Positions 1 through 64,000 of a stretch of 64,000 nt of DNA are shown here, in pieces. The position numbers were made by a program, and so were the translations under genes. Origin of the DNA: a candidate division WOR-3 bacterium (GTDB taxonomy: Bacteria; Hydrothermota; Tepidihabitantia; Tepidihabitantales; Tepidihabitantaceae); contig CBFGJV010000008.1 of assembly GCA_965649205.1 (NCBI GenBank), forward strand, positions 1-64,000. Direction: 5' to 3'. The notes beneath the pieces are model-generated. The model was not told the DNA's origin. It did no database searches and saw only the letters and a program-made list of their open reading frames with translations. Numbering within the stretch: the first letter of the stretch is position 1; each line of letters opens with the position of its first letter.

Positions 1-925
1 CTATATGCAGTCGGTCATATCTGTCATAATACGGGAATAGACCGGTAATGTGGAAAGACGGCGTCGTGTCCCGTCCGTAGGCTGCCGGTGCCGCCAAAGC
101 CTGCGCTCCACCCCACGTGGCACCACCATCAGTAGAAATATAGTAGGAACCTCCTGTCGGCCCTGTAGAAGGTACTGAAGTCAAACATACTTTCTTGCTT
201 ACTTTGGACGCACCTATGCTATAGGTGGCAAAATTGAGACTGCCGCGATCCGAAGGGGCTCCTATGTTGCACCAGGTAGTGCTACGTGTAGTCCGCAACG
301 TGGTCATAGGGTTTGCATCTGCCAGCGCCATCTGTACCCAGCCGTCATTGTCTATGGCCATAGAAGGCCACAGCCCAATCGGTCCGGCACAGTACTCAAA
401 TATGCCGCCACCGGGCGCCATATCCCGGGCCAGTCCCACGTTCAAGGTGGTGCCACCGTAGTGACGACTTACAACCGCCACCCCGCTCGCTGGATCAGTT
501 CCCACACCACCAAAGCCAGAACGGTCCGTAAACACGTTCACACCCGAAGTCATGAAATCCGGATCAATCCACGTCCATGACCTCATGCCGTAATCGTAGA
601 AGTTGTATCGCATATTACGGTCTGGAAAAGCGGTGGAACTGGAAGCAGAGTACATCCACACCACATGCACACCGTAACCAGGAGCATTAGTTATCATCCG
701 CAAACATGGACCGTTGGTGCCCCAATCATAGGTAGTACCGCCAACCGTATCCATCTTACCTATGATAAACTGGGGCTGCGTTGGTTCTGATGGCGTGTTT
801 TCTACCCTCACCACCTCTTCGCTGTAAGTAACCGCTTTCTCGTCTGGCATTATGTTGATGGCGTCGAGGACGCCAGCTGCAGCCAGCGTTATTCCTGCAA
901 GCAGCACGAAAAAGGCTTTCTGCAC
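1..925 (-). CDS. Secreted protein with BNR/Asp-box motif, truncated by the window start (not in the ORF track)
   Basis: SD AAGGAGGT then GTG at 925; frame open to the window edge: MQKAFFVLLAGITLAAAG (signal peptide)...GKMDTVGGTTYDW...DRNMRYNFYD...YISTDGGATWG (Asp-box). Confidence 0.8.
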   Translation of the reverse strand, partial: MQKAFFVLLAGITLAAAGVLDAINIMPDEKAVTYSEEVVRVENTPSEPTQPQFIIGKMDTVGGTTYDWGTNGPCLRMITNAPGYGVHVVWMYSASSSTAFPDRNMRYNFYDYGMRSWTWIDPDFMTSGVNVFTDRSGFGGVGTDPASGVAVVSRHYGGTTLNVGLARDMAPGGGIFEYCAGPIGLWPSMAIDNDGWVQMALADANPMTTLRTTRSTTWCNIGAPSDRGSLNFATYSIGASKVSKKVCLTSVPSTGPTGGSYYISTDGGATWGGAQALAAPAAYGRDTTPSFHITGLFPYYDRYDRLHI

Positions 926-1033
926 GCTACCTCCTTTTTTGGTTATCGCGTGATATTTCACGTGCCGGGCCCATCCCGGCGCGCTACCAAGTGCCTTTCT
1001 AACTCCGCGGGTATTCACATATACCTCGCGTTG

Positions 1034-1061
1034 AATATAAACTCCTTACACCATTAGTCAA
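1034..1061 (-). promoter_or_regulatory. sigma70-type promoter TTGACT-N16-TATATT for the gene starting at 925
   Basis: Hexamers read at 1061-1056 and 1039-1034. Confidence 0.6.
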
Positions 1062-1170
1062 GTATCCTGAAGCAACTTATATACTACCGAGGCGCAAAGC
1101 TGCCGACAGGAAAACACTCTGTTGACACATACCGGAAGCCGATGTCAAATGTGGCTACGCAGAACCTGAT

Positions 1171-2250
1171 ATGTCGATGGTATTTATCAGCCTGAGCCTT
1201 GCCGCCAGTTCGTTAACCCTAAAAGGTCAAACATCTCTCTGGATACAAACCGCTTATGACACATCGCCAGGTGCCACGGTCGGCGCGTATTACATCCCCT
1301 CACTCACTGCCCGGTTCGGCAGCCTGGACGCAGAAATTTCTGCACACAGTCTTGCTTCTGGAACCTTACGCCCGGCTACCGGTATTGCGGGTGCGATAAA
1401 AGTAAAACCTTACCGGATATGGACACGGTTCTCATCCGCAAGGGCGGAAATCAGGGCCGGATTGCAGCAGGTGAATTTCGGCTCGGCCACGCTGCTCCGG
1501 CCCCTGCAATGGTTCGACCGGCTAGACCCACGCGATCCTCTTTCGCTTACCGATGGTGTCTATGGTTTACTTGGTCGTTACTGGTTTCAGAACAACGCCA
1601 ATATCTGGGTGTGGGGGCTTATTGGCAACAGCGTAACTAAAGGCTGGGAGACGGTTCCTTCGCCCCGCTGGTCACCGGAACTTGGCGGACGTTTTCAATT
1701 GCCGATCCCGAAGGGGGAGGCAGCCGCCTCCTATCACCGCCGGCGGACGGTCAGGAATAACGAGCAGATACCAGAGCAGGCCGAAGACAGACTGGGCTTT
1801 GACGCCAAGCTTGACATCGGACCTGGTTTGTGGTTTGAGGGAACGCTCTCCCGTATTGGGGGATGCGAAACTTCGGGAAATCCCTTTTGGCAACAGCGAA
1901 CAACGATCGGTACCGACTATACCTTCGGCCTGGGCAATGGTCTGCTTGTAATTGCCGAACATATGACAGTAAATAGCGGTGCCAAGCCTTTCCAGTTCAT
2001 TCAAACCAGCCATATTTCGGCCGTGCTCGCCAGCTATCCGCTGGGGCTGGTGGACAACCTGCGTGGCATGCTGTTCTTTGACTGGACCAGTGGCCAGCCC
2101 TATGCTTACTCTGGCTGGCAAAGGACTCTGGACCGATGGATTATCAACCTTGCTGTCTTCTGGGGCCAGACTCGGCAGGTCGTCTTGGCCCGAGTGACCA
2201 ATACTGTGCCGACCAAGAGTATGCGATTGAGCGTTGTCTTCTATCACTAG
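1171..2250 (+). CDS. Hypothetical outer-membrane beta-barrel-like protein
   Basis: N-terminal signal-like segment, GLQQVNFG...FDRLDPRDP motif, alternating aromatic strands; heads the ABC/LolA-like operon. Confidence 0.55.
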   Translation: MSMVFISLSLAASSLTLKGQTSLWIQTAYDTSPGATVGAYYIPSLTARFGSLDAEISAHSLASGTLRPATGIAGAIKVKPYRIWTRFSSARAEIRAGLQQVNFGSATLLRPLQWFDRLDPRDPLSLTDGVYGLLGRYWFQNNANIWVWGLIGNSVTKGWETVPSPRWSPELGGRFQLPIPKGEAAASYHRRRTVRNNEQIPEQAEDRLGFDAKLDIGPGLWFEGTLSRIGGCETSGNPFWQQRTTIGTDYTFGLGNGLLVIAEHMTVNSGAKPFQFIQTSHISAVLASYPLGLVDNLRGMLFFDWTSGQPYAYSGWQRTLDRWIINLAVFWGQTRQVVLARVTNTVPTKSMRLSVVFYH

Positions 2251-2268
2251 AAACTGCCGGACGGAACA

Positions 2269-2991
2269 ATGCATGACGGTGTAGTAATCAGAACCGAGAA
2301 TCTGGTAAGAAAGTTCAAGGTGGGCCGAGGCGAGTTGGTGGCGCTGAAAGAAGTAAACCTTGAGTTCTGCAAAGCCGAGTTCGCCGGTATCGTCGGTCCG
2401 TCAGGTTCTGGTAAGACTACGCTTTTGAACATCATCGGTACGCTTGACATTCCCACTTCGGGCAGCGCAACTGTACTCGGACACCGAGTTGAGCATCTCT
2501 CTGCTCCTGCGGCCGCCTCCCTGCGCACCCGCTCAATCGGCTTCATCTTCCAGACCTTCAACCTGTTCCCGGTCTATACCGCCTACGAGAACGTAGAGTT
2601 CCCCCTCTTGCTCCTCAGAGTGCCAGCCGCTAAGCGCCGCAAGGCGGTTCTGGACGCGCTTGATTGGGTCGGCCTGGCGGACCGAGCCGACGCCCGCCCG
2701 GCACAACTGTCTGGTGGCGAATGCCAGCGCGTAGCGATTGCCCGTGCCGTGGTCAAACGGCCGGAAATCGTGTTGGCCGACGAACCTACCGCCAACCTTG
2801 ATGCCGAGAACTCGCACCACATCCTCAAAACCATGGTGGAGCTCAATCGTAACCTCGGCACCACCTTTATCTTTTCCACCCACGACGAAAAGGTCATCCA
2901 CTACCTCCGGCGCAAGATTACGCTGGAAGACGGCCGCGTGGCTGCAGACGAACAGACCAGCACCACAAATCAGACTGCGAACCGACTATGA
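2269..2991 (+). CDS. ABC transporter ATP-binding protein (LolD/MacB-type)
   Basis: Walker A GPSGSGKT, signature LSGGE, Walker B VLADEPT, H-loop STHD. Confidence 0.95.
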   Translation: MHDGVVIRTENLVRKFKVGRGELVALKEVNLEFCKAEFAGIVGPSGSGKTTLLNIIGTLDIPTSGSATVLGHRVEHLSAPAAASLRTRSIGFIFQTFNLFPVYTAYENVEFPLLLLRVPAAKRRKAVLDALDWVGLADRADARPAQLSGGECQRVAIARAVVKRPEIVLADEPTANLDAENSHHILKTMVELNRNLGTTFIFSTHDEKVIHYLRRKITLEDGRVAADEQTSTTNQTANRL

Positions 2992-4166
2992 TTCTTCTCC
3001 GTCTCGCCGTGCGCAATCTGCGGGGCGCAGGAATAAAAACTTTACTGAACGGTCTGGCGTTATCCTTTGCCTTTGTCGCCATAATCCTCGGCCAAAGTTT
3101 GCTTACGGGCATGAACAAACAGGCTGAAGACGCTTCGGTGACCTGGGAGTATGGCGGCGGACAGTTCTGGCAGAAAAACTACGACCCGTACGACCCTCTG
3201 AGTCTTGACCGCAGCCATGCGGCTTTGCCCGAAGCACTTACCCGGCTGGTCGATGCAGGACTGGCAACGCCAATTCTTGTGCTCCCGGGCACTATCTACC
3301 CCCAGGTTCGGTTGCTACCCGCACTCCTGAAGGGCATCGCACCTGCGCAAAAAGTACTGGCAATTCCATCCTGGGCTTTGGCCGACACCTCTGTTGAACT
3401 ACCCGTGGTCATTGGTGCGCGCATGGCCCGTGCGGCCGGTCTGGAACCGGGAAACTACGTTACCGTACAGTGGCGCGACCGAACTGGCGCATTTGATGCC
3501 CGCGAAGCGCGAGTCGTGCATATCTTCGAAACAAGCGTCACCACTGTAGACATGGGTCAGGTATGGCTTCCGCTTGACCGACTGCAGAAACTGACCGGAA
3601 TGGAAAACGAGGCTACGCTCGTCGTCCTACAAAAACAGTTGTCCAGAACCCTTGTAGCGAAGCACGCGGACGGATGGATTTTCCGTAATCTGGAATTCCT
3701 CCTTTCCGACCTGCGCCAGGTGGTCCGATCCAAGACTGCAGGTCAGTCCATTATGTTCTGCATACTCTTTCTTTTAGCTATGTTGGCGATTTTCGACACT
3801 CAGGTACTGTCGGTATTCCGCCGTCGTCGAGAAATAGGAATGCTCATTGCTCTAGGTATGACTCGGGGACAGGTCATCACCCTGTTCACACTCGAAGGCA
3901 GTCTCTATGGCATTCTAGCAGTAGTTCTTGGCGCTGTTTACGGTACCCCGCTGTTCATTTATCTGAACCGGCACGGCCTAGCCTTACCCGGTGCTGAAAG
4001 TTGGGGTCTGGCTATGTCCGACACCCTTTACCCGGCCTATACCGCCAAACTCATTCTGGGCACCACCCTGCTGGTCTTGGTAGCCGCCACATTTGTTTCT
4101 TGGCTGCCTGCTCGCCAGATTGCCAAACTAACCCCCGTTGCTGCGCTGTCAACCAGAACAACGTGA
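2988..4166 (+). CDS. ABC transporter permease, FtsX/LolE family
   Basis: N-terminal TM, periplasmic domain, RRREIGMLIALGM motif, C-terminal TMs. Confidence 0.9.
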   Translation: MILLRLAVRNLRGAGIKTLLNGLALSFAFVAIILGQSLLTGMNKQAEDASVTWEYGGGQFWQKNYDPYDPLSLDRSHAALPEALTRLVDAGLATPILVLPGTIYPQVRLLPALLKGIAPAQKVLAIPSWALADTSVELPVVIGARMARAAGLEPGNYVTVQWRDRTGAFDAREARVVHIFETSVTTVDMGQVWLPLDRLQKLTGMENEATLVVLQKQLSRTLVAKHADGWIFRNLEFLLSDLRQVVRSKTAGQSIMFCILFLLAMLAIFDTQVLSVFRRRREIGMLIALGMTRGQVITLFTLEGSLYGILAVVLGAVYGTPLFIYLNRHGLALPGAESWGLAMSDTLYPAYTAKLILGTTLLVLVAATFVSWLPARQIAKLTPVAALSTRTT

Positions 4167-5431
4167 TTCGCTTCCTTGTCAAAGGCCTGTTACGCGACCG
4201 CTCTCGCAGCCTGTTCCCTTTCCTTACCGTAACCATCGGCGTATCGCTCACGGTATTTCTGGACGCCTACATCCGCGGGGCTGCGGACGGAATGTTCCGC
4301 ACTACCGCAACATTCCTCTCCGGCCATGTCCGGGTCACAACCCGCGCCCGTTCCCGGGAAAGCAGTTACGCCACCAACGAACTAGCACTCCTTGGGGTTG
4401 ATAAACTGCTGTCAGAATTGAGGGGCGACTTCCCGGACGTTGTCTGGACACCCCGCATCCGTTTCAGCGGACTAGTGGACATACCGGATTCGGCCGGACT
4501 CACCCGTGCCCAAGCGTCAGTAACAGGCATGGCCATTGACCTGTCCGCATCCAGTCCAGAACGAAATCTGCTCAAACTTGACGCGGCACTTGTGCGTGGC
4601 CGCCTTCCGGTTTCACCGTCCGAACTTCTCGTCCCCGAAGAGTTCGCCCGGCGGCTGGATATATCCCCGGGCGAGAAACTGACCTTGATTACCTCTACCA
4701 TGCACGGTTCTCTCTCGGCGACCAACTTCACCCTTGCCAGCACGGTTCAATTCGGCGTAACCGCGTTTGACCGCAGCTTACTCCTGGCTGACATTCGCGG
4801 CATCCGGCACGCTCTAGACATGGAGGATGCGGCCGACGAAATACTCGGTTTCCAACCTCGGGGGCAATACGACGAACCGGCAGCAATGCAGATAGCTGCG
4901 CGCTTCAATGCCCGCCACCACAAAGAAGACGAATTCGCGCCGGTAATGGAGCCGCTCCGCACCGCGAGCGGCATGGCCGGACTCATTGACACAATGAACA
5001 TCGCCAGCACACTCATTTCTGCCGTCTTTATCCTGGCTATGGCCATCGTTCTATGGAACGCCGGTCTCGTGGGCTCATTGCGTCGCTACGGTGAAATCGG
5101 GCTCCGACTGGCCCTGGGCGAATCCAAATCTAGGGTGTACGTAACGTTACTCGCCGAATCTTTTTTCCTCGGTTTGACTGGGTCAACTACCGGCACCCTG
5201 CTTGGCCTCGCCGTCAGCTACTACCTTCAAGAAACCGGCATCAACATCGCCAGCATGATGCGGAACGCAACCATCGTCATGGACGATGTGATACGCGCCC
5301 GTATTGCCGCCCCAACCTTTTTCATCGGTTTCCTGCCCGGACTTTTCGCCACCTTTCTCGGCGCGGCTGTTTCCGGCCTGGGAGTTTTTAAACGCAAGAC
5401 CGCGGCTCTGATGAAAGAACTCTCTAAATGA
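4163..5431 (+). CDS. ABC transporter permease, FtsX/LolE family (second subunit)
   Basis: GTG at 4163 overlaps the previous TGA; RRYGEIGLRLALGE motif. Confidence 0.9.
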   Translation: MIRFLVKGLLRDRSRSLFPFLTVTIGVSLTVFLDAYIRGAADGMFRTTATFLSGHVRVTTRARSRESSYATNELALLGVDKLLSELRGDFPDVVWTPRIRFSGLVDIPDSAGLTRAQASVTGMAIDLSASSPERNLLKLDAALVRGRLPVSPSELLVPEEFARRLDISPGEKLTLITSTMHGSLSATNFTLASTVQFGVTAFDRSLLLADIRGIRHALDMEDAADEILGFQPRGQYDEPAAMQIAARFNARHHKEDEFAPVMEPLRTASGMAGLIDTMNIASTLISAVFILAMAIVLWNAGLVGSLRRYGEIGLRLALGESKSRVYVTLLAESFFLGLTGSTTGTLLGLAVSYYLQETGINIASMMRNATIVMDDVIRARIAAPTFFIGFLPGLFATFLGAAVSGLGVFKRKTAALMKELSK

Positions 5432-6171
5432 AACCATATTCTGCCGGAGCCGGCGGCCTGCTCGTCTTGTGTGCCTTCTGTCTTGCCGCTCTTCCTGATG
5501 GCGACTCGCTCCTTGCCCACGTGGATGCAAATGCTTTTGCCCAGAACAAGGTTGTGTTCGCCCGTATGACCATTCACGGCCGCCGCAGCAGCCGCACCAT
5601 CAGCACCATGTCCTACATCAGCGGCACCGACCGGGCTTTTACCGAATACCTGGCTCCAGAACGGGACCGAGGCACCAAGATGCTGAAGCTCGGCAAGGAA
5701 CTCTGGATTTACTCCCCGGAATCTGACCGGATAATAAAGCTCTCCAGCCATATGCTACGGCAGCCCGTGTCTGGTTCTGACCTTTCCTATGAAGATATGC
5801 TGGAAGACCCCCGACTTACCAGTCAGTACTGTGCCCAAACAACCGGTCTAGACACAATACTGGCCAGACCGGCTTGGAAACTAGAATTAACCGCAAAAAA
5901 GCCAGACGTCGCCTATTCGCGACGTACACTCTGGATTGATAAAGAACTGCACCTAGTACTCAGGGAAGACCGCTTTTCCCGAAGTGGTATTCTGCTCAAA
6001 ACCCTGGAAGCCAAATCGCTGCGCCGTGTTGACGGCCGCTGGGTGGCTGACCGCGTCATTTTCCGTGACGCACTGAAACAAAGTGGCGGTACTGAAATCG
6101 TACTTGATTCCATCCGTTTCAACGCGCAAATACCCGCATTTTTATTCTCCAAGGCGGCACTCCGAAAATAG
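5428..6171 (+). CDS. Outer-membrane lipoprotein-sorting (LolA-like) protein
   Basis: Signal peptide; GTKMLK..LWIYSP, GSDLSYED, YSRRTLWIDK motifs. Confidence 0.85.
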   Translation: MKPYSAGAGGLLVLCAFCLAALPDGDSLLAHVDANAFAQNKVVFARMTIHGRRSSRTISTMSYISGTDRAFTEYLAPERDRGTKMLKLGKELWIYSPESDRIIKLSSHMLRQPVSGSDLSYEDMLEDPRLTSQYCAQTTGLDTILARPAWKLELTAKKPDVAYSRRTLWIDKELHLVLREDRFSRSGILLKTLEAKSLRRVDGRWVADRVIFRDALKQSGGTEIVLDSIRFNAQIPAFLFSKAALRK

Positions 6172-6440
6172 ATACTGACCACCCGCTTCTCTGTTGGAGG
6201 AAAGTTCTCTCTACTCCTCCCAGACAGACTACCACCGGCCAGGCACCCCCTCCCTCTGCCTGCCTGTGTACCCCCCGCACCAACTCCGCCACTAACGCGG
6301 TTTCCGCAACTCTGGCCCCCTTCTCACTCCCCGTACAAATTTGCACCCGATACAACACTCGCCATCCGATACCCCTCAACCTGCATAACCCCGCCCCGCA
6401 CACCGCCCCAGACCGTTGGGGGAGTCACTCCCCCACCTAG
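6172..6440. repeat. Degenerate C-rich intergenic element with partial 12-nt periodicity, ending in palindrome TGGGGGAGT-C-ACTCCCCCA
   Basis: Shares CCCTCTGCCTGCC-N4-TACCCC (6252-6274) with 34685-34707; palindrome at 6417-6435. Confidence 0.5.
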
Positions 6441-6700
6441 TGAACCAAAAAACGACTCCGCAGACTTGTTAGCATTCAACACGAACTACTTACAAATTAC
6501 CGCATATACGCATATAACTATTTACAAATGTATATATTAACCCTGTTTTATTGGGTTGGGTGGTGGTAATAGCTTGTAAATTCAGGTGTTATATAGTACG
6601 TGTGCCCTGCGAAGGCGTCATCTTGAGAATGGTTTCGGGAATCGACCCATGCTCAATGAAGAACATAGCTTGGCATCTGGGCTTCCTAAAGATTATTAGA

Positions 6701-7381
6701 TTATTCTGCCGGACATTTCAGCACAATGTGCACTAGGTCTGCAAAACATGAGATTAGAAAATCCGGCTGGTAAGAAACAAGGAAAGGCGCAGGCCGGAAT
6801 CCGCAGGTCACCGCGCAAGAAGCAATGCCGGCATTCTTGGCAGTAAGTATGTCCTGTTCTGTGTCGCCCACCATAATCGCCTGATCCGGTTCTGTCTTAA
6901 GTGCCGCGAGCGTAGAAAGTGCCGGCTCCGGATCTGGCTTGTGCTTTCTGCCCTCTTCCCAGCCTCGTACAAAATGGAAAAAGGGCAGAAGGCCGGTTTT
7001 TCTCAAAACCAGCTCGGCTTGATGCTGATGTTTGGTGGTAACCACTGCCAGCTTTACGCCCGCCTCTGCCAGTAGTTGCAATACCTCGCTGACATATGGG
7101 TAGGGCCGAGTGGTATCGGTAAGATGCAAAGCGTAGTGGTCCCTATAAGCAGTAATAAACTTTTGTATCTTTTCGGGCTGAGCCGGATATCCCAGATTTA
7201 CATAGACCGTCTCCAAAGGTTTACCTGTTTCCGCCAGAATAGCCTCTGCTTCGGGGGGCTGACGGGTGTCTACGAGCGAAAGGGCGTACTGAGTGGACGC
7301 TACAATATCACGCGCCGAGTCCAGTAAAGTACCATCCAGATCAAAAAGTGCGGCCGCATATCTTTGGGTGGCCGACCTCAT
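6701..7381 (-). CDS. HAD-superfamily hydrolase (phosphoglycolate phosphatase/PpaX-like)
   Basis: FDLDGTL motif I, VTTK, KPDP, GDTEQD. Confidence 0.9.
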
Positions 7382-8769
7382 TTTCCGGCCCGATGGTACT
7401 TGTCAAGATAAGAATCCCTCACCCGCTTCAGTTCTGCGCGAGGAAACACAGAAAGTAATTCCCAGCCCAGATTCAAGGTTTGTTCAATAGTGCGATTTTC
7501 AAATTCGCCTTGGGATATGTAACGTTGCTCAAATTCGCGAGCAAATTGCAGATACAGCCTATCCATCTCTGTAAGCGCAGCCGCACCCAGAATTACCTGT
7601 AATTCTTCTGCCTCCTTGCCCCGGGCATAGCACGCATACAGCTGATTGAACAAATCTGCGTGGTCTTCCCGCGTTTTGCCTGGACCGATACCTCTATCCT
7701 TCAGGCGCGAGAGCGAAGGTAACACGTCAATGGGCGGAGAAACGCCTCGCCGGTGCATAGGTCGAGAGAGAATTATCTGACCTTCTGTAATGTAGCCCGT
7801 AAGGTCAGGAATAGGATGGGTCTTGTCGTCTTCCGGCATCGTAAGCACAGGCACAAGCGTAATAGAGCCGGGGCGTCCCTTAATACGACCGCAGCGTTCG
7901 TAAAGAGTGGACAGGTCCGTGTAAAGGTAACCCGGAAATCCTCTGCGGCCGGGAATTTCCTTTCTGGCTGCCGACACTTCGCGCAAAGCCTCACAGTAAT
8001 TTGTCATATCGGTCAACACTACCAGCACGTGCATTCCTCGGTCAAACGCCAAATATTCAGCTGCGGTCAGGGCCGTGCGGGGTGCGGCAGTCCGCTCTAT
8101 TACTGGCTCATCTGCCAGATTGAGAAAGACCACCGTGCGTTCCAGAGCGCCGGATTCCGTGAAGTTCTGAACAAAGAAGTCCGCTTCCTCAAAGGTTATA
8201 CCCATGGCGCAGAATACGACGGCAAACTCCGAAGTGGCTGATTCACCTGATTTCTGCAGTACCGTTGCCTGACGCACGATTTGTGCGGCCAGGCGGTTGT
8301 GCGGTAACCCGGTGCCGGAGAATATGGGCAGTTTCTGACCCCGCACCAAGGTATTGAGCCCATCAATTGCTGAAATGCCGGTCTGAATAAATTCGTTTGG
8401 ATAATCGCGCGCATAGGGATTAATGGGGGCTCCATTTATATCCCTTTCTTCTTCAGGTATCACGGGCGGCCCGCCGTCACGCGGACGGCCCAGACCATTG
8501 AACACGCGTCCCAGAATATCGGGAGACAACGCCACGGTAATGCCCCGAGCCAGAAACCTCACCCGGGCTTGAGGTACATTTAATCCAGAACTCCCCTCAA
8601 ACACCTGAATGAGCGCCCGGTCCCGGTCTGCTTCCAGCACCTGCCCCCGTCTTGTTTCTCCTGTGGGCAGGGTAATCTCGACAAGTTCCTGATACTTCAC
8701 TCCGTCCACTCCTTCCACAAGCAGAAGGGGACCAGAAATGGATACGACTGTCTGATACTCTTTTATCAT
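7378..8769 (-). CDS. atpB: V/A-type ATP synthase subunit B
   Basis: [53 protein letters not shown]. Confidence 0.97.
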
Positions 8770-10622
8770 TGTGTTTTCGCTTTCATGTCCACGCTGGTAG
8801 CCGCCTCCAGTTCTGCCAGAGGCGCATATTTCATTCGGGCCAGTTTTTCTCGTAGCGGATGCTTTTCTATCTGTTCAATATCTGCTCCCCGCTCCAGAGC
8901 TTCCTGAGCCTGATGGTAGAAAGACAATATGGCCGAAAGCATGCGGGCCTGTTTGCTGACCGGCGAGTAGGTATCTACATCGTGGAATGCGTTCTGGTGT
9001 AGAAAATCCTCTCGCAAGGACCGGGCTGTTTCCATTATCAACCGGTCGGGCGCAGACAGAGAATCCTTGCCCACCAGCCTGACAATTTCCTGCAGTTCCG
9101 CCTCTTTTTCCAAGATAGCCATAGCCTCTGCCGCATTACGGGCAAAGTCACTTCCTGCCATTCGTGCAAAAGCAGGAGCGGTGGCAGTGGAGTAGAGCGA
9201 ATAGGAATTGAGCCAGGATATGGCTGGAAAGTGCCGCTGGAATGCCAGTTTGTCTTCTAAAGACCAGAACACCTTCACCACACGCAGGGTCGCCTGCACC
9301 ACCGGGTCATTTAGGTCACCGCCAGGGGGAGAAACTGAACCTACCACCGTAAGGGTACCTTCACGCGCCGGCTGCTCAGACCCCAAACATACCACTCTAC
9401 CGGCCCGCTCGTAAAACTCGGCGATACGCGAAGCTAGATAAGCCGGATATCCCTCTTCTCCCGGCATCTCTTCCATCCGGCCTGATATTTCTCTCATTGC
9501 CTCAGCCCAGCGGGAAGTAGAATCTGCCTGCAGAGCCACATCATATCCCATGTCCCGGAAATACTCACCGATGGTAATTCCGGTATATACAGATGCTTCC
9601 CGGGCAGCAACCGGCATATTGGATGTATTCGCCACCAATACTGTCCGTTTCATCAGAGGTTCGCCCGACTTCGGGTCCTTGAGTTCGGGAAACTCCTGCA
9701 GCACATCGGTCATTTCATTGCCCCGCTCGCCACAGCCCACAAAGATGATTATCTGCGCGTCTGACCATTTGGCGAACTGGTGCTGAATTACAGTTTTACC
9801 CGAACCGAATGGCCCGGGTACACAGGCGGTCCCTCCCCGCGCAATAGGGAAAAAGGTATCTATCACGCGCTGCCCGGTTACAAGCGGTTCGACTGGGGGC
9901 AACTTACGCACCACCGGCCGTGGCCGACGTACCGGCCAGCGCTGCATCATTGTGACCGGTATGCGTTTCTTCTGACCTTCCTCTTCAGCCCCCAGAACGC
10001 AAACTGTATCCGTGACTGTGAATTCGCCTTCTTTTATCTCCAATACCCTGCCTCTGGTTCCCGGCGGCACCATTACTTTGTGCACTACCAGTACAGTTTC
10101 TTGCACCGTGCCCAGAATATCCCCGGGTACTACACTCTCACCCTTCTTGACCGCTGGTTGAAAATGCCATTTCCGCTTCCGGTCTAGTGCGGGCAATTCA
10201 ATCCCTCGGCTGATGAAATCTCCAGCTGCAGCCCGAATCAGGTCCAAAGGTCGCTGGATACCATCATAGATAGAGGTAATGAGTCCTGGCCCCAGCTCCA
10301 CGCTCAGCGGTTCGTAGGTAGGAAATACCGGGTCACCCGGACCGATGCCAGCTGTTTCTTCATACACCTGGATTGAAGCCCGGTCTGCCTCCAACCCGAT
10401 AATTTCGCCTAAGAGTCGCTGCTCGCCCACCTTGACCACATCATACATCTTGGACCCGCTCATTCCTTCAGCCACTATCAACGGTCCCGAAACTTTAAGA
10501 ATAGTGCCAACTCGGGTTTCTCTACCTGTAGAAGTGACTTCCACCTTACTTTCCTGTTTCTTCCGGCTTCTGTTTCCTGCTCCGGTTCTTGCTTTCTGAC
10601 CTTTGTCTTGTTTGTTTTTCAC
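8766..10622 (-). CDS. atpA: V/A-type ATP synthase subunit A
   Basis: P-loop [34 protein letters not shown]. Confidence 0.97.
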
Positions 10623-10683
10623 TCTTTCCTCTCGCCTCTAGTATAATATTATCTCCTATGTTCATCCCGCCTTTCATGGGCTA

Positions 10684-11034
10684 TTAGTTTCGTTCCTGAC
10701 CGAATACGTCCGTACCCACTGCCCGGCGCACCAGCTCCTTGAGTCTGCGCAAACTGCTTTCTCTTATTTTTCCTGCCTCGGGCAATGCCACCAGACACGG
10801 CACGGCTGATTTCCGATATCGCTCCAGGAGGGGAGCCAGAGCTGCGGCCAAGTCTTCGGTAAAGAATATCACCCGAAACCCGGCCTCCACTAAACTTTCC
10901 GCCTTCTCCCGCGCCTGCTCGTCTGTAGAAACGTGATAGGCACGCAGCCCCAGCGCGGCTAGGGCCTGTACCGCCGGCCCGCTGCCCAGCACCGCTATCT
11001 GACCACTGTCTCGGGATATTTCTTCTGGTCTCAT
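10684..11034 (-). CDS. V/A-type ATP synthase subunit F
   Basis: IAVLG..., LKELVRRAVGTD; position between C and A; ATG at 11034 overlaps the C stop. Confidence 0.85.
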   Translation of the reverse strand: MRPEEISRDSGQIAVLGSGPAVQALAALGLRAYHVSTDEQAREKAESLVEAGFRVIFFTEDLAAALAPLLERYRKSAVPCLVALPEAGKIRESSLRRLKELVRRAVGTDVFGQERN

Positions 11035-11969
11035 TCTACCCACGCTATCAATTCCCGGCAGTATTCTTCGTCCAGACCTGCCTGCTTTGCCGCATAAAGC
11101 TGCCGCAGGTTGGTGATTTCGTTTTCCCGGTACACATAGAATCCAACCAGTGGTTCATACCCGAAGGTGATATATCTTGCTTTCTTCACATAGGCAAGTT
11201 CCATCTCGCGCCCCAGTCTTTCCATTCTCACCATGCTGCTGCGTTGCTGTGCCCAACCCACGCCCTCTTCTACCATCCGACGAAAAGGAGTAAGTCGAAA
11301 GCGCGCCATTACCAGGTCCCACTCCCGAGCCAAGAGGTCCAGAAATACCAGGGGCTTCAGCGTCCCGCCAGGCAGAAGACTACGCTCCAATACCCTGCGG
11401 TCGCCCCCGAATAGCTTGCACCGCACAAGTGTCTGTAGGTTACGCACATCTGCCCGCAGAGAAAAAAATCCAAGAAGAAATCGGCTGGGCTGGCACAACT
11501 GCATTACCAACTCCTGTTCCAGACGGTCGATAGCCTGGTCAATCTCCTCCGGGTCCGTCTGCTGCGCACACACCTGCTCCCAGCGCTGAATATCTGGTAT
11601 GAAATCAGCTGTGGGCCAGAGTTTATCTGGAGCTGGTTCGGTCCCAAGCAACCGGTGTCTGCAGATAACTTTTTGGTTATGCGCAAACGCGGCCAGGCGA
11701 AATGTATCTACTACCCAGCGATCCAGACAGTAATTGGAAAAAAATACAAAGTTGTCCCGCGCAGCTCGCTCCAGCGCCGTTTCCACAGATACCTCAACTT
11801 CTCCCAAGTAAGCAGCATAAGGAGTATCGCCCAGTGCTTGACGGAAATCTGCAGGGCTGGCGACCCGCACCAGCCGGTCATAACGGGGTCGGTCCAGGAA
11901 TTGGGCTTCCAAGGCCCTTGTTCGGCCCAGAGCAAAACCGTAAGCAGTGTCAGGAATCTTCTTGCTCAC
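11031..11969 (-). CDS. V/A-type ATP synthase subunit C (AC39 family)
   Basis: YGFALGRTRALE, LGDTPYA, FGYEPLVGFYVYRENEITNLR; likely start GTG 11969 because the TTG at 12029 lies in a TTGACA -35. Confidence 0.85.
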   Translation of the reverse strand: MSKKIPDTAYGFALGRTRALEAQFLDRPRYDRLVRVASPADFRQALGDTPYAAYLGEVEVSVETALERAARDNFVFFSNYCLDRWVVDTFRLAAFAHNQKVICRHRLLGTEPAPDKLWPTADFIPDIQRWEQVCAQQTDPEEIDQAIDRLEQELVMQLCQPSRFLLGFFSLRADVRNLQTLVRCKLFGGDRRVLERSLLPGGTLKPLVFLDLLAREWDLVMARFRLTPFRRMVEEGVGWAQQRSSMVRMERLGREMELAYVKKARYITFGYEPLVGFYVYRENEITNLRQLYAAKQAGLDEEYCRELIAWVE

Positions 11970-12000
11970 TTGCGCATCACAGCAAATCTCAGGAACAAGT

Positions 12001-12081
12001 ACTATAGACGTTACTCCCCGCTCTGTCAACCATACCCGGTGCTCCGGCCGCGCTTGACAGGTTCAAGGCTCGTCCTATTAT
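12001..12081. promoter_or_regulatory. Divergent promoters: TTGACA-N17-TATAGT (-) and TTGACA-N16-TATTAT (+)
   Basis: Minus: 12029-12024 and 12006-12001; plus: 12054-12059 and 12076-12081, with GTG 6 nt downstream. Confidence 0.65.
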
Positions 12082-12087
12082 CGCCGC

Positions 12088-13524
12088 GTGCGCTTCGCCG
12101 ACCGTTTACTGCTGTGGCTAGGGGTAATAGTCTATGTTCTCTCCTTCGTCATCTTCTTTCCCCGACAACCCACCATTGTAGATGAAAATGAGTATCTGAG
12201 CCTGGCGCTGGTTTTTCGGTCTGGTCATATCACCTACGATGCATCTGGCATCCCCGCTTCCAACCTGGCGGTGCCGACGGGAAATCGCCTCGCTTCTAAG
12301 TATCCACCTGGCAACTCTGTCTTTCTTGTTCCTTTTACTTTTACTTTTCTGGGTTGGCGGGCAGTTTTCCTTTCCGGGCTACTGTTAGCTCTTTGTGGTA
12401 CGCTTCTTTTTTATCTTGTCCTAAAACAATTAACACCTGATCCACAGCCATCCCTGCCGCTGTTGTATCTTTTTTACCCTGCCGTAGTTCTGTTTTCCCG
12501 CACAGTGATGAGCGATTTATTGTCGGCCACCCTGATTCTTGCATCTTTTCTTTTTTCTCTTCCACCAAGTGAAAATCGAGCCTTACTTTTGTCTTTCCAC
12601 GCGTTTGTCTCGGGCTGTCTATTCGGCTTCGCCTGTCTTGTACGCTATTCTTCGGCCATCCTTTTGCCTGGATTCCTGCTGTTTTTTTTCGTCCCCCCCA
12701 GGCAAAAATTACTTGACACGGTCCTCTTTTTTGCCGGTCTCTTTCCCTTTGCTCTTGTCGCTCTGCTTTACAATCATTTCGCCTATGGCGGGCCTTTACG
12801 GTTCCCTATGTACCTGACCGGGACTTTCTCTCTCAGCTTTTTCCCGCGTAACTTTCCCTACTACGCCCTCACTCTTCTGACCCTTTATCCCCTGATGCTT
12901 TTGGCTCCCTTTGCCATCCGGGACCGACGTCACCTGTTGTTAGCTTTCCCGGCCTATTCGCTTCTTCTGTTCTACTCTTTTTTTTCCTATACCAGTCTTA
13001 AATACCCCCTGCCGGTACGTGCCCTGATAGACCTGCGCTATCTCCTTCCTGCCCTGCCCTTTTTTCTCCTAGCATATGCCTCAGTTCTTGTGCAGCTGGA
13101 AAAACGTCACTCCTTTCTGCAGCAAGTGCGACTTGGCGCAACATCTCTGCTCATCGCAGCTGGAGTTTTCCTGCACTACCGGCATGACCGCCATCTGGCC
13201 CTACAGGAGCAATATCGCCGCCAGCTGCTGAAGGTTATACCTCAGGAAGCCCTGGTAATCGGCAATGCCGATGTCCTAAAATTGCTGCATCCTGCTTGGG
13301 GATGGCGCGACTCTCGGCTTCTCGCAAAACACGGAGTTCCTCTTCCGCTAGACTCTGCTATTTCTAGTCGGGATACAGTGTATGCCGCTTTGTTGCAGAC
13401 CAGACGCGACCCGGTAGAGCTGACGGCATTTTACGCCTTGCTGTCCCGTTTTCCCTCTGCTGTCCTTGTAACTTCCCGTACCAGCCCGTATCTGTTCCTG
13501 GTTTTCCGGCTGAAACCGGACTAA
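12088..13524 (+). CDS. Integral membrane glycosyltransferase, GT-C fold (ArnT/PMT-like)
   Basis: DENEY after the first TM, SKYPPG, about 11 TM segments, RYLLP motif. Confidence 0.75.
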   Translation: MRFADRLLLWLGVIVYVLSFVIFFPRQPTIVDENEYLSLALVFRSGHITYDASGIPASNLAVPTGNRLASKYPPGNSVFLVPFTFTFLGWRAVFLSGLLLALCGTLLFYLVLKQLTPDPQPSLPLLYLFYPAVVLFSRTVMSDLLSATLILASFLFSLPPSENRALLLSFHAFVSGCLFGFACLVRYSSAILLPGFLLFFFVPPRQKLLDTVLFFAGLFPFALVALLYNHFAYGGPLRFPMYLTGTFSLSFFPRNFPYYALTLLTLYPLMLLAPFAIRDRRHLLLAFPAYSLLLFYSFFSYTSLKYPLPVRALIDLRYLLPALPFFLLAYASVLVQLEKRHSFLQQVRLGATSLLIAAGVFLHYRHDRHLALQEQYRRQLLKVIPQEALVIGNADVLKLLHPAWGWRDSRLLAKHGVPLPLDSAISSRDTVYAALLQTRRDPVELTAFYALLSRFPSAVLVTSRTSPYLFLVFRLKPD

Positions 13525-14144
13525 GCCGGCTTCTCCGCCTGTTCTGGCTCTACTCTCGGGTATCCAGCAACCCGCCACACAGATGCAACTCGACGCCGGC
13601 GGCGCACAAGATTAGCCCATACATACGTCACGACAATCACCGTCGCAAACAAACCATAGGAACCAAGTACTACGCCTGCTATCTGATATGCCTGCAGGAC
13701 TGGCGGCGTAGTCTCTACAAGCAGAACCACCCAGAAAGCATATGCCGCCAAAGCTACAGCAAACACGATAAGGTCCACCACCAAGTTACCCGAAAGGACA
13801 AAAGGAAAAGGACTTGGAGAAAGGTATCGTAGATAACCCGTCGGCTCACTCGGCTTATCTGCAGCCAATACCGCCTCGAACAGAACTTGTCCCCGCTGCG
13901 CCAGAGCAGCCAGCACACAGGCAAGGGCCGCAAACACCAGGGCGAATATCGCTGGCCGAAAGGCATAAAAGTGAACCAACGGCTCTGCCTGCGGTTGCTC
14001 GGCAGTAAGGGGAAAGCGAATAAGAATACCCGGCCCGAAAGCGCAATAAAGCAGAAGTGCACAGGAAAAAAACACCCGCAGGTAGGCGTTTGTTCGCAAG
14101 GCCCGATCAAGTTCCCAGCGATAACCGCTTTCGGGTTGCTCCAC
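13521..14144 (-). CDS. Hypothetical membrane protein (about 4 TM)
   Basis: Hydrophobic segments; follows the upstream minus-strand gene closely. Confidence 0.6.
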   Translation of the reverse strand: MEQPESGYRWELDRALRTNAYLRVFFSCALLLYCAFGPGILIRFPLTAEQPQAEPLVHFYAFRPAIFALVFAALACVLAALAQRGQVLFEAVLAADKPSEPTGYLRYLSPSPFPFVLSGNLVVDLIVFAVALAAYAFWVVLLVETTPPVLQAYQIAGVVLGSYGLFATVIVVTYVWANLVRRRRRVASVWRVAGYPRVEPEQAEKPA

Positions 14145-14156
14145 TGGTTTCTTCCT

Positions 14157-15356
14157 TTATGTCCTACGTATTTCGACGGAGAGTTGCACCAACACCCCGA
14201 AACCAACAGCTAGAGAAAACAACCAGACCATACCGCCGATGTAAGGCACTGCACTCAAGGCATAGAGCAACAATATGCCCACCGGCGCCGTAAGCCAAAG
14301 AGAAGCTCCTGCTCCGCCAAACAGACGAAAGAGCATCCGCCCGCAGAACATTCCCGCCAATATCCTGGCCAGATAAAGCAGGAAAAGGTAGAAAAGCAAA
14401 CCGACTATTCCCAGCGGGATGGTAACTACTAATACCAGAGAAATAATCAGTACTGCTGGCAAAGCCAGCATGACAAGAGCTCCCACGCCCAATCTGCGTC
14501 CAAATTGCAACCCATAGGCATCAAATACCCGTCCTAACATCATCCGCGCCACAGCTGTCAGTATGAGCCCGGCCACCAAGGCACTGATTACCCAGATTAA
14601 GGAAAAAGGCGGCATGCGCAGTAAGAACCATCCCCGTCTCCCGCCCGCGGCTTCCGTCACCCCCGTCGGCCTCGGCAGTCGACGAACGTACTTTATTTCC
14701 CCAAACACAGCATCCCGGTTGCCCAAGTCCTGCTCAAAATCGGATTTGTAAATAAGCGACCCGAATATGCGAGCATCCTTGGTCAACACCAGCCTCGTTC
14801 CCACCTGCGCAATCAGGTCTCCATCTATAATGCCGGAAACTATCACCTCGCTTGCCGCGGCTCTTACGTCGCCGTGCACCGTACCGTTTATGTTCAACGT
14901 AGCGCAAGCGACCAGTACATCGCCCGCTATCTCCGCATTGCGACCAAGGGTGAGGTCTCTGCATACCACCAAAAGGTCTTTCCCCACGCGGGAATCTACA
15001 GAAACAACCCCGGCCGCACACCGTACCGCACCAGAAACCGGGCCGCCCAAGTGCATGCTCAGACAAAGGGCCAGAAGGTCGCCTTGCACCGCGCCAGACA
15101 AATCCACCGTCTGACAGCACAAAAAAACATTCTTGGTAACAAAACCAGAGATAGCAGCCGACTGACACATCGCGCTGATAGAACCCTCCACCCGACCGTC
15201 AACGCGGAGAGCATTGCCTGCGTAATACAGGTCATCTGTCTGGATCTCTTCCTTGAGTAGAGTAAAACTGCTTCCCGATTCCAATCGGGCTGCCCAGGAG
15301 CTGGAGAGGGCAAACAACATACAGACCACAAGACGAGAACTAACCGAGTATTTCAT
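14157..15356 (-). CDS. Polymer-forming cytoskeletal (bactofilin-like beta-helix) protein with C-terminal TM bundle
   Basis: Signal peptide from ATG 15356; repeated I.G.V.GD units; about 5 C-terminal TMs. Confidence 0.75.
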   Translation of the reverse strand: MKYSVSSRLVVCMLFALSSSWAARLESGSSFTLLKEEIQTDDLYYAGNALRVDGRVEGSISAMCQSAAISGFVTKNVFLCCQTVDLSGAVQGDLLALCLSMHLGGPVSGAVRCAAGVVSVDSRVGKDLLVVCRDLTLGRNAEIAGDVLVACATLNINGTVHGDVRAAASEVIVSGIIDGDLIAQVGTRLVLTKDARIFGSLIYKSDFEQDLGNRDAVFGEIKYVRRLPRPTGVTEAAGGRRGWFLLRMPPFSLIWVISALVAGLILTAVARMMLGRVFDAYGLQFGRRLGVGALVMLALPAVLIISLVLVVTIPLGIVGLLFYLFLLYLARILAGMFCGRMLFRLFGGAGASLWLTAPVGILLLYALSAVPYIGGMVWLFSLAVGFGVLVQLSVEIRRT

Positions 15357-15510
15357 CCTGTGTTTCCCCGTGAGTGTTAACAACCTTATTTTCATCAAAA
15401 GAGGTTGCCATAGTGTACTTGGACGCTGCGCTAACATAGCGTAAAACAGGCCCAAAGTCAAAAAACTACCCGCCTTGACTTTCTCTCTATCCTCAGGAGC
15501 ATTGTAACAA

Positions 15511-16779
15511 ATGGATAAGTTTCTCATCACCGGTGGTAGAGCCCTACGAGGCGATGTCTCCGTAAGCAGTGCTAAAAACTCTGTTCTCCCGCTCCTCGCT
15601 GCCTGTCTGCTTACCGAAGAAAAATGTGTGATTGAAGCGGTTCCACATTTGGACGACGTAACCACTATGACTCAACTGCTACGTTCCATGGGGGTAAAAA
15701 TCTGTCGTCGCGGTCGTGCGTTGGAAGTGGAAGCTTCCGGCAAAATAGAAGCCGAAGCACCGTACGATATAGTGCGACGGATGCGAGCAAGTTACTACGT
15801 ATTAGGCCCGCTTGTGGCCAGATTCGGCCAGGCCCACGTTTCTCTCCCCGGTGGATGCGCTATAGGTGCGCGACCAGTTGATCTTCACATCCGGGGCATT
15901 AGCGCTCTGGGCGCACAGGTAAAACTGGAACACGGCTACATTACCGCCCGCAGCTCCAAGACTAGACTGCAGGGAACCTCCATACTGCTGTCTGGCCCCC
16001 GGGGGCCAAGTGTGGGCGCTACTATCAACACGATGATGGCGGCTGTGCTCTGCAAGGGAGAAACAGTGCTGCACGATGCCGCAGTTGAACCGGAAGTGGT
16101 GGATGTGGCAGGATTCTTAAACGCCATGGGTGCGCGCATAACTGGTGCGGGGACGCCGACTGTGCACATCAGGGGTGTACGCCAACTTTCTGGTGCCCGC
16201 TGGAGACCCATACCCGACCGGATCGAAGCAGGCACCCTAGCCGTTGCTGCCGCTATCACCCGCGGCGCAGTAGAGATAAGAAACTGTCGCCCGGACCATC
16301 TGACTGTACCCCTAGAAACCCTCCGTCGGGCCGGAACAAAAGTGGAAACTGCCCGTAATTCTCTCTTTGTGAGTGCGCGAGACCGGCCCAATTCTTTAAG
16401 CTTTTCCACCGCCCCCTACCCGGGTTTTCCCACTGACTTGCAGGCACAATTTATGGCCTTGGCCTGCCTGGCCGATGGCACCAGTGTAATAACCGAAAAC
16501 GTATTTGAAGCCCGTTTTCTTCATGCCATGGAACTGGAACGTATGGGGGCGCAAATTGCCGTCAAGGGTAATGTTGCCGTAGTGCAGGGCGTGGAACATT
16601 TATCTGCCGCCCAGGTGATGGCTTCTGATTTGCGCGCTTCGGCCGCTTTGGTTCTGGCCGGTCTATCCTGTCGAGGCAAGACTGAGCTGCTACGTGTTTA
16701 CCACCTTGACCGGGGGTATGAACGTCTGGAGTTGAAACTCAACAGGCTGGGGGCCCAAGTTGAACGTGTACGAGAATAA
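15511..16779 (+). CDS. murA: UDP-N-acetylglucosamine 1-carboxyvinyltransferase
   Basis: [43 protein letters not shown]. Confidence 0.98.
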
Positions 16780-17902
16780 TCAAAGAGTAAAAAAGACCCT
16801 TCCTGTCCGCATCGGCTCTCTGGTTATAGGTGGCGGTGCGCCTGTGGCCGTTCAGTCCATGACCAAAACATCTACCGCTGATGTTACAGCCACAGTACGT
16901 CAGATCCGACGGTTGGAAAAGATGGGTTGCGAACTGGTTAGGGTAGCCGTTCCCGACCATAGGGCAGCTGCTGCCCTTCCCGAAATCAGGAAAAGAGTAA
17001 AGCTCCCCCTCTGTGCAGACATTCACTTCGACCACCGGCTGGCACTAGCTGCGCTCGCCGCCGGATTCGACAAGATTCGCATCAACCCTGGAAACATAGG
17101 TGGTTCTGCCCGAATAAAAGAAATTATACAGGCTGCAGCCGATAGAGGTGCAGCTATCCGCATCGGTGTAAACTCCGGCTCTCTGGAAAAAGAAGTTTTC
17201 CGTCGCTACGGACACCCCACGCCCCAGGCGCTTTGCGACAGTCTGGAAAAAAGCTTGGAGTTCTTCGTGCGCGCTGGTTTCACTTCTCTAGTACTGTCTG
17301 CCAAAACCACCTCTGTCCTAGACACCATCACCACCTATAAAGAATTGTCCCGACGGTTTCCGTATCCCTTGCATTTGGGTCTTACTGAAGCCGGGCTGCC
17401 TTTTGAAGGTTCCATTCGTTCCGTGGCCGCGCTTACGCCCCTGCTTCTAGCGGGTATCGGCGATACCTTGCGAATCTCCCTGACCGGCGACCCGGTACTG
17501 GAAGTTTTGGCCGCTTGGGAATTGCTCGCTGCTCTAGGCCTGCGGCAGAAAAAACCTCTTATATATTCCTGCCCAACCTGTGGCCGCACGCGTACAGATA
17601 TGATCAACCTTACCAGAAAAGTCAAAAAAGCAATCGATCGGCTTCTCCTGCGAGAACCCGGAGTAAAAATTGCAGTAATGGGGTGTGTAGTGAACGGACC
17701 GGGCGAAGCACGCGAGGCAGACTTTGGCATCGCTTGCGGCAGAAGCAGGGGAGCTGTCTTCTGTCGTGGCCAGGTAGTAGGAACATATCCAGAGAAAAGA
17801 CTGGTGGAAAAACTGGTGGAGGTTATTCTCTCCTCTCAAACGGTTAAAAGTTCCTCAACTCTCTCTGCGTCTCTCCGGCACCCAGTTGACAATGAAAGCT
17901 AG
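16760..17902 (+). CDS. ispG: (E)-4-hydroxy-3-methylbut-2-enyl-diphosphate synthase
   Basis: VQSMT, ADIHF, RINPGN, RIGVNSGS, CPTCGR, MGCVVNGPGE. Confidence 0.97.
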   Translation: MNVYENNQRVKKTLPVRIGSLVIGGGAPVAVQSMTKTSTADVTATVRQIRRLEKMGCELVRVAVPDHRAAAALPEIRKRVKLPLCADIHFDHRLALAALAAGFDKIRINPGNIGGSARIKEIIQAAADRGAAIRIGVNSGSLEKEVFRRYGHPTPQALCDSLEKSLEFFVRAGFTSLVLSAKTTSVLDTITTYKELSRRFPYPLHLGLTEAGLPFEGSIRSVAALTPLLLAGIGDTLRISLTGDPVLEVLAAWELLAALGLRQKKPLIYSCPTCGRTRTDMINLTRKVKKAIDRLLLREPGVKIAVMGCVVNGPGEAREADFGIACGRSRGAVFCRGQVVGTYPEKRLVEKLVEVILSSQTVKSSSTLSASLRHPVDNES

Positions 17903-19349
17903 TCAGCTTCTTCTCTTTCCTTTTTTTCTGCTCTTGATATTGTTTCTGTTATTTCCTGTTTTTTCCTCTGCCTGTACTATCGGCGCCTTTGGCCCTAGCT
18001 CAACTTGGGACGGAAGGCCCATACTCTGGAAGAACCGGGACGTAAAAAACGAATTACAAGCTATGCTCTATTCTTCCCGGGGACGCTATCGATTTATAGC
18101 CAACGTGTACGCGGGCGAGACGCTTGATGTGTGGGCTGGAATCAATGAAGCCGGGTTCGCCATAATGAACTCCAATTCCTACAACATTGGCGGGAAAACG
18201 TCAGCTGACGCCAGAGATGATGACGGCCTGGTAATGCGCCTAGCCCTAGAAAACTGCGCCACGGTGGATGACTTTGCTCGCTTACTTGACTCCCTTAATA
18301 GAATAGGCCGTGAAACACCTGCTAACTACGGCGTGTTTGACGCCACCGGAAGGACGGCAATCTTTGAAGCTGCCAACACTTACTACCGCCGATATGATGC
18401 CGACCAGGAATCGCTCGACATGCTCATAAGGGCCAACTATTCCTACCATGGCAATCCGGCCAGACAGACAGGAAAGGCCCGACATGACCGGGCCTGGCAG
18501 CTTGCTGCGCCGGTCGCCAGAAAACAGGGCATCAGTCCGGAATTTGTAGCCACTGTCCTTGCGCCGGATATGGGTACACCCGATTTTGACCCCTATCCTT
18601 TGCCCTTCCGCAACAATTGCGGTGACCTTCCCTACGGTTACATCCCCTCTGACACCACCATTTGCCGTACAACTACACGCTCAGTCCAGATTCTGGTCGG
18701 AAACAAACCTGGTCAAGACCCGGCAGGGGGAATGATGTTCATACTGCTCGGTCCCCCAGAGACTTCCCTGCCAATTCCCCTGTGGGTGGCCGCAGAAGAA
18801 GTGCCCTTGGCCCTGACCGGTAAAGAACGTTCGCGAATTTGTGACGAAGCCATAGCCCTGCGCGGCTACGTCCGTTCAGACCCTAACTATCCCACTGCCA
18901 CCAATACTTTCGCCCTGTATCGTTTGCGTCAAATGCTTGATCCGGTCGCGTACAGTATATTCGCCCAGGTACACCATTACGCCGAAACTTGGGCCGCCGG
19001 TCCGAGCAAAGAACAGGCACGGGCCATTTCCGAAGCAGCTTGTCGTACCTATCTGGCTCTGACAGAATCCTTCTGGCGTGAACTGCGGGAATCTTCACCT
19101 AATCCGCTGGGACGGTCTCCTTACTCTACCATCCTTGTCCGCGATGTCCTCACTGTCACCTTGCCCGCCCAGGCAAAACGAATGCAAGTATACGATGCCC
19201 TTGGTTCTCTCCGTGCCGAACTGACGTTGTCCGAACAGGATAAGTATCTGCGTTGGTCCCCCCGGGAATTGACGCCGGGGCGCTATTTTCTTCGCTTCGC
19301 AGGCGCCTCTGAGCAGAGCGTGTCTTTTATCTATGCGCCTCTGCGCTGA
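17892..19349 (+). CDS. Secreted Ntn-hydrolase (C45/C69-like) with degenerate T9SS-like C-terminal domain
   Basis: Signal peptide then CTIGAFG...DGRPILWKNRD (N-terminal Cys nucleophile), GINEAG; C-terminal VYDALG...GRYFLR. Confidence 0.7.
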   Translation: MKASQLLLFPFFLLLILFLLFPVFSSACTIGAFGPSSTWDGRPILWKNRDVKNELQAMLYSSRGRYRFIANVYAGETLDVWAGINEAGFAIMNSNSYNIGGKTSADARDDDGLVMRLALENCATVDDFARLLDSLNRIGRETPANYGVFDATGRTAIFEAANTYYRRYDADQESLDMLIRANYSYHGNPARQTGKARHDRAWQLAAPVARKQGISPEFVATVLAPDMGTPDFDPYPLPFRNNCGDLPYGYIPSDTTICRTTTRSVQILVGNKPGQDPAGGMMFILLGPPETSLPIPLWVAAEEVPLALTGKERSRICDEAIALRGYVRSDPNYPTATNTFALYRLRQMLDPVAYSIFAQVHHYAETWAAGPSKEQARAISEAACRTYLALTESFWRELRESSPNPLGRSPYSTILVRDVLTVTLPAQAKRMQVYDALGSLRAELTLSEQDKYLRWSPRELTPGRYFLRFAGASEQSVSFIYAPLR

Positions 19350-19911
19350 GCCGCAGTAACCGGCGACGACAGGCCAGGAGAAATTCCAGACAGACTTCTG
19401 TTCTATAGTCCGGGTAGGTCCACTCTAGCGCTCCATAATGGCCGGACCGAAAAATCAGTGTGGGTTCGGCAAAAAGAAAAGAAACAGAAAGCGAATTTTC
19501 CTCTCCGCCAGAATAGACACAAACACGATGGGCAGCATTCTTCGTAGAAATCAACACCAAATTATGCAACGTTAGAATTCCGGGGTCCAGATTGACCCGC
19601 CGCACGCTTTGAGTTTCTCCTGTATCTCTTGTGCTTAATTTTTCCTCCATCTTCAATGTGGAAAGTTTTGCTTCTACCAGATAGTCCGGCGCCACCAAGC
19701 GTTGAAAACAAACCCACGCCCGCGTCAATCCTACACCCATTTCCCGTTCATAATAGTTGGTAAAGTCAAATGGAATCTCTCGACTAGTTTCTTCAATGGG
19801 GCCGAATTTATCGGTGAGTAGGTGTTCCGCTTCTGAACGGAACGTGCGTTCACGGTACAGTAGTCCTACTACCAGCAGGGCAGTGTAGCCAACCGGTTTT
19901 CCCTTCACCAC
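19327..19911 (-). CDS. DUF4416 family protein
   Basis: FDFTNYYEREMG, RRVNLDPG, STKN..HR, WTYPDY. Confidence 0.85.
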   Translation of the reverse strand: MVKGKPVGYTALLVVGLLYRERTFRSEAEHLLTDKFGPIEETSREIPFDFTNYYEREMGVGLTRAWVCFQRLVAPDYLVEAKLSTLKMEEKLSTRDTGETQSVRRVNLDPGILTLHNLVLISTKNAAHRVCVYSGGEENSLSVSFLFAEPTLIFRSGHYGALEWTYPDYRTEVCLEFLLACRRRLLRLSAEAHR

Positions 19912-19916
19912 CTAAT

Positions 19917-20579
19917 TTATTGTTCCGGTTCCTTTTGCTCTGCTTCTATCTGCCCCTTCTCCTGCTCAGCTAGAAAAGCACCTATCTCTTCAATGGGTGG
20001 TAAGGCGTCAAGCGACTCCAGGCCGAAGTAACGGAGAAACTCGCGGGTCGTACGATAAAGAAATGGATTACCTGGCCGGTGCGCCCGACCAGCAGTAGTA
20101 ATCAGTCTGCGCTCCAAAAGAGTAACCAGAGGACCAGCACAGTCTACGCCCCGCAGTTTTTCAATCTCTGACCGCGTCACTGGCTGCCGATAAGCAATAA
20201 TAGCCAGCACCTCCAAGGCTGGGCCCGAAAGGCGCTGCGTATAACTTCGACGATAGAGTCGACGTACCAGAGGTGCGTACTCCGGTAAGGTGTAAAGCTG
20301 ATATCCTTGTGCCACCTTATGTACCCGGAAACTACGCCCAGTTTCCTCGTAAATGCGGTTCAACTCGTTTACGCCATTATCCACCGTGTCAGCATCGACC
20401 CCCAGAAGCTCCGCTGCCCGGGTGGAGGTTATCGGGGCACCTGACGAAAAAAGCAGGGTTTCCAGTGCCTGTAACTCCCGCAAAGAAGATGGCGCAGTAG
20501 AAGAAGCTGCCGGCGCTCTGGTTTGCTCTTCTGTTGTGCTCAACTCGATTGTGTTCTCGCCTTCCTCCTGCTTTCCCAT
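19917..20579 (-). CDS. scpB: SMC-Scp complex subunit ScpB
   Basis: LETLLF, LEVLAIIAYRQPVTRSEIEKLRGV, Y.TT..FL.YFGL. Confidence 0.95.
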   Translation of the reverse strand: MGKQEEGENTIELSTTEEQTRAPAASSTAPSSLRELQALETLLFSSGAPITSTRAAELLGVDADTVDNGVNELNRIYEETGRSFRVHKVAQGYQLYTLPEYAPLVRRLYRRSYTQRLSGPALEVLAIIAYRQPVTRSEIEKLRGVDCAGPLVTLLERRLITTAGRAHRPGNPFLYRTTREFLRYFGLESLDALPPIEEIGAFLAEQEKGQIEAEQKEPEQ

Positions 20580-21839
20580 CTACTTCTTCCTCAACTTGAA
20601 TCTAGACATAAGGGCCGCAACCGCTACGTGCAGGTCCTCGCTGGCCATAAAACAAGTCAGCCTTGTCTCCGAACTAGCAAAAGCGCTCAAGTGAACACCA
20701 ACCCCGTGCAATGCTTCCAACACACCGGCCATTATTTCTGTGTCCGAACCCACTCCCGGTCCGACGACCGATACTGAACACACATCCTCAGCAATCTCTA
20801 CTCGTCTAGCCCCCGCTTCTTTTGCCGCCTTGTGCAATATGTCTGCAACCTGAATCAGATGCTGTTTGGCTACCACAAAATTGAGATCAAACTTGCCATC
20901 CGCGGGCACGCCATGGTAGAAGAGCACCGGCGGCACCCTGGCCTCGGCTAAACGGGTTACCACCTGGTGCAGACACCGTTTCTTCTTCGGCATTCCCAGC
21001 AGGGCGATGCTGGTCAGATTATGTTCATGAGTAAGGGCCCGGACAAATGCTTTCTCTAGCGGCATTCCGTTTTCGGCCCTCTGTGTCTTCCGCTTTCTCG
21101 CTTTTGTACTTCCCACGATAGTTCCTCTCTTTCCATCAAAAGACGACCTGATTACCAGGGGGACTCGGTATTTCTCTGCCAGAGCACAGGCCCGAGGGTG
21201 GATTATTTGCGCGCCAGAACCAGCAAGTTCCAACAGCTCTTCATAACTCAACTCCGGTACAAAACGGGCAAAAGGAAATTCCCTGGGGTTCTCCGTAAAA
21301 ACGCCAGGAACATCCTTGTACAGCTCGCACCGACTGGCACGCAGAACCGCAGCCAGAGCTACGGCAGTTACATCCGAACCTCCCCGGCCTAAGGTAGTTA
21401 CCTCACGGTCTAGGCTCACCCCTTGGAAACCGGCAACGATGGGTATTTTCCCGGCACGCAGTGCAGTCCGCAGTCGCTCACCCCTAATTTCCTGAATCCG
21501 TGCATCGGCATGAAACCGGTCGGTAATGATACCTACCTGCGAACCAGTCAAAGAAACTGCTCTTCCACCTAACTCAATAATAGCTAGCGCCAACAAAGCC
21601 ATTGTTTCTCTTTCTCCAGTGGAGAGCAGCATATCTAGCTCTCTCCGGGCTGGTCGCGCGGACACAGCCAAAGCCATTTCTTGTAGTTCGTCGGTCCTTT
21701 TTCCCATAGCGGACACCACCACTACTACTCTGGTGCCGTCCCTGGTTGTCTCGACCACGCGTTTAGCAACCTGCCGAATTCGTTCCAGATCGGCTACCGA
21801 AGTCCCTCCGTATTTCTGGACAACTATCGATCTCCTCAT
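20580..21839 (-). CDS. lysC: Aspartate kinase
   Basis: [26 protein letters not shown]-terminal ACT domains; ATG 21839 overlaps the upstream stop. Confidence 0.93.
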
Positions 21840-23005
21840 CTTCTTTGTTTCTCCCGACTCAGAAGCCAGCGGCCTATCCGGCAGGCAGCCTCCCGCAGCT
21901 TTTCCTCCGACTGAACCAGAGCGAATCGGACGTAACCTCGTCCACAACGACCAAAGCCCGACCCGGGCGCAGCCACAACTTTTGTTTCCCTCAGCATATC
22001 CAGAACAAACCGGACATCGTCTTCGTCTGCCCGCGCCCAGACATAGAATGTAGCCTCAGGACGCGCTACTTGCCAACCGTTCCGCTCCAGTTCCAAACAG
22101 AAAACATCCCGACGACGCCGATATAGTTTGCAGATTCCGCCTGCCAATTTCTCCGCATTCTTGAGTGCGTACGCCGCGGCATCCTGAATAGCACCGAACG
22201 GTCCGGAATCAGTATTCTGCTTCACCTTTAGAAGAGATTGGAGTAGGCCCTGATTACCAACTGCCATGCCGATTCGCCAACCGGCAAGCGAAAAAGTTTT
22301 TGACAAGGAGTGAAATTCCACGCAGCAGGTTTCTGCACCTGGAATTTCCAGTATGCTTGGCGGAGATACTGCCCCAAATGCAATTTCAGAATACACATTG
22401 TCATTAGATATATAGAACCCATGCTTCAGGGCGAGAGCTACCAGCTCCTGATAGAAACTACGAGTTGCTACTGCGGCAGTAGGGTTGTTTGGAAAATTGA
22501 TACAGAGGAGTTTAATACGGGGAGCGAGACGTCGTATCTGCTCCAAGTCTGGTAAAAAGTTATTGGCCTCCAGAAGTGGTATCGCTACCAGCCTGGCACC
22601 AGCCAAGCGGGTCTGATTGGCATACATGGGGAAAACAGGATCGGCTACGGCAACCGTATCGCCCGGACCAGCGACCCCCCAGATAAGATGGGCTATGCCC
22701 TCTTTGGAACCCAAAAGCATCACTACTTGTGATGCAGGGTCAAGCCTCACCCCAAAACGACGACGATACCAGTCCGCGACTGCCAAGCGAACAGAAAGCT
22801 TTCCCGCATAAGTAGGATAACGATGATTCTCTGTATTGCGCAGCGCCTCTCGTAAAGCCCTCATAATCGGCCTTGGAGGAGGAATGTCCGGGTTGCCTTC
22901 ACACAAATCTATCATCTTGCCTCCCATACGAGATTTAAGGGCGTCAAGCTCGCTAAAGAGATACGGAGGGATCAGGCTAAGTCTTCTGGCAGCTGCTTCT
23001 CGCAT
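21836..23005 (-). CDS. PLP-dependent class I/II aminotransferase (LL-DAP aminotransferase-like)
   Basis: [37 protein letters not shown]; coupled to lysC. Confidence 0.85.
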
Positions 23006-23126
23006 GGCCCTAGATTTACCCGAAACGACCCTGCTGTCAAGATTGCTTCCCCTCCGTATACCTGCGTAACATCTCAGAAAACCACACCCATGCCGGGCAT
23101 GCGCCACGACCAAGAAAATAGCCGGC

Positions 23127-23158
23127 GAAAAAACAAAGGGCAGTATTGCTACTGCCCC
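23127..23158 (-). terminator. Intrinsic terminator after the lipoprotein gene
   Basis: Stem GGGCAGTA/TACTGCCC followed by a T-rich run on the minus strand. Confidence 0.65.
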
Positions 23159-23178
23159 TGTACGATTTCCTCCCTATC

Positions 23179-24224
23179 TTATGGAAGACCCAAGAACCCG
23201 TTATCAGTATCACCGTTGTCAAAATTCTCGTTTATAGCTGTAATCGCATTATTTATCTGCGAAGCGTTACCAGCCCCACCTCCTAAAATTCGGTTTCCCT
23301 CGTTCAGAACCTGTTGTACAGTCCAGCCATAGTAAGGACTGGCTACATCCTTTACTATCAGGTCCTTCAGATTCAGTGGGGACGGTGAGAAATCCGGATC
23401 GTATTCATCGAATCTGACGTTCAGCGTTAATGCCGTCACCTGCCCAGCCAAAACTGATATACCGCCAGTTGGATTAACCCAGTTCTGTGTCAAAGAAGCT
23501 GGTGTTTTCCCGTCCGGTAGATATTCTGTCACTGCCCAAGCATCAGTGAGGGTAATGGTGTAGTTGCCACCTACCACAAGCCCGCTTGGAAACGCGCCTG
23601 CAAAGTTGGCATGGAGATACGCTCCCGGATTGCTGCCTCTCGGAACTGCACCCCACCCGCCTTGAGTATAGGTCTTGAATTCTCCCAGCAAGCCACCGCC
23701 ACCACCATTCTGTATCGTGTAGGCAATATACATTCCCCAGTTAGCGCCCGGAAACTGTGTGCCTTTGCCCCAACCGGTTTCTTGCTGTACTACCTCCCCG
23801 TCGACAAGACGATCCAGTGAGGCATGTGCCGCTATGTACACTGTCGTCCCAATAGCCCAGGTCAAAGGGATAGTAAATGTGTACACTTGCACCCGGGGGT
23901 CGAACAGCATTTTGTAGCTGAACTTGCCCGGTATTGGGTTGCCGGTTTTGGTTTGTGGTATGGATTGCCTGAGCTTGCAACGTGGCACGCAGCTGACGTC
24001 AACCACCAATTTTCTACCGTTGCGTACTCAACATACAGGTTAGCCGCATCATTCCACACGCTTACGCTACCCGCCACTAGGTGCTGACCAGCCAAAAGGT
24101 CAACCACCAGTCGAGTTACATCAGCGTTAATGTGTCGATCTGCTTCCCTGTACATGGATTTGCACCCACACCACAATAGTACAGACAATAAGACTGTAAC
24201 CAGAGTTTTGGTATGACTATTCAC
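23179..24224 (-). pseudogene. Frameshifted (or mis-assembled) lipoprotein with C-terminal TQGGWG domain
   Basis: SD AAGGAGG plus GTG 24224, lipobox LWCGC; ORFs 23862-24320 and 23179-24009 join near 23970 (..CHVAS / QSIPQTKTGNP..). Confidence 0.7.
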
Positions 24225-24442
24225 GAACAACCTCCTTCTGCTCATTATGCCTTCTCTACCTTCTGCATTTATTTGCCCGACTTGAACGGCGGGCCCCCGT
24301 TTGTTGTTTCTGCACCACACCTCCTTGATTGGTAAAACCTAACTCCTCGTCCCCGTATGTACTGATGGTAGTCTACGTGGACGGCCCTACTTTAAATACC
24401 AGATTGTTACATGGACAATTCGGAGTACCCTTGCTTAGTAAG

Positions 24443-24539
24443 AATATAATTGCCATTTTCTAAATGTCAAGAGCAAATCTCCCCAAAAACAAAAATGCCC
24501 CCAAACACCTCTTGACAAAATACTTCGCAGCACTAATAT
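24443..24539. promoter_or_regulatory. Divergent promoters TTGACA-N16-TATATT (-) and TTGACA-N16-TAATAT (+, lexA)
   Basis: Minus 24470-24465 and 24448-24443; plus 24512-24517 and 24534-24539. Confidence 0.65.
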
Positions 24540-24557
24540 GTAAACATATGTTTACAT
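24538..24557. promoter_or_regulatory. Candidate LexA operator, perfect palindrome ATGTAAACATATGTTTACAT
   Basis: 20-bp perfect palindrome overlapping the lexA -10 and ATG. Confidence 0.7.
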
Positions 24558-25141
24558 CAAAGAGCGTCCGCCGGCAGAAAATAGTTGAGTTTGTAAGAAA
24601 GTACATAGAAGAGCATGGGTTTTCTCCTAGTTTCAGGGAAATAGGTAGGGCCGTAGGAATAAAAAGTACTAAAGCGGTGAAGTACCATATAGACGTATTA
24701 ACCAAAGAAGGTGTCTTGAGTCGCACACCGGGGCAAGCCCGTTCACTTCGGGGTGGAATTTACCCCTATTCTATACCCCTGGTTGGCAGAATTGCTGCCG
24801 GTACGCCGATTTTGGCAGTAGAAAATATAGAAGAAAATATATCTTTCGACCGATTCCAAGGGTGTTTCCTGCTTCGAGTGCAGGGAGAAAGCATGTCTGG
24901 CGCCGGCATAATGCCCGGTGATATGGTTATAGTACGTCCCAATACAGAACCACAGAATGGAGACATAATTGTAGCCCTTATGGACGAGGAGGCCACAGTA
25001 AAAAAATTCCGCCGCGAAAACGGGCAGATAGTACTTCTGCCGGAAAACCCTGCTTTCTCCCCTGTCATAATCCAGGATTCACCCACAACCCAGTTTCGGA
25101 TAATCGGGGTAGTGGTCGGGTTGTTGCGAAGTTACAAATGA
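24548..25141 (+). CDS. lexA: LexA repressor
   Basis: wHTH (PSFREIG), Ala-Gly site GRIAAGTP, catalytic GESM and TVKK; likely start ATG 24548. Confidence 0.95.
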   Translation: MFTSKSVRRQKIVEFVRKYIEEHGFSPSFREIGRAVGIKSTKAVKYHIDVLTKEGVLSRTPGQARSLRGGIYPYSIPLVGRIAAGTPILAVENIEENISFDRFQGCFLLRVQGESMSGAGIMPGDMVIVRPNTEPQNGDIIVALMDEEATVKKFRRENGQIVLLPENPAFSPVIIQDSPTTQFRIIGVVVGLLRSYK

Positions 25142-25173
25142 GGCGATTTAACACACCTGCCGGCTAAGAAAAA

Positions 25174-25449
25174 ATGACCCACACCGCTATCAACGAAAAG
25201 GTGGTAGTATATGTATTATACCCTAACCCGCAGGGGCCCTCGAATCCACATGAACGGATGCGGCCGGTGTTCTTTGTCTGGCGCAATAAGGCATACCGCG
25301 TGCATAAAATTACCTACGTATGGCGCGAGCGCCTAGGTGATTTTGAAAGTTACCACTACGCCGTATCAGATGGGGCTAATGTGTACGAGCTTTGTTATGA
25401 AACTAAAAGTTTCGTCTGGACCCTGTTGAACATTTACTGCGCGGAATGA
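25174..25449 (+). CDS. Small DUF6504/ImuB C-terminal-like protein
   Basis: P..F.WR...Y.V......ER.....HY.V.D...YEL.Y.....W.L pattern; between lexA and dinB, ATGA-coupled to dinB. Confidence 0.65.
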   Translation: MTHTAINEKVVVYVLYPNPQGPSNPHERMRPVFFVWRNKAYRVHKITYVWRERLGDFESYHYAVSDGANVYELCYETKSFVWTLLNIYCAE

Positions 25450-26780
25450 GAAAGGCCGTTCGGGAATATTTAGATTCGAAACTCGAGGCTCGGGCAGAAA
25501 GTCCGTCGCAGAACCCAAAACAACGTACAATCCTCCATGTAGATATGGATGCTTTTTTCGCCTCTGTAGAACAACAGACTTACCCGTTCCTACGCGGTAA
25601 ACCTGTAGGCGTCTGCGGTAATCCTAATAGCCGCACCGTAATTGCTGCAGCTTCTTATGAAGCTAAACGGATGGGCGTAAAAACCGCAATGACCATTCCC
25701 GAAGCTCGCCGCCTTTGTCCGGAGATTATTCTCATAACCGGTAATCCGGCAAAATATATAGACACTTCCACACGTATCGTTGCCTTTTATACAAGCCTAA
25801 CCGATTTGGTTGAAGTTTTTTCTATAGACGAAGCCTTTCTGGATATTACCCACACACTCCACCCTCATAGAAACACGGAAGAAATAGCCATCTCTATCAA
25901 AGAATACATCCGGAAGAATTTCGGTCTTACCTGTTCTATTGGTATCGCACCCAACAAAACGCTAGCCAAGTTAGCAGGTGAGATGCAAAAACCAGACGGG
26001 CTTACTATCATACGTCCCGAAGAAGTTCCTGCTCTTTTAGAAAAAACTCCGGTAGAGGCTATTTGTGGCATCGGGCCCAAAACTAAAGAGAAACTTAACA
26101 GGCTAAATATCTATACCTGTGCCGATTTGGGTCGTTATCCAGAAAGTAAATTGCGTGCTGTATTTGGTGTCAACGCTATAAGATTACACAATATTGGCCT
26201 GGGGCAAGACGAAAGTCCTGTATTGCCCTGCTGGCACGAACCAGAGACAAAATCCATGGGGCATTCTTTAACCCTAGAACGTGACACACAAAACCCGGAA
26301 GTGATAAAACGGATTCTGCTTCAACTCTCTGAGCAGGTAGCCCGCAGGCTCCGACAAGAAGACTATACGAGCAGAACTGTATCCTTGACTCTACGCTACT
26401 CCGATTTTTCCACTCATCTGCGCCAACGTAGCTTAACTAACCACATCGATGACGGACTCCAGATTTATTCCACCGCTTGGAAGTTATTCTCTGAACTTTA
26501 CTGCCCCGGAAAGTTGGTCCGCTTGCTGGGGGTAAGCGTGTCCGGCCTTATCCGAAACTTGGCCCATCAGTTGCAGTTATCAATGTGTACCTATAACGAG
26601 CCCTTATCCACTGCAATAGATAGTGTCAGGGATCGTTACGGTGAATTTTCTATTGCTCGAAGCAGGCTGTTAGGGTCGACTGCAACAAACTTTTCTGGGA
26701 CGCGTAATAATCCTAACACGCAGATACCGCGGGTAATACCCCCGTCCTGGGACGGAAAAAACTTCCTCAAAAAATTATAG
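25446..26780 (+). CDS. dinB: Y-family DNA polymerase IV
   Basis: LHVDMDAFFASVE, AASYEAK, SIDEAFLD, LAKLA..KPDG, little-finger domain, QLQL clamp-like motif. Confidence 0.95.
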   Translation: MRKAVREYLDSKLEARAESPSQNPKQRTILHVDMDAFFASVEQQTYPFLRGKPVGVCGNPNSRTVIAAASYEAKRMGVKTAMTIPEARRLCPEIILITGNPAKYIDTSTRIVAFYTSLTDLVEVFSIDEAFLDITHTLHPHRNTEEIAISIKEYIRKNFGLTCSIGIAPNKTLAKLAGEMQKPDGLTIIRPEEVPALLEKTPVEAICGIGPKTKEKLNRLNIYTCADLGRYPESKLRAVFGVNAIRLHNIGLGQDESPVLPCWHEPETKSMGHSLTLERDTQNPEVIKRILLQLSEQVARRLRQEDYTSRTVSLTLRYSDFSTHLRQRSLTNHIDDGLQIYSTAWKLFSELYCPGKLVRLLGVSVSGLIRNLAHQLQLSMCTYNEPLSTAIDSVRDRYGEFSIARSRLLGSTATNFSGTRNNPNTQIPRVIPPSWDGKNFLKKL

Positions 26781-26784
26781 AACA

Positions 26785-27549
26785 CTAGCGACCATCTGCA
26801 CCAATCTCGTCGCCAGCAAAACCAAAAAAGCGCATTATCTCTTGTAGGGTTTCAACTGTAACCCCTGACTCCTTCTGACGAAACAGCGCCACTGTTGCCC
26901 CGGCTTGCGCCAGTGCCGCACTATCGCGCACCCCCTCTGCTGCCAACTCTGGTGTAACCGCCAGAAACACATCTACGTCCCCAATGTCCCCGTATCGTTG
27001 TCTACGGAGCGCTTCATCAAGAGGAGATGCGGCGACAGCTGCCACGCCCTGAAATACTTCCGGATGCCTAAGTCCCGTTACCAGGGCTGCAGTAGCAGCT
27101 CCCGGAAAACCTATCAAGAAACGCCATTCCCAGTCTATAGAAAACTGTTCTTCAAAGTCGGCAAGAATTTCCATAACCTGTTGCTCTACTGTCAAAGCCG
27201 CAGCAAATTCCCTGTTGGAATCATAGCCGGAGTCCGGACGCGGTGCCCAAGCATAGGCCTCATCAAAACGAAACGGCCCGCGGATAGCCAGAAGAATAAA
27301 ATCAGAATCGGCAAAAAAACCCTTGTCCCACATTGCCAGCGGTTCTTCTTCATCCTTCCCCTCGCTATGTAGAATCACGACCAGTGCCCAAGAAGTATCA
27401 TCAGGGGTATAGTCAATTGGGAGGCGGTAGGCATAACGGGGCGGGAAGTCTGGTTCGTATGCAGTTACCGCCGGTTCTCTCGGACCACAACTAGAAAGGA
27501 ACGAAAAACTACCTAAGCAGGCCAGAAGTAAAAGGCTATAAATACGCAC
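26785..27549 (-). CDS. Lipoprotein with alpha/beta-hydrolase (carboxylesterase-like) fold, possibly inactive
   Basis: Lipobox-like LSSC; LVVILH; elbow reads GFPGA. Confidence 0.6.
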   Translation of the reverse strand: MRIYSLLLLACLGSFSFLSSCGPREPAVTAYEPDFPPRYAYRLPIDYTPDDTSWALVVILHSEGKDEEEPLAMWDKGFFADSDFILLAIRGPFRFDEAYAWAPRPDSGYDSNREFAAALTVEQQVMEILADFEEQFSIDWEWRFLIGFPGAATAALVTGLRHPEVFQGVAAVAASPLDEALRRQRYGDIGDVDVFLAVTPELAAEGVRDSAALAQAGATVALFRQKESGVTVETLQEIMRFFGFAGDEIGADGR

Positions 27550-27620
27550 AGAAGAACAATAATAGTAACAAACAGATTGGGGTCAAATTCTCGCACTAAT
27601 TAGGTTATACCAGTGCTTAC

Positions 27621-28922
27621 CTACGCTGGGTGGAGAAACCAGAATTGCTCTTCACCTACCACACCAGCAATCACCCGACCTACGAGTTCCCGACCGAAAA
27701 ATGGTGAATTACGAGAGCGCGACAGAACAAGATCGGGGGTGTATGTCCAACGCGCTTGTAGGTCAAGTATTACCAAGTCGGCGGGGTTTCCCGCTTTTAT
27801 ACCAACATCCTCCATGCCTAAAACGCGACCCGGTCCTGTGGTTAACTTGTCTATGTACTGAGGAAGGCTCATCAGGCCTGAAACTACTAACATCTCATAG
27901 CCAAGACTGAAAGCCGTTTCAAAGCCTATTATGCCCGGCGGAGCGGAAGCAAATTCTACCTCTTTGTCCTGCTTAGTATGCGGTGCGTGGTCAGTAGCGA
28001 TGGCATCGATGGTACCATCGACCAACGCAGTAAGTATTGCCTGTCTGTCACGTTCTGTACGCAGGGGCGGATTAACCCGATAGTTAGGATCAAAACTACT
28101 CAAGGCTTCGTCAGTCAGAGCAAAATAGTGCGGACACGTTTCGGCTGTCACTTTCACCCCTCGCGCCTTCGCGGCTCGTACCACTTCAACTGTGCGAGCG
28201 CAGGACACATGGCAAATATGTACTCTTGCTCCCACGTATTCGGCCAGCATTATATCACGGCAGGCTGCCGCCGCTTCGCCAACATCCGGTACGCCTGTGA
28301 GTCCTAAGCGCGTTGCCACCACGCCCTCGTGTGCAACCCCTTCCAGCCCGTTTAATTCGCAATGGCAGAATACTGGCAGGTCAAACGCCTTGGCGTATTC
28401 CAGTACCCGACGCATTACCTGCGCATCTGCAATCCAAGCTCCGTCGTCTGACAGAGCAACTACTCCGGCCTTTTTCATTCCGCCTATCTCGGCAAGTTCT
28501 TTTCCTTGCCTTCCCTTGGTACAGCAGCCTACAGGAAGAACTTTCGCAAAACCGCCCTCCTCTGCTCGATGCAACTCAAACCTGACAAGCGCTTCTGAAT
28601 CCACTGCCGGCGATGTATTGGGCATTGGGCAAACCTTGGTAAAACCGCCCGCCAAAGCGGCCTTGGTTCCTGTGGCAATCGTCTCTGCTTCTTCGTTGCC
28701 TGGTTCCCGCAGATGACAATGCAGATCCAGAAAACCGGGTGCAATATACTTATTTCTGCAATCAATCACCCGACAATTTTCTGTTCTCAGGGAACGTCCC
28801 ACCTCAACCACTTTGCCAGCTTCTATAAGCACGTCCAATAACAAAATCCGACCCCGTACCGGGTCAATCACCTTTCCCCCAGAAAGAAGCAATCTATCTG
28901 CTCGTTCTGGGCTATTCAGCAA
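27621..28922 (-). CDS. pyrC: Dihydroorotase
   Basis: DLHCHLREPG, MPNT, HICHVS, VNPPLR, ATDHAPH. Confidence 0.96.
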   Translation of the reverse strand: MLNSPERADRLLLSGGKVIDPVRGRILLLDVLIEAGKVVEVGRSLRTENCRVIDCRNKYIAPGFLDLHCHLREPGNEEAETIATGTKAALAGGFTKVCPMPNTSPAVDSEALVRFELHRAEEGGFAKVLPVGCCTKGRQGKELAEIGGMKKAGVVALSDDGAWIADAQVMRRVLEYAKAFDLPVFCHCELNGLEGVAHEGVVATRLGLTGVPDVGEAAAACRDIMLAEYVGARVHICHVSCARTVEVVRAAKARGVKVTAETCPHYFALTDEALSSFDPNYRVNPPLRTERDRQAILTALVDGTIDAIATDHAPHTKQDKEVEFASAPPGIIGFETAFSLGYEMLVVSGLMSLPQYIDKLTTGPGRVLGMEDVGIKAGNPADLVILDLQARWTYTPDLVLSRSRNSPFFGRELVGRVIAGVVGEEQFWFLHPA

Positions 28923-29994
28923 CAGTTCCTCCTCCTGCCAAAAGATACAATACGGCCATCCTCACTGCGACACCATTTGTCACTTGGCTCAAAATAAGAG
29001 TTTGGTTCAACTCCGATACTTCAAAGTCCATCTCCACGCCCCAGTTAACCGGCCCGGGGTGAGTAATAACAACATCCTTGCCCAACTTCTCCAAACGTTC
29101 CTTAGTCAAACCATACAGGTAGCGATACTCCCGCACAGACGGGAATAAACTGGAGCTAATTCGTTCCGTCTGTACCCGCAACATGTTCACGACATCCACC
29201 TCAAAAAGCACCTGGTCAAACTGGTAAAATACCTGGCAGCCCATCTCTTCAATATGCCGGGGAATCATCGTTGGCGGGCCACACACAGCCACGCGCGCCC
29301 CTAATTTCTGAAAACACAGTATGTTGGACCGGGCAACGCGCGAATGGGCTATGTCGCCCACAAGTAGGATGCGCTTACCTTCCAGGCTGCCCATTCTTTC
29401 CATCAAGGTAAAGGCATCCAGAAGTGCTTGGGTTGGATGTTCGTGACACCCGTCCCCGGCGTTCACAACAAAACAACGCAATCTTCTGGCCAAGAAATGG
29501 GCTGCCCCGGCTTGAGAATGTCTCACCACCACTCCGTCCACGCGCATCGCTTCAATATTACGTGCCGTGTCCAACAGGGTCTCTCCCTTTTTCATGGCCG
29601 ACCCCGCCTGCCCGAAATTGATACACTGCGCGCTCAGCCGATTAGCAGCTAAGGTAAAAGAGGTAGCCGTTCGGGTAGAAGGTTCCAAAAACAGGTTAAC
29701 TATGGTTTTACCGCGCAAAGCAGGAACTATCGGAATAGGGCGTTTCAGTACCTCCAGAAAAGTCTTGGCTTGCTTTAAAATTCCCTCTATCTGGGCTCGA
29801 CTCAGTCCCTCAATGCCCAGAAGATGTTTAATCGGCACTTCTGTCTGCACTGGCTCTTGCTTTGAACTCGGGCAAACTGGGGAAACGGTAGGTTCCGATT
29901 TGGCGAGCGTCTTTTTCCGTCTCAGTTGTGTTTCAGTTGTTGTAGACTTACGGAGTGTATTTCTAGGCTTGCGCTTGGAATCTTTCGGCTTCAC
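28912..29994 (-). CDS. pyrB: Aspartate carbamoyltransferase catalytic subunit
   Basis: EPSTRT, HEHPTQALLD, HSRVARS, HPGP; likely GTG 29994 overlapping the pyrR stop. Confidence 0.96.
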   Translation of the reverse strand: MKPKDSKRKPRNTLRKSTTTETQLRRKKTLAKSEPTVSPVCPSSKQEPVQTEVPIKHLLGIEGLSRAQIEGILKQAKTFLEVLKRPIPIVPALRGKTIVNLFLEPSTRTATSFTLAANRLSAQCINFGQAGSAMKKGETLLDTARNIEAMRVDGVVVRHSQAGAAHFLARRLRCFVVNAGDGCHEHPTQALLDAFTLMERMGSLEGKRILLVGDIAHSRVARSNILCFQKLGARVAVCGPPTMIPRHIEEMGCQVFYQFDQVLFEVDVVNMLRVQTERISSSLFPSVREYRYLYGLTKERLEKLGKDVVITHPGPVNWGVEMDFEVSELNQTLILSQVTNGVAVRMAVLYLLAGGGTVAE

Positions 29995-30527
29995 CTGCGG
30001 GTAACGAAAACTCCATCCCGACCGTCTTCTTCCAAAAGGCAAATGTCTACCAGGTCCTGCCGTCGGGTAGTTATCTTTGCCCCTACGAAATCGGGCTGTA
30101 TCGGCAGTTCCCGGTGACCGCGATCTACAAGTACAGCAAGCTGGATTCGTTTAGGCCTTCCAAAGTCCAACAGTTCAGAAAGCGCTGCCCTAACTGTGCG
30201 GCCGGTGAAGATAACATCGTCCACCAGAACCACAGTTCTACCGTTCAGATCAAAATCTATCTCCGAACCGCGTACTATCGGCGTCTCCGCCACCAAACGC
30301 AAATCGTCGCGGTACAGGGTAATATCCATTGCCCCCACGGGAATTTCAGCCCCGCGCCTCTGGGCAATAAGGCTGGCGAGCCTGCGGGCTAACGGAACTC
30401 CACGTCTCTTCACGCCGATTAATACCAGGTTTTTCTCGTCTCTATTGCGTTTATCTATATCCCTCGCCAGGGCTGCTACCAGCAATTTAACTCTGGCGGC
30501 AGAGATGGTAGGTCTTTTCGGTTTCAC
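29991..30527 (-). CDS. pyrR: PyrR (pyrimidine regulator/UPRTase)
   Basis: DITLYRDD, LVDDVIFTGRT, DRGHRELPI. Confidence 0.96.
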   Translation of the reverse strand: MKPKRPTISAARVKLLVAALARDIDKRNRDEKNLVLIGVKRRGVPLARRLASLIAQRRGAEIPVGAMDITLYRDDLRLVAETPIVRGSEIDFDLNGRTVVLVDDVIFTGRTVRAALSELLDFGRPKRIQLAVLVDRGHRELPIQPDFVGAKITTRRQDLVDICLLEEDGRDGVFVTRR

Positions 30528-30745
30528 TTTAGCAACAACGAAATAGGTATGATAACGCAGTACCCTAGAACCAAAAGCAATGGTGCGAGGGTAATGGAAC
30601 CGCGGGACAGTGTAAAAAATCCGATTATGACCGTCAGTAGGCCTACGCCCATAAGGATGTAGTTTTTCTTGCCCAAAGCAATCTGGGGACGACGCGGCTT
30701 TTTAACTGTCTGGGTAACTTTCTGTTTAGCTGGTTGCTGCTTCAT
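30524..30745 (-). CDS. Small 2-TM membrane protein (DUF3098-like)
   Basis: KKNYILM..G..., ITLAPLLLVLGY. Confidence 0.7.
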   Translation of the reverse strand: MKQQPAKQKVTQTVKKPRRPQIALGKKNYILMGVGLLTVIIGFFTLSRGSITLAPLLLVLGYCVIIPISLLLK

Positions 30746-30747
30746 CT

Positions 30748-31239
30748 TTATAACTCCTCGCGCCTCATCTTATTCTCATCATCAGTCGTGTCAAGCGGCG
30801 TCTGTGCTACTGCGACCGGTCCAAATCGATCGTCCTCTGGGGTCTGTGTGAAATGATTCTCCAAGTAGGCAAGAATCTGCTCTGGGTCTTGAGGCAAAAG
30901 CAAATGTACCCCCCGGAAGTTGTCCAAAAAAGTTCTGCGAGAGAATGGAGAAAGTACCACCCCTCCCGTAGTCCGAAAGTAACGTCTAAACCTGCTCCAC
31001 GGATATTTATAGCTAAACAATCGCTTGTCCACTGTCACCCCGTCTTTGTCAAACGTAAACGTAATCGGAAGAAAGTATGTATGCAAGGCTGCAAACAGAA
31101 CTACAATTGCCACTACGCCCAGAAGAACTCCGAAACGCCAAAAAGAAAAGCTTATTACCAACAATAGAATTGCGACCGCAAACCAGGTTTTGCCCGGCGT
31201 CTCCTTCGCCCGGTGTACTGTCCAACTGATCTTTTCCAT
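30748..31239 (-). CDS. Hypothetical membrane protein
   Basis: Two TMs, LSPF...LDNFRG motif; coupled to the pyr cluster. Confidence 0.7.
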   Translation of the reverse strand: MEKISWTVHRAKETPGKTWFAVAILLLVISFSFWRFGVLLGVVAIVVLFAALHTYFLPITFTFDKDGVTVDKRLFSYKYPWSRFRRYFRTTGGVVLSPFSRRTFLDNFRGVHLLLPQDPEQILAYLENHFTQTPEDDRFGPVAVAQTPLDTTDDENKMRREEL

Positions 31240-31347
31240 AATCGATTACAGAATCCTTGTCGATTATACTGAAACCGCAGCTATGTGCTACTTACTTGAC
31301 TTTCGTTCTCTCGGTGGCAATCTGAATTTACTAGCCAGGAGTAACAT

Positions 31348-33147
31348 ATGACTAATCTTCCCTCTGTTCTGAAAGGACCTTTACCCAAGATTGGTATCAG
31401 GCCGACGATAGACGGGCGACGCGGTGTACGCGAGTCGCTGGAAAAACAGGTGAAAGCAATGGCCCATGCGGCTGCGCGCTTCATATCTTCAAAACTGAGG
31501 TATCCTGACGGAAGACGTGTAAAGGTAGTAATCGCCGACGAATGTATCGGTGGGGCGGCAGAGGCCGCGGCCTGTGCCGAAAAATTCGCCCGCGAAGGCG
31601 TGGGCGTCTCCCTTACAGTCACACCCTGCTGGTGCTACGGAACAGAAACCATGGACACAGACCCGTTCCTGCCCAAAGCCATCTGGGGCTTTAACGGCAC
31701 AGAAAGACCAGGGGCGGTATATCTTGCCGCGGTTCTCGCTGGCCACAATCAGCTGGGCTTACCGGCGTTCGGCATCTACGGTCGCGAAGTACAAGACAAA
31801 GATGACTCGTCAATTCCCCACGACGTGCAGGAAAAGCTACTCCGGTTCTGTCGAGCCGGACTGTCAGTCGCGCTTGCTCGCCAAAAGAGCTATCTGTCGA
31901 TTGGCAATGTATCCATGGGCATAGCCGGTTCGGCGGTTAACCATAATTTTTTCTCTGACTACCTAGGCATGAGAGTAGTATGTGTGGATATGAGCGAGCT
32001 GGTTCGGCGGTTGGAAGAGGGAATCTACGACCTGCTTGAGTTCAAACGTGCCTATGCTTGGGTCAAGAAATATTGTCGCGAAGGCGCGGACCCTAACCCA
32101 GAACCTATGCGCCGCAGCCGCGAAGCCAAAAACCGGGAATGGCAGACCGTAATAAAAATGACCATGATGGTGAGAGACCTAATGGTGGGTAACCCTCGTC
32201 TGGCTGAGTTGGGTTTTTCAGAAGAAGCCTTGGGCCATAATGCCATACTCGCCGGTTTTCAGGGGCAGCGCCAGTGGACAGACCACTTTCCCAACGGGGA
32301 TTTTCTCGAGGCCATCCTGAACTCTTCTTTCGACTGGAATGGCACCCGTGCCCCCTATCTGGTGGCTACCGAAAACGACAGCTTGAATGGTGTGGCCATG
32401 CTCTTTGGCTGGCTTCTTACCGGAACGGCCCAGATATTCGCCGATGTACGTACCTACTGGAGTCCGGAAGCTGTAAAACGGGTCACCGGGTATACGCTTA
32501 CGGGCCCGGCTTCTTCTGGAATCATACACCTCATCAACTCCGGTGCCGCCTGTCTTGATGGCACAGGAGAACAATCTCGGGACAACGCTCCGGCCATAAA
32601 ACCATTCTTGGAAATCACGCAGGAAGAAGTCGAAAAATGCCTTGCCGCCACTACCTGGCCCCCGGCGCTGTACGAATACTTCCGGGGCGGTGGTTTTTCC
32701 TCCTGCTATGTCTCCCGAGGCGGGATGCCGTTGACAATGAGTCGGGTAAGCCTGGTGAAAGGACTAGGCCCGGTGCTGCAGATTGCTGAAGGATACTCGT
32801 TGGAGCTCCCGGAACACGTACACCGCACATTGGTTGAACGTACGAACGAAACCTGGCCTACCACTTGGTTTGTTCCCAGACTTACCAATAGCGGTCCTTT
32901 CCGCAGTACTTACGAAGTAATGAAGGCCTGGAGTGCCAACCATGCCGCGGTATCCTACGGTCATATCGGTGCCGACCTTGTTACTTTAGCCTCCTTGCTC
33001 CGCATCCCAGTTGCCCTGCACAACGTTCCCGAGGAAAAACTGTTTCGCCCCTCCGCCTGGGCACTATTTGGTACTGCCGACCAAGAAGGTGCTGATTTCC
33101 GTGCCTGCGCCAACTTCGGTCCGCTCTACGGCAAGGGTTCTTTGTGA
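31348..33147 (+). CDS. fucI: L-fucose isomerase
   Basis: [42 protein letters not shown]. Confidence 0.97.
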
Positions 33148-34503
33148 ATTTAATCTTCATCTGCCTCGATTCGTTCCGTCAAGACCACGTTGGTTTCTAC
33201 CACCAAGGCCGGTCCGCGTTCATAGACGTACCTGCCTGTCGCACGCCAAACCTCGACACCTTTGCCCGTGAGTGTATCGTCTTTGACCGATTACACCCCT
33301 GCGGCCTGCCCAGTTTTCCGGTCCGTACCGAACTTCTGACAGGGCAGTTCACCCTGCCTTTTCGACCCTGGCAGGCGTTGAATTCCAGCGACCTCACGCT
33401 GCCGGAAATCCTGCGTGCAGAAGGATATGTTTCTGCCCTGATTACCGACCTGTATCACTACTTCGTACCGGGCATGAACCTGCATCGGGGATTCGACGTT
33501 TACCGCTGGATACGCGGACAGGAGTTTGATGCTTACCAGTCACACAATACATGTCGCAACCTCAGAGATTACACAAACGACAACTATCCGCCGCACTGGC
33601 AAAACCTCGTTGGCCGCTTCTTGGCCAACACCGACGATATAAAGGACGAACGACAGTGGTTCTGCGCACGGTTGGTTGATCAGGCGTGCGACTGGCTCAA
33701 GAAAAATCGCTCGGACAAAAGAAAGAAATTTCTTTGGCTCGACTCGCTTGATCCCCATGAACCTTGGGATCCGCCTCCCCGATTTGACGTCTATACTGAC
33801 CCTGCCTACAAAGGTCCTCGACTGGTCTTGCCCTTGGGCGGAGCTGCCAAGGACTGGGCTTCTCCCGAAGAAATACGCCATATCCGGGGTCTGTATGCAG
33901 GCGAAACCGCCTATGTTGATCACTACGTAGGAGAACTACTTGCCTGCCTGAAAGAACTGGGGTACTACGAAGATAGCGTAATCGTCATCCTTTCCGACCA
34001 TGGCCATCCCTTGGCCGACCATGGCAAGTTCCTCAAGGGTACAGACCGTCTATATTCAGAATTACTCAACGTGCTTTTCCTCGTACACTTCCCCGGCTGT
34101 CAGCCGCGCCTCACCCACGCCCTAGCCCAAATGCCAGACATACTACCTACCTTGCTGGAGTTGCTAGGTTTTGCCGCCGACACTCAAACAATGGCTGGCC
34201 GTTCCCTCGTGCCCGTCCTGCGCGGTGAGAAAGATACTCATCGCGATGCCGTCATCATCGGCTACTACGAAGGTTTCGACCGGATGCATCCGAGACGAAA
34301 ACTGGAGCTATATACGCCGCCCGAACACAGAACCAGACGAATTGTATAACCTGGCCGAAGACCCACGAGAGACTCGAAGCCTGATTGACGAATACCCAGA
34401 CCAAGCTCGCCGCCTAGCCGCAAAATTCGGCAATGCGTGGTACCGCCATCCGCCGCAAGCCATAAAGGGCGTCCAAGGCCGCTACGAGCTGGCTGGTTCC
34501 TGA
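33144..34503 (+). CDS. Sulfatase-like hydrolase with a +1 frameshift near 34284
   Basis: DSFRQD, SFPVR, LTG, DPHEPW, SDHG; C-terminus [19 protein letters not shown] continues in ORF 34171-34503. Confidence 0.8.
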
Positions 34504-34559
34504 CCACCACTGTTTTCGCCGAAATGCTGACAGCTTGGCGTAAATTGCACGAAGTGCGG

Positions 34560-34859
34560 TTCCCCCAACTGCTCACTGACCTGCCCAGCCGGCAATCTGG
34601 AGACCAGCCCGGTCAGCCGCCCGCCAAGCGACCCACCAAACGACTCACCTAGCCGCCCCTCCCGCAATTCTCCACTCCGTTCTCCCCTCTGCCTGCCCAA
34701 CTACCCCTTGGCCAGCCCTCTGCCTAGCCCACCAGACAACCGGCTCACTCGTCCGGTCACCGGCTCGGCAAACTATTCACCTGGCAACCTTCCTCACCGC
34801 CCGGTATTCTGCCCCCGGAACAACCCGCCAGGCCACCTACCCAGCAGCCCCCCCCAGCG
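34560..34859. repeat. Degenerate 12-nt tandem array, about 24 units, consensus roughly YYNNNNNNNCNR
   Basis: Units from 34572: ctcactgacctg/cccagccggcaa/tctggagaccag/cccggtcagccg/cccgccaagcga/cccaccaaacga/ctcacctagccg... Confidence 0.8.
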
Positions 34860-34959
34860 ACCCCCATACGAAAAAGCTTCACTTACAGCACCGCCCGTGT
34901 GCCACCTGTGCGCGGCGCTAGCGGCCTTACCTTGCGAAAGCTATACGGTGGGCAGGAAG

Positions 34960-35033
34960 TGGGCCCGGTCCGGATCGAACGGACGACCCGCTGATTATGA
35001 GTCAGCTGCTCTGACCACCTGAGCTACGGGCCC
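34960..35033 (-). tRNA. tRNA with CAT anticodon, probably tRNA-Ile2 (lysidine); CCA not encoded
   Basis: GGGCCCGTAGCTCAGGTGGTCAGAGCAGCTGACTCATAATCAGCGGGTCGTCCGTTCGATCCGGACCGGGCCCA folds as a cloverleaf; promoter TTGACT-N16-TACCCT at 35107-35080. Confidence 0.92.
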
Positions 35034-35177
35034 TTTTGATAAAGTCTTCGCTGTTCTTTAGCTTTTCCCGACAGAGCTAAGGGTAGCGGAAAGAAACTGC
35101 CAGTCAAGATGGTCTCGTGCCCGTCGAGGGCGAGGTGCTCCATACCCGCAAACACAAAAACTAGCCCTGCGTTTATC

Positions 35178-36701
35178 TCAGGCGAGACTTCCTACGGTAG
35201 CCTCTACTGCCTGAAGTAACTCTCCAGACCTTGCCGCAGCAGCAAGGTTGTTTATGTCGTACTGTGTAGGTCTGTCTTCTTCCAACTTGGCCACGTGCCG
35301 ACGAATTGCTTCATATGCCGCCTGGGTCCCGCGTCCCAGGCCCAGCGGCCGGCGAAACTCCACCGCCTGAGCTGCTGCCATAAGTTCAATAGCTATTACA
35401 TACCAAGCATTATCCAGAATTCTCGCCGCCTTTGTCGCAGAAGTAAAGGCCATAGAAACAAAGTCTTCCTGATCAGCGGCAGCAGGGATGGAGCCAGTTG
35501 CAGCCGGCGCAGAAAGTATCCTACTTTCGCACACCAGCATTCCCTGAGTGTACTGCGTAAGCATTAACCCGGAGAACATCCCGGCTCCCTTAGTCAGAAA
35601 CGCAGGCAATCCACAAGAAAGGTTACGGTTGAGAAGCCGGTTTGTTCTTCTTTCTGACAGCACCGCTACCATCGCCGTACTTTCTCCAACAAGGTCTAAG
35701 GCCAAAGCGAGAGGTGTTCCCTGAAAATTGGCGCCCGTCAAATAAGCCTGCTCTTCCGGAAAGAAAATCGGGTTGTCACCTACCCCGTTTAGCTCTGTTT
35801 CAAACATCTGCCTTGCCCAAGCAAGCGCATCTCTTGCTCCGCCTACCACTTGCGGCGTAGAACGTAGTGAATAGGCATCCTGCACCTTCTTGCCTGGTTG
35901 CTTTAGCATCTCCGAATCGGCCGTAAGCCGGCGGATGTTGGCGGCGCAGTCCATGGCGCCAGGGAAACCCCTTACGCGGTGTATCCGCTCGTCATATGCG
36001 GCCATGTTTGCATTTAAAACCTCCAGCGTCATAGCCCCGGCCACCTCGGATGTCCTCAAGAAACGCTGGGTGTCACACAGCAGCAGAGCTCCCCAGCCAG
36101 CGGTCATATTAGATCCGTTTATGAGGGCAAGCCCGTCGCGGGCGGCGAATTGTACAGTCGCAATACCCGCTTGTTTCATAGCCTCCGCCCCGCTCATCTT
36201 CCTACCCTGGTAGAACGCTTCTCCTTCGCCCAAAAGCACGAGCGCCATCTGAGACATTGGCGAAAGGTCTCCGCATGCCCCAACCGAGCCACGATCGAAG
36301 ACCACTGGCGTCACGCCCCGGTTCAACATCTCTACCAAAGTCTCTACTATTTCCGGTCGTATGCCAGAATGACCCTTTGCCAGAACGTTAATACGCGAAC
36401 AGATGCCAGCCCGTACCACCTCCTCGGGCAAGGGATCTCCACATCCCGCGGAATGAGAGTACACAATGAACCGCTGAAATCTTTCAGTTTCTTCCGGCGT
36501 GAGCACGGTCTCAGACAGTTCCCCGATTCCGGTGGTTATACCGTACATTATTGCCCGTTCTTTCACTTTCTGGTCTATAAACTCTCGGCAGCGCAATATC
36601 CTCTCTCGCGCCGCCTGGGAAAGACTTACCTTTTCCCTGTTGCGAGCAACCCTCACTAAATCTTCAAGCTTAAGACCTTTTCCGTCTAATATCACGGCCA
36701 T
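35178..36701 (-). CDS. hutH: Histidine ammonia-lyase family protein
   Basis: YGITTG, SH specificity pair, GSVGACGDL (MIO region), VQDAYSLR, NFQG, QEDFVSM. Confidence 0.88.
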   Translation of the reverse strand: MAVILDGKGLKLEDLVRVARNREKVSLSQAARERILRCREFIDQKVKERAIMYGITTGIGELSETVLTPEETERFQRFIVYSHSAGCGDPLPEEVVRAGICSRINVLAKGHSGIRPEIVETLVEMLNRGVTPVVFDRGSVGACGDLSPMSQMALVLLGEGEAFYQGRKMSGAEAMKQAGIATVQFAARDGLALINGSNMTAGWGALLLCDTQRFLRTSEVAGAMTLEVLNANMAAYDERIHRVRGFPGAMDCAANIRRLTADSEMLKQPGKKVQDAYSLRSTPQVVGGARDALAWARQMFETELNGVGDNPIFFPEEQAYLTGANFQGTPLALALDLVGESTAMVAVLSERRTNRLLNRNLSCGLPAFLTKGAGMFSGLMLTQYTQGMLVCESRILSAPAATGSIPAAADQEDFVSMAFTSATKAARILDNAWYVIAIELMAAAQAVEFRRPLGLGRGTQAAYEAIRRHVAKLEEDRPTQYDINNLAAAARSGELLQAVEATVGSLA

Positions 36702-36721
36702 AGTTTGCTTTACCTCCTTAC

Positions 36722-37396
36722 TTAACTCTCAGCTGTACTCTGGGAATTTGTCCTTCCCCGCTGGGGACGCTGGTGTTTATAACGAGTCTGCCTGCCTATC
36801 CTCTGTTGTTCCGCCTGGACCTGCGGTACCTGTTGTTGCTGTTGTCTGGATGCTGCGCTGGTGCTTGGTTGCTCTTTTCGTCGTAGGTGCTGGCTGTGGC
36901 TGCCCGGCCAATAGACTCGTCGGCACTTGGGGCAAAGGTTGAAGTCGTGGTGAATCTGGTAAATGAAAAAAGGTACGAAAGGTCGCGCTTCTTCCCTGGA
37001 AATCTTCGTGAGAGATTCGTTGCAGCAACTGCAACGCGAAAACGGGCTCTGTCCCGCATCTTCTTTCCTGAGCGAGCCAACGGTTACACCGGCTAACTTC
37101 TGTTTTAACTCTGCCACCTGCTCCGAAGGGTCTGGAGATGCGAGGTATATAGTACCGGGTAGCTTTGCCAGTTTCTTGCTGCGCGTAAGAAACGTGCGGG
37201 CCTGCGCTCGTGCTTCTCGGTATGCTCGAATCCCGGCCGCCGTACGGCTGTACTCCACGTCCATTCCCAAAAGACGCAGTTCTCGCGCCAGCTTTCCAAG
37301 CATTACATCGCAGAATAGCCTTTGTCCACCTGCGGCGTTCCCTCCAGGCGTTGCTGCAACTTCATCTGGAGCGAACCGGCTAACTTTTTCCATCAT
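36722..37396 (-). CDS. Mut7-C RNase domain (DUF82) protein
   Basis: CDVMLGKLARELRLLG.D, RC..CN, CPKCRRVYWPGSH; Q-rich tail. Confidence 0.88.
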   Translation of the reverse strand: MMEKVSRFAPDEVAATPGGNAAGGQRLFCDVMLGKLARELRLLGMDVEYSRTAAGIRAYREARAQARTFLTRSKKLAKLPGTIYLASPDPSEQVAELKQKLAGVTVGSLRKEDAGQSPFSRCSCCNESLTKISREEARPFVPFFIYQIHHDFNLCPKCRRVYWPGSHSQHLRRKEQPSTSAASRQQQQQVPQVQAEQQRIGRQTRYKHQRPQRGRTNSQSTAES

Positions 37397-37599
37397 GTGA
37401 CCATAATCTAGCAGAAAACTACAAACGGTCAAATTGGACGGTCAGGCCGGTAGCAAACTTCAAAGTAGACGTTGCCGGATTGCGTCCCCGGTTCTTAAAT
37501 ATCCTGCCCCCTTCTCACGTTCAAACTCCATCAACCTCAAACTCGCACAGAACGAAATCTTCCAGCCTCACTAGCAGCTTACACCAAAACACAAAGAAG

Positions 37600-37880
37600 T
37601 TATTTTTCATGCTACCCCAAATTGTAGTACCTAATAGGTATTTATTACGAGCATTAATTATAAATAGATATATAGGTCCGCTCCTGAGTAGATAACAACA
37701 ATTTTATTTGATTTTATTAGATTGTTGCTGTTGTTGTGTATGGGGATTGGCGTGCAGACTTGCAACGCTATGATTTTGTTGAAGTTGCCAACGGGGTTTT
37801 TCACAGTGGCTCAGGTGGGTAGATGTGGAAACTTAAAGGGTTAACTGAAGTTCACGCAGTAGACGACAGGTTATGCACCA
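37600..37880. other. AT-rich region with DnaA-box-like sites downstream of dnaA (candidate unwinding part of oriC)
   Basis: AT-rich 37620-37720; TTTTTCACA 37797-37805; one-mismatch boxes at 37824-37832 and 37871-37879. Confidence 0.55.
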
Positions 37881-39250
37881 GTTATCCCAGACATTATTCT
37901 TTCTATTTTGCTGGCAACAGTTGGATCAGTTGTACAGAGAGATTGTATTTTGTCGAGGGCGTGCATAACTGTGGTATGGTCTCTGCCCCCGAACATAGTT
38001 CCTATCTCTTTTAGTGAAAGTCCAAGTTTGTGGCGTAGTGCAAACATCGCCGCCTGCCGGGCAAGGGCCAACTGTTTGGTACGACTTGGTCCCCGAATTG
38101 CGGCGGCGGGGACGCCAAACACTTCCGCTGTCTTAGTGATAACCGCATCGGCACTGGGTGTTTGTTCTGGAGGTAGCAGGTCCTTCAAGGCTTTTTCCGC
38201 GAGCGCGAGCGAGACGGGCTCTCCGGCAAGCGACGACATGGCAGATATGCGGACAAGGCAACCTTCTAGTTCCCTGACATTGGATTTAACTCGGCTGGCT
38301 ACATAGTGGGCTACCTCAGGTGGCAAAGACAACCCTTCCAAGGCAGCCTTATGGTGCAGTATGGCTATACGTGTTTCTAGGTCAGGCGGTTGGATGTCGA
38401 CAACCAAACCAGACCCGAGTCTAGAAGTCAGCCTTTCTTCCAATGTAGGAATTTCTTTAGGCGGGCGGTCGCTTGTGAATACAACCTGGCTGCCAGCGTT
38501 GTGTAGGTGGTTGAAAATATGAAAGATTTCCTCCTGCAGCCTCTCTTTTCCCACCAGGTAGTGTACATCGTCAAGTAGTAACAATCCCAGACACCGGTAT
38601 TTGTTTTTAAACTCTAACCTTGTATCTTTTTCTATGGCCTGAATGAACTCCAAGAACAGCGTCTCCGCGGCCACATAGAGAATTTTAGCTTTGTCACCAC
38701 GCTCGCTCAACAAGTGGTTTCCTATAGCATGAAGCAGGTGGGTTTTACCCAAGCCGGGTCCGCCGTAGATGAAAAGCGGGTTATAAGCCACGCCCGGTCT
38801 CTCTGCCACGCTGCGAGCTGCGGCACAGGCTAGCCGGGACGACTCCCCTACTACGAAATTTGCGAAAGTGTAGTTTGGTTTCAATCTATACGCGCTTCTT
38901 GCAGAATAAGAAGGCGAGTCAGTAATTTTCCAAGGCGAGCGTGTCCTGTGCTCATGTAACCGAGCGATGTCGTCCTGTCCCCTGGGCCGGAAAGAGACAG
39001 ATAATGGTCGCGCACATACAGCAGCTAGCGCTGTTTTTATGTTTGCCGCATAACGCTGAGAGAGCCATTCCACGAAAAAGGAAGTTGGAACCTCTACTTC
39101 AATAACATCACCTTTTAGCTCGCGACCTTTGGTGGGCGACAACCAAGTATCAAATGCCTCACCGCTCACACAGGAACGCAGATACTCGAGCACTCTGTTC
39201 CAGATAGCTCCAGCATCCGCCTGAGAAACTACAGGATTATCAGTTGCCAT
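37871..39250 (-). CDS. dnaA: Chromosomal replication initiator DnaA
   Basis: YTFANFVVG, YNPLFIYGGPGLGKTHL, NVRELEG, FGGRDHTTVMHA. Confidence 0.98.
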   Translation of the reverse strand: MATDNPVVSQADAGAIWNRVLEYLRSCVSGEAFDTWLSPTKGRELKGDVIEVEVPTSFFVEWLSQRYAANIKTALAAVCARPLSVSFRPRGQDDIARLHEHRTRSPWKITDSPSYSARSAYRLKPNYTFANFVVGESSRLACAAARSVAERPGVAYNPLFIYGGPGLGKTHLLHAIGNHLLSERGDKAKILYVAAETLFLEFIQAIEKDTRLEFKNKYRCLGLLLLDDVHYLVGKERLQEEIFHIFNHLHNAGSQVVFTSDRPPKEIPTLEERLTSRLGSGLVVDIQPPDLETRIAILHHKAALEGLSLPPEVAHYVASRVKSNVRELEGCLVRISAMSSLAGEPVSLALAEKALKDLLPPEQTPSADAVITKTAEVFGVPAAAIRGPSRTKQLALARQAAMFALRHKLGLSLKEIGTMFGGRDHTTVMHALDKIQSLCTTDPTVASKIERIMSGITGA

Positions 39251-39285
39251 CTACGCCCCCACATCTTCATACAGATATCACCCGG

Positions 39286-39427
39286 TTATCCACATAATTA
39301 TCCACATAGCATCCTGCTTGTAAATCTTTATAAGAGTTAATGTTACACTAGTAGAGATAGAAATAATCCACAATTGTCTATTCTGTTGCTGCCTTGCGCA
39401 TAATATGTCGGCAAAGAAAAGTGTCAA
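39286..39427. promoter_or_regulatory. DnaA boxes and dnaA promoter (oriC-associated)
   Basis: TTATCCACA at 39286-39294 and 39298-39306, TAATCCACA 39364-39372; TTGACA-N16-TATTAT at 39427-39400 (-). Confidence 0.8.
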
Positions 39428-39531
39428 GAAAAAGAATGTCGGCGCTGACAATTTTCTCACAGGAAACAGATTTGTTGCGTCGGTATCGGACCTGGTTATG
39501 CCGGCTTGGTAAGTAGAAGGTTCGAACTACA

Positions 39532-41853
39532 CTACTTTAAGGCCGCCAACGTCTGCCCGAGACAGATCCCCCCATCATTAGGCGGCACTTGGCGGTTCAA
39601 GAGAACATCCAGACCAACCCCGGACAACCTGGAGACAAGACCGCGGCGGAGAATGGAATTCTGGACAACCCCACCGGACAAGGCTACGAGTTTTGTTTTG
39701 TACTTCCTCGCCAATTCGAGCGCAGCCCTAGACAGCTCAGCCACGAGCGTGTAATGAAACCTCGCGGCAACGACATTCTCATTTGTTCCCCGCAGAAGGT
39801 CTTTCTCTACGGCATATAATATAACCTCTGGTTTTACAACGAGATATCCATCTGTCCACTGCGTGGCGGCCAATTTATAGCCGCTATGCCTTCCTGCTCC
39901 TGCGGCTGCTTCGAGCGCGGCTGGTGCTTGACCGTCAAAGGTTGCATGTTTGCATATCCCTGTCATTGCCGCCACCGCATCGAACAGGCGGCCCATTGAG
40001 GACGTCAACAGTTCCCTCCCATACTTAACATCAACCGAGCGTGGTATTTTTTCGCCCAGATTATTGCGTTGCCTTGCCTGCCTCAGGTAGGAAGCGGCGA
40101 CAAGCGAGGGGTTAGGAACAGTTGTGCTTGGCACCGCCGGTAATTGTAGATAACCTAGATGTCCTACCCGTTCCCAGCTTAAGTCCGGGTGTACCAGAAG
40201 GAATTCACAGCCCCATATTGCTTGATCGGTTCCATATCCAGTTCCGTCCAGCGCCAGACCAAGGACTCTTTCGTCAGTACCCCACTCGGCAAGAACGGAC
40301 AATATATGAGCTAAGTGATGCTGTACCCTTACAAGGGAAACGCCCCAATTCTTGGCTAGGCGGGCAGCCAGATTACTTGATAGATAGTCTGGGTGCATAT
40401 CGCATGCTACCCGTTCCGGTCTTATACCTGTCCAGTGTAGCAGTCTATCCAAGGCTTCGATAAAAAATGATTCTGTCCCTTTGTCGTTCATGTCTCCTAT
40501 GTGGGGGCCTATTATAGCCCGGTCCTTTTCTGCGATGCAGAAGGTATTCTTCAAGTCAGACCCCACTGCTAGTACTGGATGTTTCACGTGAAACGTCGGG
40601 GCCAGTTTAATAACCAGCGGTGTATAACCCCGGGCAAGCCGAATGGGCAACAATAATTCAGTCCGAGGTTTGCACTTGCTTTTGTTTTCTTTCGTGGCCA
40701 ACACTACCGAGTCGTCGCAACGGTTAGCAATGGGACGATTATGCGTCAGCACGAAGTCAACCTTGCCGGAAAGCAGTTTGAATAACTCCCGTTCATCCTT
40801 GATGATGGGAGAACCGCCAAGGTTGGCGCTGGTCATAACTAGGACTACAGGTTTCTTAAGCCTGCGCAGTTCGCGGAAGAGGAGAAGATGCAGGGGGGTG
40901 TAGGGAAGCATAATTCCCAGCCGGTTGGTATGGGGGGCTACAAATTCAGAAACAGCGAGTTGGCAACTCTGCTTTAGTGGCTTTTTCGCCAGCAGAACTA
41001 TGGGGGCGGCTGGGGAACGTAACAGTTTTTCTTCCGCCTTGGTTACACGGCACAGTTTTCGAATGTTGGCAACCGAATCGCACATCAAGGCCAACGGCTT
41101 ATCTGGCCTATTTTTAAGCAGCCTTAACTTCTGCACCGCCTTATTGGAAGTAGCATCACAAGCCAACTGGAATCCGCCTAAGCTTTTTATGGCCACTATG
41201 CGACCGCGATTGAGTTCTTCTGCGGTTCGTAGAAGGGGATCACAACTGACTGGTCTTCCGTAGCCGTCCAGCAGAGACAAGGTTGGCCCGCAGCTAGGGC
41301 AGGCGTTAGGCTGGGCATGAAAGCGTCTGTCAGCGGGACTGGTATATTCTTTCCTGCATTCGGCGCACATGGTGAACAGTTTCATTGTGGTACACGGCCG
41401 GTCATAGGGGAGGTGTTCTATAATTGTAAACCTTGGTCCACACTGAGTGCAGTTCGTAAATGCGTATCCGTATCTCCTGTTTTTGGGAGATGTTATATCT
41501 TTAACGCATTCCCGACACACGGCTAAATCTGGAAGCACTTCAACCGTGGCTTTGGCTTTGCGCTTACTTCGCAGGATTCGGAAGCTTTTAGCTGGCGCCA
41601 GGGAGATGGCTTTAAGTTCCATGCTGGTTATGCGTGACATCGATGGGGGGCGTTTCTTTAGCTCTTCTGCTAACTTGCGAGCGTTCGGGCCCTGCGCCAC
41701 TATCACCACGCCTTCACTGGTGTTGGCTACGCTCCCGGTGACACCTAGGGTACGTGCCAACCGATAAACATACGGTCTGAAACCAACGCCCTGTACCCCC
41801 CCGCGGACCACAATGCGTAGAGAGGGAACCAAACCACTCTTCTTACGTAACAT
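39532..41853 (-). CDS. hypF: Hydrogenase maturation carbamoyltransferase HypF
   Basis: VQGVGFRP, CTQCGPR, RRFHAQPNACPSCGP, QHHLAH, DGTGYG, PPNDGG. Confidence 0.96.
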   Translation of the reverse strand: MLRKKSGLVPSLRIVVRGGVQGVGFRPYVYRLARTLGVTGSVANTSEGVVIVAQGPNARKLAEELKKRPPSMSRITSMELKAISLAPAKSFRILRSKRKAKATVEVLPDLAVCRECVKDITSPKNRRYGYAFTNCTQCGPRFTIIEHLPYDRPCTTMKLFTMCAECRKEYTSPADRRFHAQPNACPSCGPTLSLLDGYGRPVSCDPLLRTAEELNRGRIVAIKSLGGFQLACDATSNKAVQKLRLLKNRPDKPLALMCDSVANIRKLCRVTKAEEKLLRSPAAPIVLLAKKPLKQSCQLAVSEFVAPHTNRLGIMLPYTPLHLLLFRELRRLKKPVVLVMTSANLGGSPIIKDERELFKLLSGKVDFVLTHNRPIANRCDDSVVLATKENKSKCKPRTELLLPIRLARGYTPLVIKLAPTFHVKHPVLAVGSDLKNTFCIAEKDRAIIGPHIGDMNDKGTESFFIEALDRLLHWTGIRPERVACDMHPDYLSSNLAARLAKNWGVSLVRVQHHLAHILSVLAEWGTDERVLGLALDGTGYGTDQAIWGCEFLLVHPDLSWERVGHLGYLQLPAVPSTTVPNPSLVAASYLRQARQRNNLGEKIPRSVDVKYGRELLTSSMGRLFDAVAAMTGICKHATFDGQAPAALEAAAGAGRHSGYKLAATQWTDGYLVVKPEVILYAVEKDLLRGTNENVVAARFHYTLVAELSRAALELARKYKTKLVALSGGVVQNSILRRGLVSRLSGVGLDVLLNRQVPPNDGGICLGQTLAALK
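40580..40595. promoter_or_regulatory. parS site TGTTTCACGTGAAACG inside hypF
   Basis: 15/16 match to TGTTTCACGTGAAACA, about 1.3 kb from dnaA. Confidence 0.85.
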
Positions 41854-41921
41854 TTTGTGGCATAATGGGTTATATTATTAAAACTAACGCCGCTGCAAGT
41901 TCTGAATTATGCGGACTAGAA

Positions 41922-43100
41922 TTAGTCGCTAGCGGTTTCCTTCCGCTTGTCGGCCTCTTTATTCGTGATTGGCTCTATCAAATCCTGTTCCTCGTCAGGC
42001 CTTTCCAAAAGATTCTTGTCGTCCTTTTTCTTGACCAGCACGGCAAAAGTCAGTGTGCAACCTGAATACCAGACAGAGCAACTGTATGCCAATACCATAA
42101 TCGCCGCAGCGTACAGGCAGATGCCGAGCAGAAGCGAGGCGACAACTCCGGACCAACCCGACGCCTGCGGCGTGTAGAAGGAGGGCACGGGTTCGCAGGT
42201 ACCCGGCAGTCCTACCAGTTCAGTGTAACGCAGCAGGGCAAGGCGCAACTGTTCCGGTACCCAGCTAGGCAACACTATTTTCAAGAAATATCCCGCGTCC
42301 GAGAGAACATCCGCCAGCTTGGGACCGGTAACTAGGCCGACTATACTAACGCCGATGCGTGCGGCAACGCTGGTAGCCAAACCAAATACTACGAATCCTA
42401 ATTTCGCCAACAAGGCGCTGGTGGCGGTATATAGCACCAGACGGGCGGGTTGTTCGTTCACGCAGGAAAAGACCTCAAATATCGTGTCAAACATATCGTT
42501 GCGGCTGGTACCCACGACACTAGGGGTAAGCAAGAGGCAGAAAAAAAGAACGACAAGCAGATAAAGTATGAAAAAGGAGGCGGCCAGACCGGGTAAGGCC
42601 AGCAAGCCGACGATGATTTCGCCTAGATAGGGAATACGACCCAACAACCCCAAAAGCAGTCCAAATACCGCTATTACTGCCACAAACCCCAGTATAAGGA
42701 GGGGGCTGCCCAGCACTGACGAAAGATGGCGAAGGGCAAAACGATACGCTTCCCGGGATTCATAGAACTCATCTCCCCGCAACTGCTCATAAAGAATTTT
42801 GGATACGGCAGTTCCTGCTACCAGCACACAGGCTACAAAGAAAACCACCCCCAACCCGAAGATAACCCACGAAAACCAAGGGAACACAATTTCTTGAGGA
42901 TTCGGAAAAGGCAGAAGACGATAGTTCTCCCACAACGAGAGATAATCAGCCCCCGCAGTTAAACAGGCAAGGTAGGAAAAAAAGGAATAGCCGGCAAGGC
43001 CTACCAGAAGCCCCACTGACATCACCCAAATCTTTTTCGCGGAAAAACCCAATCGCAGGCTGCGAAAAACATCTTTGTAATTAAAGTGGAGTTTTGTCAC
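41922..43100 (-). CDS. Hypothetical multi-pass membrane protein
   Basis: SD AAAGGAGAGG plus GTG; about 6-7 TMs. Confidence 0.75.
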   Translation of the reverse strand: MTKLHFNYKDVFRSLRLGFSAKKIWVMSVGLLVGLAGYSFFSYLACLTAGADYLSLWENYRLLPFPNPQEIVFPWFSWVIFGLGVVFFVACVLVAGTAVSKILYEQLRGDEFYESREAYRFALRHLSSVLGSPLLILGFVAVIAVFGLLLGLLGRIPYLGEIIVGLLALPGLAASFFILYLLVVLFFCLLLTPSVVGTSRNDMFDTIFEVFSCVNEQPARLVLYTATSALLAKLGFVVFGLATSVAARIGVSIVGLVTGPKLADVLSDAGYFLKIVLPSWVPEQLRLALLRYTELVGLPGTCEPVPSFYTPQASGWSGVVASLLLGICLYAAAIMVLAYSCSVWYSGCTLTFAVLVKKKDDKNLLERPDEEQDLIEPITNKEADKRKETASD

Positions 43101-43127
43101 AACCTCTCCTTTCTGTAGAAAATTCTT

Positions 43128-43253
43128 CTACATCAGGCGCTTCGCCACCAAAAGGATAAATGCCAACAGCCCCAAGGCAAGAAACATAAAAACCCAGCGT
43201 AGCGGCAAAGGATAGTGGCGAACAGGAAAAAAGCGTCTTCTGAACTGCACCAT
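43128..43253 (-). CDS. Small single-TM protein, 41 aa (below the ORF-track cutoff)
   Basis: MVQFRRRFFPVRHYPLPLRWVFMFLALGLLAFILLVAKRLM*; promoter TTGACA-N16-TAGCAT at 43296-43269. Confidence 0.55.
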   Translation of the reverse strand: MVQFRRRFFPVRHYPLPLRWVFMFLALGLLAFILLVAKRLM

Positions 43254-43316
43254 TACTGCTGCCGGGTTATGCTACCGGCAACCTGGCTTGTGTCAAGTGT
43301 GACCGACGCGTAGAGT

Positions 43317-44918
43317 TCAGTCAGTTAAAACCAGTGTGGCAGCGAGGATACCCTTTGGTCCGGTTGCGCAGCAGAGGTAAATGCCCGGACTGGCGCGATT
43401 CCCGAGGTCATCGTATCCATCCCACACCGCCCAGCTTTCTCCGGCTGTTTCTTGTTTTGTGGTGAGTGTCCGTACCAGCCGGCCGGAAGAGTTGTAAATC
43501 CTGAGTTCGGACTGTGAGTTGGTAAGCATCAACCGGGCCGTCTTGGAAAAGGGGTTGGGTTTCACCCGCAGGTGGGGGCGCGCAGGCGGGAAAGACGGAG
43601 GATTCTCGGTAACCCCGGTAGCGACGCGGGCACCGGCAAGTTTAGCTAAAGAGGCGACGGCTGCCCTTATTGCTCTGGTAGCCATAGGCCAGTTGTTTGT
43701 GCCGCAGTTTACCTCATACAGAGGGCCGATAGTGTCGCCGATAGTGTGATACTTGGGGGTAAAATCGTGCTCTATTCCGCAGAAGGCGACATAGCCTTTC
43801 CACCAGAATGGGGCATGATCAGAGTAATCGTATTGGTTGGACGTGGTCATTATCTTTTTGGTTTTCAGCGGCCCGAAAGTGTCGCACTGGGCTCGATAGA
43901 AATCTACCAGCCAAGTGCAGTTGGGGCTGGAGGAACGGCCGATGACTTCCAAAGTATCCTTGCCCATGCGAGCGTAGGAAATCATATCAAAGTTCAGCAC
44001 AGCGCGGATCGAATCACGGCGGCGATAAGCTCGACTGGCAAAACTGTCGGAGCCGTAAAGCCCTTGCTCTTCTCCGGTGAAGCCGATGAAGTATACGGTG
44101 TAGTCAAAGTCTATTCCATGAAAGACCCGACAGGCTTCCAGCACTGCAGTAGCGCCGGAAGCGTTGTCGTCTGCGCCCGGACAGCGGTTGGGCTGCTGGT
44201 TTGACGTATTGTCCACATGGCCGCAAATGATATATATTTTTGTTGGGTCCAGTTTCCCTTTTTTGACCCCGATTATATTGGGCGCAAAGCCGGAGCGGAA
44301 CGTTTCTAAGGCAGTGGAGTCACACCCGTAGGCGATGAATTTTTGGCGCATCCATTCAACTGCCCGGCGACAGGAGTCAGTGGTAGAATAGCGGGTGTAG
44401 AAGTTTTGCAACCGACGAATAGTGGCTAACACCGAGTCTTCGCTTACCTTGTCCACCAAGCTCCACACCAAGCTGTCTGACAAGGCTGGCAGAGGAGGAG
44501 GGGAGACCGGTAGCTCGGCGTAAACCAGTGGCTCCGTGCCGACCCGGCTTAACTCCACAGGGAGACGGTTCAATTCGTCCACAGCGGCTTCGGTTGTAGC
44601 TAGGAGCACAGAACGGCTCTCTTCCAAGAGTATGCGGCCGTGGCGAGCAAGCTGGTTGCGATTCCAATCCGGCGGGACAAAAACCCAGAGCCACACTCTT
44701 TCAGGAACGAGTTCATCCAGCAAGGTTAGCCCGGGTCGGTGCAGTTGCTCGGAAGCGGCCAAGACTAAGCACCAAGTTCCGTAGTCGCGCAGAACCGTAA
44801 GTCCGGAGGCAGAAAAATCGGCTCCAGACTGCCCGGGCAGTAAATCAGCTTTCACCAGATAAGTGGGGCCGGCTGCGGCTAGGGTGACACACATACAGAA
44901 CACGGCTAGATACTTCAC
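43317..44918 (-). CDS. M28 family aminopeptidase with FlgD-Ig/T9SS-like C-terminal domain
   Basis: GHVD, GADDNASG, GEEQGL, NFDMI, SDH, YHT..D; PNPF..IYNSSGRLVRTL..WDG; start GTG 44918. Confidence 0.88.
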   Translation of the reverse strand: MKYLAVFCMCVTLAAAGPTYLVKADLLPGQSGADFSASGLTVLRDYGTWCLVLAASEQLHRPGLTLLDELVPERVWLWVFVPPDWNRNQLARHGRILLEESRSVLLATTEAAVDELNRLPVELSRVGTEPLVYAELPVSPPPLPALSDSLVWSLVDKVSEDSVLATIRRLQNFYTRYSTTDSCRRAVEWMRQKFIAYGCDSTALETFRSGFAPNIIGVKKGKLDPTKIYIICGHVDNTSNQQPNRCPGADDNASGATAVLEACRVFHGIDFDYTVYFIGFTGEEQGLYGSDSFASRAYRRRDSIRAVLNFDMISYARMGKDTLEVIGRSSSPNCTWLVDFYRAQCDTFGPLKTKKIMTTSNQYDYSDHAPFWWKGYVAFCGIEHDFTPKYHTIGDTIGPLYEVNCGTNNWPMATRAIRAAVASLAKLAGARVATGVTENPPSFPPARPHLRVKPNPFSKTARLMLTNSQSELRIYNSSGRLVRTLTTKQETAGESWAVWDGYDDLGNRASPGIYLCCATGPKGILAATLVLTD

Positions 44919-45038
44919 GGTTAGGTCCTTTCTTTGTCTTTGCGGCCAGCCCAAAGCTTTGTCCGGCCGCAAATATAAGGATAGGACGGCAGTCAGACAC
45001 TGTCAAACTTGTTGAGAGATAAGTAGCAGTAGTTTGGC

Positions 45039-48000
45039 TTATGAAACCAACCGTAGCGTCAATATTTCAAAAGGCCCTAGGCTAAACTCCAGCCTGCCCG
45101 CCTTGAGTTTGATTTCCTTGAGAAGCCTTTCCAGCAAGTCGGCCCTGAACACCTGGCGGGGGCAGTGGGCAAATTCTAGCACCGCCTGCGCAGGCTGGCC
45201 GTAAGCCTCATACAGCCGCAGGACAATATCGCGGGCACTATTGCTCTTGCTTGAAGTCTGTATGTTCGTTGTCAGCTCCGGTTCGGCCAGCTTTATTGTT
45301 TCCACTATCACATTGGGCACATTCAGCCGGAACAGGCTTTGCGCTACCTCTCCGACCGGAGCTTTGGTCGCAAAGGCACGTAGGGGCACGTTCAGACTGT
45401 AACCTTCCTGGATCACAGAACCTTCGCGGAAACCGCCAGGGTGAGGAAACAGGGCATAGGTGAACTCGTGTTCGCCCATATCTGCGTCAGGATCAGGAAA
45501 CTTGGGCGAGCGCAAAAGGTTCAGGTCTAGGATATTGCCCAAAACCTTATGCCCGTATTTACAGTCGTTCAGCAGAGCGACGCCGTATGTTGGGTCTGAC
45601 AGGTCTGCCCAGCGATGAGCGGCGACCTCGAACTTAGCCATATCCCAACTGGTATTACGGTGGGTGGGCCGTTGCACATGACCGAATTGTATTTCGTAGG
45701 TCGCTTGCTCAGACCGCACTGTTACGGGAAAGGAGGTACGCAGCATTTTTTGAGATTCGTGCCAATCCACGCGGGTGACAAACTCCAATCTGCGGCTGCC
45801 TGCAGCCAGCCTTATCTGTTGCCAGAGACGAGAAGCAGCGCCAACTTTTCGTTCCTGAATGATGGAGGCGCGCAGAGGGCCTTTTTCCCCAACTCGGCAC
45901 GAAACCAATTCTGCTTCTTGCGGCGGCTTTTCTTCGTAGAACAGGTCAACTTCCCAAGCTTCCCAAGCGGCGGGCGTGTCTTCGTACACAGCCAACACAT
46001 TTCCCCTGGTGCCGGCAGGAATCACCTCTTTGTCCATTTCCTTGTCGTAGATGCGACATATGTGTCCTTTGCGGTCGAATTCTACGCGCAGCAGCTCATT
46101 TTCCAGCGAACGGGTGGAAACTGACAAAGGGGAAGCGGTAACTGCGGATTCAGCACAGGGCCGCAGTAGCGTGTAACCAAGAGATGGCACCGTAGCTTTT
46201 ACCAGCAGCTTATCGCCGACTGCCTGAGTAGGCAGGACGTTGCCCGCGGCATCGCGCACCACGTCAGGTTTACGGTTCCTGTGGGTATCCAGCGGAAGCT
46301 CCACCAAGTCCTCCCGGGCCCAGGAAAGAGAATTCACTACGAGAAAAGCCGGAGTGGCTGCGGCGCGGGAAGCGGAACGCGGCAGCTTTTTGCCATCTGA
46401 TTGCCGTAGAAGAAGGCGGGGGCCGAAGTCGGCAATAACTTTTTGCGCAAACTGTGTGATTTCCTCGTAGTGTTTAGCGCTGTCTTTATACACCCAGCCA
46501 ATAGAAGAGCCGGGTATGATGTCGTGAAACTGATTGAGCAAAAGGAGCTTCCAGACCCGCTCGAAACCTTCCTGCGGATATTCCGCGGGGAAGAAGCTGG
46601 CTAGAAACTCCGCTTCGCGCAGAAGCAACTCAGCCTTTCGGTTTGCTTTTTTGTTACGCGCCTGCGTGGTTAGGGTGCCGCGATGGAACTCCAGATACAG
46701 TTCCCCCTTCCAACAGGGCAGGTCCTTGGTCTCGGTTTCTGCCTGACGGAAAAACTGCCGCACAAATTGCTGCTTCACACGTGGTAGTTCTTCACAATTC
46801 TGGGAACGGCGGGCAAATTCCAGATGATGACGTGAGGGTCCACCACCGCCGTCGCCGTATCCGAAGGCATACAACCAGCGGGTACAGCGGTCTTTTTCGG
46901 CGAAATTCTTGGTCGCGTAGAGGAGACTTGCTGGGTCGAAGTCACTTCCATAGCTGTCTGCCGGAGGCAGATGGGCAAGAACCCTGCTGCCGTCCGGCCC
47001 TTCCCAGATGAAGGTGTGGTGGGGGAATTTGTTGAACTGATTCCAGGACATCTTGGTAGTGACGAAATACTTCACATTTGCCCGCCGCATTATCTGGGGC
47101 AGCGCCGCAGAATAACCGAAAACATCTGGCACCCACATATTATCTACTTCAATGCCAAACTCTGCCAGAAAGAACAGTTTGCCGTATAGAAACTGTCGCA
47201 CCAGCGATTCGCCGCCCGTTACATTGCAATCTGACTCCACCCACATACCTCCGACCGGCTCCCACCTCTGGGCTTTCACCGCTTCCTTAATGCGTTCGTA
47301 CAGCTCCGGATACTGCTTTTTGACCGCCTCATACACCCACGCCTGACTGGCGCTGAACTTGTATTCCGGATACTCCCGCATATACAATAGGGCAGTGGAG
47401 AAAGTCCGGGCGGCTTTGCGCACCGTCTCGCGCAGGGGCCAGAGCCATGCCAAATCCAGATGCGAGTGTCCTATGGCGGAGACTTTTGGAGCGGAGACGT
47501 TGGCCCGGCGTTGCAGTTGCTCGCGTAGGGGCTGGCGGGCATAGGAAACGGCCTGGGGCGTAGGGATAGGCCGACGATAGTATGATTCATAAATACCGTT
47601 CGGATCTAGGGAAGCGTAAGCCGGCGCCGGCCGACCGCCGTAACGGTTAACCGCTTCGTTGAGCGCATAACGTATCTGTGCACGGCGGGGATGGTCTTCG
47701 GGTAGAGCCAACATAAGGCCGTATAGAAACTTGAAATCGTGCAGAAATTCCCAGCCGTCCCGGCGGAAAAGAACCAGTCTGGCTTCTTTCAGATAACAGT
47801 TGGCCGATACGCCGAAAAGATGATTAGCCACTGCTTCTACTAGAAGTTCCACCGCTTCTCCGCCGCTCGCCTTCTGCGCCACCGGTACCAGCGCCTTGCG
47901 CGACCATTCGTCTCCACTTGTCAGTCCGCACACTGGCTCTCCGTTGCGGTTAAAAACGCAGGCTTCGCTACCGGTATCCAGCACTGCCCATACTTCCTTT

Positions 48001-48293
48001 CCCTCCCATTTCTGCGGGACGCGGCCGCGGAAACGGAACCAGGCGGTTTCCCAGTTGCCGCCCCAGCGCTCGCCGGCGGAGATTTTCTGCCAGTGGTGGG
48101 GTGAATTCTTACGACTTGCCTGGCGGATAAAAAGCGCGGGTGGGGCAAAAAGCTCTCCGGGCACTTCTGTATTTCCTAACCCCAGATTTACGAACTCTGC
48201 TTCCAAAGGCACGGAATCTTCGTAATAAAACCAGCGGGCGTTTGCCAGAAAATTCGCCAGCCGTCGTTCGGTTAATTGCGGATGATGCAACAT
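45039..48293 (-). CDS. Alpha-mannosidase, GH38
   Basis: GHSHLDLAWLW, PDVFG, GDGGGGP, GELYLEFHRGT, NQFHDIIPGSSI. Confidence 0.95.
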   Translation of the reverse strand: MLHHPQLTERRLANFLANARWFYYEDSVPLEAEFVNLGLGNTEVPGELFAPPALFIRQASRKNSPHHWQKISAGERWGGNWETAWFRFRGRVPQKWEGKEVWAVLDTGSEACVFNRNGEPVCGLTSGDEWSRKALVPVAQKASGGEAVELLVEAVANHLFGVSANCYLKEARLVLFRRDGWEFLHDFKFLYGLMLALPEDHPRRAQIRYALNEAVNRYGGRPAPAYASLDPNGIYESYYRRPIPTPQAVSYARQPLREQLQRRANVSAPKVSAIGHSHLDLAWLWPLRETVRKAARTFSTALLYMREYPEYKFSASQAWVYEAVKKQYPELYERIKEAVKAQRWEPVGGMWVESDCNVTGGESLVRQFLYGKLFFLAEFGIEVDNMWVPDVFGYSAALPQIMRRANVKYFVTTKMSWNQFNKFPHHTFIWEGPDGSRVLAHLPPADSYGSDFDPASLLYATKNFAEKDRCTRWLYAFGYGDGGGGPSRHHLEFARRSQNCEELPRVKQQFVRQFFRQAETETKDLPCWKGELYLEFHRGTLTTQARNKKANRKAELLLREAEFLASFFPAEYPQEGFERVWKLLLLNQFHDIIPGSSIGWVYKDSAKHYEEITQFAQKVIADFGPRLLLRQSDGKKLPRSASRAAATPAFLVVNSLSWAREDLVELPLDTHRNRKPDVVRDAAGNVLPTQAVGDKLLVKATVPSLGYTLLRPCAESAVTASPLSVSTRSLENELLRVEFDRKGHICRIYDKEMDKEVIPAGTRGNVLAVYEDTPAAWEAWEVDLFYEEKPPQEAELVSCRVGEKGPLRASIIQERKVGAASRLWQQIRLAAGSRRLEFVTRVDWHESQKMLRTSFPVTVRSEQATYEIQFGHVQRPTHRNTSWDMAKFEVAAHRWADLSDPTYGVALLNDCKYGHKVLGNILDLNLLRSPKFPDPDADMGEHEFTYALFPHPGGFREGSVIQEGYSLNVPLRAFATKAPVGEVAQSLFRLNVPNVIVETIKLAEPELTTNIQTSSKSNSARDIVLRLYEAYGQPAQAVLEFAHCPRQVFRADLLERLLKEIKLKAGRLEFSLGPFEILTLRLVS

Positions 48294-48456
48294 ACCAGCA
48301 CCTGCCTTTCGTCTTATGCCGCCCCAGATGCTAAGAACGAGAAAGTTGAAGTCAAGAGAGAACGGCTTGGCTCTTACTCCAGAGACCGCGCAGGCGAAAA
48401 ATGAAAATGCAGTTCAGCGCCTTGACACAAAATCCAGCAGGACTAATATCATAACG

Positions 48457-48747
48457 ATGGGTGATTACATCCATCTGTCTGGGTCGGTCCCAGCGCGGGT
48501 TACACTAACCAAACTGCTTCGCTGCGCCATAACAGTGGCTAGCGGCGAAGTGCTTGCCGCCTTGCTTCTTACTGGAGCAGTCCTTTTGTTCCGCAACGAG
48601 CCTCTGTTTGTTACCGTCAGGCAAACCCGTTGGACCGGATGGGTGTATCTGGGGCTGGGCCTGTATATGCTCGCCAATTTTGCGCTTACTCTGCGCTGCT
48701 TGCTTTTTTCTTCAGCGCGCAGAAGCGGTTGCAGCCTTCCCGCCTGA
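48457..48747 (+). CDS. Small 2-TM hypothetical protein
   Basis: ATG 7 nt after TTGACA-N16-TAATAT (48422-48449); two hydrophobic segments. Confidence 0.5.
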   Translation: MGDYIHLSGSVPARVTLTKLLRCAITVASGEVLAALLLTGAVLLFRNEPLFVTVRQTRWTGWVYLGLGLYMLANFALTLRCLLFSSARRSGCSLPA

Positions 48748-48979
48748 TTCTTTTCCGCACAAATTGAACGAGGACTGTATGTCAAACTTGACAACCTTCG
48801 GGTGATTCATATATTATTTCCGTAAGAGCCACCCCGCTGTAAGGTACAGCGGGGAGCTTGTTGCGAGGACAGAGCCTGAAAATTTGACAAATGAGAAAAG
48901 TTCATTTCAAGTTACATTTTCGCTACAAGGGCACAAAAGTCCGGGTATTTGCCTGGATTACAAGCAGAAAGGAGCAAAC

Positions 48980-51028
48980 ATGAGGAAAGACCTACTAATT
49001 GCTGTTGTCATAATACTAGCTATGGCAACAGTTGCGCCGGCTGCGAACCTTCTCACCGAAGGGTTTGACAGCCCCACCTTCCCGCCTTCGGGCTGGACGG
49101 TTTACAACTTCGACGGCTCGACCGGTCGGGGGACTTGGTGGTATCGTACCACGGTAGCCGCCAGAGTGTACAACCACAGTCCTGGAGCGGCAGATATAAA
49201 CAAGTCGCAACAGGGAGTACCTAACAACGACTGGCTGATTTCTCCCCGCGTGGGCCCCATCGGGCCGGATGACTCGCTGCTCTTCTGGTATCGCACGCAC
49301 GACAACTCCAATCCGGAAACACTGATAGTGAGAATATCGACTTCCAGCGATGTTTCAGACACCTCGGCTTATGTGCAGATTGCCCATATGGTTCTGCGTA
49401 GAACCCAGCCGGGACGGTTTGCTCGTATCAGCCTGGCTCCGTTTGCGGGGCAAAGCATCTATATAGCCTGGGTTTACAAGATTTCGGGCCGACAGGGTGA
49501 CGGACTTTCCATTGACGCTATTACCGTAAGTTCACCTGGAAATACCGTGACATTCAACCAGATGGGTCTTCCCGAAGGGACCGAATGGTATGTGGTATTT
49601 AATGGTGTAACCTACTATTCGACCGGTACCACTATCACCATAATGAATGTGCCCAACGGGAGTTATGAATGGAGCGTTTATACGCCGATTCCCGGAGGTG
49701 AGGGAGTCCGGTATGCGGCTTCGCCCGCAGAAGGTGTCATGCAAGTGCCCATTCAGACCGAGCAGACGATTATTTATACCCCGCAGTACTATCTGACAGT
49801 GGTTTCGCCATATGGCACCACTGCGGGCGAGGGCTGGTATGATGAGGGCGCAGAGGCCTACGCGGAAGTTGACCCGCTGGTAGTGCCAGGAGAGGAAGGC
49901 GTGCAGTATGTGTTTACCGGCTGGAGCGGGGATGCCACAGGCGAAACCTCGCCTTCAGATCCAATCTTCATGTACGGGCCCAAGACTGCCATTGCTAACT
50001 GGAAAACCCAGTACTACCTGACTGTGATTTCTAATCCGCTGGGCATTACTGAGCCTACAGGTTCTGGCTGGTATGATGCAGGCGCCGAAGCCGAAATATC
50101 CACCCTCACGCCGGTTCTATTTGAGGGCAAGACTTATGTCTTTGCGGGCTGGACAACGGAGAATATGAGTGCCATAGCCGACCCGCTGGCCCTGACTACT
50201 ACGGTTCTGGTTGAAGCACCGATGACAGTAAAAGCCAACTACCGGGAAGTAAGCCAGTCCACCGCCGCCCGGACCATCGGGTTCTGGGGCAATCGCAACG
50301 GACTAGCGCTCCTTACCTTGGCTGACGCTGAATTCCTCAATACACTCCCGCCCTATGAGACCTATACGCCGTATCCGCGCGAGCCCGAGAACGCCACTCC
50401 GTTTAGCACCACAGATTTGGAAGTGTTCAAACGGCAGGTAGATGGTTATTTGCAGAACGCCAACGCAAAAGACATGCGCTATATGCTGGCCGCGCAACTT
50501 TTGGCGACAGAGTTTAATGTTCGCAAAGGTTTTGTGGGCGAGGCCGACTCCGTGTGGCTGGACGACGGCGATATGATCTACGAGCCAGGCGAAGCAATGG
50601 CGGTGGCGGGAATAATGGATTGGGCCATTGCGGAGTGGCAGAACGGCACGCAGGAGTCCCGCGCCTATGTGAAAGATATCTTGGACGATATCAATAATAA
50701 CCGCGTGAGGTATATCGGCCCTGTAGCTTCTGGTTCTGGTCCGGCAGAGGCAGAGGGCAGTCGGAGCACGGGCGAATATGCCTTAGCTGTTTATCCGAAT
50801 CCTTTGGGCGCTTTCTCTGTCGTACGCTTTAGTCTGCCTGTTTCGGGCCGTGTAACGCTGAAGTTGTACAGTGTCACCGGGGCGCTGGTGGCAGACTTGG
50901 GCAGCGGTATCTACGGAGCGGGCGCGCATACCGTAAGTCTGAATGCCGCAGGACTAGCCCGCGGCACATACTTCCTGAAGTGCAGAGCCGAAGGCCTTGT
51001 GCGCGACACTAAGCTCGTGGTGAGGTAA
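48980..51028 (+). CDS. Secreted multidomain protein: cleaved-adhesin-like domain, Ig-like repeats, TIGFWG domain, T9SS-like CTD
   Basis: SD AAAGGAG plus ATG 48980; EGFD..FPP.GW, NDWLISP; GLPEGTEW; QYYLTV..G.GWYD x2; YPNP..G.YFLK. Confidence 0.8.
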   Translation: MRKDLLIAVVIILAMATVAPAANLLTEGFDSPTFPPSGWTVYNFDGSTGRGTWWYRTTVAARVYNHSPGAADINKSQQGVPNNDWLISPRVGPIGPDDSLLFWYRTHDNSNPETLIVRISTSSDVSDTSAYVQIAHMVLRRTQPGRFARISLAPFAGQSIYIAWVYKISGRQGDGLSIDAITVSSPGNTVTFNQMGLPEGTEWYVVFNGVTYYSTGTTITIMNVPNGSYEWSVYTPIPGGEGVRYAASPAEGVMQVPIQTEQTIIYTPQYYLTVVSPYGTTAGEGWYDEGAEAYAEVDPLVVPGEEGVQYVFTGWSGDATGETSPSDPIFMYGPKTAIANWKTQYYLTVISNPLGITEPTGSGWYDAGAEAEISTLTPVLFEGKTYVFAGWTTENMSAIADPLALTTTVLVEAPMTVKANYREVSQSTAARTIGFWGNRNGLALLTLADAEFLNTLPPYETYTPYPREPENATPFSTTDLEVFKRQVDGYLQNANAKDMRYMLAAQLLATEFNVRKGFVGEADSVWLDDGDMIYEPGEAMAVAGIMDWAIAEWQNGTQESRAYVKDILDDINNNRVRYIGPVASGSGPAEAEGSRSTGEYALAVYPNPLGAFSVVRFSLPVSGRVTLKLYSVTGALVADLGSGIYGAGAHTVSLNAAGLARGTYFLKCRAEGLVRDTKLVVR

Positions 51029-51051
51029 GCGCGACAGTCTAAAATACAATC

Positions 51052-51081
51052 AAGGAGGGCCCTCACGGGCCCTCCTTTCTT
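51052..51081 (+). terminator. Intrinsic terminator
   Basis: AAGGAGGGCCC-TCAC-GGGCCCTCCTT then TCTT. Confidence 0.8.
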
Positions 51082-51285
51082 AGGAGTAGAGGTAGCCGAA
51101 CATATGGTGGATAGTAAACTGACTCGGGAGGAAGCCCCCCCCCCCCAACCATTCCCTCCCCAGCCCCCTATACCCTATTTTCTACTACCTATCTATTAAT
51201 AAACACCGCTAAATAACGGGCAACCAAGGCGGTGTTGGGGAGGTCTATACAGATGTACGCGCCGGATTGTTTTTGAAAGGAGAAG

Positions 51286-52293
51286 ATGCCTATGGAAGAG
51301 GTGCTTAAGGACGATATAAGGAAAGTACACGAAGAGATAGAGCGCGAGAGTGTTTTTGTGCAGGCGATTACAGCGGAAGTGAGCAAGGTAATCGTCGGAC
51401 AGAAGTACCTTGTGGAAAGGCTGCTTGTGGGTCTACTTGCCGACGGCCACATTTTGATTGAAGGTGTGCCGGGACTGGCAAAGACTTATGCGGTGAAGAC
51501 ATTGGCGCGGACGATTGCCACGAAGTTTGCGCGCATCCAATTTACGCCGGACCTGTTGCCTGCCGATATCATCGGCACGCAGGTTTACAATCAACGTACA
51601 GGAGAGTTTACCGCCCGCAAAGGGCCGGTGTTTGCGAATCTGGTTCTAGCGGACGAGATAAACCGCGCTCCGCCGAAAGTACAGTCTGCACTGCTGGAGG
51701 CGATGCAAGAGCGGCAGGTGACAATTGGTGAGGAAACTTTCAGGCTGGAAGAGCCTTTCCTTGTACTTGCTACCCAGAACCCCATAGAGCAGGAGGGAAC
51801 TTATCCTTTGCCCGAGGCGCAGACAGACAGGTTTCTTTTGAAACTACGCATAAGCTATCCTTCGCGGGATGAGGAGAAACGTATAATTGACCGGATGACG
51901 ACAGGGAAGGAACCGACAGCCGAACCGGTGGTAAAGCCTACAGCAATTCTGCGGGCAAGAGAGTTGGTGAATCGGATTTACATAGACGATAGGCTGAAGG
52001 ACTATGTTCTGAATCTGGTGTTTGCCACCAGATTTCCGCAGGACCACGGGCTGGCAGACTTGGCGCCGCTCATCCGCTATGGCGCCTCGCCACGCGCCTC
52101 CATATACCTTGTGACCGCGTCGCGAGCTTTGGCATTTCTCCGCCGTAGGGGCTTTGTAATTCCGGAGGATATCAAGGAGCTGGCGCCGGATGTGCTGCGG
52201 CACCGGGTAATACTTTCCTACGAAGCCGAAGCGCAGGAACTCACGCCTGACGATATTGTGCGACGAGTGCTGGAGCGCGTGGAGGTGCCGTAG
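51286..52293 (+). CDS. moxR: MoxR-family AAA+ ATPase
   Basis: EGVPGLAKT, RIQFTPDLLP, DEINRAPPKVQSALLEAM, ATQNPIEQEGTYPLPEAQ. Confidence 0.95.
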   Translation: MPMEEVLKDDIRKVHEEIERESVFVQAITAEVSKVIVGQKYLVERLLVGLLADGHILIEGVPGLAKTYAVKTLARTIATKFARIQFTPDLLPADIIGTQVYNQRTGEFTARKGPVFANLVLADEINRAPPKVQSALLEAMQERQVTIGEETFRLEEPFLVLATQNPIEQEGTYPLPEAQTDRFLLKLRISYPSRDEEKRIIDRMTTGKEPTAEPVVKPTAILRARELVNRIYIDDRLKDYVLNLVFATRFPQDHGLADLAPLIRYGASPRASIYLVTASRALAFLRRRGFVIPEDIKELAPDVLRHRVILSYEAEAQELTPDDIVRRVLERVEVP

Positions 52294-52324
52294 ACAGGCA
52301 GGACATATATTTCTCCGGGGTAGA

Positions 52325-53284
52325 ATGACAAGGACAGCACGGCAAAGGCCAGAAGCGGCAAACCGCCCAAAGGAAACAAATCCACTGGCGAAGGTGCGGG
52401 AAATAGAAATCCGCACCAAGCGGCTGGTGAACACGTTATTCTCTGGAGATTACAAATCCTCGTTTAAGGGCCGGGGCATAGAGTTCCTAGACCTACGGGA
52501 ATATCTCCCTGGGGACGACATCCGCACGATTGACTGGAAGGTAACGGCGCGCTATGGGCTGGCGCGGGGAGAAAGTTACCATCCGTTTGTTAAGAAGTAT
52601 GCGGAGGAAAGAGAGCTTATGGTAATGCTGGTGGTAGATGCCTCGGGGTCATGTCGTTTCGGGACTAAGAATCAGCTAAAACTGGAACTGGCGGCGCAGG
52701 TGGCAGCGACCTTGGCGTTTGCAGCAATACGGAATAACGACAAGGTAGGGCTGATTTTCTTTACCGACAAGGTGGAGCGGTATGTGCCGGGAAAGAAGGG
52801 TCGCTCGCATGTGTTGAGGCTTATCCGGGATATACTGTATTTCCAGCCAGAGGGTAGAGGAACCGATCCGGTACAAGCTTTGGAGTTTCTGATGAATGTG
52901 GTGAAGCGACGGGCTATCGTTTTCTTTATTTCTGATTTTGCAGGTAAAGGGTTCAGGCCGGAAGCGTTGCAGACGCCGCTAGGAATAGCCAGTCGTAGGC
53001 ACGATTTGGTGGCCATTTCGGTGACAGACCCGGCAGAGGAAGAGTTACCTGCGCTGGGGCTGGTGACGGTGGAAGATGCCGAGACCGGAATTTTGGCAAC
53101 AATTGATTCGAGCGATCCTGCGTTGCGCAGGGTGTTCGCGGAGACCCGGCAGGCACAGGAAGGAGCGGTGAAGAGAATGTTACGACGGTTGGGTGTAGAT
53201 TATGTAGCGTTGCGGACGAGCGAGGACTTTACTGCGCGTCTGCATAAGTTTTTTCAGGAGCGGGCCAGGCGGTATAGAGGATGA
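52325..53284 (+). CDS. DUF58 protein
   Basis: G.GIEF..REY.PGDDIR.IDWKVTAR, FISDF. Confidence 0.92.
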   Translation: MTRTARQRPEAANRPKETNPLAKVREIEIRTKRLVNTLFSGDYKSSFKGRGIEFLDLREYLPGDDIRTIDWKVTARYGLARGESYHPFVKKYAEERELMVMLVVDASGSCRFGTKNQLKLELAAQVAATLAFAAIRNNDKVGLIFFTDKVERYVPGKKGRSHVLRLIRDILYFQPEGRGTDPVQALEFLMNVVKRRAIVFFISDFAGKGFRPEALQTPLGIASRRHDLVAISVTDPAEEELPALGLVTVEDAETGILATIDSSDPALRRVFAETRQAQEGAVKRMLRRLGVDYVALRTSEDFTARLHKFFQERARRYRG

Positions 53285-54321
53285 GACTGGGAGGGAAGCG
53301 CAGTTCGGCGAAGTTCTGGCAGGTGGTATTGGGTGTCGTCTGGATTTGGGGAGGGGGTCTGGTTCTGGGTTCTGACTCGCTGTATGTTGGTTCGCAGTCT
53401 GGCGACACTGCGGCCGAATTTGCTTACCGGGTGGTGGAACGGGGACCGGTATCTGTGTCTGCCCGGGTATTGCCAAGTCGCAGCAGAAAACCTTTGACAG
53501 TGGGGGACAGGTTTCGGCTGGAGTTGACGGTGAAGCGTCACCGGAACCTGAAGATATCCGGGCCTTTTGCGGAGAGTCTGGGCGCATTTCTGGTGCTGGG
53601 GACTAAGCAGAGGGTAAGATATCAGGGGGATACGGTTGTTGATGTGCAGGAGTTGCAGTTGGCAGCTTTTGCGCCGGGAAAGCTTATGCTGCCGAGGTTT
53701 GTGGTTACTTTTGCCGATTCGGGAGAGCTGCGGGCGATAAGAAGCGAGAGTGTGGATATAGAGGTGAAGAGCGTGTTGTCCGAGAAAATGGAGGATATTA
53801 ACGACTTGAAGCCGCAGGCGCAATTCCCGAATCTTTTGCCTTTGTTCATTGCGCTGGGCGTAGGGGCGTTGGCAGGTTTGGGTTATGGAGGCTGGCGTTT
53901 ACAGAGGCTTTTGCGCAGTCGGAAGACGGAGGGTGAGCGGCTGGCTGAACCTTGGGAGGAGGCTTTGTCTGCTCTGGAAAAGCTTCCGGCGAGGGAGTGG
54001 ATTTCTGCCGGGCAGGTGAAGAGGTTTTATTACGCGGTTTCAGAGATTCTGAAGCGTTATTTGGCTCGGCGGTTTGGTTTTCCGGCTGTAGATGAGACGA
54101 CGAGCGAGGTGATTCAAGAGTTGAAAAGGGCTAAAGTGGAGTTGCGGGATGAGTTTGCCGATTTTTTTCGCCGGGCGGATATGGTGAAGTATGCTAAGTT
54201 GGTGCCGGAGCTGGCGGAGATGGAGGCGGTGGTGCCGACCGTGCGAAGTCTGATTGAGCGTACAAAAGTGGCAGGAGCGAGCGAGGTCGGGGCGCGTACA
54301 GAAGCAGGGCCGACGGTGTAG
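53281..54321 (+). CDS. Bat-operon membrane protein (BatD-like/DUF4381-like)
   Basis: Ig-like N-terminus, DINDLK, single TM, FY...S.ILKRY, ETTSE, ADMVKYA. Confidence 0.7.
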   Translation: MRLGGKRSSAKFWQVVLGVVWIWGGGLVLGSDSLYVGSQSGDTAAEFAYRVVERGPVSVSARVLPSRSRKPLTVGDRFRLELTVKRHRNLKISGPFAESLGAFLVLGTKQRVRYQGDTVVDVQELQLAAFAPGKLMLPRFVVTFADSGELRAIRSESVDIEVKSVLSEKMEDINDLKPQAQFPNLLPLFIALGVGALAGLGYGGWRLQRLLRSRKTEGERLAEPWEEALSALEKLPAREWISAGQVKRFYYAVSEILKRYLARRFGFPAVDETTSEVIQELKRAKVELRDEFADFFRRADMVKYAKLVPELAEMEAVVPTVRSLIERTKVAGASEVGARTEAGPTV

Positions 54322-54325
54322 AGTT

Positions 54326-55312
54326 ATGAGTTTTGCCCATCCCTGGTTTTTATTGCTGCTGATTGCGGTGCCGGCGTTATTTTTGTGGTTGGTGGTGAAG
54401 CGGCGGGGAGCTGTGATTTACAGCGACCTTTCTTTTCTTGCGGGTGCGCCTAACCGGGGGCGCTGGTGGGCGGTGGTTCCCGCCGGTCTCTGCAGTGTTT
54501 CACTTCTGTTTATGGTTGTGGCGCTGGCGAGGCCGCAGCGGGGACGGCGGTTTGAGGAGGTGGAGGCGCGAGGGGTGGATATAGTGTTGTGTATGGATAT
54601 TTCGGGTTCTATGCAGGCAGAGGATTTTTCGCCAAAGAATAGGCTGGCCGTGGCAAAGGAAAGGGCTAAGGAGTTTATTGCGAGGCGAAAAGGTGATAGG
54701 ATTGGTCTGGTGGTATTTTCAGCGACGAGCCTTACGCAGTGTCCGCTGACGCTGGACAAGAAAATTCTGGAAGAGCTTATTGACCGGCTGGATTTCGGAA
54801 TGCTGGAGGATGGAACGGCAATCGGGCTTGGGCTGGCTTCGGCTGTAGCGCGGTTGAAGGATTCGAAGGCGAAGGATCGGGTAATAATTTTGCTTACAGA
54901 TGGAGTGAATAATACCGGGGATATTGATCCGCTTACCGCAGCAGAGGCGGCGGCAAGTATGGGTATCAGGGTTTATACGATAGGCGTAGGTTCGAAGGGA
55001 GAGGTACCTTTTCCGGTGCAGTATGAGATATTCGGTCGGAGGGTGACTCGCTACCAGCGGGTGAGGATAGACCTAGATACGGAGACTTTGCAAAGGATAG
55101 CGGATATTACGGGAGGGAAGTTTTTCCTAGCCACAGATGGAGCCGGACTGGGGCAGATTTATGATGAGATCAGTCGAATGGAGCCGAGTACTTTCCGGGT
55201 TAGGCAGTACACGGTGCAGGAGGAAAGAGCAGGATTGCTGTTGTTGGCGGCGGTTGTTTTGGCGAGTGCGGGATTGGCGCTGGGAGAGACGGCGTTGCGG
55301 AGGTTGCCTTGA
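54326..55312 (+). CDS. batA: VWA protein BatA
   Basis: F.HPW.L, ALARPQ, MIDAS DISGS, GTAIG, LLTDG. Confidence 0.88.
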   Translation: MSFAHPWFLLLLIAVPALFLWLVVKRRGAVIYSDLSFLAGAPNRGRWWAVVPAGLCSVSLLFMVVALARPQRGRRFEEVEARGVDIVLCMDISGSMQAEDFSPKNRLAVAKERAKEFIARRKGDRIGLVVFSATSLTQCPLTLDKKILEELIDRLDFGMLEDGTAIGLGLASAVARLKDSKAKDRVIILLTDGVNNTGDIDPLTAAEAAASMGIRVYTIGVGSKGEVPFPVQYEIFGRRVTRYQRVRIDLDTETLQRIADITGGKFFLATDGAGLGQIYDEISRMEPSTFRVRQYTVQEERAGLLLLAAVVLASAGLALGETALRRLP

Positions 55313-56973
55313 TAAAGTGGGCGGAGCCGACATATCTGTGGTTACTTTTGCTGGTGCCGACGTTAGGAATGGCGAGTCTTGTCTGGGGTATTTTCATGCG
55401 GCGGCGGTTGTTACGCGCGGTGGATGCAAAGCTGGTGCCGGAGATTACAAGTAGTGTGGTGCCGGCGCTCGGAGTGGAAAAAAGGGTTTTGCTTCTCGGG
55501 GGACTGGCTTTTTTGATTGTGGCGGCGGCTAGGCCAAAGTGGGGGGAGAAGTTGCAGTTGTATAAGGGAAGAGGAGTTGATGTGGTTATTGCGCTTGATG
55601 CTTCGAAGTCTATGCTGGCAGAGGATGTAAAACCGAATAGGCTGGCGCGGGCGAAAGCGGAGTTGGGAGCGTTAATTGAGGGACTGGGCGGCAATGCGGT
55701 GGGGATTACGGCTTTTGCCGGGGATTGTTTTGTGATGTGTCCTTTAACGACGGATTTGGAGGCGGCGAAGTTGTTTCTGGATATTATCGAGCCGGATGCG
55801 ATGCCGGTGCCAGGGACCGATTTTGGCCGAGCGATTGATGTTTCAATGGGTTTGTTTAGTGTGCAGGAGAGGAAATATAAAGCCCTGGTGCTGGTGACGG
55901 ATGGTGAGGATTTGGGGAAGAATACGGCGCAGGCGATACAGCGAGCCGCAGAGGCGGGGGTGAGGATCTTTCCAGTGGCTTTTTCTACAGCAGAAGGGGG
56001 GGTGATTCCGGAGTATGATGAGAGAGGGAATTTGAAGTCGTATAAAAAGGACCGGCAGGGGCAGACGGTGATGTCGCGGATGAATGAGCGATTGCTTTTC
56101 TTGATGGCGCGAGCGACTGGGGGCAGGTTTATGCGGGTGGAAGGATTCTCCGCGGAGCGTCTGCTTGCAGAGCTGAATGCCATGGAGAAGAAAGAAATAG
56201 GCGGTGGAGCTTATGCGGAATATGTGGAAAGGTATCAGTTGTTTCTGGCGCTGGCGCTGGCGCTTTTTGGGGCAGGACTGGTTTTGTCGAATCGCAGGGG
56301 AAGCTGGTTGCCGGTGGAGTGGAGAAGAAGATGGGGGGGAAGAAAGTGGAAGTTTTTGGTGGCGGCCGCAGCTTTTTGCGTTCTGGGCGGCGCTGCGGCG
56401 CAGGCGGATGTGGGCGCTTTGATGCGAAAGGGGAACGGGTTGTATGCACGAGGAAAGTATGAGGAGGCGCTGGAGATGTATCAGCAGGCAGGGGTGCTGG
56501 AGCCGGATGCGACGGCTATTCGGTATAATTTGGGTAATACGTTGTACCGACTGGGGAAATATCAGGAAGCGGTGAAGGAACTGGAGCTGGCGGCAACGGA
56601 TAAGAACGCAAAGCGGCGGGCGGAGGCATTTTATAATATTGGCAATGCGTTGTATCGCTCCGGAGTGCTGGAGGGAGCGATAAAGGCATATATTTCCGCG
56701 CTGGTGTTGAATCCTGCTGACCGGCAGGCAAAGGAGAATCTGGAGTTTTGTTTGAAGAAAAGGGGGGAGGCACAGCGGGATTCTTCGCGGCAGGAGGGGG
56801 GGCAGAAGCAGTCGCAGCCACAGCAGTCTTCGGCGTCAAGGCCCGAGCCACAGATGAGCCGGGAGCAGGCAGAGCGAGTGCTGGAAGCGGTGGAGAGTAA
56901 GGAGAAGGAGGAGCAGAAGAAGAGGCAACAGCAGCTTTCCCGGCGGAGACGAGTGGTGGAGAAGGATTGGTGA
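55309..56973 (+). CDS. batB: Fused BatB (VWA) + BatC (TPR) protein
   Basis: ARPKWG, DASKS, VTDGED, then TMs, TPRs, Q-rich linker, terminal EKDW. Confidence 0.82.
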   Translation: MIKWAEPTYLWLLLLVPTLGMASLVWGIFMRRRLLRAVDAKLVPEITSSVVPALGVEKRVLLLGGLAFLIVAAARPKWGEKLQLYKGRGVDVVIALDASKSMLAEDVKPNRLARAKAELGALIEGLGGNAVGITAFAGDCFVMCPLTTDLEAAKLFLDIIEPDAMPVPGTDFGRAIDVSMGLFSVQERKYKALVLVTDGEDLGKNTAQAIQRAAEAGVRIFPVAFSTAEGGVIPEYDERGNLKSYKKDRQGQTVMSRMNERLLFLMARATGGRFMRVEGFSAERLLAELNAMEKKEIGGGAYAEYVERYQLFLALALALFGAGLVLSNRRGSWLPVEWRRRWGGRKWKFLVAAAAFCVLGGAAAQADVGALMRKGNGLYARGKYEEALEMYQQAGVLEPDATAIRYNLGNTLYRLGKYQEAVKELELAATDKNAKRRAEAFYNIGNALYRSGVLEGAIKAYISALVLNPADRQAKENLEFCLKKRGEAQRDSSRQEGGQKQSQPQQSSASRPEPQMSREQAERVLEAVESKEKEEQKKRQQQLSRRRRVVEKDW

Positions 56974-56981
56974 GGGACAAG

Positions 56982-58790
56982 ATGAGGGCACGGTTTCTGG
57001 GGTTTTGGGTTGTGGCGCTGGCGTGGGGCGCGTTTGCCGGGGAGTTGCATTTTTCGGCCGAGGTGGACCGCACGAGCGTTGGGCTGGGCGAGCAGTTACA
57101 GCTGATTGTGACTGTGCGGGGGAGTAATATCGGGAGCGTACCGCGGCCGCAGTTGCCGGATTTGCCCGATTTTGACAATCTGGGGAGCACCTCGTCGCAG
57201 TCCACGAATATTTCTTTCGTGAATGGCCGGATGAGTCAGGAGCAGAGTATTAGTTTTGTTTATTTCCTTGCTCCAAAGCGGGTGGGCACTTTCTCTATCG
57301 GGCCTTGTCGGTTGGAGTATAAGGGCCAGACCTATCAGACGCAGCCGATTACGATTACCGTGACTAAGGAAAGTCAAGCACCGCCGGCGAAACCACGACA
57401 GCGGACGCCTGCGCCGTTTGATCCTTTTGACTGGGACCCGTTTGGTCCGCCGCAAAGACAGAGGCAGGCGTCAGGCCGCATAGAGGATGACGTGCGGCTG
57501 GTGGCGGCAGCCGACCGCACGAGTGTGTATCAGGGCGAGCAGGTGACGGTGAGTTTTACGCTTTACACTCGGCGGCAAATTGCGAATCTGAGGCTGGTAG
57601 AGGTACCGAGTTTTGGTGGGTTCTGGGTGGAGAATCTTTATGATGCAAAGGAGTTGCAGTATCGGCTGCGAGAGTATGGCGGAAGGCAGTACGATGCCGC
57701 ATTGCTGAAGAAGGTGGCGTTGTTTCCCACGCAGGCAGGCGAGTTGCGGATCGGACCGATGAAGGTTGCTGGCGAGGCCGTTGCTTCGGGCGGGTTCTTT
57801 TTTCAGAGCGCGGAGCCCTTTGAGATTTCGTCGAGCCCGATAACGGTTACGGTGAAACCTTTGCCGGAGACAGGAAAGCCGGAGAGTTTTACTGGGGGCG
57901 TCGGCAGGTTTGAAGTGACGGCAAAGTTGTCTGGAGATAGCTCGACAGGAGGGGAGCCGGTGAATCTAATTGTACGGGTGACAGGGAGAGGTAATCTGCG
58001 GCTTTTGAGTGCGCCGAAGTTGCCTGCCATACCGGGGCTGCGCATTCTTAGTCCGGAGACGAAGGATAAGGTGGTAGAAGAGGGAGCCGGAGTTTCGGGT
58101 TATAGAGAGTTTGTTTTTCCGTTGCTGCCGCAGGTGGACGGAAAGTATGTGGTACCGGCGTTGGAGCTTGGTTTTTTTGACCCCGGTTCGGGAAATTACT
58201 ATGTGAGGAATACGCCGAGACTGGAGTTTACGGCGAGGGGCACAGCGGCCGCAGCGGCGATTGGGGAAGCAGAAGGCGGAGTGCGGGTACTTGGTTCTGA
58301 TATAAGGCATATCAAGGCTTTGCCGGGTGCGCGTAAGCCGGGCTGGAGTGCAAGTGCAGGGTGGTTACAGGTGGTGTTGTATCCGGCCGGAGTGGTGGTA
58401 CTGGTGTTGGGTTTGGTGCGGGCACAGTATTTGAGGAGGTTGGCAGAGGACCCAGGTTACGCGCGCAAGCTGCGATCAGGGAAGTTGGTGCGAAAGCGAC
58501 TGGCACAGGCGCAGAAGTTGCTGGGGGAAGGTAGAGAGAAGGATTTTTACGCGGCACTGGCGCAGGCGGTGCTTGGGTATGTAGGCGATAAGTTCAACTT
58601 GGAAGCGCAAGGAATGACGAGCGAGGGACTAGCCGTCAGCCTGCGGCAGAAGGGCGTGAACGAAACTGCAGTGAACGAAATTCTGGATATTGTGCAGGGT
58701 TGCGACGCGGCGCGGTTTTCTGTGGGCATGGCGAGTTGCTCCGCGGCTGAGCTTCTGGAGCGGGCGACGAAGGCGTTGGGGAAATTGTGA
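56982..58790 (+). CDS. batD: BatD family protein
   Basis: Signal peptide, Ig-like domains, FTGGVG.F, C-terminal TM. Confidence 0.85.
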   Translation: MRARFLGFWVVALAWGAFAGELHFSAEVDRTSVGLGEQLQLIVTVRGSNIGSVPRPQLPDLPDFDNLGSTSSQSTNISFVNGRMSQEQSISFVYFLAPKRVGTFSIGPCRLEYKGQTYQTQPITITVTKESQAPPAKPRQRTPAPFDPFDWDPFGPPQRQRQASGRIEDDVRLVAAADRTSVYQGEQVTVSFTLYTRRQIANLRLVEVPSFGGFWVENLYDAKELQYRLREYGGRQYDAALLKKVALFPTQAGELRIGPMKVAGEAVASGGFFFQSAEPFEISSSPITVTVKPLPETGKPESFTGGVGRFEVTAKLSGDSSTGGEPVNLIVRVTGRGNLRLLSAPKLPAIPGLRILSPETKDKVVEEGAGVSGYREFVFPLLPQVDGKYVVPALELGFFDPGSGNYYVRNTPRLEFTARGTAAAAAIGEAEGGVRVLGSDIRHIKALPGARKPGWSASAGWLQVVLYPAGVVVLVLGLVRAQYLRRLAEDPGYARKLRSGKLVRKRLAQAQKLLGEGREKDFYAALAQAVLGYVGDKFNLEAQGMTSEGLAVSLRQKGVNETAVNEILDIVQGCDAARFSVGMASCSAAELLERATKALGKL

Positions 58791-59557
58791 TGACAAAAGT
58801 AGTAGCGAGCTGGGTAGTTCTGGCATTGGTGTTGGGTGCAGGGGCGGTTTACGGTAGCCCGGGGATTGACTATTTTCAGGCCGGCAATGAGGCTTACGAG
58901 GTGGGAGATTTTGCTGGCGCAGTGGCACATTATGATAGTGCGGAGTTGTATATGCGGAGCGCTAATCTGTATTACAATCGAGGCAACGCCTATTTCAAAC
59001 TGGGGGCGCTGGGACGCGCCGTGGCGGATTACAATCGAGCGTATGTGCTGGCCCCGCAGGACGTAGACATCCGCCAGAATCTGCAGTTTGTGCGTGCGTA
59101 TCGGCCGGATAAGACACTGGTATTACCCAATCCGCTGGTGCAGTTGTTTACTACTTTTCTGCGTTTGGTTGATCTGCATACCGCCAAGTTGACTAATGGA
59201 GTTTTGTTCTTTCTGGCGCTGCTAGCGGTGGCTGTAGGTTTGGGGTGGCGGACACGCATAGCTTATGGCGTAGGTGCAGGGCTGGGGGTATTGTGGCTTT
59301 ATACGGATGCTTCGTGGCTGAGTTGGGCGGCAGAAGTGAGCCCGGCCCGAGCCGTGGTGGTGGAGTCAGAGCTTACTTTGCGTTCCGGTCCAGGCGAGGA
59401 GTATAAAGACCTTCTGGTGGTGCACGACGGGCTGGAGGTTTTGATTCGTTCTCGCCGGGGAAAGTATGTGCTGGTGCAGGCGCCGGGCGGAGAGGGTGGC
59501 TGGGTCGAGGCGGGGGCCGTGGAACAGATTTTTCCGCGGTCATTTCTGAAAGAGTGA
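58787..59557 (+). CDS. batE: BatE (TPR + SH3)
   Basis: YYNRGNAYFK TPR, TMs, LRSGPG..HDG..GWV. Confidence 0.85.
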   Translation: MMTKVVASWVVLALVLGAGAVYGSPGIDYFQAGNEAYEVGDFAGAVAHYDSAELYMRSANLYYNRGNAYFKLGALGRAVADYNRAYVLAPQDVDIRQNLQFVRAYRPDKTLVLPNPLVQLFTTFLRLVDLHTAKLTNGVLFFLALLAVAVGLGWRTRIAYGVGAGLGVLWLYTDASWLSWAAEVSPARAVVVESELTLRSGPGEEYKDLLVVHDGLEVLIRSRRGKYVLVQAPGGEGGWVEAGAVEQIFPRSFLKE

Positions 59558-59594
59558 CTATTGCCATACGGGCGAGGGTAGTTTAAAATATTCT

Positions 59595-60815
59595 GTGGCT
59601 GCTCATCATAGTTCCAGCCGGGGAAAGCAGCGGCCCAGTGAGTTCAAGCTGGATGCGGTCTTTGAGCTGGGCCGGTCTTTTTTGCAGGGTGATAACGAGA
59701 AGGTGGCGCACGAATTGTTTTTGCAGGTGTTGCGTTCTCAGCCGGATAATTTGCATTGTCGGTATCTGTCCACCGTTTGCGCCTTTCTTTTAGGAGACGA
59801 AGATACACTTGAAGATAATTGCGCTTATGTTCTGTCTGTCGCTCGGCGGCATCCCTATGCTGTAGCCTGCGAAGCAGTGCGTTATCTGTATCTGGGAAAT
59901 TACGAACGGGCCGAGTCGTTTTTGGAGCAGGCATTGCGGGCGTTGCCGCGTAATCCGGATATTTATCTGGGGCTGGTGCTGGTGCAGGAGTATCGGGGAG
60001 ATAGCGAGAAGGGTATAGAGAGTTGCAGAAAGCTTCTGGAGCTGGAGCCGGATTGCGCGCGAGCCCATCTGGCGTTGGGATCTTTTTGTGCCATGGAGGG
60101 CGATTTTGATGCTGCACTGGCTTCGTACCAGAGAGCCAGAGAGCTGGTGCCCGAGGTGGAGAATCCGCACATGCGTCTGGGCTGCGATTATTACTATAAC
60201 GGTCTTTTGGAGCAGGCTATGGCCGAGTTTGGCGTGGTAGTAGGGGAGGAGCCTGATTATCCTGCGGCTTATTTTTATTTGATGGACTGTCTGCGCCGTC
60301 TGGGTCGCACCGACGAGGCACTGGATGTTTATCGGGACATAAGGCAGCGTTTTGATCGATGTCCGGAGGAGACCGCGGGTCTGTTTGAACGATTTCAGAT
60401 GAAGAGGGAAACTGTGGTCGCACTAGAGAAGTTATGTCGCCGACGGCCCCGTTCCGCGGAGCTGCTTTTCCGGTTGAGTGTGGCGTATCGGGAAGCGGGG
60501 CGGCTGCAGGAGGCGCTGGCTACCGCGCAGAGGCTGGTGCGGCTGGCGCCCAAAGAAGCGGAGGTTCATAGTTTGCTCGCCGAGTTGTATTTCCGCCTGG
60601 AACAGTATCAGGCAGCAGCGAGGTCTGCCCGGCGTGCCATTCAGCTCAATCCGAACGCGCAGGAAAGTTATCTTGTGTTGGCCGATTCGCTTCTGTTTTT
60701 GGGAAGGCAGGACGAGTCTCACAAGGTGGTGCAGGAGATGGAGGCGGCGCGCCGGAAAGCCTGGGAAACATATCAGGCCCGTTTTTCCGGACAGGACCGT
60801 GTGGATAGGGAGTAG
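59595..60815 (+). CDS. TPR repeat protein
   Basis: Multiple TPR helical repeats; TTGCCA-N17-TAAAAT ends 5 nt before the GTG. Confidence 0.8.
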   Translation: MAAHHSSSRGKQRPSEFKLDAVFELGRSFLQGDNEKVAHELFLQVLRSQPDNLHCRYLSTVCAFLLGDEDTLEDNCAYVLSVARRHPYAVACEAVRYLYLGNYERAESFLEQALRALPRNPDIYLGLVLVQEYRGDSEKGIESCRKLLELEPDCARAHLALGSFCAMEGDFDAALASYQRARELVPEVENPHMRLGCDYYYNGLLEQAMAEFGVVVGEEPDYPAAYFYLMDCLRRLGRTDEALDVYRDIRQRFDRCPEETAGLFERFQMKRETVVALEKLCRRRPRSAELLFRLSVAYREAGRLQEALATAQRLVRLAPKEAEVHSLLAELYFRLEQYQAAARSARRAIQLNPNAQESYLVLADSLLFLGRQDESHKVVQEMEAARRKAWETYQARFSGQDRVDRE

Positions 60816-60932
60816 TTTGGCGGGTAGCTGCTAGGCCATCTGGGCTACTCCTGACTAGGAACAAGGGGAATCCTTTTTCTGTAACTAGGGTCTAAGCGCC
60901 ACTATGCGAAGTTGCAGAGAAAGGAGTCTATC

Positions 60933-63134
60933 ATGTTCAGGAGTAAATTTGGCTTTATTTTATGGGCGTTGGTTCTGGCGGTGGCTGTGGCTGCGGCAGG
61001 GAGTATCCACGCCTATCCGCAGCACGAGCAGTACTGGACTGGGCGGGTGATGAATGCGCAAGGAAGTTTCCGGAAGCTGGGGCCGGAGGTGATGTTTGGT
61101 AGGGGTGCAGACCCGGCTTTTCCTGCAGAAGCGAAGTGGCAGGGCTGGTTAAAGTTTGATTTGTCCGGCCTGCCGGATAATGCGGAAATAAAGTCTGTTT
61201 CTTTGTTCTATAATGTGATTTCGCCGGGGAACGGACCAGTACCCGCTACTTATGTGACAATAGTGGAGGTTGACCCGGTATTTGCTGCAGCCGAAGAGTT
61301 GTGGCAGGCGATAGTGGAGGGACAGATAGCGGCATCGGCCCTGAGTAGCAGCCGGGGTTGGGTGGAGCGGGCGTTGGATGAGGTTGGCAGAGAAGCTGTG
61401 CAGGCGGGGCTGGTCCGCGACTGGGTCGCTTTTGGTCTTTATGAGTTCGAGCCTGGTAATCATAAAGGTTACGCGCATGTGAAGGGATATCAGGCAGAGA
61501 AGTTCCGCCCGTATCTGAGGATAAGTTATCAGGCAGCAGATGTGGCGGTAGAGGATATATTCGGCCCGGAGGGAGAATTACCGGCCGATACGGTGGTGGT
61601 TCCGGTTGTTGTAATTGTAAATGAGGGCAGTCTGGATGCGTCGGCAGAGGTTACGGTTGTCATCAGCGACAGCGCAGGGTCAGTGTATGAGGAAACGGTG
61701 GAAGTTCCTACTGTCCCTGCTGGGGGGGAGCAGTCTGTAGCGCTGCCGGAATGGTTTCCTGCGGCCGGTGAGTTTACCGTAGTGGTGAATGTGGAAGTAG
61801 AAGGCGACGCCAACGTTTCTAATAATCAGTCTGTTTCTTGGGTGGTGGTTGTGCCTGAGCTGCCGCCGAGTCCTATTTCGAGTCCACGTCATGGCTGGGA
61901 AAGCGTGAAGCCGGTACCAGTGGGGCATAGTGCAGAGGAGGTACGTCAGGGCGGGTGGCTAGCAGTTGATAAAGGAAGTGGGTTGGTGTATGCCGCCCGC
62001 GGAGCTAAGAGCCGGCAGTTTTCCGTGTATGACCCGCGTAAGGGAAGTTGGAGCGCGTTGTCGCCGCTGCCGGTGAAGGCAGGCCGGGGAGCACGGGGCG
62101 TAGCAGACGGCAGGGGGAATGTGTTTTTTGTGCGGGGCGGAGGCACGCGCGAGTTCTGGCGCTATGTTGTGGCAGAAAATCGCTGGGAGAAGCTGCCGGA
62201 TGTTCCTTACGGCAACAGCGGCAAGGGCGTGAAGGCATTTGCCGATATGGTACACGTGAGTCGATACGGGCTGGATTTCATCTATCTGTTGCGAGGACCG
62301 CAGCAGGATTTTGCCCGCTACAATGTGCAAGCACGGAGCTGGGCAATGCTGGCAGATGCTCCTGCGGGTGCTGCGCCAGCCTGGAAGCAGGGTTCTTGGC
62401 TGGTGTATGATGGTGAGTCGAAGATATACGCACATAAAGCACCTGTGCATGAAATGTGGATATATGACTTGGAGGAAGAGAGCTGGGTCGGGCAGGTTCC
62501 GGCTATGCCTTATGCCAGAGAGGGAAGCAATAGCCGGCCGCGCCGGTTGAAAGAAGGGGGTTCTGCTGCATGGAGCGAAGACGGTATATACGCGCTGAAG
62601 GCAGGAAATACGCAGGAATTCTGGCGTTACGAGGTGAAGGGGGCGGTTTGGAAGGAAGCAGAGCCGATGCCGGCAGTGGGCACAAATCTGAAGAGGAAGA
62701 TGGCCGGACCAGGCGCAGACCTTGTGACATATCCTTTCAGTCGCGCATTGTACGCGTTCAAGGGCAACAGAACGTTTGAGTTTTGGCGTTATACTCTGCC
62801 GCCAAGACGGTCAAATGTTGCGGGCAGAACTGATCTTGTGCGCGCAAAAGAAATTCCTTCTGCCAGAAAGCTGGCTACGGTGGCAGTTGCGGTGCGGCCC
62901 AATCCTGTAGCCGGGCGACGGGCCAGTCTACATTTTTCTGCCCCGGTTGCCGGAAATATTCAGCTGGTTCTTTTTGATGCGTTAGGAAGAGTGCATCTGC
63001 AGAGCGTCGTACAGGCCGAAAGGAACATGTTGCATGCGCCGCTGGAATTGGGGAATATCCCCGCCGGCGTTTATGTACTGCAAGCCGAACTGGAGGGAAG
63101 TATAATCGGTTCGCAGTTCCTGGTAATAGACTGA
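60933..63134 (+). CDS. Secreted protein: DNRLRE-like domain, CARDB-like domain, kelch-like propeller, T9SS-like CTD
   Basis: Signal peptide; WLKFDLSGLP..RPYL; N.G..D.N.SNN; repeated LK.G.T.EFWRY; PNP..DALGR..GVY. Confidence 0.8.
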   Translation: MFRSKFGFILWALVLAVAVAAAGSIHAYPQHEQYWTGRVMNAQGSFRKLGPEVMFGRGADPAFPAEAKWQGWLKFDLSGLPDNAEIKSVSLFYNVISPGNGPVPATYVTIVEVDPVFAAAEELWQAIVEGQIAASALSSSRGWVERALDEVGREAVQAGLVRDWVAFGLYEFEPGNHKGYAHVKGYQAEKFRPYLRISYQAADVAVEDIFGPEGELPADTVVVPVVVIVNEGSLDASAEVTVVISDSAGSVYEETVEVPTVPAGGEQSVALPEWFPAAGEFTVVVNVEVEGDANVSNNQSVSWVVVVPELPPSPISSPRHGWESVKPVPVGHSAEEVRQGGWLAVDKGSGLVYAARGAKSRQFSVYDPRKGSWSALSPLPVKAGRGARGVADGRGNVFFVRGGGTREFWRYVVAENRWEKLPDVPYGNSGKGVKAFADMVHVSRYGLDFIYLLRGPQQDFARYNVQARSWAMLADAPAGAAPAWKQGSWLVYDGESKIYAHKAPVHEMWIYDLEEESWVGQVPAMPYAREGSNSRPRRLKEGGSAAWSEDGIYALKAGNTQEFWRYEVKGAVWKEAEPMPAVGTNLKRKMAGPGADLVTYPFSRALYAFKGNRTFEFWRYTLPPRRSNVAGRTDLVRAKEIPSARKLATVAVAVRPNPVAGRRASLHFSAPVAGNIQLVLFDALGRVHLQSVVQAERNMLHAPLELGNIPAGVYVLQAELEGSIIGSQFLVID

Positions 63135-63149
63135 GCAAGAAGAGTTAGA

Positions 63150-63180
63150 AAATAGGGCGGAGTTTTCCGCCCTATTTATT
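63150..63180. terminator. Intrinsic, possibly bidirectional, terminator
   Basis: AAATAGGGCGGA-GTTT-TCCGCCCTATTT. Confidence 0.8.
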
Positions 63181-63440
63181 TCGGGCGGAGCGGGCTATGT
63201 ATGCACCCTAGGGAAGGAAGGCTTCCTACCTCATTATTTTTTTACAGATGTGTTTGGCCGTAAGTAGGGACATATGTGTCTAATGTGTTAAAAAGCCGTT
63301 AGTTGTGATGTGGTCCTTTTCTGGGTTATTTTGTACGGGGTTAACTGTTTTTTGCTTGACTTAGGTGGGAGGGGGGGGTAATATATAATTGAACTTAGGT
63401 TACATCGAAGCGCGACTGTTGCGCTAGAGAGGAGACTTGT

Positions 63441-64000
63441 ATGTCTATACTAATCTCGAAGCGCCGGACCAAGAGGTCTGTTCTGGTCGTGTTGGTATTA
63501 CTGGCCACGGTAGCGATAAGCCGGGCCGGTTTTGTTTCTGACGCATTTCCCCAGTACAGCGAATTATGGACGGGCAGGGTTTATGGCAATCCCGGAAAGG
63601 ATGTTTTCCAAAAGTACAGCGGTGAGCCATTCGTAGGAAATGAGGCGGACCAGGGACAGTGGCGCGGCTGGATGAAGGCTGATTTGAGCGGAATTCCGGC
63701 TAATTCAGTCGTGACCGGTTGTACGCTGTATTGTTATGCTTATCCGGGGCCGAGTATGTCGGGCCGTTTCCGGACACAGACTCAGGGTGGCTGGGGTTCA
63801 GAGCCGAGAGGAGGGAATCCGGGTGCGTATCTGCACCAGAATTTCGCTGGGGCATTTCCTAACGGACTTGTTGTAGGCGGCAGGTATACGCTTACCCTTA
63901 CCAGTGCGCAGGCAGTTACAGAGTATCTGCCCGACGGAGGAACTCCAGTACCACTGACGAAAAACTGGGTGAATCCTGGGGCGACCGCAATATCGGTTTT
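63441..64000 (+). CDS. Secreted protein, truncated by the window end: DNRLRE-like start followed by TQGGWG domain
   Basis: SD GAGGAG plus ATG 63441; MSILISKRRTKRSVLVVLVLLA..AFPQYSELWTGRV..WMKADLSGIP..FRTQTQGGWG; open to the edge. Confidence 0.8.
   Translation, partial: MSILISKRRTKRSVLVVLVLLATVAISRAGFVSDAFPQYSELWTGRVYGNPGKDVFQKYSGEPFVGNEADQGQWRGWMKADLSGIPANSVVTGCTLYCYAYPGPSMSGRFRTQTQGGWGSEPRGGNPGAYLHQNFAGAFPNGLVVGGRYTLTLTSAQAVTEYLPDGGTPVPLTKNWVNPGATAISV

Follow-up and report, generated by a model that had tools for sequence, protein, structure and literature searches.

Phased weak sites lying beside the gene of the protein that binds them are known from H-NS sites, parC and iterons, and a filament can spread from such sites. 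Gene transfer agents consist of domesticated chromosomal virus coat genes without replication genes, and the known agents use head-tail capsids. For the coats of the realm Adnaviria, the accessible text of PMC5517147, PMC6105669 and PMC7189273 gives 12 bp of A-form DNA per coat dimer and 9.3-17.1 dimers per turn, and the realm is described as archaea-specific in the accessible parts of PMC10848233 and PMC13700489. Here, we analyzed a stretch of 64,000 nucleotides from a candidate division WOR-3 bacterium (hereafter the window), which contains a phased array with a period of 12 bp. This array is real, and it is an operon-less copy of an array that precedes an operon of capsid-like genes. The array and its neighbours are the following.

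30748..31239, minus strand: conserved gene, the ancestral neighbour of the tRNA (57-64% identity in L125, L127, L128 and L129)
31240..34958, no strand: lineage-specific 3.7-kb segment at the tRNA 3' end, with the fucose isomerase gene, the sulfatase gene and the array
31348..33147, plus strand: L-fucose isomerase gene, which belongs to the acquired segment
33144..34503, plus strand: sulfatase gene; its frame is shifted by one base near 34282, which is seen only in this assembly
34560..34871, plus strand: phased array of 26 degenerate 12-bp units (312 bp), consensus about CYCNCYNANCNR, with a period-4 sub-pattern; the operon-less copy
34848..34849, plus strand: one extra C in a C run, which shifts the last unit; left out in the contigs of X1, X2 and X4 (3/4 runs)
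34872..34886, plus strand: conserved 15-bp tail AAAAGCTTCACTTAC, common to 7 copies in the genome
34959..35033, minus strand: tRNA (anticodon CAT); 72 bp separate its 3' end from the tail

When cut from 34572 into 23 consecutive units, the array has pyrimidines at positions 1-2 and a purine at position 12 in 23/23 units and a C at position 10 in 21/23, and all 23 units differ from one another, exactly as counted in a preliminary description that had been made from the letters of the window. The period-12 column information of these units is 197.7 compared to 35 ± 9 in dinucleotide shuffles, 0/300 of which reach 197.7, and the observed information is likewise reached by 0/1000 codon shuffles of the array per frame. 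A strong period-4 sub-harmonic is also present (z 25.6), which the preliminary description had missed together with the link to capsid-like genes, and there is no period-3 signal (z -0.1). Period 12 persists above period 4, with 0/5000 tetramer shuffles equalling the window array; the signal on which that description had staked its claim thus stands above both dinucleotide and tetramer shuffles. CRISPR-type alternation of repeat and spacer is absent, no Rfam family lies over the array and, all units being different, we agree that it is not a CRISPR. It is not a simple VNTR either: TRF detects just 2.8 copies in it, and VNTR/STRR features (near-identical units, slippage-variable copy number) are absent, five copies of the array aligning without gaps, unit by unit. 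At 34848-34849, the phase is kept in the other four aligned copies, and the extra C probably reflects a mistake in assembly or recent slippage. In a strain about 91% identical, the array is in place and gap-free over 34560-34806, the six gap letters of that alignment all falling outside this interval.

The sulfatase ORF as assembled ends at 34349, and the shifted frame reaches a stop at 34503. Since the base at 34282 is missing in the contigs of all four runs (related strain), the sulfatase is probably intact in nature, and its frameshift probably stems from an error in the assembly or from slippage of recent date. With the queries used, the sulfatase found no match in 5/5 relatives and the L-fucose isomerase none in 40/40 relatives. 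Near-identical copies of the same tRNA with differing 3' neighbours were observed at L127 and L130 (G001). In 4/5 relatives, the tRNA and the conserved gene at 30748-31239 are neighbours, the gene coming 8-250 bp after the tRNA. No att-like repeat was found at the 3.7-kb segment, which does not class as a tRNA-targeted integrative element, and the tRNA site looks like an insertion hotspot. Further along, the window holds at 37480-39500 a dnaA-like gene (37871-39250, called from its sequence) and a TTATCCACA repeat at 39286-39308. Together with a GC-skew flip near 40 kb, they place a replication origin some 3 kb away from the array.

To explain the kept phase, the preliminary description had offered a lattice of protein-binding sites, a structured RNA or a non-canonically translated repeat peptide, of which the lattice is the best option and the other two found no support. 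The plus frame is indeed open from 34531 (to 35022) with its earliest start codon at 34708, and the frame reading as SPxx repeats is open in 5/9 copies. However, the same frame has stops in 4/9 copies, and the check for codon-like substitution between copies gave a synonymous fraction of 0.30 compared to 0.31 ± 0.03 in neutral simulation, as obtained on five copy pairs that are not independent. The one frame with a mild synonymous excess (0.41 vs 0.31 ± 0.04) holds stops in 8/9 copies, the window offers no start codon for a repeat protein, no Pfam match was obtained and the period-3 signal is absent, so that a tetrapeptide-repeat protein, which we rejected as a candidate, can practically be dismissed.

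As for an RNA, the fold z of the array is -1.08 and, with no Rfam family, a structured RNA finds no support. The array could act as RNA in two other ways, either as a Rho-loading site formed by its C-rich strand or as a fixed/variable guide as in VIPR arrays, where, according to the accessible text of 10.64898/2026.10.21.760802, fixed and variable bases alternate beside a filament-forming protein. The traits of a Rho site, a C-rich, G-poor sense RNA behind a gene, are present in the window copy, in which the strand rich in C is the sense one downstream of the sulfatase stop, but not in several sisters or relatives: the arrays of relatives are often not C-rich, and the upstream gene faces away in several copies. 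A guide would be at odds with the lack of any motif-like fixed position in the array and with the lack of a target for the collapsed variable letters (best E 0.21, with one collapsing scheme). Neither idea explains why arrays are absent from sister orders, and we hold a role as RNA to be very unlikely.

A consensus-free scan of the 2.15-Mb genome, as suggested in the preliminary description, found 18 period-12 loci at p<1e-7 compared to 0-3 for nine other period settings. A reversed-genome control for the array scan was unusable because the pattern is near-symmetric and reversed arrays still score. Behind the tail, intact copies carry a promoter-like motif and then the capsid-like operon, and the copies with the tail make up the following truncation series.

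Tail only: the window copy, C6 and C5:49770
Tail and promoter-like motif: C5:1054
Tail, promoter-like motif and broken gene start: C1, C20 and the contig end of C10
Array with an intact operon of three small genes behind it: C43, one case

Five tail-bearing copies align gap-free, unit by unit, at 73-92% identity. The window copy is 73-75% identical to the four others, unit by unit and without gaps, including 75% to the array ahead of the intact operon on C43, and its homology stops about 8 bp past the tail. In two more array classes, the anchor is a palindrome (17 sites) or a G/C-rich end motif (19 sites), and many of these sites carry weaker arrays. Among motif-anchored arrays, 23/30 follow the strand with negative GC skew (one double count removed), a weak tally given a threshold with about 10% false positives and both orientations in G005.

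Several other observations were made on these arrays. The palindrome is of the AATACTCATGAGTATT type and lies ahead of many weaker arrays (17 sites, G000), one of them ahead of an HTH gene; in G005, an array lies ahead of an HTH gene and fused capsid-like genes. In the window, the end motif of the third class occupies 6418-6434 and a promoter-like match lies at 6489; the interval 6418-6510 shows a weak period-12 signal with no capsid-like gene behind. The tail-bearing array at C5:1054-1377 (G000) lies about 400 bp upstream of rho, its G-rich strand being the rho sense strand. The sole strong period-7 window of the genome is at C13:5881-6120 (G000).

Compared with each of four homologous copies, the window copy differs by substitutions that preserve the pattern much more than randomly placed changes do (0/2000 each). 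When the same base changes were placed randomly, the pattern score, from a profile trained on four non-alignable copies, fell from about 117 to 57-68, whereas the real copies hold 113-126. The preliminary description had read the kept phase as a mark of selection, and the sparing of pattern positions argues in the same direction. A family that once mattered ahead of the operon, and of which the window copy would be an idle, decaying relic, could account for the three sister copies that precede truncated or stop-containing first-gene starts, and for a window copy with neither a promoter-like motif nor a gene behind it. We consider this improbable: the window copy keeps the full unit number and scores 116.7, to be compared with its sisters, the 91% relative has no gap in the array, and stray copies are common in another genome as well (G005, 9 long matches). 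The changes that keep the lattice could be older than the loss of the operon, so that the window copy may now be idle.

The C43 genes behind the array are members of a family that counts 18 segments in the genome, and their homologues are named WOR-3 bacterium, in agreement with the preliminary description, which had pointed to similar tracts in WOR-3-like genomes. Searches of Pfam, PHROGs, the ESM Atlas and PDB sequences with the divergent C43 proteins gave nothing useful, and the third gene of the operon closely matches the canonical class of the family. Pfam Sulf_coat_C is matched by 4/6 full-length paralogues with E values of 2.7e-4 to 0.016, below the curated cut-off, and the best five PDB sequence matches are all Adnaviria coats (E 0.02-0.46). 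The ESM Atlas match of the canonical paralogue is an unnamed cluster of low recognition. For the structure model of a paralogue (pLDDT 90), the top 8 Foldseek matches are Adnaviria coats (TM up to 0.73, E 0.005-0.9) and so are the top 6 VIA matches (Z 13.0-9.2, helical bundles being able to reach Z 9-13 by chance), the coats ranked first by the two programs being those of SIRV2, SSRV1, AFV1 and SFV1. Six Adnaviria coats also rank first for the array-proximal paralogue (Z 9.8-7.5), of which only the C-terminal bundle matches; the long N-terminal helix is missing from this model, and its grip may therefore differ. Finally, the family profile matched SIRV2 ORF134 at E 3e-10 among the SIRV2 ORFs, and both AFV1 coats were matched as well. 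Single scores are moderate and all methods rank the same family first; judged by sequence and structure model, the linked proteins carry the fold of the SIRV2 major capsid protein.

Two capsid-like domains lie in one open frame at C3:2-688 and C42:5396-6157 (G000), where they match the first and third operon genes, which suggests a heterodimer. P0110, P0129, P0140 and P0156 are longer proteins of 300-490 residues with a capsid-like domain at the start.

The link between array and operon holds across the order. A period-12 array lies ≤1 kb upstream in 23/24 capsid-like operons from 21 genomes (10 of one genus), compared to 17/388 random 1-kb windows of the same order. These 24 are the distinct operon starts with ≥400 bp upstream among 31 loci, 30 of which were drawn from stronger matches and not as a random sample; one duplicate (L030 = L078) was dropped, as were six loci with <400 bp upstream, of which three have an array, two have none and one has 20 bp. 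At other periods, the operon upstream regions gave 0/24 for 9, 11, 13 and 15 and 2/24 for 10 and 14, and periods 8 and 16 also score because of the shared period-4 component. Unit consensus words vary between loci, and the fitted period is 11.95-12.05 in 21 arrays, which shows its exactness and not its choice since these arrays were picked as period-12. Closed arrays count 15-27 units (n=22). The unit code that they share is weak, purine-then-pyrimidine (profile correlation 0.35 vs 0.28 permuted), and palindromy of the unit holds in few arrays, the units being mostly non-palindromic. Canonical paralogues have an adjacent array in 2/27 upstream and 4/29 downstream flanks.

Capsid-like genes were found in 41/41 genomes of the order, with 2 to 34 matches per genome, and, in a sample of the phylum, in 26/26 genomes of the order compared to 0/125 elsewhere. 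Similarly, 12 arrays were found in 388 kb of unselected DNA of the order compared to none in 708 kb taken from eight genomes of the same class that lack the proteins, a co-occurrence that amounts to a single clade contrast and not to many.

We consider it reasonably probable that the array is a loading lattice for capsid-like dimers, and a host coat for protection or silencing is favoured over export. By analogy with the dimers of SIRV2, AFV1, SFV1 and PFV2, the capsid-like proteins would dimerize and grip 12 bp. A slight preference for sequence, recurring in phase along 15-27 units, would give a stable nucleus; this length corresponds to roughly one or two turns of a helix of the SIRV2 type, which has 14.7 dimers per turn. 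Dimers would seat one per unit, as the analogy implies, and the filament would then spread, the divergent paralogues beside the array nucleating and the canonical paralogue extending an A-form filament over the neighbouring DNA. The resulting host nucleoprotein coat could protect or silence selected stretches, among them its own promoter and acquired genes, with the window copy as a secondary site that would be supplied in trans. Several points count against a lattice. To our knowledge, viral coats of the Adnaviria type wrap entire genomes with no obvious preference for sequence, and the best period-12 windows of SIRV2 and AFV1 (p 8e-5 and 5e-6) do not amount to a strong array. Most canonical paralogues have no array beside them, the units share just a weak code, and CC/GG steps in the arrays show no excess over composition.

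A full module starts with the array and the capsid-like operon and ends with a canonical capsid-like gene; defence genes often lie in between, and often also a sigma factor after them. A distal capsid-like gene on the same strand lies behind the operon in 10/16 fetched stretches, three others reaching the contig edge, and restriction-modification, toxin-antitoxin or helicase genes lie between the module ends in 7/10. A sigma-70 gene precedes the distal capsid-like gene in 4 modules (Pfam), and likewise on C12 of the window genome, and the promoter-like motif recurs ahead of the operon, the sigma gene and the canonical genes. G001 and G000 share a site, with kinase, array and operon at one end and sigma factor, capsid-like gene and thiolase at the other, the C43-C12 join in G000 being deduced from the cas gene order. 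The contents of this site are toxin-antitoxin and methylase genes in G001 and apparently type I-E CRISPR-Cas in G000; the array length is kept (27-28 units), and just the last 50 bp align with the window copy.

A repeat of the 3' part of a histidine kinase gene was also observed at C20:14079-14165 and, at the contig end, 40360-40446 (G000), and C43 ends with the same kinase flank and array. The repeated flank indicates a direct duplication around about 26 kb, as left by a single-crossover insertion.

With the same lattice and the same proteins, the array could instead be the packaging start of a virus-derived filamentous particle that exports the DNA behind it between cells, stray arrays such as the window copy being landed or trimmed copies. 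The bracketing of defence-type genes by a distal capsid-like gene, the different cargo at the site shared by G001 and G000, the truncation series, the variable number of capsid-like matches per genome and the closing of an acquired segment by the window copy all speak for such a particle. On the other hand, no integrase, virus replication or tail-fibre gene was found with Pfam among the 51 ORFs listed inside ten modules, where remote homologues of virus genes could escape the searches, and no recombinase match was found in 20 fetched loci; the two PF00589 genes of the genome sit on C18 and C19. No relative was found in viral contigs or phage records, the SIRV2 and AFV1 ORFs gave only one match in the genome, which is unlinked, and none of 36 CRISPR spacers (C43) has a convincing target in the genome or the fetched loci. 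In the window, moreover, the acquired genes lie before the array and not behind it, and defence genes collect at any tolerated insertion site. We thus regard export as possible but rather unlikely. In its fullest form, which is an equally doubtful proposal, a bacterial order would have domesticated the A-form coat of Adnaviria, with lattice-started and paralogue-nucleated filaments and a coated stretch, often a defence island, exported as a particle. This would make it the first bacterial gene transfer agent derived from Adnaviria, and the window array a landed address tag.

No description of such an array/capsid-like system was found in the literature search, which covered open-access main texts. 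A term search of the accessible text of the WOR-3 papers PMC12285271 and PMC12542636 found no mention of capsid, virus or repeat, and the accessible text of two genome-language-model preprints (10.64898/2026.10.21.760802 and another) has no mention of WOR-3, capsid or a 12-bp period, the filter of the former, as described there, being one that may drop periods divisible by 3. What our analysis newly adds is that stray arrays are copies of the operon array, that their lattice is kept, that the link with the operon is order-wide and that full modules bracket defence genes.

According to existing descriptions, Adnaviria coats occur only in archaeal viruses and bind DNA regardless of sequence. An order that keeps 2-34 capsid-like genes per genome together with lattices at the footprint period points to a new bacterial chromatin or DNA-export system, and bears on the origin of the Adnaviria coat and on the nucleation of such filaments. 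With linked proteins of about 120 residues and an array fragment of 312 bp, the claim is directly testable.

Compared with known systems, the array resembles VIPR/TIGR, as far as the accessible text of 10.64898/2026.10.21.760802 describes them, in its short period, its more and less variable positions and the small protein gene that adjoins it, but those have periods of 5 and 18 and fixed motifs while the array has a period of 12.0, no invariant position and a protein of another fold. Its units are far more degenerate than nucleoid-protein, iteron or centromere sites, its period of 12 is not a multiple of the B-DNA turn and its partner is capsid-like. The system differs from known gene transfer agents by its presumed helical coat, its many dispersed modules and its phased arrays, and from Adnaviria by linked genes that are chromosomal, multi-copy and bacterial, without other virus genes. 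The context is chromosomal in 41/41 genomes of one bacterial order, and neither the 51 module ORFs nor the viral contigs showed virus genes of this kind, although remote homologues could be missed. Because the host is bacterial and no virus genome was seen, the system would work like an Adnaviria nucleocapsid without being a member of the realm. Phased DNA arrays are paired with the linked proteins here and are absent in SIRV2 and AFV1. Nevertheless, the linked proteins share fold and detectable sequence homology with the coats of SIRV2 (ORF134, 3j9x), SSRV1 (6wq0), AFV1 (ORF132/ORF140, 3fbl/3fbz/5w7g), SFV1 (6d5f) and PFV2 (6v7b), both sets have paired or fused paralogues, and the period of the array equals the 12-bp footprint of one Adnaviria coat dimer.
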